IMG/VR virus record: IMGVR_UViG_3300044723_007969
Source: a virus
Taxonomy: Duplodnaviria; Caudoviricetes
Strand: one strand, 5' to 3'
Length of the DNA: 64,000 bases
In this document: in pieces, positions 1 through 64,000 of the stretch
How positions within the stretch are numbered: position 1 is the first letter of the stretch
Layout: each line of letters opens with the position of its first letter
Translations under genes and position numbers: made by a program
The notes under the pieces: generated by a model
What the model was told of the DNA's origin: nothing
The model's input: the letters and a program-made list of their open reading frames with translations, nothing else
The model's database searches: none

Positions 1-43
1 TAATTACTAGTATATTATAGCATAATTGGTAAAGCAGTCAACC

Positions 44-523
44 ATGAAAAAGAAGAAAATAAACAAAAGTGTAAATGTCAAGAAACAACTGAAGATCAAG
101 TTGGAAAATACTCTGACTAGACACAGGAACGCAGTCGGCTTTAGACCCACAGAGGCTCAAGCATACAATTGGTTTAGGTATCTAAACAAGACACTATTCA
201 ACAGTAGATTACCAATGGTTCCGTTATATATTAGGAATTTGCATAAAGATTGGGGTAGATGTGTGGCCAATTGGGACAATAGAAAAACACCTAAAGGAAA
301 ATTTGATCAGAGAATTATACCTTACCATATCGAAGTTGAGTACTACATCGAACTACATCAAAAATTTCCTAAATGGAAAGATTTTATAGAAACGTTAGCA
401 CACGAAATGGTGCATCTATATCAAATGACATGGATCAAAGATCCTTATTCAAATCACAATGCAAACTTTTTTGCTTGGAGAGAAAAATTTAAAGCGTGTG
501 GGCTAGGCCTGACTAGGTGTTAG
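44..523 (+). CDS. SprT-like zinc metalloprotease
   Basis: HEMVH (HExxH) motif followed by a downstream H..F (HNANFFAW), with LNKTLF..LP N-terminal pattern. ATG at 44 preferred over the track's TTG at 26. Confidence 0.8.
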   Translation: MKKKKINKSVNVKKQLKIKLENTLTRHRNAVGFRPTEAQAYNWFRYLNKTLFNSRLPMVPLYIRNLHKDWGRCVANWDNRKTPKGKFDQRIIPYHIEVEYYIELHQKFPKWKDFIETLAHEMVHLYQMTWIKDPYSNHNANFFAWREKFKACGLGLTRC

Positions 524-1258
524 TTCTTTTTCAAACTCCGCATAAGTTATAACTCTACTGTTACCTAGGTCCGTTCCTGTCTGTAAGTAATTCATATAAT
601 CAGGAGGATTGTCATGTACCACAGTGTAGTTGACGTAAGGTCTCATCTTCAACATGTCTCTGAATTGTTTTAGCCACCCTTCGAAAATTTTATCGTCGTG
701 TCGTTTGCCATAACATTCTGTGTCTTGATAAATGTTATTCAGTCGGTCCTTGCCGTACTCTCTGAAGTCGTAGCCCAACAAATAGATGTTCTTGTGCCCA
801 TGCACACCAGCCGTCCAGAATGCCGCATTACCTGATATCCAGTGCGGGTTATTAGGAATGAGATGTAGCATACCTTTGTTCTGTTTCCTATTGACTTCTA
901 GAGATGGCGCATAGTGTATTGTTTTCAGGCCCACTTCGTCCTCACACATTTTCACTGACATCTTGGTGTCTACGGAGAAAATGAAGTCAGGCATAAAGTC
1001 TCTGTACAACGCATTACATCCATATGTCTGCCCTGTTGCCTTTAGTTTGTTTAGGTCGAATCCTTTACGTGAAGGACCGTTGCCTATACAGTATGCATTG
1101 CCTCTAGGTACTGCTTTGACCTTGTCTTCGAAGAATCCTGTTTCCTGTATACGTTCTCCTTTGCGTATTATTGTGTTTAAGATAATAGTTTCACCTGCGT
1201 ATGGTGTCCATTCTATGGGTGCGATTTCAGGTTTTCTAGGTAATGTTATAGTTTTCAT
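503..1258 (-). CDS. Maf/DUF115 (CstII-like) putative glycosyltransferase
   Basis: CIGNGPS...YGCNALYRDFMPDFIFSVD...SGNAA...IYLLGYDF motif series. Confidence 0.65.
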   Translation of the reverse strand: MKTITLPRKPEIAPIEWTPYAGETIILNTIIRKGERIQETGFFEDKVKAVPRGNAYCIGNGPSRKGFDLNKLKATGQTYGCNALYRDFMPDFIFSVDTKMSVKMCEDEVGLKTIHYAPSLEVNRKQNKGMLHLIPNNPHWISGNAAFWTAGVHGHKNIYLLGYDFREYGKDRLNNIYQDTECYGKRHDDKIFEGWLKQFRDMLKMRPYVNYTVVHDNPPDYMNYLQTGTDLGNSRVITYAEFEKELTPSQA

Positions 1259-2127
1259 TTAAGATATTTCTCTTCTAATCTTTTCCTAATTCTAGCCCAT
1301 GGCAGGCCCGCTTCTATCTCGTCTTTGAACCACTCTGTATAACTCAACCAGTTTGCCCAGTTCAATCTGCTAGGCATGGCTGGTGTGTTTATGTCTGCCA
1401 GTTCGATATTGCCCACGTCATGGCACAGACTCGATTCGGAAACAAAAACAGGTATGCCTCTGATGACGGCCTCCATCGCAGGGTTAGAACTGTGATTAAC
1501 AACGGCCCATGTACGTTCTAAAGTTATCTTGAAGTCAGTGTCGTCGTATGTCCTGAAATCTCTTTTAGGCAGTCGAACTTTTACATTTTCAAAATCATTT
1601 TCTTTGAACTGTATTGTGTTCCTCGGATGCGGTCTCACCAATATTGGCCTTGTGGTGTACTTTCTGATTTCCTCTATTTGTTGGATTATCCATTTTTCCA
1701 TTCTAGGAAGTCCCTTCCATTGTTCTGACGCATCGTGTTGTCCACATATGACAATCATGTCTCCTGTTGGATTCCAATGTTTTAGTGTGTGTTTGAAAAG
1801 TGGCCAACGTTTATCGTCGAACTGTTGGTTGGCAAAGTCTGCATCTCTGTTGATTCCGTTTATCCCTATTTTAAAACTTTCGTTCCTTCTAAGTCCTCCC
1901 ACTTCTAATACTATCACCGGCTTACCTCTACTCCTGTAGTCGTTCCATATTCTCTTGTATTGTTCCATTCTGCCACGCCAAAGCACACTCCATATCACTG
2001 CCACGTCGGCATTGGCCGATTTATTTAGATATACAGTATCGCCTGCATCCTTGAGACTTTTTACAAAAGCGTCAAATATAGGCTTTGAATTTTGTGGTCC
2101 ATGGTCTGTCCATACTTCTAATCTCAT
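1255..2127 (-). CDS. Capsule_synth/KpsS-like GT-B glycosyltransferase (paralog 1)
   Basis: VRPHP and NHSSNPAMEAVIRGIPVF motifs. Confidence 0.65.
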   Translation of the reverse strand: MRLEVWTDHGPQNSKPIFDAFVKSLKDAGDTVYLNKSANADVAVIWSVLWRGRMEQYKRIWNDYRSRGKPVIVLEVGGLRRNESFKIGINGINRDADFANQQFDDKRWPLFKHTLKHWNPTGDMIVICGQHDASEQWKGLPRMEKWIIQQIEEIRKYTTRPILVRPHPRNTIQFKENDFENVKVRLPKRDFRTYDDTDFKITLERTWAVVNHSSNPAMEAVIRGIPVFVSESSLCHDVGNIELADINTPAMPSRLNWANWLSYTEWFKDEIEAGLPWARIRKRLEEKYLK

Positions 2128-3047
2128 CAGTTTCCTTGTTTTCCTTTGGCCACTTTACTTACTATGTCATCTGCCTGTTTAGGATCAAATTTTATACCAC
2201 CAAAGGGATCATAGGCTTCTACATTTTGCCAGTAAGACTCGTTCCTGTCGCCACGTAAATCGCTTTTACTACTTTTACCTTTGACTTTTCTTTTACCCTT
2301 CATGTGATCGATATACGCACCTAACACACTGTTAATGAACACGTGATGCCCTTTGGCGCCTGCACCTTTTCCTATATCTTCCCCTTCGTCAGGAGCAATA
2401 CGTTTTACACATTGCCAGAACAGATAACTGTCGTGCCATTCTAGTTCTTGAAATATTGTATCGTTGATATACATCTCTGTCCAGTATTTCATAAATTGAT
2501 CTACCTTAGGATGTTTTGTGTTGTAGCATACCCATCCGCACTCCGGGTACTTTTCTCCACGTCCTAAAAAGTTAACTAGTTTTGTTTCAGGCAAAAGTCC
2601 TATAACAAAATCTTTTGTGATTGGCCTAAACGTATATGTGTCAGCATCTAGCCACAACACATAATCTGTGTCTGCATTCTTGATTGCATGATCAACAGCA
2701 AAAGTTTTATGAGCAAATCTAATAGCGTCCCAAAGATACGAGCCTTTTCCACGATCATTTTTTCCAGCGTTGGGATCTCTTCTCACACCCCCTGCTATCT
2801 CTGTGATCTCGCCGTTGGCAACAGGATCGTCCTTGTGTCTTTGTTTGAATTTTACTAGTTCAGGATTTACTTCCTCTATATTAATGTATTTTATTTTTTC
2901 GTGATTGAAGTTTGGTTTATCACCTTCGTGATATGCATGGATCATTACGTCTCCCGGCCAAAAATCAATATGACTTTGTAACATTCTTTTAGCATACGCA
3001 TTCCATCTATTAGGAGGGAACGTAGTAATGACTGTTAATGTTTTCAT
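2127..3047 (-). CDS. GT-A fold glycosyltransferase
   Basis: AIRFAHKTFA...LWLDADT (DxD) and WHDSYLF motifs; lies in the glycan cluster. Confidence 0.7.
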   Translation of the reverse strand: MKTLTVITTFPPNRWNAYAKRMLQSHIDFWPGDVMIHAYHEGDKPNFNHEKIKYINIEEVNPELVKFKQRHKDDPVANGEITEIAGGVRRDPNAGKNDRGKGSYLWDAIRFAHKTFAVDHAIKNADTDYVLWLDADTYTFRPITKDFVIGLLPETKLVNFLGRGEKYPECGWVCYNTKHPKVDQFMKYWTEMYINDTIFQELEWHDSYLFWQCVKRIAPDEGEDIGKGAGAKGHHVFINSVLGAYIDHMKGKRKVKGKSSKSDLRGDRNESYWQNVEAYDPFGGIKFDPKQADDIVSKVAKGKQGN

Positions 3048-4030
3048 TAAAGACCCAGCCTTTGTTTGAATCTTTTATATACTGTACCGTCTTTGATTTC
3101 TTTGATACTCCACATCTTGTAACCAAGATCGTTGGTCCATTGTGTCCTATCGGGATACTCAGGGGTTTCTATATTATTTAGATTTGTATTCGCTACAGGC
3201 CAACAGAGTGCAAGATCTGAGGTAACAAAGGTAGGGATTCCACGAATGCAGGAATCGACACTGGCAGTAGAATTGTGAGTAACAAAAGCATGGCAATTAT
3301 TTAAAGCCTCCTGGAAATGAAATCTATAGTGCTTTTTCTGATCTCCTGCAAAATGTTTCTGTGTGAACTGTATTTCCACGTCGTCAGGCAGTTCGCCACT
3401 ACGTCCATCAATATTTGCCACATTGTTTGGATGTGGTCTCACGATAAATTTTCTATCTGTTATAGGTCTCAGTTTTTCATACACTTTATTGAACCATTCA
3501 ATAGGATCCATTTCGTTCATACTCCAGTTGTCCTTTGGTTGTAGTCCAAATAAAATAGGATCATCCTGATTTGATTTTCTCCATGGCTCGTACCGCACTT
3601 TAAATTTCTTTACCATCATTTCCCAACGATCACTAGGACTGTTATCTGATAAGAAGTCGCCGTCGTTCATAGGAGTGTACAATGACACCCTGAAGTGGTG
3701 ATCGGGAGATGTTGATACGTTTCCAAAACTTGACAGCAGTCCGCCATCAAATGTTATCAACGGAATTTTTTTTGCTCTGCAGTTGTTTGCAAGTTCTCTC
3801 CGTCTTCCTTTTGTGTGGTGCATCTGTTTGTCTCCACCGTAGCCAAACATGGCCGCCATTGGGGCAGTTGGTGTCATTTCGCCTTCCACAGTTGGCCCAG
3901 TCCTATGTTCATTCACTATGACTGCTTCGTCACCCGAGGCCTCTATGCCTTCTTTCAAGTGATACAAGAGATCATAACTATTTCCTCGTTTACGATCTTT
4001 TACCGTCCTTCTAAATATTTCAACCTTCAT
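3047..4030 (-). CDS. Capsule_synth/KpsS-like glycosyltransferase (paralog 2)
   Basis: VRPHP and THNSTASVDSCIRGIPTF motifs. Likely start is ATG 4030 (MKVEIF). Confidence 0.65.
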   Translation of the reverse strand: MKVEIFRRTVKDRKRGNSYDLLYHLKEGIEASGDEAVIVNEHRTGPTVEGEMTPTAPMAAMFGYGGDKQMHHTKGRRRELANNCRAKKIPLITFDGGLLSSFGNVSTSPDHHFRVSLYTPMNDGDFLSDNSPSDRWEMMVKKFKVRYEPWRKSNQDDPILFGLQPKDNWSMNEMDPIEWFNKVYEKLRPITDRKFIVRPHPNNVANIDGRSGELPDDVEIQFTQKHFAGDQKKHYRFHFQEALNNCHAFVTHNSTASVDSCIRGIPTFVTSDLALCWPVANTNLNNIETPEYPDRTQWTNDLGYKMWSIKEIKDGTVYKRFKQRLGL

Positions 4031-4829
4031 TGAGCATTCTCCAGGCAGTTCCATCTGCCATTTCTTTTAGTGTCCAAATATTATATGCTAGACTGCTGAA
4101 TAATGCAATCCTATCGCCGTATTTAGGTGTTTCTATCTTGCTGAAATCCGTCTCAGATATAGGAGCGGCCGCACTGTTGTTGGGATCACAGAACACAGGA
4201 ACACCATTTGTCAGACTGGCAACCATGGTATTGGAATTGTACGTGACCGTTGCATGGTAATCGTTCCAGTTTATTTTGCCTTTGTGTATTGTTTTAGTTT
4301 CAATCTTAACTGTTGCACCGACATGATCTTTACCAACAATTGGATTGTAAGGTTTCTCTCTGATGTCAATTTCTCTATCTGTGTTTTCTTTTAATACTTT
4401 AATAGTTTTGTCTAACCATTCTGTTGCATTGAAAAAATTTGCTATTGCATTTGTTGGAGGCAATACTAGAATCTTTTTCCCTTTATTCCATGGCTTGATA
4501 TCTTCCTTAAAATTTTTCTCATAACGGTCTATAGGCCTTTGTTGTAATATGTTTTGACAGTGCTTGTTTTTTGTTATTCTTAGCCAGTGTGGTGTCACAT
4601 GAGCATTTGTAAAATAGCCGTGATCCATGAAATAGAAATCTCTGTGTTCCTTCTCACACCATTTGTACACCTCCCCTGACCCTGCAAGTATTCCATACAT
4701 GGTTAACTCTTCTTTAGGTAGTTGTTTTAATTGACGGAAATGATATATACTTCCTTGACCAGATCCTCTAACAAAGGCATCTATGTATCGTTGTGTCCTC
4801 GGTTTGGTTGTGTGTATGCCTGACAGCAT
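4020..4829 (-). CDS. Capsule_synth/KpsS-like glycosyltransferase (paralog 3)
   Basis: MDHGYF, IREKP and TYNSNTMVASLTNGVPVF motifs. Confidence 0.6.
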   Translation of the reverse strand: MLSGIHTTKPRTQRYIDAFVRGSGQGSIYHFRQLKQLPKEELTMYGILAGSGEVYKWCEKEHRDFYFMDHGYFTNAHVTPHWLRITKNKHCQNILQQRPIDRYEKNFKEDIKPWNKGKKILVLPPTNAIANFFNATEWLDKTIKVLKENTDREIDIREKPYNPIVGKDHVGATVKIETKTIHKGKINWNDYHATVTYNSNTMVASLTNGVPVFCDPNNSAAAPISETDFSKIETPKYGDRIALFSSLAYNIWTLKEMADGTAWRMLNEG

Positions 4830-5584
4830 TATCTTCTATTTTCCTTTACTTCAAACATTTTACGTTTGGCGGCTCTATTGAACTCAGCAATGATATTAAC
4901 ACTTCTTCTATGTAGTATGGCATCTTGTCTAGCAGATACACTGTGTACACATTTTGTCGAGTTGTTACAAAAGGCAACCAGTGTGTTGGATTTGTATGGT
5001 ACAGTCTTAACTATCTCACCGGCTTTATCGCCCACCGCCCTTCCGCCATTTTTATTAACTTCATGTATGTTTGTATCTGTTTTGTGTATTTGGAACTCAC
5101 CCCCTGTGCTTTGGTCATCTTTGTAAGGCATGTAAAGTAAGGCCGCATAAATTTCTCTAGGGTTGTCTATGTGTGGTGTTCTCGAACTAAAGTCAATAGG
5201 TTTGTGCATGACAGTCTGACAGTCAGTGCCGACCCAATCGTCACCTTTGTCCCACCCCCTCGGACTTAAAGTATTCTCTAAATTCTCTATGTGAGGTACA
5301 AGATTACTAAATGCTTCTTCCATTTCTTTATAGAAAGACGCAGAAGTATGGTATTCAGTAAATTCTTTCCATACATTGGAAACCTTTCCTGGCTTCAACA
5401 TCTCGTCTGCTTTTAGTCTGTGACAAATACCTGAGTCAAACGGTTCAGTTTCTAACAGTTGCTCCTTTGGCCATTCTTTTTCGAGACTATCATAGATGTC
5501 CTGTGGAAGTGCATTCTCGATTACAAAATGCGGATATGGTTCTAAGACCAATGTTGGTTTTTTCTGCAGGACTGAAATTCTCAT
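4829..5584 (-). CDS. 2OG-Fe(II) oxygenase
   Basis: EPYPHFVIENALP N-terminus, HID...H facial triad (PHIDNP, CVHSV) and RRSVN. Confidence 0.8.
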   Translation of the reverse strand: MRISVLQKKPTLVLEPYPHFVIENALPQDIYDSLEKEWPKEQLLETEPFDSGICHRLKADEMLKPGKVSNVWKEFTEYHTSASFYKEMEEAFSNLVPHIENLENTLSPRGWDKGDDWVGTDCQTVMHKPIDFSSRTPHIDNPREIYAALLYMPYKDDQSTGGEFQIHKTDTNIHEVNKNGGRAVGDKAGEIVKTVPYKSNTLVAFCNNSTKCVHSVSARQDAILHRRSVNIIAEFNRAAKRKMFEVKENRR

Positions 5585-6669
5585 TCGAGGTGCTCCATTA
5601 TTTCGGGTATGTTAATTTTAAAGTTGATCATGTCACTGAAACGTTTTATACCTTTTGGTTTAGATCCGTCTTTTGAAGGAATTGGTTCCACCTCTGCCAA
5701 ATATAATTTATGCTGTAGATTTAGATTGTGTGACAACAACGGATATACCTTTTTGTGTATCATGTTTTTATCCTGTATCTCTATGACTTTCGTTCCAGGC
5801 TGACACCACAACAAGTTCACCAACCCTGCACCATGTGCCGCAACAACATGTGATGCCTCTGCAAAGGTCTTCATTTGTTCTCGTATTGACATTTGTTCCA
5901 ATGCAACAGTTTCCCATCCTTTTAATTTTAATAATAACTCATCGGAGTTTACTAATTTCCTACTTTTTGCTCCGGGTCTTAGCACCACTATCTTTCTGTG
6001 TGGCGTTACACCTCTTAGATTTTTGAGACCTTTGAAATGTCGCAACCATGGCGCAAGTGGAGGAACAATCACTCCGTCTTTTGAGTTACTCATACTAGGC
6101 ACGATCAAGTGTTTGAATTTCCACGTGGCACCCTTAGGCATCACAACAATCTTAACATTTGGAAATAATTCTTTACATACCTTTTCAAAGTAAGCACTAT
6201 GGTTGGCCAAAACAAAACAGTATCTTGTGAAATTTGTGGACCATCTTTTTTCTAACAATCTAAATTTAGAAATAACGTCAATCCATATGTGCCATGGATT
6301 GTTTTGACTGTCGTCATCGATCGGCAACCACACGTATGTGTCCTTCTCATGAAAAAACTCAGTGATCGGAGGCATCTCAACAGACATCTCGTCCTTCCAT
6401 TCTTTCCACAGGCCGTGTGTCTTGTGAGGTTTGTGTTTGTTCTTGTGAGTTATTGGCCACACATATTCTGTGATCATTTTATTTTCTCTAGTCATTAGTA
6501 AAGGACAGGTGTTAACCTTACATTCATGAAACTCTGCAACGAATGTTGGTAAACTAGTGAACGTTGGATCTATTGACTCGTGATAACGTACTGTGTAGTT
6601 GTACTCGGGATCTACCATTTCCCACCTATCAAGGAAATACTTCAGGGAGTTTATATTTTTTACTGACAT
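5581..6669 (-). CDS. GT61 (DUF563) glycosyltransferase
   Basis: NPWHIWID, R.LVNSDEL and EQMKTFAEASHVVAAHGAGLVNLLWCQPGTKVIEI motifs. Likely start is ATG 6669. Confidence 0.85.
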   Translation of the reverse strand: MSVKNINSLKYFLDRWEMVDPEYNYTVRYHESIDPTFTSLPTFVAEFHECKVNTCPLLMTRENKMITEYVWPITHKNKHKPHKTHGLWKEWKDEMSVEMPPITEFFHEKDTYVWLPIDDDSQNNPWHIWIDVISKFRLLEKRWSTNFTRYCFVLANHSAYFEKVCKELFPNVKIVVMPKGATWKFKHLIVPSMSNSKDGVIVPPLAPWLRHFKGLKNLRGVTPHRKIVVLRPGAKSRKLVNSDELLLKLKGWETVALEQMSIREQMKTFAEASHVVAAHGAGLVNLLWCQPGTKVIEIQDKNMIHKKVYPLLSHNLNLQHKLYLAEVEPIPSKDGSKPKGIKRFSDMINFKINIPEIMEHLE

Positions 6670-6700
6670 TTTATTAATAATTATGTTATAATACACGATC

Positions 6701-7363
6701 ATGATATTATTTTCAAACGGATGTAGTTTTCTTACACCCAGGCCCAAAGACGGCGTGGACACATTTACCACAAAGATAATCGCTGAAAATTACGGTATGG
6801 ATTTAGTAAATCTGTCAATGGGAGGAAGAGGTAACACCAGGGTAGGATTCTCCACTAAAGTTTGGGTTGAACAAAACAAAGGCAAAGATATTTTTGCTGT
6901 GATAGGTTGGTCCAGTGCTGTCAGAAATGATTACATAACAGATGATGGGTGGAAGAAAGGACGTATACCGGGCACCGATCTTACTTGGCGTACCTGGAAA
7001 ACATTGGATAATGTAAGTTTCATACGAAGTCGTAAAGGATGGGATATAGAAAACAATCTCACTATGAATTTTCTTGATAATGTTTTTGACTTACAGAACT
7101 ACTTCGAGCGTAAGCAAATACCCTATGTGATGTATAACTCTTTACCCAATGACTTTGGTAACGGCACAGAAGACTTTCATGTGATTAGGAACGCAATCAA
7201 CATGGATAGATTTTTCAGTCCAAACATAAGTCATCTTGAATTTGTTTCCGATAAAAAATTGATAGTGAGTCCAAACGATCCTCATCCATCTGCAGAAGGA
7301 CACAATCAATGGGCCGAACAACTTATGGAATTTATAGATGCTAACAATTTACGCACCATTTAA
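6701..7363 (+). CDS. SGNH/GDSL-like hydrolase or acyltransferase
   Basis: NGCSF nucleophile block, NLSMGGRGN and C-terminal DPHPSAEGH (DxH). Confidence 0.65.
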   Translation: MILFSNGCSFLTPRPKDGVDTFTTKIIAENYGMDLVNLSMGGRGNTRVGFSTKVWVEQNKGKDIFAVIGWSSAVRNDYITDDGWKKGRIPGTDLTWRTWKTLDNVSFIRSRKGWDIENNLTMNFLDNVFDLQNYFERKQIPYVMYNSLPNDFGNGTEDFHVIRNAINMDRFFSPNISHLEFVSDKKLIVSPNDPHPSAEGHNQWAEQLMEFIDANNLRTI

Positions 7364-8150
7364 TAATAAGAACAGCAAGGCATATGAAGTGTTTGATGGC
7401 GTACAGAAGTCTTGGCCAGAACAAACTAAACTGTTAAACAATCAAACTGAAATAGAACCAGTAGCGAACAGCATGTTCTGGGGATTTGTTGGCAATAATA
7501 GAGCAATGGTCAAAAAACTCGAAGCACGTAAACATCAGTTTTGGTTCACAGATACTCCATACTTTGGAAGATTTGATAACAATAATCTAAAACCTAACAA
7601 TCATTATTGGCGTATTTGTAAAAATAAAATTCATGCATCGTATATTAAAATGTGTAAGTCTGATAGGTTTGATAAATTTGGAATTAAAATTAAAGCACCC
7701 AATTTCAAAGGCAGTTACGTATTAGTGTGTCCTAGTTCGGCAGGTATACACGAGTATTTAGACAAACCAAACTGGACGAAAGACATTGTAAAACAAATTA
7801 AAAGATACACAGACAGACCGATAAAAATTCGACACAAACCACGTGGCAGAGGAACGTCAGGACCAAGTGAGGCAACAGTTCCCTTATCTGAGGATCTTAA
7901 AGATGCTTGGGTGTGTATAACAAGTTGTTCGATAGCGGCCGTTGAAGCACAGTGCATGGGCATACCTGTAATATGTGATGAAAAAAGTTTTGCCAAAGAA
8001 GTCGGAGGACAAGAACTTTCAAATATTGAAAATCCTTATTTTGTTGGTTGTGAGGATTGGCTTTACAGTCTGGCATATCAACAGTTTACTCCTGAAGAAA
8101 TTGTCAACGGAAAAGCAGTAGAGATATTAATGGACAAAGGTCTGCTATGA
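7338..8150 (+). CDS. Capsule_synth/KpsS-like glycosyltransferase (paralog 4)
   Basis: TDTPYFGR, IRHKP and TSCSIAAVEAQCMGIPV motifs; similar to 4020..4829. Confidence 0.6.
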   Translation: MLTIYAPFNNKNSKAYEVFDGVQKSWPEQTKLLNNQTEIEPVANSMFWGFVGNNRAMVKKLEARKHQFWFTDTPYFGRFDNNNLKPNNHYWRICKNKIHASYIKMCKSDRFDKFGIKIKAPNFKGSYVLVCPSSAGIHEYLDKPNWTKDIVKQIKRYTDRPIKIRHKPRGRGTSGPSEATVPLSEDLKDAWVCITSCSIAAVEAQCMGIPVICDEKSFAKEVGGQELSNIENPYFVGCEDWLYSLAYQQFTPEEIVNGKAVEILMDKGLL

Positions 8151-8788
8151 GTATAGAACAATTATCTAATGGATTATGGGTGCCATCAAACGATGCACAG
8201 ATAGAACAATGGCGTGAAAAAGGACATCCTTACATGCAGGACACCTGTCTAAATAAATTGATAGAGTGGTGTAAGAAGAATGACATGAAATTTAATTGTA
8301 TAGTTGATGTGGGAGCATGGTGCGGCACCTGGACATTGTCTATGCAACAATTTGCAAAAAAGATTCATTGCTACGAACCTAACAACATACACTACGAATG
8401 CCTCCTAAGGAACATAAGTCCATACATTCATATAGAATCACACAATCAAGCAGTAGGCAACGAAGACGGACATATAAAGTTAACAAAAGAAAGTGCTACC
8501 CAGAACACTAGGGTGTTGCTAGAAAAAGGTGATATCTGGATAAACAAACTTGATCATTTAGGATACAAGGATGTAGATTTCATAAAGATAGATGTTGAAG
8601 GATTAGAGATGGAAGTACTTAAGGGTGCGGAAAAAACTCTAGAAAATGTCAAATACTTAATGATAGAATTAAACGGCAACAGTGAGAAATACGGTAGCAG
8701 TAAGAAAGATATAAAGGAACATTTGAAATCCTTGGGATTCAACGTCTTGATCAAATCTTGGCCAGATATAATTTATTACAAAGCATGA
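8147..8788 (+). CDS. FkbM-family methyltransferase
   Basis: VDVGAWCG, YEP and FIKIDVEGLEMEVLKG motifs. Confidence 0.9.
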   Translation: MSIEQLSNGLWVPSNDAQIEQWREKGHPYMQDTCLNKLIEWCKKNDMKFNCIVDVGAWCGTWTLSMQQFAKKIHCYEPNNIHYECLLRNISPYIHIESHNQAVGNEDGHIKLTKESATQNTRVLLEKGDIWINKLDHLGYKDVDFIKIDVEGLEMEVLKGAEKTLENVKYLMIELNGNSEKYGSSKKDIKEHLKSLGFNVLIKSWPDIIYYKA

Positions 8789-9390
8789 TGTACGATTATC
8801 TAAAAAAACTTAAGACAGAAAAAAATTTTATGCCAATGAAAATCCTAGACATAGGTGCTAACATAGGATTCTGGACCAATAGTGTAAAACCAATATGGCC
8901 TGATGCAGAATACACTTGCATAGAAGCAGGACCAAAATATGAAAAACATTTGAAAGAAATTGCCCACAATTATCACATCGCTGTGCTTGGAGATAGTAAT
9001 AGAGAAGTTAAAATGTATCTACGTGAGATAGACAAGGGAAGTAAAAAGAAGATCACTTACACAAAAGGCTCAACAGTGTTTGGCATTTTCAAAGATCACG
9101 AGATCAGACAGATGCAGACTTTGGATCAATTGGTTGGCAAGGATGCACAGTTTGATTTGATAAAACAGGATGTGCAGGGTGCCGAAATTATGATTATGAA
9201 AGGTGCTCCTGAAATATTCGCACGTGCCAAGTACGTTGTTCAAGAAATCAATACACACAAGGACAAACAATTCCCTGACATGCCATCAGAAAGCGAAATG
9301 GACGAATTTATGTTTGAATTAGGATTTGACAACAGTGAAGTCATCGAACAGAAGTCTAACGTTGATCAGATAGATAAGATTTATTTTTAA
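8785..9390 (+). CDS. FkbM-family methyltransferase
   Basis: LDIGANIG and LIKQDVQGAE motifs. Confidence 0.85.
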   Translation: MMYDYLKKLKTEKNFMPMKILDIGANIGFWTNSVKPIWPDAEYTCIEAGPKYEKHLKEIAHNYHIAVLGDSNREVKMYLREIDKGSKKKITYTKGSTVFGIFKDHEIRQMQTLDQLVGKDAQFDLIKQDVQGAEIMIMKGAPEIFARAKYVVQEINTHKDKQFPDMPSESEMDEFMFELGFDNSEVIEQKSNVDQIDKIYF

Positions 9391-9392
9391 TT

Positions 9393-10067
9393 CTATGAAC
9401 TAAAAAGATTTATTAGCTCTTTCTTCCAGTCATCTGCATATTCACAATCTCGATAACCGTCGAACCATGGCCCACCTTCGGTGTAGTGTAATACTTTTGG
9501 TGTGCCGTCTCTAGGCTCCTTATACCAGCCTACCAACCAGTTGTACTCTGCGGGCATTGAACCTATCTCATTGTCTTTCAACCAACTGAACCTGTGCAGG
9601 AACTTCGGTGATTCTTCGTTCAGTAATTCTGGGGTCAACATTTTATTCTTTTCGTGTTCGCAATTCCAAAGCACCATGCTTGACCAGTTCTTCCTAGGAT
9701 ATGATGTCTGTACCTGTCCATCCATTTTTGTTGTCTCTTTTGGAGTGTAGTCGTGTTGTACAACGACAACTGCTTTTGAGTCGTCACAGTATTTCTCAAG
9801 TTCATGGCTTGGTATCTTCCATAGGAAATCACAATCACAGAACACCGCCCATCCTTTGAAGTCATTCATGTAAGGCACGAAGAACCTTGTGAATGTGAAT
9901 TCAGTTGATGCCAACTTGTCCACAGGCCTGGTGTACAGTCCTTGGTCTCGCATCTGTTTTTGTTTGAGGGGGATGACTTCCGCTGACGGATCTCGTCTTT
10001 TTATAGAATGCTCACAGACTTGGTATGCTATGTCTTCTCTGCTGTCGTGCCCTACATATATTTTCAC
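9393..10067 (-). CDS. GT8-like (CDI-like) glycosyltransferase
   Basis: KIYVGHDSRE, STEFTFTRF, FCDCDFL, YPRKNWSS and HYTEGGPW motifs. Probable start is GTG 10067, just downstream of TAAATA. Confidence 0.8.
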   Translation of the reverse strand: MKIYVGHDSREDIAYQVCEHSIKRRDPSAEVIPLKQKQMRDQGLYTRPVDKLASTEFTFTRFFVPYMNDFKGWAVFCDCDFLWKIPSHELEKYCDDSKAVVVVQHDYTPKETTKMDGQVQTSYPRKNWSSMVLWNCEHEKNKMLTPELLNEESPKFLHRFSWLKDNEIGSMPAEYNWLVGWYKEPRDGTPKVLHYTEGGPWFDGYRDCEYADDWKKELINLFSS

Positions 10068-10096
10068 ATCAATATTTAACTTATAAATATTTCCAT

Positions 10097-10789
10097 ATGC
10101 AAATTTCAGAACGTTGCCGAGAGTATGAAAGTAGATTTCCTCTATCACCCAGTGGCGGTCCAGTAAATCAACAAGGATGGACGCGGTACAAACAGTACAG
10201 CACACCCGACCACGTAAGGAAAAATGCAAGAATGTTTTGGAACTTTGGTGTTTCTAGGGAGATCAGGTACGAACTCAATTGCAGGAAAGACAATCGCACA
10301 GCAAAGATATTGACCTTTGATCCAACACCGTTATCAAAACAGACCACAGACAGTGCCAATGGGGGTGATTACAATATTATTCATACAAGCAAAGCCTATG
10401 ACACAGTGGCAGGGCAGACAATGAAGTTTTACGATGTCGCTGGTGATGGCAAGTGTTTTCAGTTAGACGAGCCGGAGAAATACGAGAATGTGATAGAAGT
10501 ACAAACAACTAATCTCAAAGAGATCGTTGATCAGCACGGCGCTGAAGTAGATATTATAAAATTAGACGTGGAAGGACGTTGGTATGAGATGTTGAACGAA
10601 ATACTGGATTTGTCTTTGCCAGCAAAAGTGATCCTGTGTGAATGCGAAATGGATATAGGTGACACAGATAACAACTTTAATAGACTAGACGAGATAGTGG
10701 AAAAATATCAAAGTCGTGGATATAAAGTTTGGACAAACAGAATTGGTAAAAAACAAAACATCGAACTTATTTTTACCAACAATATATAG
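10097..10789 (+). CDS. FkbM-like methyltransferase
   Basis: FGVSREI, TFDPTP and IIKLDVEG motifs; ATG 10097 follows TATAAATA. Confidence 0.65.
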   Translation: MQISERCREYESRFPLSPSGGPVNQQGWTRYKQYSTPDHVRKNARMFWNFGVSREIRYELNCRKDNRTAKILTFDPTPLSKQTTDSANGGDYNIIHTSKAYDTVAGQTMKFYDVAGDGKCFQLDEPEKYENVIEVQTTNLKEIVDQHGAEVDIIKLDVEGRWYEMLNEILDLSLPAKVILCECEMDIGDTDNNFNRLDEIVEKYQSRGYKVWTNRIGKKQNIELIFTNNI

Positions 10790-10793
10790 ATTG

Positions 10794-11420
10794 TTATTTT
10801 CTTCCTGAAACTATTTGGTGTATGTCTTTCCAATTACTCACACGTACAACGTCAGGATGAGTGAAGTCCCGATTGTATGGATGGTCTATTAATATAGGCT
10901 TTAAACCGTATTTGAGCCCCAGTACAGCGTTCTTTGGCTTGTCCTCGACCCAATATAGTCCGGTATCATGAAACTCCGCTAAAGCACTATCTTTGTCCGC
11001 TCCTGTTCCTAGAATATGATAATTTGTGAATATATGTTCTCCAAACAGTTCTCCTAATCTCTTCTTACGTAATTGCTGTCCAGGTATGTCTGATGTCTGC
11101 GATGTTATAGGTATGAACGTCCATCCCTCCGCGGCCAACAGTTTGACCCATGTTTGTGATTCCAACATTGGTCTCTGTGTACCCATCCAAGCACTCCTGT
11201 TAAATTCCCTTATCTCTTGTCTAATTGTGTCTTTGCTGACTCCATACCTGGTCGCCATATCATATTCGTTCAGCATATCCGGTAATTGTTTATAGGGATA
11301 ATATCTCGTTCCTTTTTCATCGAAATATGATCTCAGCGACATCCATTTAGAAAAATGGTATTCCCATTCTAGCAATACACCATCTACGTCTGTGAGTATG
11401 ATCCTATTTGATGTCGGCAT
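10794..11420 (-). CDS. HAD-family 5'(3')-deoxyribonucleotidase-like phosphatase
   Basis: ILTDVDGVL, WVEDKPKN, HPYN and RVSNWKDI motifs. Confidence 0.85.
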   Translation of the reverse strand: MPTSNRIILTDVDGVLLEWEYHFSKWMSLRSYFDEKGTRYYPYKQLPDMLNEYDMATRYGVSKDTIRQEIREFNRSAWMGTQRPMLESQTWVKLLAAEGWTFIPITSQTSDIPGQQLRKKRLGELFGEHIFTNYHILGTGADKDSALAEFHDTGLYWVEDKPKNAVLGLKYGLKPILIDHPYNRDFTHPDVVRVSNWKDIHQIVSGRK

Positions 11421-11865
11421 CTTCCATTCCCGCGACTCTCAGTTTGACAATGTTTGTGATCTGCCATTGCTTCTGGTCAAGTCCCTTGGTTATGCCCAGC
11501 CATTGATTTCTGATTAGTGCGAAGTCGTTTATGATCTTGTCCATGTCGACTACATCATCCTCGCCATCCACATACTTCTCTGCATCTCTGCTTGAGAGTG
11601 CCCTGTTGTAATTTTCTAAGTATTTCCTGAAAGTCTTTGATCTCAGTCTCCTCAATTCAATGTTTAGGTATTCTAATATCGCTTCTAACTGTTGTAGTTG
11701 ACTGAATCTTTCTTCCACTATGCCTGGTAGTGCGGCACTGGCCCTTTCCAGGTTACCGTAGATCTTGCACTGCTTCTTGGCCTCCAACAACTCCTTGTCG
11801 AAGTATGCCACGCAGTCTGGTATCTTTGCTAGGTTCCTGCTGACTTCGTTGTACCAATTAATCAT
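11404..11865 (-). CDS. uvsY: UvsY-like recombination mediator
   Basis: Helical protein with KYLENYNRALSSRDAEKYVDGE and KGLDQKQWQITNIVKLRVAG; close to uvsX. Confidence 0.75.
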   Translation of the reverse strand: MINWYNEVSRNLAKIPDCVAYFDKELLEAKKQCKIYGNLERASAALPGIVEERFSQLQQLEAILEYLNIELRRLRSKTFRKYLENYNRALSSRDAEKYVDGEDDVVDMDKIINDFALIRNQWLGITKGLDQKQWQITNIVKLRVAGMEDADIK

Positions 11866-12091
11866 CTTCGCCGTATCCGTCTGACTCATCGTCTTCCTCG
11901 AACACAGTGTTGATCGCTTCTTCTAACTTGGGATCGTATTCAGCAGACGCCTTGATCTCGTCGTGCTCCACTCCTATGTCCTCTAGGCTCTTGATGAAGT
12001 CTATGGCACAATCCAGTTTCTGTCTCTCTGGAACGTAGTGTGTTATGGAGTTCCATAACCTTTCGATGTCCTCGTGTGTAAAGTCTATCAT
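11858..12091 (-). CDS. small acidic hypothetical protein
   Basis: Overlaps both uvsX and uvsY at its ends, consistent with translational coupling. Confidence 0.65.
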   Translation of the reverse strand: MIDFTHEDIERLWNSITHYVPERQKLDCAIDFIKSLEDIGVEHDEIKASAEYDPKLEEAINTVFEEDDESDGYGEDD

Positions 12092-13194
12092 TACTCTTCT
12101 TTTTTACTCTTTGCTTTTGGTTTTGTTTCTGTTTCTACTTCGATAGGGGCATCTGTGTCTTCCATTTCGGTAGGTACTTCTTCTTTGAACTCTGCCATTA
12201 TCATATCTAATTTATCACCAACCCATGCTTTCCTGAAGTCTATGTGTTCTTTACCTGCTTTATCAACATACTTCAGCCTGTTTCCTGTTTGGACTAACAG
12301 TCCTTTTTTCTCGAACAGATCCACAAGTCCACTGTAGGGATCCATGCCTGTGTCATAAGGAATCTTGACTTGTACACCTTCAAAAGGTTTGGCATATCTG
12401 GTCTTCATGACTTTACAAGCGGCTCTTATACCTCTCACATCTGAAACTTTATTGCCTGCTTCATCTTCTTTTAATTTTAATTTTTTCATTGCAACAACGA
12501 TAGAACTTGCATAGATAAATCCTTGTCCGCCTGATATCTTGTCATCTGGATCAAACATGTCCTGTGATGCGTATGTGTGGTTGGTTGCTATAAGTCCTAC
12601 ATTCCAACTACCAAACATGTTCACACAGTTTCTTACAAGTGCTGTCAAAGCCTTAGGCTTTCTACCCAAGTCACCCTTCATGTCACCTGCCTCAAACTGA
12701 TTAACGTCTGTTGGTGTAAGCATCATGCCCAGACTGTCTATAACGAATAGTACTTTAGGTGCACCTTCCTTATTGTCTGCGTGTTGCTCTTTGTAGCCTT
12801 TCATGAACTCTGAAACAGTTTTTGCAACATCATCAACCATTGACATACTCAATTTTAATAGTTTGTCTTCTGATGTGTCCACTTTCAATGCCTGTAACCA
12901 TTTCTCATCTAGTGCATTCTCTGTGTCGATCAATATAACGAAGATGCCTTGCTCTTGTGCATTCTTGATTATGTTTCCTGATGCTATGTAACTTTTTCCC
13001 GCTCCTGATTCACCTGCAAGTACAGTCACTTTTCCTAGTGGAATACCTTTGTTGAAATCACTGGTCATCAAATAGTTCAATGCGTAATTTCCTGTTGAGA
13101 TCCAATCTGTTGGATCACTAAATCCTATGCCTAAGCCTTGGATTGATTTTGTAATACTCTTTCTAAACTTTGTTGCGTCAAATACTTTTGTCAT
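12091..13194 (-). CDS. uvsX: UvsX RecA-like recombinase
   Basis: WISTGNYALN, Walker A GESGAGKS, DTENA, VIDSLG and SGGQGFIYASS. Confidence 0.95.
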   Translation of the reverse strand: MTKVFDATKFRKSITKSIQGLGIGFSDPTDWISTGNYALNYLMTSDFNKGIPLGKVTVLAGESGAGKSYIASGNIIKNAQEQGIFVILIDTENALDEKWLQALKVDTSEDKLLKLSMSMVDDVAKTVSEFMKGYKEQHADNKEGAPKVLFVIDSLGMMLTPTDVNQFEAGDMKGDLGRKPKALTALVRNCVNMFGSWNVGLIATNHTYASQDMFDPDDKISGGQGFIYASSIVVAMKKLKLKEDEAGNKVSDVRGIRAACKVMKTRYAKPFEGVQVKIPYDTGMDPYSGLVDLFEKKGLLVQTGNRLKYVDKAGKEHIDFRKAWVGDKLDMIMAEFKEEVPTEMEDTDAPIEVETETKPKAKSKKEE

Positions 13195-14021
13195 AATTTT
13201 TGATTCCTTTCCATTATTATATTTGCCTTGCTATCTTTTGTCAAATGTTCTAAGTCTAATATTTCAACTTTACCAATTGGTAATAAACCTATTCCGTTTT
13301 TTTTATCTTTGGGATCAATGTTATTGTACCCACACCAATTCAAAAACCCCTTATCAAAAATGTTTTCTCTGTCTGTTAGTTCAATTCGAATATCAGCACC
13401 GATATAATGATTGTTTTTTGTGGCTTCATAATCAAGTGGTAAGTTGTCTTTCCACAAATCATAATAACTTTTTCCTAACTCGTTGTATCCTAGATATACT
13501 TCATTTTTTTTTGCGTAGAATTGTATAAGATCATATTCTTTGTCAATAAGTTTTACTCTTGGCATTGTTTCTCTTTTTTTAGTCCATTGTATAGTCAAGT
13601 GTTCCGATGTGTTTTTGTTTGAATTGTGTTCCAACGCATGAACACAAAAATTTAAATCTCGAATACTTTCTTGTATGTGCATTGGTGCTATTTTCATTAG
13701 TTTAGTTGGGTTATCAAATTCTCCAGACAGTTTTTCAAATGATATGTGTAATGTATTGTATAAATCTTGATCCTCCCAATTTATTTTTTTTGGTATTTTT
13801 ATGAATTCTCTTCGTAAAAAACTGTTAATGTGTGCTACAGCATCTAGCAAGGTTTTTTTTATCTCATCACGTGTACGCAGATTAAAAAAAGATCTTATAT
13901 GATCTATGTCTTCACCGTCGCCAACATATATGGATTCAATCAAGTTCTTCCATTTATTGGCAACGGTGTGATCATAAAGATCTATACGAAATGCGGGCTT
14001 CCCATCAATCTCGTATAACAT
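13191..14021 (-). CDS. hypothetical protein (AT-rich insert)
   Basis: 276-aa ORF filling the gp32-uvsX gap; no recognised motif. Confidence 0.7.
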   Translation of the reverse strand: MLYEIDGKPAFRIDLYDHTVANKWKNLIESIYVGDGEDIDHIRSFFNLRTRDEIKKTLLDAVAHINSFLRREFIKIPKKINWEDQDLYNTLHISFEKLSGEFDNPTKLMKIAPMHIQESIRDLNFCVHALEHNSNKNTSEHLTIQWTKKRETMPRVKLIDKEYDLIQFYAKKNEVYLGYNELGKSYYDLWKDNLPLDYEATKNNHYIGADIRIELTDRENIFDKGFLNWCGYNNIDPKDKKNGIGLLPIGKVEILDLEHLTKDSKANIIMERNQKL

Positions 14022-14029
14022 TTGTCAGA

Positions 14030-15034
14030 TTATTTCGCTTGTCTTGATCTGATCAGTTTCAGTATGTCTTCCGCCCTCTTGGCACTGTCACCTGCAGAAG
14101 CCGCCGTAGCCGCCGCTGTTGGTTGTGGTGCAGATTCAGTTACGGGTGCAGTTGTAGTCACTGGTGCACTTGTTGGTGCCGCTTCTACTACTGGTGCCGC
14201 CGCTGGAGCCGATGCTGTTGGTACTTGTACCTGTGGTTTGCCTTGATAGGCCATACCCGCTGGTCTGAAGTACTGTCCATACTGCTCAAGATCATAAGCC
14301 TCACCTTCAACAGATTTCGCAAATAATTCTGCAATTATTTTGACTTCTGCTTCTGTTGGCTCTTTTGGTCTGAAGTCACCTAGGTTATATAAACCATGTG
14401 TATCAATTGCGGCTCTTTCTGCCTCATCTAATGCACGTTCTCTTCTTGACCATTTTGATGTTGAGTAATCAGCATAACCACCTTTGGTAGTTTTGTTGAT
14501 TCTGAAGTCAACACCTTTTACATAATCAGTTGGCATTTCTTCCATCTCTGGATCCATTAATGCACTTCTAATGATGTTAAAGATTTGAGGACCAATTATG
14601 AATCTTCTAATTGGATTCTCAGGTGTTGAGTCTTCTGTTAGTGGATTCGTTGTGACAAAACCTTGGAAGATGTAACTTTTCTTCTTCCAATATTTTCTTC
14701 CCATGTCTTCCATGCTCTTGTCTTTGAACCATGGTCTAACTTCTGTCAGTACTGGACAAGATTTGCCATACATCTCCATGCACGGTACTTGTACTTGTAC
14801 TGGTCTAGAATCAGTCTGACCTTTAATACCTGCGAAAGGTAATTTGATCATGTTTCTTTCAGTCCAGAAGAAAGTGTTGTTTGTGTCCTTATCTGGTAAG
14901 AACCTAACAACTGCTTCTGAGCCTTCTGCTATATTCCAGTGTGGGTAAATGGCGTTGTCTCCGCCTGTGTTGGAAGTGGAGCGATTCACTTCTTGAGATT
15001 TTAACTTCGCTCTTATTTCAGCCAATGATGCCAT
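14030..15034 (-). CDS. gp32: single-stranded DNA-binding protein (gp32-like)
   Basis: VRFLPD, C..CPV, RKYWKKKSY, GVDFRINK and YADYSTSKW motifs; Ala/Pro/Thr-rich linker; AGGAGG RBS. Confidence 0.9.
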   Translation of the reverse strand: MASLAEIRAKLKSQEVNRSTSNTGGDNAIYPHWNIAEGSEAVVRFLPDKDTNNTFFWTERNMIKLPFAGIKGQTDSRPVQVQVPCMEMYGKSCPVLTEVRPWFKDKSMEDMGRKYWKKKSYIFQGFVTTNPLTEDSTPENPIRRFIIGPQIFNIIRSALMDPEMEEMPTDYVKGVDFRINKTTKGGYADYSTSKWSRRERALDEAERAAIDTHGLYNLGDFRPKEPTEAEVKIIAELFAKSVEGEAYDLEQYGQYFRPAGMAYQGKPQVQVPTASAPAAAPVVEAAPTSAPVTTTAPVTESAPQPTAAATAASAGDSAKRAEDILKLIRSRQAK

Positions 15035-15163
15035 AATGTAAGCCTCCTTTATTGTGCCTGTGTTTGTTTTAGTTTGCCTAAATGTATATTAGACATATAG
15101 TACATAATATACAACTATATTTATCTAAAGTCTACTACTATTATTGGTAATATGGAAGTTTTA

Positions 15164-17278
15164 TTATGAAAGGTTAGCCAGTGTCTTGATTCTGTCCAGT
15201 TCCGTGTTTATTGCTTCTGCTTCGTCGTGTGCTTCTGCTGGAACTTCCATTTCTTCTTCTGAGAAGAACTCTTCTAGTTGTAAGCCTGCCATCTCTATGG
15301 CATCTTTCAGTGTGTATTCCTCGTCGCCTACTTTGAACTTGTCTCCGGCTTTCATGCCTGCCGCTTTGGCTTTTTGTACTGCCTGTGCGAACTGATTTCC
15401 TTCGTTTGTTTTGTCTGCGTATCTTGGATCACCTGATTTCATCTTTTGGTACGCTACTGTGTTTGCTTTTTGATCTGCTTTTGTTACATTAAGTTTTGTA
15501 GCGTTCTCTTTGTCCTTTTTTGCTAGTTCAGGATCTCTTGGATAATTTCCCATCTTAGCATATTCGGACACTTCCATCTCGCCTGCTCTTAATTTGTCAA
15601 AGTTTTTTCTTAAAAATTCTGTTGCCGCCTTCTCATCTTTTGATGCATATACTGTTTTTTCATTTCTGTCTAGAACGTTGTACATCATCTTGCCGTCATT
15701 TTCGCCCCTGCTCATTGACACGTAAGGCTTGATCCCACCTTCGTCGATCATTGAGTCAACCCAACCTTCAAATGCTTCTGTCTCTTTTGCTTTGCCTTTT
15801 AAATCTTTCTTAGGTGCGAACGCTCCTGGTTCCATCCTGACTTGATCAGTGTAGCCTGGCTCCGCCTGCATTTTCTTGTAGTCGTCGATGTATCTCTTTG
15901 CCAACTGCACTGCGATCTTCTTGTTCTTGATGTAGTCTGGACTAGGCTTGAATGCCGCTGAATTCTCTTGTTCCATCTCGTCTGCAACTCTAGAAGCAAA
16001 GTTTGCCACTCTGTCTTCTTCGCCTGATTTGGTTAATAGTCTACTTGCTATGTCTGATAATATAGAACTCAACATTGTGTTCTTGTTTGTGAATTTTGTT
16101 ACTTTCAACATTTTATCTGCAGAATCATCTTTTCTCAACACTAGTTTGTTATCTGGGTCGTTCAAGAAACTCTGTACAACAGCACCGTGATCAACTGGTG
16201 GTTCCACTGGTGCGTCAATTGGTTCTGCATCTGGCTCTAGTTCGTTCACTTGATCTTCTTCTTTATGTGCATTTTCCAATTCACTCATTATTTTGTTTAT
16301 GATTGGTAGTGCATCTTCAACTCTGCTGTCTAGGTTTGTCATTGTAAACTTCTCTCTCATTTTGTTTACAGTTTCATCGTCCAGTATTTGTTCTTCTGAT
16401 GTTTTGAAATCCTTACTTGCGTTCTCGTAGTGTGCTTGGTTAGAAAGGTTCTTCATGTAACCTCTTAGGTTCTCTAGTTTCAATTTAGTTTGCTCAATAA
16501 TATCACCTGCATTGTCGTTTAACTGATCTTTGTTGGTAACATATCTTGAGAATGAATTTAATTTTGCGATGTCCTCTGAAGTTGAAACAATGTGTTGTCC
16601 AAATTCATCATGTGGTCTTCCACCATTTGACACGTGTCTCATCATTGCTCTTGCGCCTGCTAGGTGTGTCAGTGGATACTTGAATCTTTCACCGTCTTCG
16701 TTTTCTATGTATAGTGATTGTATCTGTCTTGATCTTGCACCTGGCACAGTCTCGTCAACTTTGCCTTTGTGTCTGATTATCAATTTTGTTTTGTTTAGGT
16801 TCTCGTATGAACGTTTCGCTGTGCCTGTTAAACCTTCTTTAACTTCGACACCTGCTAATTTAGTAATTCTTGCTAGTTCTTCTGACATCTCGTCAGTATT
16901 TACCGTTTTGTTCGTATCTGCAAGATTTTCATAGTCCTGCTTCGTTAGGTTGTTTTTCGTGATATCTCTGACATCGAACCTCAATTGGTGCTCAACAGCG
17001 AAGTCTTTTAACTCCTTGAGGAATGCATACCATTCATCCTTGCTATCCTCGTCTATTTTGTTCACTAGATCCCTGTTGTAGTACACTTTCATGTTTTCAC
17101 CATCTGCTAGACTGACACTCACACTTCCAAATGTGTCTGCATCTTCCTGGAATTCAAACTCAAAGAATACAGCACCGGACGGGTCTGCCGTAGCGGCACC
17201 ATTCTCGTCACCTAAACGTATGTTGGAAAACTGCGACCTAATCTTGTTGAATAAATCTACTGAGTTTTTTGGGTTCAT
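15164..17278 (-). CDS. large acidic protein, probable virion/internal head protein
   Basis: 704-aa ORF with a late promoter directly upstream, located next to the terminase; carries RIxKLAG-like motifs. Confidence 0.6.
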   Translation of the reverse strand: MNPKNSVDLFNKIRSQFSNIRLGDENGAATADPSGAVFFEFEFQEDADTFGSVSVSLADGENMKVYYNRDLVNKIDEDSKDEWYAFLKELKDFAVEHQLRFDVRDITKNNLTKQDYENLADTNKTVNTDEMSEELARITKLAGVEVKEGLTGTAKRSYENLNKTKLIIRHKGKVDETVPGARSRQIQSLYIENEDGERFKYPLTHLAGARAMMRHVSNGGRPHDEFGQHIVSTSEDIAKLNSFSRYVTNKDQLNDNAGDIIEQTKLKLENLRGYMKNLSNQAHYENASKDFKTSEEQILDDETVNKMREKFTMTNLDSRVEDALPIINKIMSELENAHKEEDQVNELEPDAEPIDAPVEPPVDHGAVVQSFLNDPDNKLVLRKDDSADKMLKVTKFTNKNTMLSSILSDIASRLLTKSGEEDRVANFASRVADEMEQENSAAFKPSPDYIKNKKIAVQLAKRYIDDYKKMQAEPGYTDQVRMEPGAFAPKKDLKGKAKETEAFEGWVDSMIDEGGIKPYVSMSRGENDGKMMYNVLDRNEKTVYASKDEKAATEFLRKNFDKLRAGEMEVSEYAKMGNYPRDPELAKKDKENATKLNVTKADQKANTVAYQKMKSGDPRYADKTNEGNQFAQAVQKAKAAGMKAGDKFKVGDEEYTLKDAIEMAGLQLEEFFSEEEMEVPAEAHDEAEAINTELDRIKTLANLS

Positions 17279-17290
17279 ATAGTGTATTTA

Positions 17291-18883
17291 TTAACCTGTG
17301 AACGATCCAAATATGGGCATTGGGGTTATCTCACTTGTCCTGTCAGTCCATTTTTCGAATATTTTAGGGTCAAAATCTGCTAGAACTTTCATCATACGTG
17401 TCATAAGCAAACAAGAACTTACTAGGTCGTCGTGCTGTCCTGGCTTGGCCTTATATGATAATCCTGACGCAACAAAGTCTTTGAGTTCTGATATCAATAA
17501 CTGCGAGTGGATTTTCATTTTATCATTCTCCACAAGCTCTTTGAATTTTGTACATGCATCAATTTTGTGTTTTGCAGTTGTATTGAATCCTCTCCTAAAT
17601 TTACGTCTGTGGCCTTTTCTAATTGGTTCTGATAAAAACATACCTTGTATATTTTCTTCTCCTATGTCCATAACTCTCATGAGTGCGGCTTCTCCTATGG
17701 AATTATTTTCCATTGAATAGAATATTTGTGGAGTTGCTGTTGAGTCTTTCTCCATGATTGTGTCATGTATATGTTTGTTGATACCTTGCAGTATTCTCAC
17801 TTGTTGGTTCATTGGTGTTTGATTGTGTTGCCATTCGCCCACTTGTTCGAAAGTGGGCAGTTCGAAAACCTGTATTGCGGCAAAGTCTCCACCTGTACCC
17901 ATGCTAGGATCCAGTGATACCATGTATGTGTGTCCCGGTGTTGGCCTTTTGAACCAACGCACCTGACCTGTTGTTTCCAACGGAGGAATGCCTTCCATGT
18001 CTGCAAGTACTAAACTTGATATAAGGGTCTCGTCAAAGATCAAGAATTCACACTCGTGTTCCCTTCTGAATCTTTCTTCACCTATTCTGGCCTTCTCTGC
18101 TTCCGCCCACGTTTCGTCTCTGTCTGGGTGTTCTGACCAGTGTGCTTTCATGGCATAAAAACCGTTAGTGCCTACTAGTTTGTCATTGCCATACTCATCA
18201 AATCGTTTGTTGGCCTCTTTCCAGATCAATGCGAACTGATCTTCGTCACTGTTTGGTGTTGAAGTAATCAGGCATTTACCTCCAGTTGATAGTGTTGGAG
18301 ATAGTGAAGTCCAAAATTCTTTGGCTTTTTCTGGTGGTTGCACGAACGCAAACTCATCGCAATATATTAATGTAAGTGACATACCCCTACCTGTGTTCTC
18401 TGTGGTTGTGGTTGCCATTATCTTTGATCCGTTGTCGAATTCTATCGAGTTCCTGTTGTATTGTGTAACCCCTGCCTTTATCCAACTAGGCAACATCTCG
18501 TAGGCATAACGCACCCTTGACATGATGTCAGATGCTCCTGCGTATTTGTGTGCCGCGATTAGTATCTGTGAATCTGGTCTGAACATGGCATACCATATAA
18601 GGTATCCCGAAGCACAGGTAGTTTTTCCTGTCTGCCTTGGTAACATCGATATGCTGAATCTATGATCGTTGTAGGCCTCTACTAATCTTTCTTGATATGG
18701 AAATGGTTGAAAACTCATCTCACCTTTTGTTGGATGTTGTATCTTCATGAAAGTTTTCATAAAGAACAGAGGACCAGTTTTTGTGTCCATACACTTCTCA
18801 AGTTGTTCAACTTGTTCTTTCGTGTATTTGTGTTTCTTGTGCGCCTTTTTAATTTGGTCGCTATCTAATGATACATACGCCAT
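17291..18883 (-). CDS. gp17: terminase large subunit
   Basis: PRQTGKTT Walker A, YCDEFAFV Walker B, ITSTPN, LDPSMGTGGD and HDDLV nuclease motifs. Confidence 0.97.
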   Translation of the reverse strand: MAYVSLDSDQIKKAHKKHKYTKEQVEQLEKCMDTKTGPLFFMKTFMKIQHPTKGEMSFQPFPYQERLVEAYNDHRFSISMLPRQTGKTTCASGYLIWYAMFRPDSQILIAAHKYAGASDIMSRVRYAYEMLPSWIKAGVTQYNRNSIEFDNGSKIMATTTTENTGRGMSLTLIYCDEFAFVQPPEKAKEFWTSLSPTLSTGGKCLITSTPNSDEDQFALIWKEANKRFDEYGNDKLVGTNGFYAMKAHWSEHPDRDETWAEAEKARIGEERFRREHECEFLIFDETLISSLVLADMEGIPPLETTGQVRWFKRPTPGHTYMVSLDPSMGTGGDFAAIQVFELPTFEQVGEWQHNQTPMNQQVRILQGINKHIHDTIMEKDSTATPQIFYSMENNSIGEAALMRVMDIGEENIQGMFLSEPIRKGHRRKFRRGFNTTAKHKIDACTKFKELVENDKMKIHSQLLISELKDFVASGLSYKAKPGQHDDLVSSCLLMTRMMKVLADFDPKIFEKWTDRTSEITPMPIFGSFTG

Positions 18884-18922
18884 AGTGTAGTATTTAACGC
18901 TGTGGTACGGGGTAGAAAAGTA

Positions 18923-19798
18923 TTACTTTGCTTCTTTATCCTTGATGGCTTTTTTCATTGGTTCTTTTTTATCGCCATCTTTGTCCATGTCCAAGAAGTC
19001 AGGTTTTGCTTCCATCTTAGCCGCTTTCTTGTAACCTTCTTTGAAAGCATTGTATTGGTCTCTTAAACTGTTTGCAAGGTCCTGCTCTGTGATCTTGTCT
19101 TCCGCCGCCATTGGGTTGTCACCACTAGCAACTTTTGGATAAGTTTTCTTCTGCCTGTTCAAACCACCTGAATGTACATTTACCAAAGTATCAGTGTCCA
19201 TTGTCTTAGGTTCGTCTTTTTCTCTGTCTCCTGGAGAATTAGCAAACGTTTCTTCCTGTTTTTCATCTTCAGGATTTTTAATAATGTCTCTCATTCTAGC
19301 CATGTCCATGGATCCTGCCGCATCGTCGTCGCTGTGATCATGTTCAGGTTCGTCTGCACCTATCATTGCTGGATCAACTTGTTGAACTCCTGCTAGTTTT
19401 AGGATCTGCATCATCATTGATGCTTCTTGTGGCGTATCTGCTGAAATTTTTATTGCTTCTTTAACAGTTTCTTTTTTGTCTTCTTTTTCTTCTTTGCCTG
19501 CTTTTTTATCTTGGTATGCTTTTAAGCCTGCTGGTATTTTTCCCTCTTTTGCTTCTTCACCTTCGTCGTCTTCCGAACCATTGATTGCATCATAGAAACC
19601 TCTTAGGCTTTCACCATGTTTAGCCAAGAATTCTTTTCTAGACATTTTTTCTGCCTCACTATGTAGGTAGTCTTTCACTCCACCTTCCGTGACTGCTTCT
19701 GGATTTGTTCTCTCAACGTTTTCCACTGCGCCTTTGACCAATTCAGGTTTGCTTTCTGCTATCTCTTTTAATCTTGTTAATACGTCAATCATTTCCAT
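18923..19798 (-). CDS. acidic hypothetical protein, probable head-associated protein
   Basis: E/K-rich; contains ILKLAGV and KPDFLDMDKDGDKKEPMKKA. Confidence 0.6.
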   Translation of the reverse strand: MEMIDVLTRLKEIAESKPELVKGAVENVERTNPEAVTEGGVKDYLHSEAEKMSRKEFLAKHGESLRGFYDAINGSEDDEGEEAKEGKIPAGLKAYQDKKAGKEEKEDKKETVKEAIKISADTPQEASMMMQILKLAGVQQVDPAMIGADEPEHDHSDDDAAGSMDMARMRDIIKNPEDEKQEETFANSPGDREKDEPKTMDTDTLVNVHSGGLNRQKKTYPKVASGDNPMAAEDKITEQDLANSLRDQYNAFKEGYKKAAKMEAKPDFLDMDKDGDKKEPMKKAIKDKEAK

Positions 19799-19801
19799 AA
19801 C

Positions 19802-20407
19802 TTATTTCCTTTTTGGGTCTGGGTGTGGGTTGGTTGATTTACTGAAAGGACTTGGTGTTCCTTTTTCCTCTATGTGGCTCTGTACGCCAGTGTCTTGTCC
19901 ACCCTTTGGATGGTCTTTGTGTTCTTCTCTGTCTTTTAATAATTCTTTTAACAATCCCATGTTTGCTTTTGTTGAATGGAATTCTTCACCTTTAACTTTT
20001 GGTGCGTCCTTGTATTCAATGTCCATCAGTTTATTAGCATACTCAGATTTTTTAGCAACCTGCATGTCATCTTGATATTGTTCTGTGGGCTCGTCTGGTT
20101 TTTTCACAACCATGTGAGATGCTGGAACTCTTAAAATGTCTGAAAGGTATTCTTTCATCACATTTGATGATGCTGGGTAATTTGTTGTCACGTCGAAGAT
20201 TGTAACCTGCTCGTTGCTTAAGGCAGGAAAATCAAGTGGCAGTGTCATGATAGGTGTTTTCTTACCTGCTGACATGTTTGCAACTTCAAACTTCGCAAGT
20301 GCTGATTCTAGTTTAGAAGCGAAATCGTCTGCTAACGTGCCTGCTACCTTTATTTTGTAGTCATACGACTTTGCTGATTCTGTTAGATAGTCTTTAAACG
20401 TGCTCAT
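19802..20407 (-). CDS. hypothetical protein with T4-type capsid-targeting-like N-terminus
   Basis: Starts MSTFKDYLTE-S; late promoter upstream. Confidence 0.65.
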   Translation of the reverse strand: MSTFKDYLTESAKSYDYKIKVAGTLADDFASKLESALAKFEVANMSAGKKTPIMTLPLDFPALSNEQVTIFDVTTNYPASSNVMKEYLSDILRVPASHMVVKKPDEPTEQYQDDMQVAKKSEYANKLMDIEYKDAPKVKGEEFHSTKANMGLLKELLKDREEHKDHPKGGQDTGVQSHIEEKGTPSPFSKSTNPHPDPKRK

Positions 20408-20416
20408 ATGCAATAT

Positions 20417-20941
20417 TTAGTCTTTTTTCAGTAGTTTCTTCATCAATTCGTTACGGTCAGATATGACGAATCCGTCGCTTTCCTCTATAGGACCGCCGTC
20501 TTTGTTGCCGTCCTTGTCCAGTTTCATTTTCTTCAACTGTAATTCCACCATTTTGAGTTTTTTGTCTATTTTTGAACCTTTTGCATCTATGGCATTACGT
20601 AGGAAATTACTTGCAACCTCAAATATACGTCCTGAATAACGTGAGTCAACGTTCATGCCCAAGTCCATTAAGTTTTTGTAGCTCTCTTCGGACTCTATGG
20701 CCAGTTTGTCCAACTCTAGATCAGACAGCTCTCCCAGTCCTTTTACCTGTGGCAGTGCGGCCGCAATCTTGTCAAACTCTGCGTAACTTTTTTGTAGGTT
20801 CTTTGCTGTCTCAGGATCTACATTTTTCATTACATTTTTAGTTTGATCCTTGTTGGCACGGGCCTGTTCTTTCTTATCTACCTCTTTGAACGCTTCTTTT
20901 ACGTTTGGTAAATTAAGAATATCTTCTAATTTTTTTGTCAT
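20417..20941 (-). CDS. putative terminase small subunit (gp16-like)
   Basis: Helical protein of suitable size (174 aa), RIFEVA, ending DRNELMKKL; positioned upstream of gp17. Confidence 0.55.
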   Translation of the reverse strand: MTKKLEDILNLPNVKEAFKEVDKKEQARANKDQTKNVMKNVDPETAKNLQKSYAEFDKIAAALPQVKGLGELSDLELDKLAIESEESYKNLMDLGMNVDSRYSGRIFEVASNFLRNAIDAKGSKIDKKLKMVELQLKKMKLDKDGNKDGGPIEESDGFVISDRNELMKKLLKKD

Positions 20942-20949
20942 CGTCGTAT

Positions 20950-21390
20950 TTACTTACGTTTACCGTTGTGGAATAGTTGTTCTTCTGACACTACCCTAAA
21001 TCTAATTTTTCTTTGTTTTGCAAATGCATTCGCGGCCTCCCATTTAGCCATGTTTATTACAACCTGTTTTTTCTTTGCTTGGCTCTTTCCTGCGGATTCC
21101 ATGTTGGTCTGGCTCATGGGTTTTACTTCCACCATCTCTGCGTGTTTCCTACCGTTCTTGTCTTGATACACAATAAAGAAGTCTGGAACGTATACTGTGT
21201 ACTTTCCCGTGAAAGGGTGTCTGTACGGAATCTTTATACTTTCGCTCGCCCACTGGTACACATTAGGATGTTCATCACACAGTCTCATAAATGCGTGTTC
21301 CCAACTGCTTCTGTATGTAGGAGTTTTTGTTCCAACATACTTGTCGCCATTTTTTGGAGAGAACTTACCTCTTGCAAATCGGGGTAACAT
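20950..21390 (-). CDS. gp4: head completion nuclease (gp4-like, TnsA-type)
   Basis: G.FSPKN..KYVG, YRSSWE, WASE, Y.PDF and EVKP motifs. Confidence 0.9.
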   Translation of the reverse strand: MLPRFARGKFSPKNGDKYVGTKTPTYRSSWEHAFMRLCDEHPNVYQWASESIKIPYRHPFTGKYTVYVPDFFIVYQDKNGRKHAEMVEVKPMSQTNMESAGKSQAKKKQVVINMAKWEAANAFAKQRKIRFRVVSEEQLFHNGKRK

Positions 21391-21767
21391 TAGTCTATGA
21401 TGTTTCTAGATACAGTTTCTTTTGTTGTAAGCGTTTGTCTGACCCCTAACCTACTAGACTTGTATCTGTTGGCATTTAATATTATGGTTATCAGTTCTGA
21501 AAGCAAAGATGGCTTTGCTTTGGTCAGTTGGTCTAATATCTCTTGTGGCTTGATGTTGTCTATCTTTGCCTGTGTAAGGATTACATATGCTGTGGACTCT
21601 GCAGACGTTCTAGTGAATCCTCTCTTGACAAAAAAAGCGACGGTGCTGTCATACTCTCCAACATTGAACTGATATTCCGACTCGTAGTTTTCAGTTGTTA
21701 ATTTATCTATTGACTTTTGTAGTCGGTCTTTATCTTTAGGTGGTAAGTTAGTATAAAAATCTGCCAT
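21390..21767 (-). CDS. hypothetical protein
   Basis: 125-aa ORF abutting both neighbours. Confidence 0.65.
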   Translation of the reverse strand: MADFYTNLPPKDKDRLQKSIDKLTTENYESEYQFNVGEYDSTVAFFVKRGFTRTSAESTAYVILTQAKIDNIKPQEILDQLTKAKPSLLSELITIILNANRYKSSRLGVRQTLTTKETVSRNIID

Positions 21768-23158
21768 TATAAAGTTGCTTTCTCTGTTGCTATCTCAACA
21801 TCTTGTCCTTGTCTTGATACTTTTATATATCCTTCTGTGACCAACTTTCTAACATCTGTTATGGACTTACTGGTGTACACATTCTTCACACTGTCTGAGG
21901 CCGCTTCATATTCTATGTTCGACTCCGCCGGTGTCAGACCTTTCCTTGAACCAATGTCCTTGAAGTATATGCCTGCCGCTATTTCATCCTTGGCCTCACT
22001 ATCGTTGGATATAAGGTTAAACACCTCATCTGGACCTAGGAAGTTTACAGTATCCAGTCCTGATCCATTTGAAAGCACCGTATTATTTTGATTAGTTTTG
22101 TTGTCACTTGTACCTTTGGCACTCGCTATAACAGTTCCAGCGGCTACTACCGCACCAACAGAAAACGCTCCTATGGGGTTGTCTATTGATCCTGCTTGTT
22201 TTCCTATTTCAAGTACTCCCTGCTTTGCTATGCCTTTCAGTTCTGCTTTGATATCTTTTTTCTTTATTTTTTTAGCATTGTTGTAGGTGTTTGATGCTGA
22301 TAGTATGGCACCTAGTACGTTACCATTTTGAACATTTCTCATTACGGATCCTATGCCGTCTATTACGCCGCCTCGGCCGAATATAGAATTTGTTCCGCCA
22401 CCCAATACTGAAAGTGGTGATGGTTCGTTGTCGTATCTCACTGTTGCAAAACCAGGAACAGTATTTTTATTGACTATTCCGGATTTGTAAATTACAGTTT
22501 CGTATAGTATCTGCATTGTGTTGGCTAAAACACCCTGCCCATCTGCTTGATCTAGATTGTCATGTGAAAAGGACCCTATCACAGGGTTGACCAAAGTCAT
22601 GGAAGTGAATCTCTGTTTGTGTAGGACAAATATCTGTATGCCTTTAAGGTACGGAGACTTTCTCGATCTTGGTGTGTCCATACCAAACTTGTTGATAGAT
22701 TTTGTATCAATACTATCGTATGCATCATCCTTGGTGTTGGATATCTGTAAGTCGCTACTCATTGATACTGAATCTGCTATCTGGTGTTCGTAGTACTTTT
22801 TCCAGAAGGCGTTGACAGTGTCTGCGTGATCGTCATGGAATGTTATGTTTACTGGTTCGTAAGCGATTCTAGTTGCATTGTACATCTTCTTGTTGTACTG
22901 AGTCTTCTCTTCGTAACTCAAATTGTACTTTGGCAGATCACATGTCTTGACCAACATGTTCAGTTCGTATCTTTCCTCTGGACTGAATGCACCCACATGT
23001 TGAGACTCATCTAGGTCAAAAACCACGTGGAACAGAAATTTCTGTTTTGGCATCAATTGATAGTTGTTATCAACATACAATCTAGATGCGTGTCTGTAGT
23101 CTTTCATTCCTGGAAGACCGTCCTGGAAACCTTTTAGGAAGTCATTTATCTTTGGCAT
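21767..23158 (-). CDS. tail-tube-fold protein (baseplate/tube initiator, gp48/gp54-like)
   Basis: LVKTCDLPKY...YEPVNITFHDD...FWKKYY resembles the adjacent tube protein; start ATG 23158. Confidence 0.6.
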   Translation of the reverse strand: MPKINDFLKGFQDGLPGMKDYRHASRLYVDNNYQLMPKQKFLFHVVFDLDESQHVGAFSPEERYELNMLVKTCDLPKYNLSYEEKTQYNKKMYNATRIAYEPVNITFHDDHADTVNAFWKKYYEHQIADSVSMSSDLQISNTKDDAYDSIDTKSINKFGMDTPRSRKSPYLKGIQIFVLHKQRFTSMTLVNPVIGSFSHDNLDQADGQGVLANTMQILYETVIYKSGIVNKNTVPGFATVRYDNEPSPLSVLGGGTNSIFGRGGVIDGIGSVMRNVQNGNVLGAILSASNTYNNAKKIKKKDIKAELKGIAKQGVLEIGKQAGSIDNPIGAFSVGAVVAAGTVIASAKGTSDNKTNQNNTVLSNGSGLDTVNFLGPDEVFNLISNDSEAKDEIAAGIYFKDIGSRKGLTPAESNIEYEAASDSVKNVYTSKSITDVRKLVTEGYIKVSRQGQDVEIATEKATL

Positions 23159-23176
23159 ACTGTTATTTATAGTCAC

Positions 23177-23204
23177 AAAAAAAGCGCCTATAAAGACGCT
23201 TTTT
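23177..23204 (-). terminator. intrinsic terminator after the tail tube gene
   Basis: AGCGTCT-TTAT-AGGCGCT stem-loop followed by a U tract on the minus strand. Confidence 0.75.
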
Positions 23205-23233
23205 ATGTATAATTGTTAACTTAATTTTGTGTA

Positions 23234-23860
23234 TTACTGTCCACCACCAGTACTTAAAGTACCGATCGTTCTTGCAACTGCTGTTCCAATACCTGTTCCT
23301 TGTGGAGTTTGGATACAGTTGTCATATCTAATTGACATCGTGATCGTAGCCGGTTCTGAAGTTTGGTATGCTAGTGAGTTGTAGTTCACGTTCTCAACAT
23401 ATGCACCGTATAGTTCAAATGTTTCTAACACATTTGGTGCACTCGCTCCGTTACCACCGTCTAGCATTTCAATCCTAGTTGTGAATTTGTAATCAATACC
23501 TGATGCCGCACTTGCTTGTTCAAAGAAGTCGAACTGTTTCTGGATCTGTTCACCAACCAGTTTAGTAACTGAGTTGTTGACATCATCTCTCAAAGTGATC
23601 GTGATCGGTTCCCAAGTGTGTTTACCAGCAGTGTAAACTTTTGAGTTGTACACATCTAGTGTTACTGTGTCAAAAGTTAGATTTGGTCTTGTTATGTCCG
23701 CCACTTGTTTTGTAAGTTCTGATCTCGGTGTTGATACTCCAAAATTCTCCAGGATCGCTCTAAAACGATATTGCAGTTTCGGCATCAACAAGCCTTGTGA
23801 TGCACTACTCTGGTCGTTTGCTAAAGGTACTGTAAATTTTGATAATGTTGATATTGCCAT
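23234..23860 (-). CDS. gp19: tail tube protein
   Basis: PKLQYRFR, AGKHTWEPITITLRDD and ETFELYGAY motifs; follows the sheath gene. Confidence 0.9.
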   Translation of the reverse strand: MAISTLSKFTVPLANDQSSASQGLLMPKLQYRFRAILENFGVSTPRSELTKQVADITRPNLTFDTVTLDVYNSKVYTAGKHTWEPITITLRDDVNNSVTKLVGEQIQKQFDFFEQASAASGIDYKFTTRIEMLDGGNGASAPNVLETFELYGAYVENVNYNSLAYQTSEPATITMSIRYDNCIQTPQGTGIGTAVARTIGTLSTGGGQ

Positions 23861-23883
23861 GTGTTTCTCCTATTTATCGAAAA

Positions 23884-26800
23884 TTAGTTCCCTAATTTTG
23901 CAATTTCTCCTGTGTTTTTGATTCTTAATGGTATGTAAATGAACTCAACTGATTTGATTGGTTCAATTGCTATATCCACATACAATTCGTTTCTGTCAAT
24001 CCTTGTAGGTGTGTTGTTTGTGTCATCACATACTACTAGGAAATCATATAACGCTCTTTGTCCAACAAGTTCTAACATGAAAGACTCGATCGCACCCTTG
24101 ATCTCATTCCTTGTTAGTTCATCATTTGGTTCAAATATGAACGGTTTAGCAATGGCATCCAGTTGTGATCTTAGATACACTGCTAGTCTAGAAACGTTTA
24201 TTCTGTCTAACGCCGAACTTGCTGATGTCTTAGTTAAGTTACCGAAGTTAACAATACCTGCTCCTGAGAAGAACGTGATTGGGTTTACTTTAACTTCATG
24301 CATAGAATCTCTCACTGACTCCGTAACAGATATTGTCTGGAACTCTCCTGACGCTGTGTCAATGTAACCAACTGCTGTTGCGTTGTCAACGATACCTCTT
24401 CTTGTTCCTGATGGTGCGAACCATGGGAAAGCGATGTTATCATTGTTTGCCAGTGTTCTCATCATCATGTGTGATGGTGGAACGACAATCGTTTTACCTG
24501 TGTTGTCAGTTGTTGATCCTGATGGATAAAACACACCCAAGTAATCACTTGCACTTACAAGTCCGTCTTCACCGTTGTCCAGTGCCGCCGCCGAGTTGTT
24601 AGCCCAATCCTGTATCTTAGTTGATGTGCCCTCTAATCTCATTGGGGTGTCACCTACTATAAATGCAGTGTTGTTTCTGTCTGTGTTTAAGTTAATCATG
24701 TTTGAAATCAACTCTGGATAACCAGGTGTGGCAATAACATTGTAGCCTCTTTGGTCTTCTCTGATTGCTTGGTTGGTGTCGATCTCTGATTTCAGTTGTT
24801 CAACAATCACTTTTCTCTGTGCTTTTCTACCGAATGTACCGGACCCGTCAGCGTTGTTGCTTGATTTAGTCACCCATCTGTCTGGGAAGTATGTAGCAAC
24901 AGATTCATTGTTTGATGTTCTGATGTTACCTAAGCCTGCTGATCCTGAACCAGGATATTTCGTAGTTGTGATGTAGTTGTTTTTGTATTCTTTAACATTG
25001 TAACCAGATCTTCTTGTGTTCCAAAGCATTATACCTTGTGGGTATAGGTCTGGGTTAGGAGCATCTGGGTCTAGGAAGCCATCGCTCAATAAACTTTTAA
25101 TTGTGCTGAATGTTCCTGCACCGCCTGTTGACAATGAATCTGCCTTGTCGGCCGCTGTGTGTAATCTAGCATCAGCAAAAACAATACCGTCTTCTGTTGT
25201 TTGGTCTGATTTGTCAACTAGTTCCCACGCCGCGCCTGTCGTAGTTACTGCTACTTGGTTCGCTGTGTTTGTAGAACTCAAAGTTGCTGATGTGTTATAT
25301 TTGTAAAGTTTTGGATAGTTTTCTAAGTCACTAGTGTCAATCCATAAGTCGTTAGTTACAAGTGCAGTACCATCTGACTGTGTAGTCGGTGCTGTTGCAC
25401 TGAATTGTGGACCTTCTGGATCTGTGCTTGAGTATGCTGTTGCGTATCCAACCCAAGTTGTACCATTGTGTGCCATGATGTCTGCTTCGTCTGTAGAAGT
25501 GTCATACCATAATGTTCCATCTGCTGGCTCATTAGTTGGTGCACTTGTTGAAGCAGTGTAACTTAATCTTTTCCAGTTACTTGCTATGATACCTGTGTTA
25601 GCACTTGAGTCAATGCTGTCACCTGTTGGTATGTCATACAAGTTGTCAAGTAATGTTGCACTGTTGTTTGTGAATGTTCCATAAGCGTGAGCAGTTGTTT
25701 GACTGAATCCTGCATCTGCTAATGGTGTTCCTGATGTGTCAACCATCCTGAATTCACCACCTAGTTTGTGTGTCATAACAATCGCACCTGCAGTTGTCTT
25801 ACTTGCTGAAACGTTTGTTAATGCCGCACCGTTCACTGCCGCAATAAAGGCATCAGCATCAGTACCACCTAGCGTTACTGTTACTGCTGTACTCAATGCT
25901 TCTTGGTTCTTCACTGATTCCTGTATTGAGAAAGTTTCTGAACTTGTGAAAGTTGGGGAAGTAACGTTACTAGTAATTGTAGTAGCACCACCTTCATATC
26001 TGAACAGTTGGAAGTCACCAACGTTTGGAGTAGCATCTGTGGCATCTGCCGCTGTCATTGACTCTTCAGTTATGTTGTATTGTGCGTATATTGTTCCAAC
26101 TGTTAAACTTGAACCACCGTTTGCCGCATCTAGGTTGAAAATCGCTGATGTATGGTTGGCGTATAATGGACTAGCAACTGTTGAGAAACTAGCGTTTGAT
26201 GAACTGTAAATCTTAGTAACAAGACTTGCTCCTGAGTTTGCAGAAGTTGTCTTGAACCAAACTGAACCGTTAGGTCTGTTCTCGTCTGCAGTCTTCCAAG
26301 TTGGTCTGTTTGTGTGTTTGTCCTGTAAGAATTGAACACCGTTTAACACAGTGTTTGAAGTTATTCCTAAGTCCGCTACTAATGTTCCATTTCCTTCTTC
26401 AAATCTTATTGTGTTAGTACCACCTGTTGAGTCGCCTAGTGCCTTACCGTTGTGGAAGATTTCTAAGTTACCTGTTGTAGCATTTACACTTGCAGTAACG
26501 TTGGTTACATTTGAACCAATCGCCGCCGCAACGTTTGCCAGTGTTGTACCACTTGTTGTCACGGTAGTACCGTTGATATCCATTGTGTGGCCACTTGTCA
26601 CTGTTGTTCCTGAAGCAACCGTCACCACTGGGAGTGATGTGTTCCATGCTTCTGATCCAACCTGTACCCAAGTGTTACTTGCAGTTTTTTTGTAGATCTT
26701 GTTTGAAACGTGTGTTGTGTTGATTGCGTAATCACCAATTACACCGATTGAAGTTTTTGGTGCACCAGTTGAGACACCGCCAACTAGGTCACTTGTTGAA

Positions 26801-27294
26801 GTGATAAGTGTTGGAGTAACTGTTGTGAATGCTTGATTAGTCTTTGACCATTCAAATAAACCAAAACTGCTTGTTGCAAGGTCAAACCAGTATGTTCCAT
26901 CTGTTGGTGCCGCTGTCGGTGCCGAAGCACTTCCAATTAAACCGTTTGTGTCAACGTTAGCTCTTAGCACATATGCTCTGTTGGCAACTCCTAAGAAACT
27001 GTACGCCGCTTGTAGACCCCATTCATTTAATTCATAACCGTGTAATGAATTTCCTGATGCGTCTGTGTAGAATTTTGGATCTCCAAAAGTCTCTGTTAAT
27101 TCTCTTTGAGAAGAAATCAAATATGCAGTGTTGGCATTTGATGTCTGTGTTCCAGACGCTGTGCCGTCACCTGCTCCGTTCTTCTTATCTTGTGCTGATG
27201 CTACTATGAATAGTGGTGTCGTACCCGCATCTGATGGTACATAGAAACTTTCGTTTATTACACTAACTTCTACTCCTGGTGATGTTAAAGCCAT
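23884..27294 (-). CDS. gp18: tail sheath protein (enlarged, 1136 aa)
   Basis: SPGVEVSVINES N-terminus; PWFAPSGTRRG, DRINVSRL, FEPND and EFIYIP C-terminal motifs. Confidence 0.95.
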   Translation of the reverse strand: MALTSPGVEVSVINESFYVPSDAGTTPLFIVASAQDKKNGAGDGTASGTQTSNANTAYLISSQRELTETFGDPKFYTDASGNSLHGYELNEWGLQAAYSFLGVANRAYVLRANVDTNGLIGSASAPTAAPTDGTYWFDLATSSFGLFEWSKTNQAFTTVTPTLITSTSDLVGGVSTGAPKTSIGVIGDYAINTTHVSNKIYKKTASNTWVQVGSEAWNTSLPVVTVASGTTVTSGHTMDINGTTVTTSGTTLANVAAAIGSNVTNVTASVNATTGNLEIFHNGKALGDSTGGTNTIRFEEGNGTLVADLGITSNTVLNGVQFLQDKHTNRPTWKTADENRPNGSVWFKTTSANSGASLVTKIYSSSNASFSTVASPLYANHTSAIFNLDAANGGSSLTVGTIYAQYNITEESMTAADATDATPNVGDFQLFRYEGGATTITSNVTSPTFTSSETFSIQESVKNQEALSTAVTVTLGGTDADAFIAAVNGAALTNVSASKTTAGAIVMTHKLGGEFRMVDTSGTPLADAGFSQTTAHAYGTFTNNSATLLDNLYDIPTGDSIDSSANTGIIASNWKRLSYTASTSAPTNEPADGTLWYDTSTDEADIMAHNGTTWVGYATAYSSTDPEGPQFSATAPTTQSDGTALVTNDLWIDTSDLENYPKLYKYNTSATLSSTNTANQVAVTTTGAAWELVDKSDQTTEDGIVFADARLHTAADKADSLSTGGAGTFSTIKSLLSDGFLDPDAPNPDLYPQGIMLWNTRRSGYNVKEYKNNYITTTKYPGSGSAGLGNIRTSNNESVATYFPDRWVTKSSNNADGSGTFGRKAQRKVIVEQLKSEIDTNQAIREDQRGYNVIATPGYPELISNMINLNTDRNNTAFIVGDTPMRLEGTSTKIQDWANNSAAALDNGEDGLVSASDYLGVFYPSGSTTDNTGKTIVVPPSHMMMRTLANNDNIAFPWFAPSGTRRGIVDNATAVGYIDTASGEFQTISVTESVRDSMHEVKVNPITFFSGAGIVNFGNLTKTSASSALDRINVSRLAVYLRSQLDAIAKPFIFEPNDELTRNEIKGAIESFMLELVGQRALYDFLVVCDDTNNTPTRIDRNELYVDIAIEPIKSVEFIYIPLRIKNTGEIAKLGN

Positions 27295-27412
27295 TTTTCG
27301 TATTCTCCTTGCAAGTTGTACGTATATACTAGAACTATTTATTCAATCATACGGTTTTTACGACAATTCTTACCATTTTCGTGGTGCCTATATAGGCGAC
27401 TTAAATACGTGT

Positions 27413-27772
27413 ATGCAGTATAAAAACAGACCATTGTGCAAAGAGTGTAAAGCAAAGCCGCGGGCCTATGCTTATCGCAAAGGGTCAACCGTGTATTGGC
27501 GTAGCCTGTGTGACACGTGTAATCGTAAAAAACACAACAAGAAGATAGGTGGGGTCACTGCATTACAGCGTTCAGGTTACAAAAAGAAACGTAAGTGTGA
27601 ACTGTGTGGATTCAAAGCACAAAATCAAACACAATTGGATGTGTATTTTATTGATGGGGATCTACGTAATACTGCTACTTCTAATCTAAAAACAGTTTGT
27701 GCCAATTGCCAGAGGTTGCAAGGGGTCAGACGTCTTGGCTGGAGAATGGGAGATCTTGTCGCTGACGATTAG
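27413..27772 (+). CDS. zinc-finger / degenerate HNH protein
   Basis: Four CxxC pairs; LDVYFIDGD..N...NLKTVCANC. Confidence 0.7.
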   Translation: MQYKNRPLCKECKAKPRAYAYRKGSTVYWRSLCDTCNRKKHNKKIGGVTALQRSGYKKKRKCELCGFKAQNQTQLDVYFIDGDLRNTATSNLKTVCANCQRLQGVRRLGWRMGDLVADD

Positions 27773-28339
27773 GTTGTCTATTTTTGCGTATAATTCTTCT
27801 TTTGTGCTATTGTTTTCAATGACGTAATCAAACTCTTCTTTTGCCCATGCATATTCAGAAGAATGTATGCCCTTGGGTTCTATATTGCCTTCTGTATAAT
27901 TGACAAACCAGTCAGGATCTTGTCCTCTTTTTACGAGTATTATTTTGCCACCCTGTTCCCTTATCTGTTTTACTTCGTTGGGAAATCTTGTGTCTGCTAT
28001 GACTGTATTTTGTCCTTTGTATCTACCTATACAACTGTCAACCCAAATTCCGTCATACATTTGACCACGCATTACTTCTGTGCCGAAAAACTGTAACACC
28101 CATCTTGGTGTGGTGGGTTTCCCAAACTTTTCACTCCAAAATTTGTCTGGCTGTTCTCTCCAGTGTCTACTGGATTCCGTGTCTCCTTCAAGCATAGCTC
28201 TATCCCAATTGAACATGGATGCGACAGCGTCTTTCAAACTTTTAGCAAAACTGTCTTTTTGATATCCGTGTTTTTCCACGAGTCTGTCAGCGACTGTGCC
28301 TTTGCCAGAACTTATCAAACCTACTATACCTATCAACAT
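27686..28339 (-). CDS. gp1: deoxynucleoside monophosphate kinase
   Basis: GLISSGKGT P-loop, SFAKSLKD, TPRWVLQFFGTE, DTRFPNE and HSSE motifs. Confidence 0.93.
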   Translation of the reverse strand: MLIGIVGLISSGKGTVADRLVEKHGYQKDSFAKSLKDAVASMFNWDRAMLEGDTESSRHWREQPDKFWSEKFGKPTTPRWVLQFFGTEVMRGQMYDGIWVDSCIGRYKGQNTVIADTRFPNEVKQIREQGGKIILVKRGQDPDWFVNYTEGNIEPKGIHSSEYAWAKEEFDYVIENNSTKEELYAKIDNLIVSDKISHSPAKTSDPLQPLAIGTNCF

Positions 28340-28351
28340 AGGTTTATTATA

Positions 28352-28534
28352 CTATTTTTTTAGGCGTTTTTCAATGACTATTTTTGCTTCTTTTACCGCA
28401 CCCAGAATAGATTTACGGATTTCTAGTTTTTTACTTTTCAAAGCACTGATAGACATATTTTCTAGGTCATTAACTATTAGTTCTAGTTCGTCTATATTAC
28501 ATTCTTTATATTTCTTGTATCGAGAATTGTCCAT
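28352..28534 (-). CDS. small hypothetical protein
   Basis: 60 aa; TAAATA 8 nt upstream. Confidence 0.55.
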   Translation of the reverse strand: MDNSRYKKYKECNIDELELIVNDLENMSISALKSKKLEIRKSILGAVKEAKIVIEKRLKK

Positions 28535-28566
28535 GATACTGTTATTTAAAAATATATGATTATGAA

Positions 28567-29328
28567 TTAACCAATAACAAAACTATGTGGTGTTCCGCCC
28601 TCTTGGAAATTACCTATGTCTGCTTCGAGTCTTTCAATTTCTGCTTGACCTTCTTGCTTCAGTGCATCACCGTTCAGTGTTGTTCCACCCTGCGGACCTG
28701 CTATTGTATTGAACTTGCCTCTTGCTTCACCCAACATTATTTTAGACACAGCGAGAGTGTAGTCTCTGATCCACGGTTTTGAATAGATGTCCTTGAACAG
28801 TGTGATGTCAGGTCTGTAGTTGTCTGTGTGCATCAGCACGGTCTCGTCATCTGCCCTAGGTCGTTGTGTGATAGTCAATTTTTTAGTTGCCACGTCAAAA
28901 TGGAACTGTATGAAACTTCCAAACATTTTACCAACCATTTCTTGATACGATGCGAAAGCATAGTAAGTTGCCAATCCACCTGTTGCACCCGCCCTCAGGA
29001 GATAGGTGTTTGTGTACGCTAGGTTGAACGGTTCAAACAATGTTCCGCCCTCGCCACCTTCGGTCCTTGAACCAACTGTTCTTCTGTTCAAGTTTCTCAC
29101 ATTAACTATTTCGTCTGGTAAGATATAACTGTTTTGGTTTTTCTTTAGTTCCAGGAATGCATACGATTCTTCCACAGCATTTGATGATCGCTGTCTGAAT
29201 TTGTTTACTGCTCTTTCCAGTGCCGTTTGATAGTGTTTTGGGTCCAATTCAACATCAATCATCCCGTCACCGAGATTGTTCTTAACGTAATCGAAAATTT
29301 CCTGTTGTCCTGATTGTAGTTCTGACAT
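28567..29328 (-). CDS. gp13: neck protein gp13-like
   Basis: LGDGMIDVELD and WIRDYTLA...RGKF...GPQGGTTLNG motifs; start ATG 29328. Confidence 0.85.
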   Translation of the reverse strand: MSELQSGQQEIFDYVKNNLGDGMIDVELDPKHYQTALERAVNKFRQRSSNAVEESYAFLELKKNQNSYILPDEIVNVRNLNRRTVGSRTEGGEGGTLFEPFNLAYTNTYLLRAGATGGLATYYAFASYQEMVGKMFGSFIQFHFDVATKKLTITQRPRADDETVLMHTDNYRPDITLFKDIYSKPWIRDYTLAVSKIMLGEARGKFNTIAGPQGGTTLNGDALKQEGQAEIERLEADIGNFQEGGTPHSFVIG

Positions 29329-29371
29329 ACTCATATTTATAGTCATTGCCTGTGCAATAAATATGTATGAT

Positions 29372-30541
29372 ATGCCAAGATTATCCATTTTCAAGCCTGA
29401 AAAGGGCAATGACTACAAATTCTTCGATCGTAACATCAGAGAGATGTTCACGGTGGGAGGAACAGACCTACATTTCCACAAATACCTCGGACCATACGAC
29501 CAAGGTGACACAAACAAGGATGGACCAGCATCACCAAGTCAACCCAGAGTAACAGGTTCAGATTTGAACGAAACAACAATACAAGATCTATTATTTTTAG
29601 AGAACAGAGATAGAAAATATGGAGACGATGTGTATGTTGTTAGGGGAATATACAACGTGCAAGATCAAGATTTCAACTTATCGCAGTTTGGAATGTTCCT
29701 GCAGAACGATACACTATTTTTAACCGTACATCTTAATGATATAGTGGAAAGAATAGGCAGGAAACCAATGTCGGGTGATGTAATAGAATTCCCCCACATG
29801 AAGGAAGATTACTCATTGGACGAAAGCATACCAATTGCACTGAAAAGATACTATGTTGTGGAGGATGTGAATAGGGCGGCAGAAGGATTTTCTCCAACTT
29901 GGTGGCCACACCTATTGAGATTGAAGATGAAGACCCTAGTAGATTCACAAGAATTCAGAGATGTAATCGGAGACGCAACAACAGAAGGATCGCTGGCAAG
30001 TTATATGTCAACTTTCAACAAAGAAAAAACAATCAACGATCAGATTGTTGCACAGGCAGAACAAGATTCTCCAAAAGCAGGATTTAATTACAAACAATAT
30101 TATGTTGCACCTATAGACGAAAGAGGAAACATCAGGACAGAGAATGTCAATACAGAAAGTCAAAGGGCAAGTAGCTCTACAACAGTGAATGCAACAATAG
30201 ACACACCTGCAAGTTCGCACTATGGATTCTACTTGGATGGTGACGGTGTTGCCCCTAATGGTAATCCTGCAGGGTTTGGTATATCGTTCCCGACAACAGG
30301 AGTTGACAAAGGAGATTACTTCTTGAGAACTGATTATCTACCAAACAGATTGTTCCGATATGACGGCAACAGATGGATTAAGATAGAGGACAGTGTGAGA
30401 ATAACTACAACAAACAATGATTCAAGAGGAAACTACAAAACAAGTTTTGTAAACAACGCAACAGAATCTACTATCAATGGCTTGACAGTCAAACAGAGAC
30501 AATCATTGACAGATGCATTGAAACCAAAGGCTGACAATTAA
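29372..30541 (+). CDS. gp14: neck protein gp14-like
   Basis: IQDLLFLENRDRKY, LSQFGMFLQND and GRKPMSGDVIEFPH; sits between gp13 and gp15. Confidence 0.75.
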   Translation: MPRLSIFKPEKGNDYKFFDRNIREMFTVGGTDLHFHKYLGPYDQGDTNKDGPASPSQPRVTGSDLNETTIQDLLFLENRDRKYGDDVYVVRGIYNVQDQDFNLSQFGMFLQNDTLFLTVHLNDIVERIGRKPMSGDVIEFPHMKEDYSLDESIPIALKRYYVVEDVNRAAEGFSPTWWPHLLRLKMKTLVDSQEFRDVIGDATTEGSLASYMSTFNKEKTINDQIVAQAEQDSPKAGFNYKQYYVAPIDERGNIRTENVNTESQRASSSTTVNATIDTPASSHYGFYLDGDGVAPNGNPAGFGISFPTTGVDKGDYFLRTDYLPNRLFRYDGNRWIKIEDSVRITTTNNDSRGNYKTSFVNNATESTINGLTVKQRQSLTDALKPKADN

Positions 30542-30543
30542 GA

Positions 30544-31986
30544 ATGTTACACTTTTACGAAGGACAGGTTAGAAAATTCCTTACTCAATTCATTAGGATA
30601 TTGAGTAACTTCTCCGTGGAGACCGGCAAGGGCAGTGATGGATCAGTGTCACTGAGGGCAGTACCTGTTGTGTATGGAGATCCCACGAGACAGGTTGCAA
30701 ACATAATAAGGAATAACAGCGAAAACGCATTACAATATGCTCCAAGAATTGCTTGTTATGTCAGAGAATTAAATTACGATAGGGAAAGAATGCAAAATCC
30801 TTATCATATCGAAAAACAACATTTGAAAGAAAGAAAAATTGACAGCGACGGAAATTATACCAATGAATTGGGTGCCGGTTACACTGTTGAGAAAGTGATG
30901 CCTTCACCTTTTAGACTAGAAGTATCAGCAGACATATGGAGTTCAAACACAGATCAAAAATTACAGATAATGGAGCAAATACTTTACTTGTTCAACCCTG
31001 ACTTCGAGATACAGAAAACTGACAACTACATTGACTGGACAAGTTTAAGTTATGTTGAATTGACAGGCACTACTTTCAGTTCTAGGACAATACCAGTGGG
31101 TGCAGACACAGAAATAGATGTTGCGACACTAACCTTCTCCATGCCTATTTGGCTATCACCACCGGTCAAAGTCAAAAAACTAGGTGTGGTACAGAAAATC
31201 ATAATGAGCATATACGACGACGATGGAGGTATAGCAAAAGGTTTGATAGACGGCGAGTTGACTTCAAGAAGTTACATAACACCAAACAACTTTGGATTGT
31301 TAGTGACAGGAAATCAATTGAGACTGCTGGGTACGACAGGTACCAGTGTCAAGTCAGGTGGAGATGGGTTCCATACAGGTGCCAATGCTCCTTCGAATCT
31401 CGATCCATTTGAAACATTTGGACCTGCTGTGAATTGGAAAACATTACTTGACCAGTACGGCAAGGTCACAAATGGAACGTCACAGATAAGGTTGATGCAA
31501 CCAAACGGAAATGAGATCATAGGTACAATAGCAACCTCAACACTAGATGACACTATATTACTTTACACAATAGATCAGGACACTGTACCAAATAATACAC
31601 TAACGGGTGTTAAAAAGATCATAAATCCTGCAACATTTGATCCAGGTACTCCAGTAAACGGAGACAGGTATCTCGTGATCAACGATGTTGGAGATAGCAC
31701 AGCAAGTTTCCAAAGTGCCACTTGGGGTACACTTGTAGCCAGCGTTGGCGACATTATAGAATATAACAGTGCAACAAGCAAATGGAATGTGGCCTTTGAT
31801 GCTTCTAACCCAGATTCAACACAACATTATCTTACCAATCTTAACACAGGCATACAGTACAGATTCAACGGAACGGAATGGGTCAAATCGTATGAGGGTG
31901 TGTACACACAGGGTAATTGGAGTATTGTTTTAGATGGCGGCGCAAGTCCTGGATACAATTCAAGCCTTGACGCTACTACTCCTTAA
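30544..31986 (+). CDS. gp15: tail sheath stabilizer/terminator gp15-like with C-terminal extension
   Basis: HFYEGQVRKFLTQF, VPVVYGD and QIMEQILYLFNP motifs. Confidence 0.85.
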   Translation: MLHFYEGQVRKFLTQFIRILSNFSVETGKGSDGSVSLRAVPVVYGDPTRQVANIIRNNSENALQYAPRIACYVRELNYDRERMQNPYHIEKQHLKERKIDSDGNYTNELGAGYTVEKVMPSPFRLEVSADIWSSNTDQKLQIMEQILYLFNPDFEIQKTDNYIDWTSLSYVELTGTTFSSRTIPVGADTEIDVATLTFSMPIWLSPPVKVKKLGVVQKIIMSIYDDDGGIAKGLIDGELTSRSYITPNNFGLLVTGNQLRLLGTTGTSVKSGGDGFHTGANAPSNLDPFETFGPAVNWKTLLDQYGKVTNGTSQIRLMQPNGNEIIGTIATSTLDDTILLYTIDQDTVPNNTLTGVKKIINPATFDPGTPVNGDRYLVINDVGDSTASFQSATWGTLVASVGDIIEYNSATSKWNVAFDASNPDSTQHYLTNLNTGIQYRFNGTEWVKSYEGVYTQGNWSIVLDGGASPGYNSSLDATTP

Positions 31987-32001
31987 TTGTTATAATAACT
32001 T

Positions 32002-32430
32002 ATGAAAGATAACATAGTTTGTTCTGGAGCCATGTTCTACGCCACCAGCACCAAACGTTTCCTTTTCCTACAGAGGACTGATAAGAAAACACAAGGCATG
32101 TGGGGATTGGTTGGTGGTAAAAGTAAATTCACAGAGAGTGCCTTCGAAGGACTTAAACGTGAGATTGAAGAAGAGACGGGTAGTGTACCCAAGTTCAAGA
32201 AAGTGATACCTCTGGAGATGTTCACATCAAACGATCAGAAGTTCTTCTTCCATACATACCTCGTAGCCATAGAGTCAGAATTCATACCCAAATTGAACAC
32301 GGAACACTCAGGATACTGTTGGACCGCTTTCGAATGTTGGCCCAAGAACCTACACATGGGACTGAGGAACACCCTCAACAATAAAAGTATAAAAGGTAAG
32401 TTACAGACTATATTAGATTTAATAGTTTAA
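32002..32430 (+). CDS. NUDIX hydrolase
   Basis: Nudix box GGKSKFTESAFEGLKREIEEETG. Confidence 0.9.
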   Translation: MKDNIVCSGAMFYATSTKRFLFLQRTDKKTQGMWGLVGGKSKFTESAFEGLKREIEEETGSVPKFKKVIPLEMFTSNDQKFFFHTYLVAIESEFIPKLNTEHSGYCWTAFECWPKNLHMGLRNTLNNKSIKGKLQTILDLIV

Positions 32431-32990
32431 AGCCTTCCGATCACAACCTGTATCACGCCCTCGTCGTTTGTGGTTTTATCTTCGACGCTTTTTCCTATTA
32501 TTGTGCCTGCTGGTGGATCTGTGTCTTCTGTCCATGCCCGTGCATGTCCTGGAGTGGTGCTTGAAACCATCATATCTCCCTTTGAGACTGTGCCTATAAC
32601 TTTTGTTGGTACTCTTCCCAATAACGCTATTGGCGGATGAAATTCATTTAACATTTCCGGTTGCCTGTGTGGACTGTTCATCACTGTGTAGGGATCTGTC
32701 GACAACACACCTGCCACTCGCTTGTCAGCATCGCTTGTTGATTCTGTTATTTCTTTTTCTCCTCCGAAACTCACTACAGTGCCTGGTTCGTATACAGCGT
32801 CTGCGTGGTAGCGTTCAGCCACGTCGGCGTATTTTGCCTCTCTCGCAACAGTTTCAAATCCACCTGCTGTGGAGTTGTCATGAATTCTTAAAGCATCATT
32901 GGTTGTGTCTATTGTGACTTCTCCCAACGCACCTGTGAACGCATCGTTCTGTGAGCTGGTCCCTCTTCTAAATTGTAATGTTGTTGGCAT
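32427..32990 (-). CDS. short fibre/decoration protein with C-terminal peptidase G2/IMC-like domain
   Basis: LQFRRGT...GEVTIDT N-terminal module; YADVAERY..EPGTVV and GRVPTKV C-terminal module. Confidence 0.7.
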   Translation of the reverse strand: MPTTLQFRRGTSSQNDAFTGALGEVTIDTTNDALRIHDNSTAGGFETVAREAKYADVAERYHADAVYEPGTVVSFGGEKEITESTSDADKRVAGVLSTDPYTVMNSPHRQPEMLNEFHPPIALLGRVPTKVIGTVSKGDMMVSSTTPGHARAWTEDTDPPAGTIIGKSVEDKTTNDEGVIQVVIGRL

Positions 32991-33014
32991 AGTTTTCTCT
33001 CCTCGTATTTATTG

Positions 33015-34640
33015 TTATGCTCCCACGTAGGCCTCGTCCGCACCCAGATCTGTTGTCTCTGTGGTGCCGATCGGGTCCATCATGTCAAATACTGTACCCA
33101 AGTTTACACCAAATGCATCAGTACCACCTGTTTCAAACGGGGTCTCCGCGGTGTCCTGTGCGGCGTTCTTGGCCAGGTCATAGTTGCTATCTGAGCCCGG
33201 CATCGTGGATATCGTGGAATTGGGATAACTTGACCCGGATCCTCCTCCTCCACCGTCCGCCCATGATAGCACACCCGCACCGTTCGTTGATAAGACCTGT
33301 CCGGACGTGCCCGCGCCGTCGGGCAGTGTGAGTATGGTGTTCGATGTGACGGTTCCTGGAGCCCTCAAGGCAATGTACTGTCCACCCGCGGTGTCCTGTA
33401 ATCTCAACTGGCCCTGTGCCAGCACGTCTATCTGAGTGTTGATCTGCGGTGATGTTAAGGTCTTGTTCGTTAGTGTCTCTGCGCCTGTCAATGTTGCTAA
33501 TGCAGATGCTTCTACACCATCAACTGTGTCGGCATCCAGACCCGATCCCGTGCCATCCACGGTCTTGATCGCGGTCAGTATCTCTGATGCAGATTGATCT
33601 GCTGTCGCACTACTTTCAATGCCTGATAATTTTGTTTTCTCTGCGTCTGTAAAAGCGTTTGTATCAGAATTATTTTCATAAGCAGTTTTAATTTCTGCAT
33701 CAGTTTGATCAGCAGTCGCACTACTTTCAATACCGTCTAATTTAGTACCATCCGTGGCCACGTCCCTGCCATCCACCGTGCCGGTCACCGTGATGTTGCC
33801 GGTCACTGACAGTGCGTTGTTGGCCACCACCTGTCCGCTGAAAGTGGCCGAGGTGTCGTTGATGACTAGTTCGGCGTTGCCGTCTGCCGTCACTGTGATC
33901 GTTCCATCGGAACCTGTGTCTGTGACTGCTACTGAAGAATTTCCTTGTGTTATTGAAGTTGTAGAAACCGCCGCTATAGAATCGTCCACATATTTCTTTG
34001 TGGAAGCATCTGTGTCGGCCACCGGTTCGTTTAAAACCACAGCAGTGGATTCGTAGTCGTTAGCGATGCTGGTGTGTTGCTTACCCCTACCCGCCTTCTT
34101 TTTTAATACCTTCAGTGAGTTGTTTCCTGAGTCTGCGGACAGAGCCAGGTCACCTAGGTATATGGTCGAACCCGTCACGTACAAGGCCGCCCATTGTGAA
34201 GTGGGTGAACCTAGAGTGTATGTGTCATCGGCACGTGGGATTATATTTCCGCCCATGTCTATGTTGTCATTGATCTGTATAGCAGAGGAGTCGTCTGATG
34301 ATAAAGTGTTCACTACAAGTTCTGCCTGTGCCACTATCTTGCCTGTGCCATTTGGATCCAACACGAGGTTGGCGTTGCTTGGTGACTGCAAGGTCGATCC
34401 CACAGCAGTCAAGTCGCCTAGTGTGGCCGGCACATTTGTGAGTGCAGAACCATCGCCGGAGAATGATGTGGCCGTCACCGAACCGTTTACGTGTAAAGTT
34501 GATGTGGGTTCAGAAGTACCAATACCCACACGACTGTTCGTGACGTCGAGATACAGTAGGTTTGTTTCAAATGCTAGGTCGACTCCGTTCCTGGTCAGAT
34601 TGGACTTTAGGACCGACCCTGATATACGACCTATGGCCAT
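33015..34640 (-). CDS. fibre/structural protein (MAIGR family)
   Basis: MAIGRISG N-terminus, RVGIGT, DASTKKYVD and GQVLSTNG modules. Confidence 0.75.
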   Translation of the reverse strand: MAIGRISGSVLKSNLTRNGVDLAFETNLLYLDVTNSRVGIGTSEPTSTLHVNGSVTATSFSGDGSALTNVPATLGDLTAVGSTLQSPSNANLVLDPNGTGKIVAQAELVVNTLSSDDSSAIQINDNIDMGGNIIPRADDTYTLGSPTSQWAALYVTGSTIYLGDLALSADSGNNSLKVLKKKAGRGKQHTSIANDYESTAVVLNEPVADTDASTKKYVDDSIAAVSTTSITQGNSSVAVTDTGSDGTITVTADGNAELVINDTSATFSGQVVANNALSVTGNITVTGTVDGRDVATDGTKLDGIESSATADQTDAEIKTAYENNSDTNAFTDAEKTKLSGIESSATADQSASEILTAIKTVDGTGSGLDADTVDGVEASALATLTGAETLTNKTLTSPQINTQIDVLAQGQLRLQDTAGGQYIALRAPGTVTSNTILTLPDGAGTSGQVLSTNGAGVLSWADGGGGGSGSSYPNSTISTMPGSDSNYDLAKNAAQDTAETPFETGGTDAFGVNLGTVFDMMDPIGTTETTDLGADEAYVGA

Positions 34641-34735
34641 ACCTGGTACTCCTTATAATTGTGTTAGTGCAACATATGTCACACACGGTCTAGATATCAT
34701 TGCCGACCGACAGCAGTATAGGTATTTATACGCCT

Positions 34736-34766
34736 AAAAAAAAAGGCGATCCGAAGACCGCCTTTT
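34736..34766 (-). terminator. intrinsic terminator
   Basis: GGCGGTC-TTCG-GATCGCC followed by a long U tract. Confidence 0.85.
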
Positions 34767-34793
34767 GATTCTACTAAAAAGTATGAGTATTTA

Positions 34794-35786
34794 CTAGTGG
34801 CTGACTCTCACTGCCGCTAATACTGATCCATTACCACTTGTTGTTTTGCTTGTAAGAGCTCTACCAATCACGTTGAATGCTGTGCATTCTGATTTCTGAG
34901 CCGCTTTAGCATAACCTGGTACTGATGCAGAAATAAGTCTGTCACCTTTGTTTACTGTACCAATAACTTTTACGTCAACTCTACCCGTCATTGCGATGTA
35001 AGGGTGAGTATCGTCTGAACCTGCGCCACCATTCATTTTGAATGCCGCTTGGTGTTCACCAGATACAACACCAAACACTTCGTCTGATGCTTCTTCGTTC
35101 ACTTTGCAAATTTCTTCTGCTCCGCCTAGTGCTACAACTGTTCCCGGTGCTAATACTTCATTCGCCGCAAATCTTTCTGCTACGTCTGAGTATTGTGCCG
35201 CTGTTGCTGTTCCTGTCAAGTTGGCTACTAGTGTTCCTACTGCGGAAAGAGTCAAGTCACCTGTACTTGCACCTGTTGCCGTTGTTGTTCCTAGTGTGAA
35301 CGTGTCTGCTGACTCGTCCCACATAAACACAGCATTGTCACCAGTTGATCCTCTTTCAAATACAAAACCAAGGTCGTTAGCGTTTGAGCCAGCGCCTGTG
35401 TTTAATTCGATAAGTGGGTCAGCATGAGTGGTAACAGTTGACGCAATCGTGGTCGTCGTACCGTTTACAGTTAAGTCTCCTGTCACTACAACGTTACCTG
35501 AGAACGTTGCTGACGTGTCATTTAAAACAAGTTCGTTGTTACCGTCTGCCGCCATGGTAATCGTTCCGTTTGTTCCTGTGTCAGTTACTGTGATCGATGT
35601 GTTTAATTGTGAAATACTGTTTTGTGATAGACCCGCTAGTGAGTCGTCCACATATTTCTTGTTGGCCACGTCACCGTCTGCCGATGGTGCCGCCGTCGCC
35701 ATTCCTGTTATGGTGTTCGCACTTGCTGATATTACTATATCACCAACTGAAATACCGTTGTGTACTCTAAAGTTTCTTGTTGTCAT
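34794..35786 (-). CDS. fibre/structural protein with C-terminal G2/IMC-like domain
   Basis: ANKKYVDD, GDLTVNGTTTTI and AQYSDVAERF modules. Confidence 0.75.
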   Translation of the reverse strand: MTTRNFRVHNGISVGDIVISASANTITGMATAAPSADGDVANKKYVDDSLAGLSQNSISQLNTSITVTDTGTNGTITMAADGNNELVLNDTSATFSGNVVVTGDLTVNGTTTTIASTVTTHADPLIELNTGAGSNANDLGFVFERGSTGDNAVFMWDESADTFTLGTTTATGASTGDLTLSAVGTLVANLTGTATAAQYSDVAERFAANEVLAPGTVVALGGAEEICKVNEEASDEVFGVVSGEHQAAFKMNGGAGSDDTHPYIAMTGRVDVKVIGTVNKGDRLISASVPGYAKAAQKSECTAFNVIGRALTSKTTSGNGSVLAAVRVSH

Positions 35787-35834
35787 GGTTCCTATATCTC
35801 CCGCATGATTGTGTTTGATTTAATGATGAGCCGT

Positions 35835-35876
35835 AAAAAAACGCCCCAACAGTAGTATTTACCAATTGGGGCGTTT
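35835..35876 (-). terminator. intrinsic terminator whose loop contains a TAAATA late promoter
   Basis: AAACGCCCCAA...TTGGGGCGTTT followed by a U tract; TAAATA at 35856-35861. Confidence 0.7.
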
Positions 35877-35906
35877 AAAATTATCTCTAAGGTTTAGTTT
35901 TGCCTA

Positions 35907-37889
35907 CTACACTGCCGCTAATGAGTACTGTACTTTAGCCGCTGTTACGCCACCTGTGCTCTGTGCTTTAACTTCTACAGTACCACTGTTGTAGTTTGCA
36001 GTAATTGTCGCTAAATCACTTGATCCAGTGTTCGTAATACCGTACACTGTAATGAATGCAGTTGTACCGTCGTGTACCACTGTACCTTTCATTGCCGCGT
36101 ATTCTGTGTTTGCTGTGTCTGTTAACTGAATGAATATCTCAGCACTTCTGTAAGAAGAAGCGTTGAATGTCATTATGCTAGTTGCAGTTGATGTGAAGTT
36201 AACTGAACTCGTCTCAGATCTCGCAACACCACCTGTCACTAACGAAGTGTTGTCAGCACCCGTGATCGCAAAAATCCTTGCCGCACTGTGTGGGGCAGAA
36301 GTGAATGTGATGTTGGTACCTGATACTGTGTAGTTCTCAGTTGGTTCTTGGAACACGTTGTCGATGTAAACGAATACATTGTTCACGTTTTCTGGAGCCG
36401 ATCCAAAGAAACCTGTGAACGTTGTAGTTGATCCATCACCTGTCGCTGTCTCTTTGGTGAAAGTTGGAGCATCACCGGCAATCGCTATGTTAACAAATGT
36501 TGATCCATCTTGACAACCCTCATACTGTCCAGTCTGTGAGTTAAATCTAATGATACCTGTCGCACCTGTTGGTCTCTGTGATGTTGTACCAATCGGCAAT
36601 CTCCATGCATCAGTTGAACTTGAAGCATCTAAAACATAACCAGGTGTGTTTGTTCCGATACCGATCCTGTCTGTGCTGGCGTCAAGGTAAAGCAGGTTGG
36701 TCTCAGTCTGTCCTGAAAACACTGCGTCATAGTCTCCAAGACCACTGTTGTAGGTGAATGTTCCACCGTTGACTACTAGGTTGGTTGACACTGTCACAAC
36801 ACCGGTCGAGTCAGCGATTGCGATCGCCGCTGTGCCATCATTTGCTTTTACAGTGCTTGTCTGTAGGTCTGAAGTGATGATGTCTGCTGTTGTTGTTATG
36901 TTACCAGTAGAGTCTGCGATAGTCATTGACAATGTGCCGTCCGCGGCAGAAACTGTACCAGTTTCTGTGTCTACAAATGTAGCCACGTTGGCTCTTAAAG
37001 AAGCATAACTGTCGATAGTCACGTTACCTGCTGTGGTTCCATCCTCACCTGATGTGACCGCGAAAGCGAATTGGTCCGCTGATTCGTCCCAGATGAATGA
37101 AACGTTGTCGTCCGATCCTCTGTTGAAGAATAGACCTTGGTCGAACGTGTTGCCCGCTCCGCCTGAGTTGTTCTTCGCTAATGTTAATAGCGGATCTTCG
37201 ATAACCAGCGTCTGTGAGTCAATGGTGGTTGTGGTACCGTTTACAGTAAGGTCACCACCTATTGTGGCGTTTCCTGTGGTTGTCACTGTGGTGAAAGCAC
37301 CAGTTGATGCTGAATTGGCACCGATCGCTGTTCCGTCGATTTCACCAGACGCTACGTTGATCTTTGAAATAACTACCTCACCAGTTCCATCTGGTGTTAT
37401 AGTGATGTCACCGTTTGACACTGTACTTTGGATAGTTGAAGCAGTTGTTGAAATAGTTGTCGTTCCAAGCGTGATTAGTGTATCTTCAATCTTCGCTCTC
37501 TCTGTGCCTGCTATGTCAAATCTGATGATGTCTTCATCCGGATTTTTCTCAACCTGTATTCTTGTATCCTCGTCAGCGTCTTTAAGTGTATCACCTGAAG
37601 CCAGGTTGGCCCAAACATTGTTTGAGTAACCCTCAATAGTGCTAAGTGTACTGTTGTATCTGATCTGTCCGTTTGCCGCTGAACCCGGTCTCTGGGCTGA
37701 TGTTCCTGCCGGAATTGATATAGCATCAGTCGCCGAGATATGTAGTGTGGTTGCCGGCGAAGCCGTTCCAATACCTACTCTACTATTCGTTACGTCTAGT
37801 GCTAATAAGTTTGTTTCAAATGCTAAATCTGTTCCTGACCTTGCCAGATTGGCAGATAACATCTGTCCTGTAATTCGTCCTATTGCCAT
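35907..37889 (-). CDS. fibre/structural protein (MAIGR family)
   Basis: MAIGRITG N-terminus, two GT..QRP modules and a GDGSTTTF/QEPTENY module. Confidence 0.75.
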   Translation of the reverse strand: MAIGRITGQMLSANLARSGTDLAFETNLLALDVTNSRVGIGTASPATTLHISATDAISIPAGTSAQRPGSAANGQIRYNSTLSTIEGYSNNVWANLASGDTLKDADEDTRIQVEKNPDEDIIRFDIAGTERAKIEDTLITLGTTTISTTASTIQSTVSNGDITITPDGTGEVVISKINVASGEIDGTAIGANSASTGAFTTVTTTGNATIGGDLTVNGTTTTIDSQTLVIEDPLLTLAKNNSGGAGNTFDQGLFFNRGSDDNVSFIWDESADQFAFAVTSGEDGTTAGNVTIDSYASLRANVATFVDTETGTVSAADGTLSMTIADSTGNITTTADIITSDLQTSTVKANDGTAAIAIADSTGVVTVSTNLVVNGGTFTYNSGLGDYDAVFSGQTETNLLYLDASTDRIGIGTNTPGYVLDASSSTDAWRLPIGTTSQRPTGATGIIRFNSQTGQYEGCQDGSTFVNIAIAGDAPTFTKETATGDGSTTTFTGFFGSAPENVNNVFVYIDNVFQEPTENYTVSGTNITFTSAPHSAARIFAITGADNTSLVTGGVARSETSSVNFTSTATSIMTFNASSYRSAEIFIQLTDTANTEYAAMKGTVVHDGTTAFITVYGITNTGSSDLATITANYNSGTVEVKAQSTGGVTAAKVQYSLAAV

Positions 37890-37981
37890 TGTGTTTTCCC
37901 CTTATCGATAATTGTTGTCTTGCAAAACTGTAGGTATTTATTTAAAATCCGTATTACGTTGGTGTTAAATACCATAAGACA

Positions 37982-38521
37982 ATGAAAAGTGCGTATATTA
38001 CAGTTATTGGCAGTCTACCCATACGGTTCGATATAGAACAGGCCCGTGCCTTGGGACCAGTGATTGCCTCTGCCAATTCCAACAAGAGCACAACATTTGA
38101 CTATGCCACTGTGAACACCGAGACCAATCTACAGGACATGCTGAACTCTCCCAACTTTCGAGGAGCAGAACTGCTGGTGCCAGAGAAATTATTCAAAAAA
38201 TATGTGTTCTTTGATGGCGTGACCTGCCTGCCGGAGTTCCCAGGGCTCAAAAGTTATGACATAGATCCAGAGAAATGTTCATCACAGACATTGAGTCTGA
38301 TGTTGGCAGTCTATCTCAAACAGACCATAGTTTTCCTATTGGGATATGACATATCTAATCCCACGGAGCTCACGAGATTGAAAAGCATCATGATAGCAAA
38401 TCCCAACACAAAATTCATGTACATATGTGATCCCCCCAGGACGTATCAATTGGATGACCTGGATAATGGATTCTGTGACAACTACATCAAGTTACAGGAG
38501 TTGATTGATAATGCCAGGTAA
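37982..38521 (+). CDS. hypothetical protein, possibly a degenerate Maf/DUF115-like paralog
   Basis: AYITVIGS...VIASAN...SSQTLSLMLA...VFLLGYDI echoes 503..1258 and 51426..52052. Confidence 0.55.
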   Translation: MKSAYITVIGSLPIRFDIEQARALGPVIASANSNKSTTFDYATVNTETNLQDMLNSPNFRGAELLVPEKLFKKYVFFDGVTCLPEFPGLKSYDIDPEKCSSQTLSLMLAVYLKQTIVFLLGYDISNPTELTRLKSIMIANPNTKFMYICDPPRTYQLDDLDNGFCDNYIKLQELIDNAR

Positions 38522-38876
38522 ACCAACAATTTACAGATACAGCGTTAAGTTGATGTGGCCGGCCATGTGTCGTAATCGTAGTGTTGAGATATTGAAGGAT
38601 CGTCCGGATCTCGTTGATCAAATGAACAAGTTCAGGATCAAGATAGACAACGTCTTGAAGATAATATGCAGGAAGAACTTCCAAGTGGATGGCACGTACA
38701 TGATGTCCGGAGTGAGATTATGGTTCGAGTCAGGACAGGACTGTTATGATTTCATAATAAGGCAACCAGAATTTGATTGGGAAGTAAAACCAGAACTGTC
38801 AGTGATGAATACATTGACCAGTCAATTACAAACCTTTGATATTGTTTATACGCCCACTGGCGTGACTATAGATTAA
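38505..38876 (+). CDS. hypothetical protein
   Basis: 123-aa ORF overlapping the end of the previous gene. Confidence 0.6.
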   Translation: MIMPGKPTIYRYSVKLMWPAMCRNRSVEILKDRPDLVDQMNKFRIKIDNVLKIICRKNFQVDGTYMMSGVRLWFESGQDCYDFIIRQPEFDWEVKPELSVMNTLTSQLQTFDIVYTPTGVTID

Positions 38877-39889
38877 TCAGCAAAACCGTGTAAAACCGAT
38901 ATCCTAGCACCTGCGTGTGCGGCCTCACCAAAGTCTATGGTTGTACCGGTTATGGTGTAGTTCTGTGTTGGTTCCTGCATCACTCCATCTATGTATACCA
39001 CAATGTTTTCAACCCCCGAAGGTGAAGTGCTCATTGTGAATGACTGTGTTGATCCGTCACCTGCGAATATATCCTTAACGACATTGTCCGCATCGTAGTC
39101 TGTCCTTAGGTTGGTGAACGTGGATCCGTCCTGGGAAACCTCGTACCTACCTGTTTCGGTGTTGAACCTTAGTACACCTTCTTGTGCAGATGGTCTCTGT
39201 GCTGTTGTGCCTGTTGGTACTATGATGCCTGTGTTTGCTTGGAACACGTACTGTCCTGTTCCTGACGTGTCAAACTCCATGTCGGCGTTGGAACTGGTTG
39301 TTGAAACCTGGTTGCCAGAGAATGAAAAGTCACCTGTGTCTGACACGTTGTTCTGTAATCCTAACGTTCCTGTGTATCTTGCTCCAGATACGTAAACTGA
39401 TTTGCCTGAGAAGTTTACTCCATCGGGCAAGTTGGTACCGATAAAATGTAAAACGCCGGATTGATAGTCAAAGAAATATTCATCATTGGCACCCGAACCT
39501 GCGGCAAAAACTTGATTGCTTATGTTAGCGGCGTTACCGGCATCTGACGACGTGTGTATGTAAACTTTCACACCATACGTTGCCCCGAACTCCGGTGGTA
39601 TCCAGTCAGTCAGCCCTGTCTTCCATGACCTACTTGTGGTTGATGTTGTGTCAGCGGTTGTTTCGTTTGGTGTGCCTGTTGGATAGACGGTTACCACACC
39701 TGAACTTGATCCCGGCATGGTTGCTGGTATTAGATTCGCTTGGTTCCAAGTCTTGTCACCCCTCAACAATAATGGAGATGCAATGGCTTCGTTGGGTGCC
39801 GCCTTGTTGGCATTTGTGTCCGTCTTGGTCGCACCATAACCGATCTTCTTCCAAAGGTAGTCTACTTTTTTTGCATCTGCTATTGCCAT
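38873..39889 (-). CDS. structural/fibre-associated protein
   Basis: Contains PTGTTAQRP and GDGSTQSF/QEPTQNY modules shared with neighbours. Confidence 0.7.
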   Translation of the reverse strand: MAIADAKKVDYLWKKIGYGATKTDTNANKAAPNEAIASPLLLRGDKTWNQANLIPATMPGSSSGVVTVYPTGTPNETTADTTSTTSRSWKTGLTDWIPPEFGATYGVKVYIHTSSDAGNAANISNQVFAAGSGANDEYFFDYQSGVLHFIGTNLPDGVNFSGKSVYVSGARYTGTLGLQNNVSDTGDFSFSGNQVSTTSSNADMEFDTSGTGQYVFQANTGIIVPTGTTAQRPSAQEGVLRFNTETGRYEVSQDGSTFTNLRTDYDADNVVKDIFAGDGSTQSFTMSTSPSGVENIVVYIDGVMQEPTQNYTITGTTIDFGEAAHAGARISVLHGFAD

Positions 39890-42800
39890 TACTCTGCTAC
39901 TCCCACTGACAGTGCCGTAACGCTGTCACCTGAATTCAATTTTATTCTGACCAAACAAGTGTTACCCACAGAGTTTGCTAGACTTTCCGTACCGAGTGTG
40001 AACGTGAACTGTTCATTTGAATATGTTGTGTTGTCTACGACTCTGTCACCACCTGTCTTGGCACATCCGTTTGATCCATTGCCTCCGTTACCGGTGTCTG
40101 CTCCTGGCACACCTGCACCAGCATATTGTGACGAACAATCCAGCCAACCATTTGCATCTGATGCCGAGTCGATTGCGGTACCTGGCATTGCAATAAACAT
40201 TCCTGACACCCTGCCCGACATAGTTATTGAGAACTGCGATACTGGAGTTCTCCTGAATGCGAACGTGTAGTACTGTGCCTCGCCGCCGTCCCTTGATGTG
40301 TTTAAATCAGGACCAACGGGTAGGTATCCCGAACTCAAGTCTGTGGTGAAGTGTTTAATCGTTCCGAATCTTGATATGGCTTCGGTAGTCCCCGCCACAG
40401 TAACAGCACCAGACCAAGCGTTGCTAGTGTAGTAATTAGTGGCTGAGTTGAAAGAAGGTGTGTCTGACGAGGACCCGAACCCTGTTATTCTTAGAGCATC
40501 GTCAGTGTGTGTACTGCCGTCCCCTAGAGAATCTGATACAGTTATACCGCCGGCTTCATTGTCTAATGTTGCTAATGTCCCACGATATACTTGAATTTTT
40601 GTTGCACTTGAATTATATGCTCCTGTTCCGTTTGCATTTTTACTTCTTGCTCTGATAGTTTTAACCGATTTCACATTGGTTGCGGTACTAATAGGAACTG
40701 TTACTGCTCCTATTGTGTAAGCACTGCCAACACCAATGTCCGTCTTAGGAATGTTTGAACTTAACATGGTAGTTGAACCATCTACCTGTGCGTATGTGTA
40801 CGCAGAATCTGTAATAGCATCATCTGACGTCGACTCTTGGTTGGTGTCGTTGTGTACTTGATGAGGTGAGTTGGTGTCTTGGTATGCTTGTCCTGTGAAG
40901 TTTGCAATGGTTGTACCAGTGACTGTGACTGTTGGTGATCCTGTGTTGTAGTATGGTACACCTGACACATAACGTTTGGATCCTGCTGTGCCTTCTGCCA
41001 CTGTTCCTATTGCTGTTGTGGGAACAGCAGTTATGTCATCTCTGACAACGTGTACAATGTTCGTGTTACCACCTGCTGAACTTTCTAGTCTTTGTGCATT
41101 TGATCCTACACTGTAATCTGTCAACGCTTCAGTAATTTTTGCAGTTGCCACTAAAAACATTCTTTGTGGTAATGTTAACACTTCATCTGCATCTCTATGG
41201 TTTGTAATTACAAGCGTGTCATCTGTTGTGTTGTTTGCTCCACCTTCTGCTGTTGTGAATGTTCTAGCACCCTTGCTGGCATTGTTAATTTTTGCAGTAA
41301 GTGTTTGGTTCACAGTTGATCCTGTGCCATTTGAATTGTTTGTTAAGAAGTTTGTACACGTATTTGTGTTTATTGTACCACTTGTATAACGTCTTGCTGT
41401 TGTTGTGTTTAAAGAGTCACCTGCCGATTGTGACGTGAATGAACTCGAGTTGTCTGTGAATCCATGACATAATTTTGGTGATGTACCTTGTGCAGAATCA
41501 CTCAATGTCAAACTTACCGCTGACAAATTTTGAGGTGCACTTGGTGTTGAATTCATCTGCCAATTGATAGTTTCCTCGTCGTCTTGGAAGATCGTGTCGG
41601 GTGTGCCATGAGCTCTCACCCTTGTCGTGAAGTTACCTGCACTTGTACCTGAGAAGTTTTTAGACAGGGTAGCACCTATGCTTCCTGCATTAGATCCATT
41701 CTCTGCAATAGTTGTTAAGTCACTGGAATCATCCTTGAAATCATAGTCATAATTGTCCGCATTCTGTGAAGTATTCGTGAAAGTTGTCAGTGCTCTGTTG
41801 GCCCCATCTAGGTCAACTACATCGTACAAGTCATACTGGTTGTCTCCACTTTTGGTTGAAACCACGTTTGACGTAGCGGCAATGTTCGCTCTCACGTCTG
41901 GCTCAACAATGATGTTTAAGTTTGCCGTATAAGGCGATCCTGTGTGTCCGTTTGCCAATGATAATGAAGTATTATAAGTTACAGTTGTTCCACCACTCTG
42001 TTGTCCACTAGTTAAATTGAAGGTGTTGTTGATTGTGTTACCTGTGTCACCTGACGATCCCGAACCAACTGCAACCACAGTGTTTGAATCTCCTTCTCCA
42101 AAGTTCCAAGTGTACTGTTGTGTTGCTGAAAAACTCGAATTCGCCCCCGGAAGTGTCGCTGTGTTGTTTGTGAATGTAACAGGAAAACCGTTCGTTGCTT
42201 CTTCATTGATTCCTCTGACACTGTTTGCGGCATAGGCCGCCGTGTGTGCTGAGTAAACTTCAAAGTTACTTGTTGCCTGTGCTGGTACCACAGCCGGGTC
42301 TGCTGTTGTGTGTGTTAGTAGTCTTAATTTGATTTGATATTTGGTATCACCTGTGCCTGTACCTGCAACTGTTGAACCATCATCGTTTGCACTGTTGTTG
42401 TAAGTGTGTGCTAATCTTGTTCCGCCATTAGTTGATGATCCGCCAGCGACGCCATTATCGCCTGTAACATCATTTTCTGAGGTGTCGCCCCAATCAATAT
42501 TATATGTTGTACTTGCGCCTGCAACATTTGTAGTATTATTTTGTAGATACACTGTGTCACCACTGTTGGCTGTTGTAATTGGTGAACCTCCTGATGCGGC
42601 CGCATATATGGCAAACGCAGGTACCGGTTGTGATGTGTACACTGTGATAACTTGGTTGGTTTGTGAATCACCTGAGTTTGCAAATGATCCTGAAGAACCT
42701 GATACTGCTGTGTTGTTGTATGCTTTAACAGAAATTGTGTAAGGCTGTCCAGAGTTTTCATCATAGTCATGGAATGGTGTTGTGGTAGTAACAGTTTGTA

Positions 42801-43611
42801 CTGCTGTGCCATCTCCCCAATTGACATCATATCTGTTTGCTCCGCCGCCGATGGCTGATATATTTAAAGTAACTCTTGTGCCTAATGATCCTGCTGTTGG
42901 GTTTGCTGTGTATGTTACACTTTTAACATACGTTGAATTTCTAATATTTTCCATAGTTTCATTTAATCCATCTATGGCATCTGTAACTTTTGTTGTTGAA
43001 GTCAATGAAGTTAATGCACCATCTCCAAATGTTGAGTCGTCTGGTGTAGATAGATCTGTATCCATGCCGGTCACTGCCGCAATCGCACTTGAAAGATTGC
43101 TTGATAAAGTACCTGAAAGAGAAGTTACTGAATCGTCTACATACTTTTTAGTTGATGCATCTGAGTTTGCAGTCGGCTCTCCTACTTCTACTTTTGATAA
43201 TGTAACAGCACCAAAGTCTGTTGTGGTTGATCCATCTTGTGTTGTTGTTCCAAATTTGAATTTTGTTGTGTTTTCGTCCCAAAGCATCATGGCATTGTTG
43301 CCTGCCGCTCCTCTGTTGATCATTACTCCTGAATCATTGCCCACCGATCCTGAGCTGTTCAGGACGATCATGTTGTCTTCTATGGATAAATTTTGTGAGT
43401 CTATTGTGGTTGTGGTACCAGTGACTGTAAGGTCACCAGCAATTCTCGTATTACCGGCAACATCTAATGCAAAATTACCAGGAGATGCTGTACCTACACC
43501 TATTCTACCGTTGGCAACATCAAGATGTAGGAGGGTGTCGTTGAACGACAGATCCGTGCTACGGATAAGGTTCGATTCTAAGGTTTCGCCTGCTATCTTG
43601 TTTATTGCCAT
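39889..43611 (-). CDS. large PKD/Ig-like repeat structural protein
   Basis: MAINKIAG N-terminus; VNWGDG, IDWGDT and WNFGEG PKD-type motifs; S/T/G-rich. Confidence 0.75.
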   Translation of the reverse strand: MAINKIAGETLESNLIRSTDLSFNDTLLHLDVANGRIGVGTASPGNFALDVAGNTRIAGDLTVTGTTTTIDSQNLSIEDNMIVLNSSGSVGNDSGVMINRGAAGNNAMMLWDENTTKFKFGTTTQDGSTTTDFGAVTLSKVEVGEPTANSDASTKKYVDDSVTSLSGTLSSNLSSAIAAVTGMDTDLSTPDDSTFGDGALTSLTSTTKVTDAIDGLNETMENIRNSTYVKSVTYTANPTAGSLGTRVTLNISAIGGGANRYDVNWGDGTAVQTVTTTTPFHDYDENSGQPYTISVKAYNNTAVSGSSGSFANSGDSQTNQVITVYTSQPVPAFAIYAAASGGSPITTANSGDTVYLQNNTTNVAGASTTYNIDWGDTSENDVTGDNGVAGGSSTNGGTRLAHTYNNSANDDGSTVAGTGTGDTKYQIKLRLLTHTTADPAVVPAQATSNFEVYSAHTAAYAANSVRGINEEATNGFPVTFTNNTATLPGANSSFSATQQYTWNFGEGDSNTVVAVGSGSSGDTGNTINNTFNLTSGQQSGGTTVTYNTSLSLANGHTGSPYTANLNIIVEPDVRANIAATSNVVSTKSGDNQYDLYDVVDLDGANRALTTFTNTSQNADNYDYDFKDDSSDLTTIAENGSNAGSIGATLSKNFSGTSAGNFTTRVRAHGTPDTIFQDDEETINWQMNSTPSAPQNLSAVSLTLSDSAQGTSPKLCHGFTDNSSSFTSQSAGDSLNTTTARRYTSGTINTNTCTNFLTNNSNGTGSTVNQTLTAKINNASKGARTFTTAEGGANNTTDDTLVITNHRDADEVLTLPQRMFLVATAKITEALTDYSVGSNAQRLESSAGGNTNIVHVVRDDITAVPTTAIGTVAEGTAGSKRYVSGVPYYNTGSPTVTVTGTTIANFTGQAYQDTNSPHQVHNDTNQESTSDDAITDSAYTYAQVDGSTTMLSSNIPKTDIGVGSAYTIGAVTVPISTATNVKSVKTIRARSKNANGTGAYNSSATKIQVYRGTLATLDNEAGGITVSDSLGDGSTHTDDALRITGFGSSSDTPSFNSATNYYTSNAWSGAVTVAGTTEAISRFGTIKHFTTDLSSGYLPVGPDLNTSRDGGEAQYYTFAFRRTPVSQFSITMSGRVSGMFIAMPGTAIDSASDANGWLDCSSQYAGAGVPGADTGNGGNGSNGCAKTGGDRVVDNTTYSNEQFTFTLGTESLANSVGNTCLVRIKLNSGDSVTALSVGVAE

Positions 43612-43674
43612 AATACTACATTCATATTTACCAGAACGTCACACGGTTGGAAACACACACTAAATAGTCATTAT

Positions 43675-44541
43675 ATGGCACTATTACCTATCAACAAATC
43701 GGACAAAGTATCTAAATCTAGAATCGCTATACAGCAGATAGATCTACACAACAATGCTATAAGTGGAGATGTGATTGATGGCGGAACAATAACGAATTTC
43801 AACTCCACCGGGATCAAAGACACCGCAGATTCTATAAATTTAGTGGTCAACAATGACGTTGTCGAAGTTGCATCGGATCTAAACGTCAAAGGCACAATCA
43901 GGGTAGAGAATCTAGAATACGTGTCAGCACAGGTCCCTAAGTTGAATGTCACCGAAGCAGTAATGGTTGATCACAACGAAGTGCTTTGGAAGGACAGACT
44001 GGGAAAAAGTGTAACAAAAAGTCACTTATCCGAATTGGGCATACTTAAAAATTTACAAGTGCGTAATACTTTCTACGTAGCAGATGGTAGGGTAGGAGTG
44101 AACACAACGGCCCCTAGTGCAGACTTCTCTGTGAACTCGGGTGGCTATGAAATAATAACAACAATGCAGGAGTCAAATGCATATGTTGGCACTCACACCC
44201 ATGTTGCTTTTGCCATAGGAACAGACAACACACCGAGAGTCACATGTAGAGCAAACGGAGATGTGGTCGTTGGAACAGAGACAGGCAGACCCATAAACAT
44301 GAGTGTGTATGGTCAGGTCGGCGTCAATGTCAAATATCCCCAAGAAAGCCTGCACGTGGACGGAAACATCAAATTCGCAGAGAGAACATTTGCTTCTGGA
44401 CAGAAAGAACCAACTGAAGGTAGATGGGACACAGGTTCTGTGATTTGGAATGAGAAGCCTGCGTTGAACCAACCAGTTGGATGGGTTTGTCTTAAAGGTG
44501 GCAAGCCGGGTAACTGGCGTCCCTTTGGTATAATTTACTAG
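43675..44541 (+). CDS. putative structural beta-rich protein
   Basis: RVGVNT and QVGVNV repeats; C-terminal PVGWVC..GG.PGNW module; late promoter upstream. Confidence 0.6.
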   Translation: MALLPINKSDKVSKSRIAIQQIDLHNNAISGDVIDGGTITNFNSTGIKDTADSINLVVNNDVVEVASDLNVKGTIRVENLEYVSAQVPKLNVTEAVMVDHNEVLWKDRLGKSVTKSHLSELGILKNLQVRNTFYVADGRVGVNTTAPSADFSVNSGGYEIITTMQESNAYVGTHTHVAFAIGTDNTPRVTCRANGDVVVGTETGRPINMSVYGQVGVNVKYPQESLHVDGNIKFAERTFASGQKEPTEGRWDTGSVIWNEKPALNQPVGWVCLKGGKPGNWRPFGIIY

Positions 44542-44553
44542 AAATATTTTTTA

Positions 44554-45030
44554 TTATTCGCCTAGTTTAGCAAGGCCGTGAACTATTGTGACTATGTGTC
44601 CACCTGTGGCGCCGTCGTTTCCTGGAGGTGCTGAACCAAAAGTGATCTGTGCCGCTGTGCCTGTACCTGATATGGAATAGTTTGTTGTTGGTACCTGGTA
44701 TACACCACCAACGAATACCATTATGTCTGTTGCATCACTGACACCTACTGAGAAAGTTGCAGTCGATGAATCATCTATGCTTGAACCTGCACCGTTTCCA
44801 AAAACGGTAGTAGATCCATCACCCTGGAATCTGTCTATTGTGATTGTTTTCTGTCTTGATGCTTCTGATATGTTGTACCAGGCCGCACCATTGTATGCTT
44901 GATACGTTGAAGTAGTTTTGTTGTAGAGTATCTGTCCATTAGATCCTGATGGTCTTTGAGCTGTTGTGACGCTTGGAATTTCTACTGTGGACCCTTGTGT
45001 CAACTCTGGGTTTTTAGCATATCTACCCAT
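44554..45030 (-). CDS. small structural protein
   Basis: TTAQRPSG and GDGSTTVF/VYQVPTTNY modules. Confidence 0.65.
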   Translation of the reverse strand: MGRYAKNPELTQGSTVEIPSVTTAQRPSGSNGQILYNKTTSTYQAYNGAAWYNISEASRQKTITIDRFQGDGSTTVFGNGAGSSIDDSSTATFSVGVSDATDIMVFVGGVYQVPTTNYSISGTGTAAQITFGSAPPGNDGATGGHIVTIVHGLAKLGE

Positions 45031-45035
45031 GGTTA

Positions 45036-45347
45036 TTATAATCCTATAGTTGAGATAGTTGCGTTAAACTGTGCCGCTGAATCTGGAGCCGCTATCCAAA
45101 CTTTAGCACCCGATTCTAAAATCATTTTCTCTGTGTCTATGATATAAGTGTCTCTGGCTTTGATCGTCAATTGAGAATACACTAGATGGTTAGCAGTTGC
45201 TGATACACCATTTGGTGTTACATATACGTCAACTGTTCCGTCGCCGTCTGTTTTATTTGTAATGTAAATCACTGTAACTGCCGTGTCCGCAGACGCAGTG
45301 AAGGCCGCTGTTACCGCCGTTCCTACTTGAAAATTTGTTATTGCCAT
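45036..45347 (-). CDS. small structural protein
   Basis: 103-aa beta-rich ORF in the late operon. Confidence 0.6.
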   Translation of the reverse strand: MAITNFQVGTAVTAAFTASADTAVTVIYITNKTDGDGTVDVYVTPNGVSATANHLVYSQLTIKARDTYIIDTEKMILESGAKVWIAAPDSAAQFNATISTIGL

Positions 45348-45350
45348 ATC

Positions 45351-46193
45351 TTATCCTAACGCAATGGCCAATGCCGTTGCTTTGCTTTTACTTATCAGTT
45401 CTCCTACGGTGCCAGTTGCGATGTTTGAGTTTCTAAAATAGAGACCAGTTCCTCCGCCACCTGCTGTTTTGTTGTATAATATTGTTTGTGCTGTTGCTGT
45501 TGGATCTGTTGCCATTGCTGAAAATGTTAGTGTGTCGTTAACGACCACGTTACCAGTTCCGCTGGCTTTCAATACAAGATCATCATTGGATCTTGTGGCT
45601 GTCACAACATTATCAACTATTGATACAGCATCGTTGGCTATTGAAGTTGTTGCTGTGATGTTGCCTGTGACTGCTAATACTGTTCCGTCAAATGTTAAAT
45701 TTGCTTCGCCTTGTATTGCGTCCGGACCAGTGATAGTTGTCACTTGATTGTTTGTTGAACCCGATAAACTTACACTACTCGTAGAGTCTACATAAGTTTT
45801 TGTTGCCGCATCTGATCCTGCTGTTGGTTCAGCAACCTGTATTTTTGCCAGTGCCGTATCTACTATCGCATTACCGGTGCCATCTGATGTTGTTGTGACT
45901 GCTTTAAAAACATCGTCACCCTCGTTCCAGTAGATCGCCGCGTTGTTGGCCGCACCTCTGTTTATTAGTATACCTGCGTCAATGTCTGACGGAGTTGAAT
46001 TGTTTCTGCTTAGGATTATGATAGGGTCTTCAATAGTAAGTGATGCTGTGTCTATGACTGTGTTCGTTCCTTCAACGTCGAGGTCACCTTTGACAACAAC
46101 TCTTCTTGAATCTAAGACAATATCTTTTGTACCTGCCGCACCCGTGCCGGCTTGTATAGTGTAATCATCTGAGGTACGTAAATTCTTTGCCAT
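45351..46193 (-). CDS. fibre/structural protein
   Basis: GDLDVEGT...IEDPII and DAATKTYVD modules; ends ATALAIALG. Confidence 0.7.
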   Translation of the reverse strand: MAKNLRTSDDYTIQAGTGAAGTKDIVLDSRRVVVKGDLDVEGTNTVIDTASLTIEDPIIILSRNNSTPSDIDAGILINRGAANNAAIYWNEGDDVFKAVTTTSDGTGNAIVDTALAKIQVAEPTAGSDAATKTYVDSTSSVSLSGSTNNQVTTITGPDAIQGEANLTFDGTVLAVTGNITATTSIANDAVSIVDNVVTATRSNDDLVLKASGTGNVVVNDTLTFSAMATDPTATAQTILYNKTAGGGGTGLYFRNSNIATGTVGELISKSKATALAIALG

Positions 46194-46212
46194 TTGCTAT
46201 TATTTATGTAAG

Positions 46213-46240
46213 AAAAGGGGGAGCGTGTAACTCCCCCTTT
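46213..46240 (-). terminator. intrinsic terminator
   Basis: AAAGGGGGAG...CTCCCCCTTTT hairpin. Confidence 0.75.
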
Positions 46241-46258
46241 AAAGCACGTATTGTTCTA

Positions 46259-46693
46259 TTATCTAACGTCGATGTTCGCTTTGTCGGAATCCTGACCTTC
46301 GTCAGTACCCTCTGCTTTAAGCGTGTAAGGTTTGCTACCTTCAGCACCGCCGGCAGTTACATAATGAATTGTGTTGTTGAAGAACTTACTTACGTAAGCA
46401 ACTGTTGAGTCATCTAAGATAACTTGTACACAGAATTCACCAACGCCACTCGTGTTGTCGTTCGCGAGTGAACCTGGAGCAACTGCTTTAAGCATCATTA
46501 CTACTTCAGTTGAATCTTCTAAGTGTATCTTGAATAACCTAGATGATCTTTGTGCAACAACGTAAGCCACTGTGGAATCAACTTTTGCTCCACCGAATGG
46601 TCTGTAAGCCGTAACCGCAATTTTACCAGAAAGGTCTCCGCCGAATGCGCCAGAGGCTCCTGATATCTTGTTTTTGTTTATTGGTCTTCCCAT
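46259..46693 (-). CDS. hypothetical late protein (possibly abundant virion protein)
   Basis: Has its own late promoter, AGGAG RBS and terminator; lies near the capsid gene. Confidence 0.7.
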   Translation of the reverse strand: MGRPINKNKISGASGAFGGDLSGKIAVTAYRPFGGAKVDSTVAYVVAQRSSRLFKIHLEDSTEVVMMLKAVAPGSLANDNTSGVGEFCVQVILDDSTVAYVSKFFNNTIHYVTAGGAEGSKPYTLKAEGTDEGQDSDKANIDVR

Positions 46694-46700
46694 TTGTTTT

Positions 46701-46789
46701 CTCCTTTAAAGGAGTCCAATCCTAGTTCTCCTAGGTACGCGGTTGTTATCCGCATAAGTCTTCTACAGTGGTAGAAGTACGTTTGAACT
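46701..46789 (-). promoter_or_regulatory. structured 5' leader (4-way junction plus SD-sequestering hairpin)
   Basis: Four stems are visible and the G-U pairs are on the minus strand; see findings. Confidence 0.6.
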
Positions 46790-46874
46790 GTGTGTATTTA
46801 TTATTTTTTAGGAGTTATAAAGTGTGTGGTTAAAAGGCCGATTCAATATGTCTCCATCGTCGACCTTTAAGTGA

Positions 46875-46982
46875 TTAACCTTGAACTTCCGGTACAGGCT
46901 GACCTGACCAAAGCATCCATGCGAATACGATCACGACTACTGCCGCACCTATCCATAGTTTCTTGTCTTTTAAATGTTTCAT
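46875..46982 (-). CDS. 35-aa single-TM membrane peptide (not in the ORF track)
   Basis: MKHLKDKKLWIGAAVVVIVFAWMLWSGQPVPEVQG; AAGGAG RBS; TAAATA at 47000-47005. Confidence 0.7.
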   Translation of the reverse strand: MKHLKDKKLWIGAAVVVIVFAWMLWSGQPVPEVQG

Positions 46983-47072
46983 GATTATCTCCTTAACATT
47001 ATTTAATTAAAGAGTGGCGCAAGATTAAATGGCTCACACCACTCTGAGGTTACGTATTTCTAGATTTTTATA

Positions 47073-47306
47073 TTATTTTCTGTTGTAGATATGATATAAA
47101 ATCCAAACTGCGACCAATCCGATCAACCCTTGATCAGAAAAGCCTTTCAGTACGCCCTGGATGTTTCCGATTACCGAAACATTTGGCCAGAACGGAATAC
47201 CTTGACCATTGAAAAGGATTTCTAAAACAATCCCCAACGCAATTAAACTTACTCCTACGTCGGCAATAGATTTCGCCCATCCTTTTACTTTCATCATGAT
47301 ATCCAT
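47073..47306 (-). CDS. small two-TM membrane protein
   Basis: Two hydrophobic helices; GGGAGG RBS; TAAATA at 47352-47357. Confidence 0.75.
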   Translation of the reverse strand: MDIMMKVKGWAKSIADVGVSLIALGIVLEILFNGQGIPFWPNVSVIGNIQGVLKGFSDQGLIGLVAVWILYHIYNRK

Positions 47307-47455
47307 AATTGGACCTCCCTTTGATTTAAAGTTTCTTTCGAAACTCTGAATTATTTAGAAGTCTGCAACCAAAGTAAAACTACAACATTTGGTCTGCGGA
47401 TGGTATGGACACCAAAATAATTTTTAATAAGAGCGGTTAATGAAAATTAAGTCAC

Positions 47456-47485
47456 AAAAAAAGGGCGACCGAAGCCGCCCTTTTT
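47456..47485 (-). terminator. intrinsic terminator after the major capsid gene
   Basis: AGGGCGGC-TTCG-GTCGCCCT followed by a U tract. Confidence 0.9.
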
Positions 47486-47507
47486 GAAATAAAAATAAAC
47501 CTGAGGC

Positions 47508-48692
47508 TTATTTGAATTTTAAGTTTCCTGAAGTTACAGCAACTTTTCCAACGTAGTCAGCCGCGTTACCAAGAGATGATGCAGTGTTTGTTAACTCTAC
47601 ATAACCATATCTTGTTAAGAAACCTACTACCGGTTCGAAAGTTGATGGATCAAGAACAACGCCTGAAGACATTAAAGGTATGTAAGGACAATAGAACGCT
47701 GGAGCGTCTGCCTCACTTGCACCTTTGTAGCCAACTAGTACGTCTGTACTGTCTGCCGCGTAAGCGTCTACGTATACTCTCATCGCACCGTTTAAAGTTC
47801 CAACGAATTTAGTATTTGTTGGTGCTTCAAATGTACCCTCAGTCGATCTTGCGAATGCTGAAGTTGTTGCTGATTGAAGAATAGTTAAAGCAGTTGGAGA
47901 TACTACTGCGTAGTTTCCAGCGCCTCTTCTAGTTCTTGAAGCGATTTGGTTAGCAACTCTATTGATTAGAACAGCCAATGCCGCGTGTTCATCACCAACG
48001 AATGTTGCAGTACCTGATACAGCCGCTTGGTCAAAAGTCTCAGAAGCAGTTCCTGCCAATGTTCTTAATGATCCAATTACTTCTTGGTCGATCTCAGCAG
48101 TAATCTCTTGAGCTAATGCCGCCATGATTTCTGCTTCTACATCGATACCTTGTTGTGCTTGTGCATCTTGAGCCGCTTCAAAAGTCCATCTTGCTGATAG
48201 TTTTCTTGATTTAGCCTCAACCGCTTGTTTCAAGATTTGGATAGATAATCTCTTACCTGGTGTACCCTCTAACGCCGCTGTAGAAGAACCTTTTGCGTTT
48301 CCTTCTGTAGTGTCGTCTGCTTGGTTACCTGAGTAAGCTCTAGCAATCTTGAATGGAGATAATGCTTCTTCACCAGCCGTTGCGTTGTTGGCTACTGTGT
48401 CCGCGTATCTTATTCTTAGTGTGTGGATTTGACCTACAGGACCAGTCATCGGTTGTACACCAACGATCTCGTTCGCAATAACAGTCGGCATAACCCTTCT
48501 GATTACTGGTAGGATAACCCTGTTTAACGTAGCAACGTTACCGGCACTTGTTGCACCAGCAGTAGAAGCCTCAGACAAGTATCTTTTAGTGTTTTCTAAC
48601 ACTACGTCCATAGTCTTCTTCTTGTTACCTGCTAAACCTTCAGTTAGAGCGGCTTTAGTTTCGCCCCATTTTGATTCAAATATATCTGACAT
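47508..48692 (-). CDS. gp23: major capsid protein
   Basis: GVQPMTGP, VEAKSRKLSARWTFEAAQD, EITAEIDQE, FYCPYIPL and FEPVVGFLTRYG motifs. Confidence 0.97.
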   Translation of the reverse strand: MSDIFESKWGETKAALTEGLAGNKKKTMDVVLENTKRYLSEASTAGATSAGNVATLNRVILPVIRRVMPTVIANEIVGVQPMTGPVGQIHTLRIRYADTVANNATAGEEALSPFKIARAYSGNQADDTTEGNAKGSSTAALEGTPGKRLSIQILKQAVEAKSRKLSARWTFEAAQDAQAQQGIDVEAEIMAALAQEITAEIDQEVIGSLRTLAGTASETFDQAAVSGTATFVGDEHAALAVLINRVANQIASRTRRGAGNYAVVSPTALTILQSATTSAFARSTEGTFEAPTNTKFVGTLNGAMRVYVDAYAADSTDVLVGYKGASEADAPAFYCPYIPLMSSGVVLDPSTFEPVVGFLTRYGYVELTNTASSLGNAADYVGKVAVTSGNLKFK

Positions 48693-48716
48693 TTGTAATC
48701 TTCCTTTGTTTAGTTG

Positions 48717-49784
48717 TTATATACCCGCTAACTTACGGATACTTGTTATATCAGCATCTTCCCTTTGTGCTCTGTCGCCGCCTGACTCAGAAAGTATTTT
48801 GGCACCTTCTTTGGTCACAGCCTTGTCAGCCATCACGTGTGGTAGATACTTGTTGAACGAAGCCTCAAGTTTCGCTGTTGAAACTGATTCTAACAACTGA
48901 CTCATTACTTCACTCTTTTCTTTGCCCAATGGTTTGAGCATCTCAGCCATCTTTTCCTTGCGTTCCATCAAGTCCGCTTGTCTCTTGGCTTCCGCCTCCT
49001 TGGACTCAATCACCGCTTGTTTCTCTTCGACGGCCTTCTCAGCGTCTTTTAATTTAAGTGTAGTTTCATCCACAACTCTCATTAACTTCGCAGACTCAGA
49101 TTTCTCATTTAAGTAAGAATTCTGGTACTCCGATGCAAACGCTTCGAATATTTTCTTACCAAAGTTGATTTCTCTAGCAGATGTAATGTCTTCCTTCAAG
49201 CCTTTTAGCTCTTCAGCAAGTTTTTTATTAACTGCAGATTCTACAACTTTAGCAGATCTTGTTATGAAAGCCTCTTTCATCTTAGCCATTTGTTTTTTGG
49301 CTTCGGCTACTAGTTTGACTTTCGTTTCCACAACGCCTTTTTTGTCTTCATGGAACTCTTTAATTTCTTTTGCAAGAGCGTTTACTACGAACTCTTCCAT
49401 TTTCTTAAAGTTTTCATGAACACCTTTTCTGTCGCCGTGTAGTTCTTTTAACTCTTCTGATAGTTTAGATAGGATGAATCCTTCTAATTTAGCAGAATGT
49501 TTGCCTACGTTTTCTTTGTAAGCGATTTTTTCTTGTGCAAGTGCTTTTCTGTCTTCAACGAATTTCGTGATCTCTTCAGATAACTTTTCGTTCATCATTT
49601 TGTCAATAGCCTCGATCATGTTTGCTTTGTCGTGTTCGTATCTTTTAGCAAACTCTTCTCTTAACTCAGCGCCTACAACTTCTTTGTTTTCTTTAATCTT
49701 CGAATCCCAAGCCTCTTGGATGCCTTTTTGCACATCTTCTGAGATCGCTCCTGACTCTACTAATTTTGATATTGCGTCTATCAT
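48717..49784 (-). CDS. gp22: prohead core scaffold protein
   Basis: Coiled-coil E/K-rich protein between the protease and capsid genes; GKKIFEAF. Confidence 0.85.
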   Translation of the reverse strand: MIDAISKLVESGAISEDVQKGIQEAWDSKIKENKEVVGAELREEFAKRYEHDKANMIEAIDKMMNEKLSEEITKFVEDRKALAQEKIAYKENVGKHSAKLEGFILSKLSEELKELHGDRKGVHENFKKMEEFVVNALAKEIKEFHEDKKGVVETKVKLVAEAKKQMAKMKEAFITRSAKVVESAVNKKLAEELKGLKEDITSAREINFGKKIFEAFASEYQNSYLNEKSESAKLMRVVDETTLKLKDAEKAVEEKQAVIESKEAEAKRQADLMERKEKMAEMLKPLGKEKSEVMSQLLESVSTAKLEASFNKYLPHVMADKAVTKEGAKILSESGGDRAQREDADITSIRKLAGI

Positions 49785-49785
49785 G

Positions 49786-50418
49786 TTATTTTAGGTCCTT
49801 TATTATGTTGGTTAGTGCCTCCTTGAGGAACTTTTGTGCTTTTGGGTCATTTCTAACTTCAGCCGCCAACCCTTTTGCCATGTTACCACCCTTTGTATTC
49901 ATTAGGTGTTCGTAAATTGGCGTTGGGTAAGCACCTGGTGCCGAAGGTTGGGCAACAACATCGACTGTGATGATCTCGAAGTCTGAAACTTCGCCGCTTC
50001 CGTATTCGTTCATGTTTCCAGAACCTCTACTTGAAACGCCTAGTTTCACACCTGATTGCAACATAGTTTCGACAAGTTTGCCCATCGGTGTCGGTAGGAT
50101 TTTCATCTTACCGTATCCATTTGGTCCGTCCATCCACATTTCTGTGATCATGTGAGACACACGGTCCAAATTAATCTTTAAATCATCTGGGTGATCCACT
50201 TCACCTAACACAGAGTATCCAGAACTGATCTGATCGTTCAGTGTTTTAGTCGCTTTTGCGATTTCTGACACTGGGTAAACTCTCTGATTAGCGTTCTTGA
50301 TCCCACCTTGAATACAGATACCCTTCATGTACAAATCCTTACCGTCTTTTCCCTCGTGTAAGATCTGCACTCTGGCCTGATCAAATGTTAGATTCTCTCT
50401 TAGGTATAGTGATGCCAT
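49786..50418 (-). CDS. gp21: prohead protease
   Basis: KNANQRVYP, GEVDHP, LGVSSRGSG and DVVAQPSAPGA motifs. Confidence 0.96.
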   Translation of the reverse strand: MASLYLRENLTFDQARVQILHEGKDGKDLYMKGICIQGGIKNANQRVYPVSEIAKATKTLNDQISSGYSVLGEVDHPDDLKINLDRVSHMITEMWMDGPNGYGKMKILPTPMGKLVETMLQSGVKLGVSSRGSGNMNEYGSGEVSDFEIITVDVVAQPSAPGAYPTPIYEHLMNTKGGNMAKGLAAEVRNDPKAQKFLKEALTNIIKDLK

Positions 50419-50445
50419 CCGACGATCTCCCTGTTAAATCAACAA

Positions 50446-51318
50446 TTACTTAGAAGCAACTGGTGATTTTGCTGATTTATCAGAACCATCCGCAGTTGAA
50501 GGTTTAACTTCCTTCATCTTTGGCTCAGTAGTTTGGTTCATGCTTTTCGCTGTTGGAGCCGGTCTTCCTTTTTCTTCTGCTCCGCCTTTAGCGATGTTTG
50601 AACCACCTTGGCCCATTTTTGTGCCTGCGTCTGCTACTGGTGATTTCTTGTTATCAGCATGGTCGGCAGTGTCCGCTTTAGCCATGTTTTTGTATTCTTT
50701 TACAGTTTCTTTGGCTGGTGCTTCTTTGCTTTCCATCTCTGGAGTTAACTCTGGTGCTAAAGATTCTTCTTCTTTTTCTTCTTCACCGTCTTTTTTGTCG
50801 CCCATCATTGCTTCGAATTCTGCCTTTAGTTCATCTAAAGCGTCTTCCAAGTCAACTACTCTGTCTTCAACATCGCCTTCTGCGTCTTTTTCAGCGTCCA
50901 TGTCTGCTGGCATTTCTTCACCTTTATCTGCATCCATTTCGCCTTCTTCTTCTGCTGAGATGTCTTTAACCAATTCGTCAGTTGCGTCGCCGCCTACTTC
51001 TTCAATTGATTCTTCTTCAGTAGTTTCAGATTCAGTTGCTTCGTCTTCGATTTCAACAACTTCGTCTACTTGCTCGTCTTTAGATTCTTCAGTAGTTTCT
51101 TCTACTTTTTCCTCTTCAGATGCTTCAGTTTCTTTAACTTCTTCTTTAGCGTCTTCTTTTGATTCTTCTTTTGCCTCGGCAGTTACTTCTTCGTCTGCTA
51201 GGTTCTCGTAGATGTCTCTTGACTTTTCTACTACGATTTCGTGGAATAAAGCCTCTGCTTTATCGTTTTCTTCATTTATTAGTAATTCTAATAAACTCTC
51301 AAATTTATTGTTTGACAT
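50446..51318 (-). CDS. highly acidic prohead core protein
   Basis: Glu-rich; positioned between the portal and protease genes. Confidence 0.7.
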   Translation of the reverse strand: MSNNKFESLLELLINEENDKAEALFHEIVVEKSRDIYENLADEEVTAEAKEESKEDAKEEVKETEASEEEKVEETTEESKDEQVDEVVEIEDEATESETTEEESIEEVGGDATDELVKDISAEEEGEMDADKGEEMPADMDAEKDAEGDVEDRVVDLEDALDELKAEFEAMMGDKKDGEEEKEEESLAPELTPEMESKEAPAKETVKEYKNMAKADTADHADNKKSPVADAGTKMGQGGSNIAKGGAEEKGRPAPTAKSMNQTTEPKMKEVKPSTADGSDKSAKSPVASK

Positions 51319-51425
51319 TTTACACGTGCTCCTTGTTTTATAGTCGATTTGTACTTATAAGTGTTTGTATTTACTGCAAAGGTACGAAAACGGTGGTGTA
51401 ACTGGTGTAAAATGACGTCTTTTTG

Positions 51426-52052
51426 TTATCTTTTAATCTGGAGTTCGAATTTTGCCAGGAATTCTTCAGTTGAGGTGTGTTTCATGTTGTCTGCCCAGGT
51501 CAGATCTTTGGGTTGGAACCATCCCGCAGGCACAACTCTATGGAACTTGACCTCCTTGTAATCTTGTAGGCAACGCTTGGTCTGATTCATCCAGTTGCCG
51601 TAGAACGTGGCCTCGTCGTTGCTTTTCTTGTAGTTCCTTGTGTCCTTGAACATGTTGTTGAAACGGAATCTGTTGTTTTTGTTGCCTTCGGCATGACCTT
51701 GATAGTCAAACCCCAGTATGTAGATCTCCTTGTGTCCTTGGTCACAGGCCAATTTCAATGCTGTTGGACCGCTTGACCAACCCAGACTAGGCTTGAACCA
51801 GTTGACATGATCCATTATTTTCTGGTTTTTGTTGTATTGGTTGTTGAAATTGCTCCATACTTTATTATGTACAGGATAATCTGATTCCGCTATCTCTAAA
51901 ATCATCTTTGGATCAACTGCCACAAGGAAGTCGGGACGGTGTGTTCTGTACACACCATTGCAGGCAAAAACCGTGCCTCGTTCTTTGAGGTCATCGATAT
52001 CGATGCCCTTACGTGATTCACCGTTACCTAGTACGAACGCTATTGATGACAT
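51426..52052 (-). CDS. Maf/DUF115 (CstII-like) putative glycosyltransferase inside the head module
   Basis: VLGNGESRKG, ACNGVYR..PDFLVAVD, WSSGPTA and IYILGFDY; paralog of 503..1258. Confidence 0.65.
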   Translation of the reverse strand: MSSIAFVLGNGESRKGIDIDDLKERGTVFACNGVYRTHRPDFLVAVDPKMILEIAESDYPVHNKVWSNFNNQYNKNQKIMDHVNWFKPSLGWSSGPTALKLACDQGHKEIYILGFDYQGHAEGNKNNRFRFNNMFKDTRNYKKSNDEATFYGNWMNQTKRCLQDYKEVKFHRVVPAGWFQPKDLTWADNMKHTSTEEFLAKFELQIKR

Positions 52053-52294
52053 TATAACGTTAAGTTATCGTCTGTGGCAGGTTGTCCGTACATCTTTTGG
52101 ACAAATACTGCTTCTTCCTTTTGTTGAGCATCGTGTGCCTCAGATGCCAACCTCATAGAGTTGATTTGTTTGAGTGTTAGTCTTGTTTTTCTTGTGTCTT
52201 CTGAATCTAGAATGGAAATATCGTTCTCAGGCTCGTATGTTTTGTCCTGTTCAAGGCCATCTGCGCCGTAAGTGAAGAATTCATTCAGTTTCAT
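52052..52294 (-). CDS. small head-module protein
   Basis: DTRKTRLTLKQINSMR; late promoter 5 nt upstream. Confidence 0.7.
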   Translation of the reverse strand: MKLNEFFTYGADGLEQDKTYEPENDISILDSEDTRKTRLTLKQINSMRLASEAHDAQQKEEAVFVQKMYGQPATDDNLTL

Positions 52295-52309
52295 AAACGT
52301 ATTTAACCC

Positions 52310-54040
52310 TTATACCTGTCCGCCGCCACCTGTGCCACCTGGCGTCTGTCCACCTGGCGTCTGTCCTGGCTGTCCTGGCTGTGCTCCGCCTGGTTCTGGT
52401 GCGTCTACATCTGCTGTTGGCTCTTCGAATTGATCCAGGTCGGCACTGATACCCGATTGTGTAACTCCACCACCTCTCAATTCATTTGATTTAGTTTGTT
52501 TCTTCTGTGGTACATTGTTTTCTTCTGCCCAAAGTTCGGCATTTCTTGCCATTTCTTCTTCGCTCAATCCTAAATATCTTTTTAGTGCAAATCTTTTACT
52601 CATGTAAGGCAGTTCTGCCACCTGTGAAAATGTGTTGACCCTGCTTTGGTCCATTTCTGTCTGTCTGTACTGTGCAAAGTTCTGTGGTGGATTCAATTTA
52701 AGACCAAACATACTGTTGTCTATGTTGTATCCTTTTGATTTGATCCATAATTTGAACTCACTGTCAAATGTTTCTGCCAACATTGATTGTAATCTAGCAC
52801 AATACTTGTTGAATCTCAATTCCTGGATGTATGCAGTACCCACTCTACCATCATTGTACTGTTGTCCACCGTCTTCTGCACCTGTTGGTAGATAAGAACT
52901 TGGAATTCTCAATCCTCTGAACAGTTTGTTTGTGAAGAATCTCAAGTCATCTATCTCACCAAGGTTTGTACCACCCGGTAGTGTGTCCACTTTAGAACCT
53001 CTACCCTCTGCTGTCTGTGGGAAGAAGTAATCTTCGTTTATTGACATTGGGTTGTATGTTGCATCTATGAAGTTTGCTCCACCTGATGCACTTGGAATTC
53101 TTCTTTGGTTGATCTCGTTTTTGACCCTCTCAACGAACTGCATAGCCAAGTGTGTTGGCATGTTACCCACGTCTATGTAGAATACCCTTCTTTCAGGTGC
53201 TCTTTGAACCCTGTAGATGATGATTGCGTCTTCTAATAATTCTTTTTGTTTGTAAACCTTGAATACTTGTTCTAACACCGACTGTCCAAATGGGAATAGG
53301 TTGTCTAGACCATCTGACATTGACATGTGGATCACATGTTCTGCGTTTATGTTGTACGCATTCATGGTCTTGTAGAATCTTCCACCTGCGTTTCCGCCTG
53401 CGAAGCCTGACATGTTGTTTGTGGCACCTGCGTTTGCATAACTTGATCCGTATGCCGCTGTTCCACCGCCTGTGGTTCCACCACCACCATAAGTTTGATT
53501 TGGTGTGATCTGTGTTGCACTCAATCTCTGTAAGTTAGGGTTTATATCTCTGATCACATACTGTTCAGGTTTCTTGCCCTCTGATTCATTTACAACGATC
53601 CTGTCAACTTTGGCGTTGTCTATGTACAACCATTTCTGTGTTTCCGGATCCCTAACGAAGAAACAGTCTCCGTATTTTAATGCGTTCCTGAATATCCTAA
53701 AAATTCTCTTGTTGAACTTGTTTGACTTGGTCCATTGTTGAAGTGCCTTCTTGAGAAGTTTCACTTCGTGTTCTGTTGTCTCATCATTGAACACTATGTC
53801 GAACGGAGTTTCGTTCTCTGTGTTCTGCTGTGTCGAGAATTCCGCCAGGATGTCCAGTGCCGCATTGATCTCCGAGTCTGAATCCATTTGGTCATACTGG
53901 AAGTATCTCTGTATCCTGTTGGGGTGTCCTGTGTACACGTCCGGAAGATAGGAACTGTAATTCCTCTTCGCGAAGTTGGGCACTTTCTCTCCACTTATGG
54001 GAGAAAGGTTAGCGTCTTTAAAATATTTTTTCCAAGCCAT
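52310..54040 (-). CDS. gp20: portal vertex protein
   Basis: LLEDAIIIYRVQRAPERRVFYIDVGNMP, EDYFFP and TLPGG motifs. Confidence 0.97.
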   Translation of the reverse strand: MAWKKYFKDANLSPISGEKVPNFAKRNYSSYLPDVYTGHPNRIQRYFQYDQMDSDSEINAALDILAEFSTQQNTENETPFDIVFNDETTEHEVKLLKKALQQWTKSNKFNKRIFRIFRNALKYGDCFFVRDPETQKWLYIDNAKVDRIVVNESEGKKPEQYVIRDINPNLQRLSATQITPNQTYGGGGTTGGGTAAYGSSYANAGATNNMSGFAGGNAGGRFYKTMNAYNINAEHVIHMSMSDGLDNLFPFGQSVLEQVFKVYKQKELLEDAIIIYRVQRAPERRVFYIDVGNMPTHLAMQFVERVKNEINQRRIPSASGGANFIDATYNPMSINEDYFFPQTAEGRGSKVDTLPGGTNLGEIDDLRFFTNKLFRGLRIPSSYLPTGAEDGGQQYNDGRVGTAYIQELRFNKYCARLQSMLAETFDSEFKLWIKSKGYNIDNSMFGLKLNPPQNFAQYRQTEMDQSRVNTFSQVAELPYMSKRFALKRYLGLSEEEMARNAELWAEENNVPQKKQTKSNELRGGGVTQSGISADLDQFEEPTADVDAPEPGGAQPGQPGQTPGGQTPGGTGGGGQV

Positions 54041-54046
54041 ACTTTA

Positions 54047-56308
54047 TTATACTAGACTTCCTGTCATGTTTGCAACATTATTATTCATGTTTTTGGTATT
54101 TCTTTCAATCATACTTGCTATCATGTTGTTCGTATTTAACGTTTTGTTGAGGTTGTTGATAGCCACTACCAACTTGTCTTCTCCTCCGCCGGTTATTTTG
54201 TCTTTAACCAACATAATACTGTCTTTGAAATCCTTCAATCCATCCTTAAAATTATTGAGTTCCAATGTTTGTGCATTTTTCAGTGGATCTCCCTCCATTG
54301 TGCCCCGGTACATGGCATCGTGTGCGCCAAGTAACCCAATCATTTGTTTTGGTGTGACCACTGCTTCCATGCCGTGTAGCATGGCCGGTGTTCCACTGCC
54401 GAAGTTCTGGAACAGTGCTCCTGTTCCCATGGTTCCTTTGTTGAACATGGATTTGGCATCTACTGCATCTTCATTGTACCCTTTGAATATTCCATACCCT
54501 GCACCAAGTATTCCTCCTATTGCGGCTCCAACTGCTGTTCCCACAATAGGTATCGCAGATCCTATCATTGCACCAGTTAACGCACCGCCTGCCGCGGCTC
54601 CGCCAACACCTAAACCTTTTTTCGCGTGGGTGTCTGCACCTGCGGCATACTCACCACTGGCACCAGCAATACCTACACCGGCCAACGCCCCACCTGCCTT
54701 TAATCCTGCTTTTCCCATTCGAGCCATGACACCTGACTTGCCCATTCCTATCGCTGTACCCAGTGCCACAATGCTGACCTGCTTGGCGAAGTCAAATATC
54801 AGTGCCCCCGCCAGTGCCGCCATCAGCGCCTTGCCGAAGTTGGCCGGACTGAAACCCTTGATCGTCTCAACAATTTTTTCCACGTATCCTTTGAAATCAC
54901 CTGTGATGAATTCTGTAAACCTTGTTATGGCTGGGGTCAGTCCTGATAAAAATTGTGTCTGTACTTCAGCGAACGCGGTCTTCAATCTTCTCATCTCTTC
55001 ATTGAATGGCATCATGGTTTCTGCCAGTTCTTTGGCTTTTGCCGCTTGTTCGGCCGCGGCCTCGCCTACATCCATCTGTTGTGTGGCAAAGTAGTTCATC
55101 GCATTGGCAAGTTCTGGAAACTGCCTCAAGATTATCTGATCCATCTCATCCATAAAGCCTTGGGCGTGCGGTTTAAACATGGCCATTATTTCTGGTGCTG
55201 TTTTACCTGCTTTAACCAAGTTTTTGAAGTTCAAGAACAGATCCGCGATCTCTGGATTAAGACCCATTAACTGTTCACCGAGTTCGTCAAACGGTACACC
55301 AGATTCCATCATCATCTTGGCGTTGTCATGCATGGCGGGTGCCATCACTTTCAATCCTGCCAGGAATAGGTTCGCTTGAGTCGCCTGGTCTTCAGTCAGT
55401 CCGGTCAATGCCTTTTGGAGTAGTGCATCTTTCTGCTGAGCCTTGACTTCGTCATCGATCTGTTTTCTCTGGATACCTGTTGTTTTGGCTAATAGATCAA
55501 GTTGTTTGGCGTACTTGGTAGTTCTCTCGGCCACCTGTCGTGCTGTCAGTGTTTCTTTTATTTCCGCGAATCTCTGTCTTTCCAGGTACGTGCCCATGTA
55601 GTCGTTGAGCTCTTCTGTTGTGATACCAAGATTGAACAGACCGTCTGCCAAGGCCTTGTCCCTTATGGACAGTGAGAACTGTGCAAGGTTCTTTATACCC
55701 TGTTCCGTGGTACCAAAAAGTGATGACAGTGCTAATGCGTTGTCGGCTACTAATCCGCCAAACTCACCCAGTGGTAACATCGCGGAGTGTGCCATCTCCC
55801 TCATGCCGATCAAACTCTTACCAAAACTTGCACCGACCTGAGACAACTCCCTGAACACATTCACATTGTAGTCTAGGCTTCCTGCAAGTGCCTGAACTGC
55901 GTCTCCGGCCAGTCCAAATCTGGAAAACATGCCCGCCAGTTGTTCCATGTCATTGGACGCCGAGGCCGCACCGTCGCCTAACTTGAACATTGTCTTCACA
56001 AATGGTCCGGCAAAACTAGTGGCCTTGTCTAAAGAATCGGAGAACTCCGCTACGGATTCTTCTGCCTTGTCAAATTCCTTGTTGATATCTTTTAAGTTTT
56101 TTATCTCTTCATCATCGAGTTTTTTCTTTGCCTTCATCGACTTGATGGTTGCTTCTAACTGTTTCTGAAATTCTTTCTGCTCTTTTGCTGATTTACCAGC
56201 CAGTGAGCCCGTTATGGCACCCGAACGAGATTTGTCGTCGGTCATCCTCTTTAGGGTTTCTATGAGTTTTTCTATTTCTCTTTCCAATTCCATATGGTTT
56301 TTAATCAC
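54047..56308 (-). CDS. tape measure / baseplate hub protein
   Basis: Long helical Ala/Gly-rich protein with a glycine-zipper hydrophobic segment; divergent from the hub chaperone genes. Start may be ATG 56293. Confidence 0.7.
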   Translation of the reverse strand: MIKNHMELEREIEKLIETLKRMTDDKSRSGAITGSLAGKSAKEQKEFQKQLEATIKSMKAKKKLDDEEIKNLKDINKEFDKAEESVAEFSDSLDKATSFAGPFVKTMFKLGDGAASASNDMEQLAGMFSRFGLAGDAVQALAGSLDYNVNVFRELSQVGASFGKSLIGMREMAHSAMLPLGEFGGLVADNALALSSLFGTTEQGIKNLAQFSLSIRDKALADGLFNLGITTEELNDYMGTYLERQRFAEIKETLTARQVAERTTKYAKQLDLLAKTTGIQRKQIDDEVKAQQKDALLQKALTGLTEDQATQANLFLAGLKVMAPAMHDNAKMMMESGVPFDELGEQLMGLNPEIADLFLNFKNLVKAGKTAPEIMAMFKPHAQGFMDEMDQIILRQFPELANAMNYFATQQMDVGEAAAEQAAKAKELAETMMPFNEEMRRLKTAFAEVQTQFLSGLTPAITRFTEFITGDFKGYVEKIVETIKGFSPANFGKALMAALAGALIFDFAKQVSIVALGTAIGMGKSGVMARMGKAGLKAGGALAGVGIAGASGEYAAGADTHAKKGLGVGGAAAGGALTGAMIGSAIPIVGTAVGAAIGGILGAGYGIFKGYNEDAVDAKSMFNKGTMGTGALFQNFGSGTPAMLHGMEAVVTPKQMIGLLGAHDAMYRGTMEGDPLKNAQTLELNNFKDGLKDFKDSIMLVKDKITGGGEDKLVVAINNLNKTLNTNNMIASMIERNTKNMNNNVANMTGSLV

Positions 56309-56377
56309 CGGGTTTTATACGCACATAAATATTGACACGTAACAGCAACTATACTATATTTATAGACACAAAAAACC

Positions 56378-57286
56378 ATGGATAAGCCATTAACAAACAT
56401 GCCAAACATACCAGGAACGCCCACAACTAGTGCGGCTGAAAATCCACTTAAAAAATATTACAGACAACCGTCGATCTACATCAAGTTGCCCTCCAAGGGA
56501 CGGTTCTACGATGCAGACAGTTTCACACCCACAGAGACCGGTGACATACCCATATTGCCGATGACAGCAAAGGATGAGATGACTTTGAAGACACCAGACG
56601 CACTGATCAACGGTCAGGCCACGGTCGATGTCATCGAAAGTTGTGTGCCGAACATCAAGAATGCCTGGAGGATCGTCAATCATGACTTGGACGTCATACT
56701 ATTGGCCATGAGGATTGCGACCTATGGTGAGAGCATGACCTTAACTGGTTCGGTGCCTAATACCTCAGATACTGTGGAACACACAGTCAGCCTTCCGGCA
56801 ATGTTGGAAGAGGCGGCCAAAGAAGAAATCACAGACACTTTTGCAACCAAGAGCGGGTTTCAGGTCAAAGTAAAACCAATGGACTACAAGCAGTTAACAG
56901 ACACACAGATCGGTGCATTCGAGAAACAGAAACAGTACGCGGCGATGATGTCAAAAGAAGGGATAGACCCTGAGGAAAAAGGAAAACTGTTTGCTGAAAA
57001 CTTCAAGCAGTTGACTGAATTGAACTTCAACGTGCTCTACAATGCGATAGCAGAACTACACACACCAGATGCTATTGTGGTTAAGGACCACGAACAAATA
57101 AAAGAATTTCTTGACAACGCACCAAAAAAAGTTGTCGAGGAGATACAAGAAGGCCTTGCAAAGAACAGAATACAAGGAAGCATCAAACCTATCAAGTTGA
57201 AAGCAACTGAAGAGCAGATCATGAAAGGTGCTCCGGCCAATTACGAAATGCCGATCACGTTTGATAGCTCAAATTTTTTCGCATAA
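56378..57286 (+). CDS. gp26: baseplate hub assembly protein (gp26-like)
   Basis: YIKLPSKG.FY, PMTAKDE and DLDVILLAMRIATYG motifs; ends NFFA. Confidence 0.75.
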   Translation: MDKPLTNMPNIPGTPTTSAAENPLKKYYRQPSIYIKLPSKGRFYDADSFTPTETGDIPILPMTAKDEMTLKTPDALINGQATVDVIESCVPNIKNAWRIVNHDLDVILLAMRIATYGESMTLTGSVPNTSDTVEHTVSLPAMLEEAAKEEITDTFATKSGFQVKVKPMDYKQLTDTQIGAFEKQKQYAAMMSKEGIDPEEKGKLFAENFKQLTELNFNVLYNAIAELHTPDAIVVKDHEQIKEFLDNAPKKVVEEIQEGLAKNRIQGSIKPIKLKATEEQIMKGAPANYEMPITFDSSNFFA

Positions 57287-57297
57287 ATCTGCTGTCA

Positions 57298-57510
57298 ATG
57301 GGGGACTCTGACATTATCAAGTACCTCAAGGAGTTCGACAGCCATATCAAGAACATGAAAATGGAAGTATTCAAGACCATGTGGTACATGCGTGGGGGCA
57401 TATCCCATCAGGAAGCACTGAATCTGAGCCCGGAAGACAGGAAGGTAATACATGCTTTGGTAAAAGAAAACATGGAGACAACCAAAAAAACCGGTCAGCC
57501 TTTCTTCTAG
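57298..57510 (+). CDS. gp51-like hub assembly protein, possibly expressed as a -1 frameshift extension of the gp26-like ORF
   Basis: WYMRGGISHQEALNLSPEDR; no SD upstream; slippery site nearby. Confidence 0.65.
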   Translation: MGDSDIIKYLKEFDSHIKNMKMEVFKTMWYMRGGISHQEALNLSPEDRKVIHALVKENMETTKKTGQPFF

Positions 57511-57562
57511 AATATAGTATACTATTATAACATTTGAAAATGCAGATAATTAACACTTACAT

Positions 57563-57883
57563 ATGTCCGAAAAAGACCTAGTCAAAGAACTCAAATCCGA
57601 AATCGTAGAAATCACAAAAGACCGTGATGATGCTTTGTCTAAGGTGAAGGCCAAGGAGAGCCGGATGAAGCAGGTGTTGATCAAACTGGAACACGCCACA
57701 CAGGATGTGCAGACAGTGGGCCACAAGATAGGTGAACAGAACAAGCAGATAGCGGAACTGCAGGCCAAGTTGGACACCAAGGGCCGACTGCTTGACGAGG
57801 CCCTGCAGAAAATCAAGGACATACATGACGACTCAACAGAAAAAACAGAACCCGACACAGACGATAAAGAATTGGATCAGTGA
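57563..57883 (+). CDS. coiled-coil hypothetical protein
   Basis: Heptad-rich 106-aa ORF. Confidence 0.65.
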   Translation: MSEKDLVKELKSEIVEITKDRDDALSKVKAKESRMKQVLIKLEHATQDVQTVGHKIGEQNKQIAELQAKLDTKGRLLDEALQKIKDIHDDSTEKTEPDTDDKELDQ

Positions 57884-58346
57884 GTTTGTAACCAAACCCA
57901 ATCCCATATTCGGTGACCTGCCGCCGTGCCCATTCGCACAGAAGGCCATAGTGGAAGATAAAGTCGAATTTGTCGAATTGAATGGCACTGGCAACTACAA
58001 CACATTATATCAGTTCATAACACAGTTTGATTTCGAAGAAAAAGATGTATTGTGTATGATCGCTGAACCCGATCAATTTTCCGCCAAAGAGACTGTCAGT
58101 ATAGCAAATGACTTGAATCGATATTTCATGAGGAAGGACATTGTTGTCCTGGAAGATCATCCAGAAATCAATGAGCACGTCGAGGATGTGAAATTGAACA
58201 ACGGCAAGTATATTTTATTTTTGGCACAGAGTTTAAGCAAGTTGAACAAATTCTCCAAGATGTTGGAGACCGGACCTTACTACAAGAATTGGTCTAAAGG
58301 TTATCTGGAATCAGTGAAAGGTTTCCGAGAGAAGAAAAGTCAGTAA
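57825..58346 (+). CDS. DUF1415-like hypothetical protein
   Basis: IKNWISEFV...PPCPFAQKA...LEDHP; probable start ATG 57825. Confidence 0.55.
   Translation: MTTQQKKQNPTQTIKNWISEFVTKPNPIFGDLPPCPFAQKAIVEDKVEFVELNGTGNYNTLYQFITQFDFEEKDVLCMIAEPDQFSAKETVSIANDLNRYFMRKDIVVLEDHPEINEHVEDVKLNNGKYILFLAQSLSKLNKFSKMLETGPYYKNWSKGYLESVKGFREKKSQ

Positions 58347-64000: not shown

Follow-up and report, generated by a model that had tools for sequence, protein, structure and literature searches.

What kind of element is the structured leader that separates a late-type promoter from a small gene behind the capsid gene of an uncultured phage, and what might it do there? The question is raised by a stretch of viral DNA 64,000 nucleotides long (IMG/VR record IMGVR_UViG_3300044723_007969), here called the window, which comes from an uncultured aquatic myophage of the T4 superfamily. 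A preliminary description, made from the letters of the sequence, had recognized on its minus strand a cloverleaf-like four-way junction with a competing hairpin that hides the Shine-Dalgarno (SD) sequence, and had read the whole as a cis-regulatory switch, riboswitch-like or bound by a protein, which controls a monocistronic late gene.

The helices of this description (P1, P2, P3, P4 and the SD hairpin) all proved to be present on the minus strand where it had placed them. The outer stem P1 joins AGUUCAA (46783-46789), which sits at the predicted 5′ end of the mRNA, to UUGGACU (46713-46719), which is a part of the linker AUNGGACU of the long forms of the leader. Both the sequence and the minimum free energy (MFE) fold give it seven pairs, one of them G-U (46789-46783 with 46719-46713). 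P1 encloses the hairpins P2 (CUUCUAC-CACU-GUAGAAG, 46760-46777, located by the Rfam alignment), P3 (46736-46756) and P4 (46721-46735). P3 has 7 bp and the loop AUAACAA: the hairpin AUGCGG-AUAACAA-CCGCGU (46755-46737) is extended by the U-A pair 46756/46736, and its flanks are the invariant GACUUAUG and CGUA. P4 may be drawn as CCUAG-GAGAA-CUAGG or, alternatively, as CCUA/UAGG with the loop GGAGAAC; the fifth base pair, when counted, is G-C. The anti-SD/SD hairpin CUCCU-UUAA-AGGAG (46701-46714) pairs CUCCU (46714-46710) with AGGAG (46705-46701) of the SD, AAGGAG (46706-46701), and the ATG (46693-46691) lies 7 nt 3′ of the SD. Two bases, C46714 and U46713, are common to P1 and the SD hairpin, and the overlap of 2 nt claimed earlier is thereby confirmed. 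The structure was also said to stand immediately after TAAATA; the order is right, but five bases (CACAC) lie between TAAATA and P1.

The MFE fold of the leader calculated by RNAfold consists of the four-way junction and the SD hairpin (-32.6 kcal/mol, z -5.1, 0 of 200 shuffles). The 77-nt junction alone gives -27.8 kcal/mol (z -5.4), and the SD hairpin alone, with -5.6 kcal/mol, z -1.5 and 17 of 200 shuffles, is unremarkable in isolation. In the Boltzmann ensemble of the 130-nt leader, the pairs of the SD hairpin have probabilities of 0.79-0.94, and P1 is a minority state with 0.04-0.21. Since the SD hairpin dominates this ensemble, P1 is in the minority and 2 nt are shared, the modelled competition of the two helices for the shared bases is real but mild.

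The leader follows a T4-type late promoter box, AATAAATA (46795-46802, minus strand), in which TAAATA occupies 46800-46795. The T4 rule, which we used for the prediction of the start, centers the promoter box at -10; transcription is therefore predicted to begin about 6 nt downstream of the box, at about 46789/46788, that is, at the first bases of P1. The word ATAAATA occurs 15 times in the window, and 12 of the 15 copies lie at most 100 nt upstream of a gene start on the same strand, a zone that covers 5.6% of positions (binomial P = 4e-13). The copy before the leader is the thirteenth, at 102 nt, and has the longest leader of the set. In the leader alignments A1 and A3, TAAATA is invariant. 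In CBB, a related jumbo phage, ATAAATA is likewise found before structural genes, and its likeness to the T4 late promoter TATAAATA was noted there (PMC5259590). The window encodes a late sigma factor of the gp55 type as well (63114-63983, minus strand; phrog_12791, E 2.5e-69; phrog_234, E 8e-24), and so we find here both marks of a T4-type late unit, the TATAAATA-like box about one helical turn upstream of the predicted start and the gp55-type sigma gene. The latter adjoins SbcC-/SbcD-like nuclease genes of the gp46/gp47 type (60326-63110, minus strand), an arrangement that recalls the gene neighbourhood in T4.

The leader opens into an ORF of 144 aa, identified by translation (MGRPINK..., 46259-46693, minus strand). 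Directly after its stop codon there is an intrinsic terminator with an 11-bp stem, the loop UACAC and a U-tract (46211-46240, minus strand; -19.7 kcal/mol, z -3.9), and the next gene has its own ATAAATA box (46201-46207). By these signals the 144-aa gene is a promoter-to-terminator unit of one gene, driven by a putative late promoter, which agrees with the earlier statement that the message is monocistronic. Just upstream of the promoter box, a hairpin followed by UUUUAACC (46812-46880, minus strand; -16.9 kcal/mol, z -3.4) is a possible terminator and would shield the unit from read-through.

The genes on the minus strand come in the order portal (52310-54040), two small genes, prohead protease (49786-50418), a scaffold-like gene, the major capsid protein gene of the T4 gp23 type (47508-48692, minus strand; phrog_138, E 8e-101), two small ORFs (46875-46982 and 47073-47306, minus strand), and then the leader with the 144-aa ORF. 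About 0.8 kb separate the 144-aa gene from the major capsid gene upstream of it, and the description of the leader as that of a late gene near the capsid gene stands. The capsid protein has 68-72% amino acid identity to those of the jumbo phages Phosso, PA5oct and GAP32. One of the two small ORFs upstream of the leader encodes a hydrophobic peptide of 35 aa and has its own AAGGAG; the other encodes 77 aa, with 62-96% identity in close relatives, and is absent from distant ones. Between the structural and the replication blocks we observed an ORF of 141 aa (59557-59982, plus strand), possibly the gene of a free-standing homing endonuclease; several PHROGs of such enzymes match it, and so does phrog_447 (labelled NAD synthetase, E 3e-41).

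What, then, is the leader itself? The Rfam scan proposed in the preliminary description gives a direct answer. Positions 46691-46777 of the minus strand match RF02980, freshwater-2, a family of the type Cis-reg, over model positions 1-84 of 84 without truncation, with a score of 75.6 bits against a gathering score of 49.9 (E 3.7e-11). This is the sole Rfam family above threshold in the 64-kb window, and the match ends at the ATG of the 144-aa ORF. The leader of the window is a full-length member of the already catalogued RF02980 and is not new; the Rfam type accords with the cis-regulatory role that had been suggested for it. On its own, the copy in the window is one ordinary representative of an RNA family that is known but has yet to be characterised. 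The freshwater-2 motif was reportedly described in the 224-motif survey of Weinberg et al. in 2017. In the main text of that survey (PMC5737381) freshwater-2 is not named, and a literature search on the motif name gave no relevant paper.

The freshwater-2 consensus comprises three hairpins and an unpaired tail with AAGGAG and AUG. The Rfam model begins at P2, treats everything 3′ of P4 as unpaired, and contains neither P1 nor the SD hairpin. The window copy has the same core, linkers and loop, followed by AAGGAG and AUG, and the same position upstream of an ORF in aquatic metagenomic DNA; the conserved unpaired sequence of RF02980 is present in it as cUUAUG before P3, a P4 loop of the UAGAAC type and the AAGGAGAAAAcAAAUG tail. 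It differs from the Rfam family in that it adds a 5′-terminal strand which closes the four-way junction (P1) and a perfect anti-SD hairpin, and in that its P3 loop is without the usual CCCA. Its P4 loop GGAGAAC is a minority variant, seen in 15 of 145 leaders, whereas the family consensus is (C/A)UAGAAC.

To which genes does this element belong in other genomes? A search with the protein only gave 21 IMG/VR loci, and in each of the 20 that were scanned a match to RF02980 ended at the ATG. Conservation of the structure upstream of homologues of the MGRPINK protein, on which the earlier reading depended, was therefore found at 20 of 20 loci. More leaders were obtained from DNA-pattern scans, and after the removal of duplicates 145 distinct leaders were available for comparison. 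Behind every true match to the RNA pattern the ORF starts with M(G/A)R(P/S/A). The motif is thus tied strictly to one uncharacterised family of small proteins in the head-gene block, and it never stands beside enzymes or transporters. The same synteny (portal, protease, scaffold, capsid, leader with its gene, three more genes) is kept in about 70 loci. Across the relatives the capsid protein keeps 77-93% identity and the small protein falls to about 20%. At one locus, L220:731-1281 (minus strand), two leader-plus-gene units (123 and 129 aa) stand in tandem, with a complete freshwater-2 on each. One lineage (L024, L060, L070, L088, L139, L117 and L106) is without P2: here the box is followed by about 12 nt and then by ACUUAUG, and most of the genes start with MAR rather than MGRP and have the weaker SD AAGGAA.

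Among cultured phages, the three closest jumbo phages, Phosso, Vibrio 2.275.O and fHe-Yen9-04, had no match to RF02980, nor had any of 14 control genomes. When the genes after the capsid gene in these three phages were compared by profile with the 144-aa protein, no relation was revealed, and tblastn with three members of the protein family against 50,697 phage records gave no match.

If the leader is kept for its structure, then we can ask which of its helices have been maintained by compensatory changes. As far as the alignments tell, the Rfam core P2-P4 is very well supported by covariation. P2 is a hairpin of at least 4 bp which ends just before ACUUAUG in 131 of the 145 leaders and has 62 different stem sequences. 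Among the 83 long-form leaders, P3 is paired in 100% of cells, with two pairs changing on both sides (CG/GC; UA/GC/AU), and pairing is likewise 100% in P4, where each of the four pairs has changed on both sides; P3 and P4 together have compensatory changes in 6 of 11 pairs. When all 145 leaders are taken, the inner stem of P3 occurs in at least 8 combinations and P4 in 27 different stem combinations, and the length of the P3 loop varies from 3 to 10 nt. The covariation score of the whole structure was 0.353, against 0.104 for shuffles (0 of 500) and at most 0.055 for slid registers. Between the stems, conservation is of another kind: no variation is seen in TAAATA, GACUUAUG, CGUA and AGAAC, and very little in the SD and AUGGG (alignments A1 and A3). 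The covariation that had been proposed as a check upstream of the homologues is strong for P2, P3 and P4; P1 is solid only in the clade of the window, weak in the other long forms and absent from the short ones. When RNAalifold was applied to a plain MAFFT alignment it recovered only P3, as P2 and P4 were misaligned there. An upstream ORF starting from the AUG within GACUUAUG was also considered and rejected, its frame and length not being conserved between relatives.

The distribution of P1 follows the length of the spacer behind the core. We distinguish short forms, with 1-13 nt from P4 to the SD, and long forms, with 14-18 nt and the consensus AUNGGACU(C/U/A)CU; P1 is possible in the long forms only and nonexistent in the short ones. 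In the P1 register, 5′ GU(U)C with AUNGGAC, 80% of cells pair, versus 32-50% in slid registers; this register was chosen by us, and 0 of 5000 shuffles reached it, relatedness being uncorrected. One P1 position changes between A-U (32 leaders), G-C (15) and G-U (4), with 36 non-pairs. The clade of the window has six to seven clean pairs in P1, about 35% of long forms have two central mismatches, and in a sister clade P1 is shifted 3′, to CAGAG/CUCUG, the anti-SD itself. The closing stem, which had been presented as a feature of the element, is therefore a trait of sub-clades only and not of the family.

In 131 of the 145 unique leaders the G of GU(U)C lies 4-6 nt past TAAATA. Such a position could reflect a paired 5′ end of the transcript, and it would equally fit a preference of the polymerase for its start region. 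In the short forms we considered a pairing of the 5′ GU(U)C with the start AUGGGAC, and it was set aside as only partial and without clear support. The long-form linker AUNGGAC (46713-46720, minus strand, in the window) resembles the start region AUGGGAC of many short-form genes, and may have arisen by duplication of the initiation region. The arginine codon is AGA (AUGGGAAGACC) in all long forms seen and CGU in many short forms.

In a passive role, the leader would only stabilize a very highly expressed late mRNA, its paired 5′ end giving protection against RNase E, and would present a strong SD, with no trans-acting partner and no switching. The action of RNase E is 5′-end-dependent, according to works that PMC3014915 lists as B18 and B19 and insofar as they are represented there. 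A passive leader is in line with the 5′ strand of P1 at the predicted +1 in most long forms, with the strong SD AAGGAG at optimal spacing, and with the unit's own promoter and strong terminator. We nevertheless consider it unlikely. For stabilization stems would be enough, whatever the sequence; the unpaired GACUUAUG, CGUAG and UAGAAC, however, show no variation or almost none, in contrast to the freely varying stems and to the protein, whose identity drops to about 20%. P1, moreover, does not occur in short forms, and about 35% of long forms have only a weak one.

It remains to consider the ribosome-binding site. Because the SD is invariant, covariation is not possible there and the anti-SD was scored by complementarity. 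The middle pair of the SD hairpin in the 83 long forms is C-G in 27 and U-G in 18, and is unpaired in 38; the short forms have no anti-SD and no linker. The predicted unpaired probability of GGAG is 0.18 in the 21 leaders with CUCCU, that of the window included, 0.32 in the 21 leaders with CUUCU, and 0.61-0.84 in the 103 others. Sequestration of the SD is thus a predicted trait of about 29% of the 145 distinct leaders, including the window's, and the SD-hiding hairpin, which had also been taken for a part of the element, occurs only in sub-clades.

The P3 loop offers a different complementarity to the initiation region. CCCA, the complement of UGGG, is found in the P3 loop of 57 of the 121 leaders that end in AUGGG, and CCA in a further 34. 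In the nine leaders with AUGGC (Met-Ala) CCCA never occurs (0/9); three of them, and also L088, have a GCC(A/G) loop, which is GCCA in three cases and GCC followed by G in the fourth. These AUGGC leaders with GCC loops come from lineages with different stems and proteins. Among the 121 AUGGG leaders the GCC(A/G) loop is seen once, as a stem artefact. The association of loop and start has a Fisher P of about 1e-3 with relatedness ignored. The P3 loop of the window, AUAACAA, has no complement to the start.

When both devices are counted over the 145 leaders, 74 have the loop complement only, 32 the anti-SD only, 12 both and 27 neither. Strong anti-SD and loop-start complementarity are thus largely complementary in their distribution, and this is suggestive of one function, occlusion of the initiation region, served by two devices. 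It is suggestive rather than proven because the swap of the CCCA loop for the anti-SD may be a single event in one clade. Since the SD and the start are invariant, the argument for occlusion rests mostly on conserved complementarity, with few independent compensatory events. The 27 of 145 leaders that are without either device at the thresholds used speak against occlusion. The anti-SD hairpin of the window, with its -5.6 kcal/mol against a strong SD, may by itself lower translation only modestly.

The reading that we favour, with a chance of nearly one half, is that the leader is a translational operator which occludes the ribosome-binding site and whose partner is probably a protein. According to it, the gp55-type box AATAAATA would drive late transcription of the one-gene message. 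Its first transcribed bases (A/GUUCAA) would pair with UUGGACU and form the four-way junction around P2, P3 and P4, and the CUCCU just 3′ of the junction would pair with the SD AGGAG and make the ribosome-binding site less accessible. In most relatives, the CCCA (or CCAU) of the P3 loop would pair with the UGGG (or AUGG) of the start to give a loop-to-start pseudoknot; the clade of the window would have lost the loop complement and would use the perfect anti-SD hairpin instead. A sequence-specific partner, most likely a protein and possibly the gene's own product, would then shift the balance between the occluded and the open state, in one direction or the other. Such a partner is proposed because GACUUAUG, CGUAG and the loop UAGAAC are invariant yet unpaired. 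A protein is favoured over a metabolite because the leader is linked exclusively to one non-metabolic gene.

This linkage also bears on a metabolite riboswitch, in which the three-hairpin core would be the aptamer and the SD hairpin or the loop-start pairing the expression platform. Conserved junction and loop nucleotides together with covarying stems are typical of aptamers, and the alternative pairings overlap the ribosome-binding site. We regard a riboswitch as very unlikely all the same, for the leader always precedes one structural-looking gene family in a block of virion genes, where a metabolic or transport association would be expected. The supposed platform, moreover, is not conserved across the family. 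In the ensemble of the window P1 and the SD hairpin compete; among the relatives these pairings vary from clade to clade, and the short forms do not have them. For T4-type phages, no characterised riboswitch is on record (PMC3014915). The earlier proposal of a riboswitch-like or protein-bound switch is supported in part, namely for a cis-acting leader of a late gene.

A tRNA-like structure recognised by tRNA enzymes, for example RNase P or the CCA-adding enzyme, is barely conceivable: the 77-nt junction, the 7-bp closing stem, the three arms and the 7-nt P3 loop of the window do recall a tRNA, but ARAGORN reported 0 tRNA genes in the window, Rfam gave no tRNA or tmRNA match, the leader has neither T-loop nor CCA, and in most relatives the closing stem is missing or broken and the P3 loop has 3-10 nt, so that the preliminary description was right in calling it not a tRNA. 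Chance complementarity in a functionless AT-rich spacer, for which the only argument is that the SD hairpin alone is no more than modestly stable (z -1.5), has a negligible probability in view of z values from -5.1 to -5.4, the Rfam E of 3.7e-11 and more than 140 distinct leaders with compensatory changes.

Could the putative partner be the product of the gene itself? Pfam and PHROGs contain no family for the 144-aa protein, a sequence search of the PDB gave nothing, and a Foldseek comparison of its model with the PDB had no match at E <= 0.001. The AF2 model, built with 42 relatives, is all-beta with a pLDDT of 82, and the protein looks like two small beta-barrels in it. VIA-align pointed to SH3/KOW/Tudor-like barrels with a best Z of at most 3.4, too weak for a fold name. 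Fold matches in BFVD are uncharacterised jumbo-phage proteins, including those of Atu_ph07 and two of fHe-Yen9 annotated as possible surface proteins, and an atlas search by features and shape returned only unnamed or E1_FCCH-tagged viral clusters. The family extends over more than 1000 metagenomic clusters, marine ones included, all of which are named hypothetical. In longer members of the family, at L062:5346-5963 (plus strand) and also in L141, the C-terminal end carries an E1_FCCH small barrel (PF16190, 40 bits versus a cut-off of 29.5), and other relatives of 211-370 aa have unassigned insertions.

The adjacency to the capsid gene, the fast divergence, the added domains and the strong expression signals suggest that the 144-aa protein is a virion-surface protein, perhaps a capsid decoration. 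A complex prediction with two capsid copies and the 144-aa protein had a score of 0.00, which counts neither way. The most conserved part of the protein is the N-terminus MGRP(L/I)NK(R/K), and the conservation is at the level of protein, since the Arg and Pro codons vary. It is possible, and in our opinion quite unlikely, that the free product binds the core of its own leader through this basic arm and stabilizes the occlusion, whereby synthesis would be coupled to consumption in assembly. Under such autoregulation, occlusion would be realised in two interchangeable ways, by the loop-start pseudoknot in most lineages and by the anti-SD hairpin in the lineage of the window. The conserved N-terminal arm is explained equally well by contact with the highly conserved capsid protein, and the 144-aa protein belongs to no recognised RNA-binding family. 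If autoregulation were true, freshwater-2 would be without precedent in the T4 superfamily as a structured leader through which a late virion gene controls itself.

With these data the orphan motif freshwater-2 is now placed as the leader of a late one-gene message with a T4-type late promoter. Its setting is the head-gene block of a widespread uncultured aquatic myophage clade with a capsid protein akin to that of jumbo phages. There it always fronts one fast-evolving small protein, and this setting makes the motif testable. If an operator of this conserved, structured kind does act on a late virion gene, late gene control would gain a further layer. The additions made here are the setting in a late gene of a phage, the restriction of P1 and the anti-SD hairpin to subgroups, and the support for occlusion of the initiation region as a common theme.

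How does the proposed translational operator compare with known systems? Riboswitches of the preQ1-II and SAM-II classes are pseudoknots that bury the SD or AUG. The pairing of a loop with the ribosome-binding site as the proposed means of control is common to them and to our leader, but the gene context of the latter is not metabolic and its sole Rfam match is RF02980. A second group of comparisons is provided by autogenous operators. The T4 proteins gp32 and gp43 act on structures in the leaders of their own messages to repress translation (PMC3014915). Like the pseudoknot in the leader of T4 gene 32, the gp43 operator and the leaders of ribosomal proteins such as rpsO (PMC3014915), freshwater-2 is a structured leader of one gene with conserved unpaired bases and a candidate pseudoknot that touches the initiation region. 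Unlike them, its product is without a known nucleic-acid-binding family and looks like a virion protein.

In the T4 mRNAs of e, soc, 49 and I-TevI, the SD or AUG is hidden in a helix (PMC3014915). The likeness to our leader lies in the T4-type phage, in the SD or AUG within an intramolecular helix, which is predicted here, and in the late boxes nearby; soc is a precedent also as the gene of a small capsid-surface protein. These T4 leaders have no conserved multi-hairpin core, unlike freshwater-2. In the T4 cases, furthermore, the late promoter lies inside the 5′ arm and late transcripts are without the inhibitory strand, whereas in the window the entire structure lies behind the promoter, and the inhibitory strand is therefore part of the late transcript.
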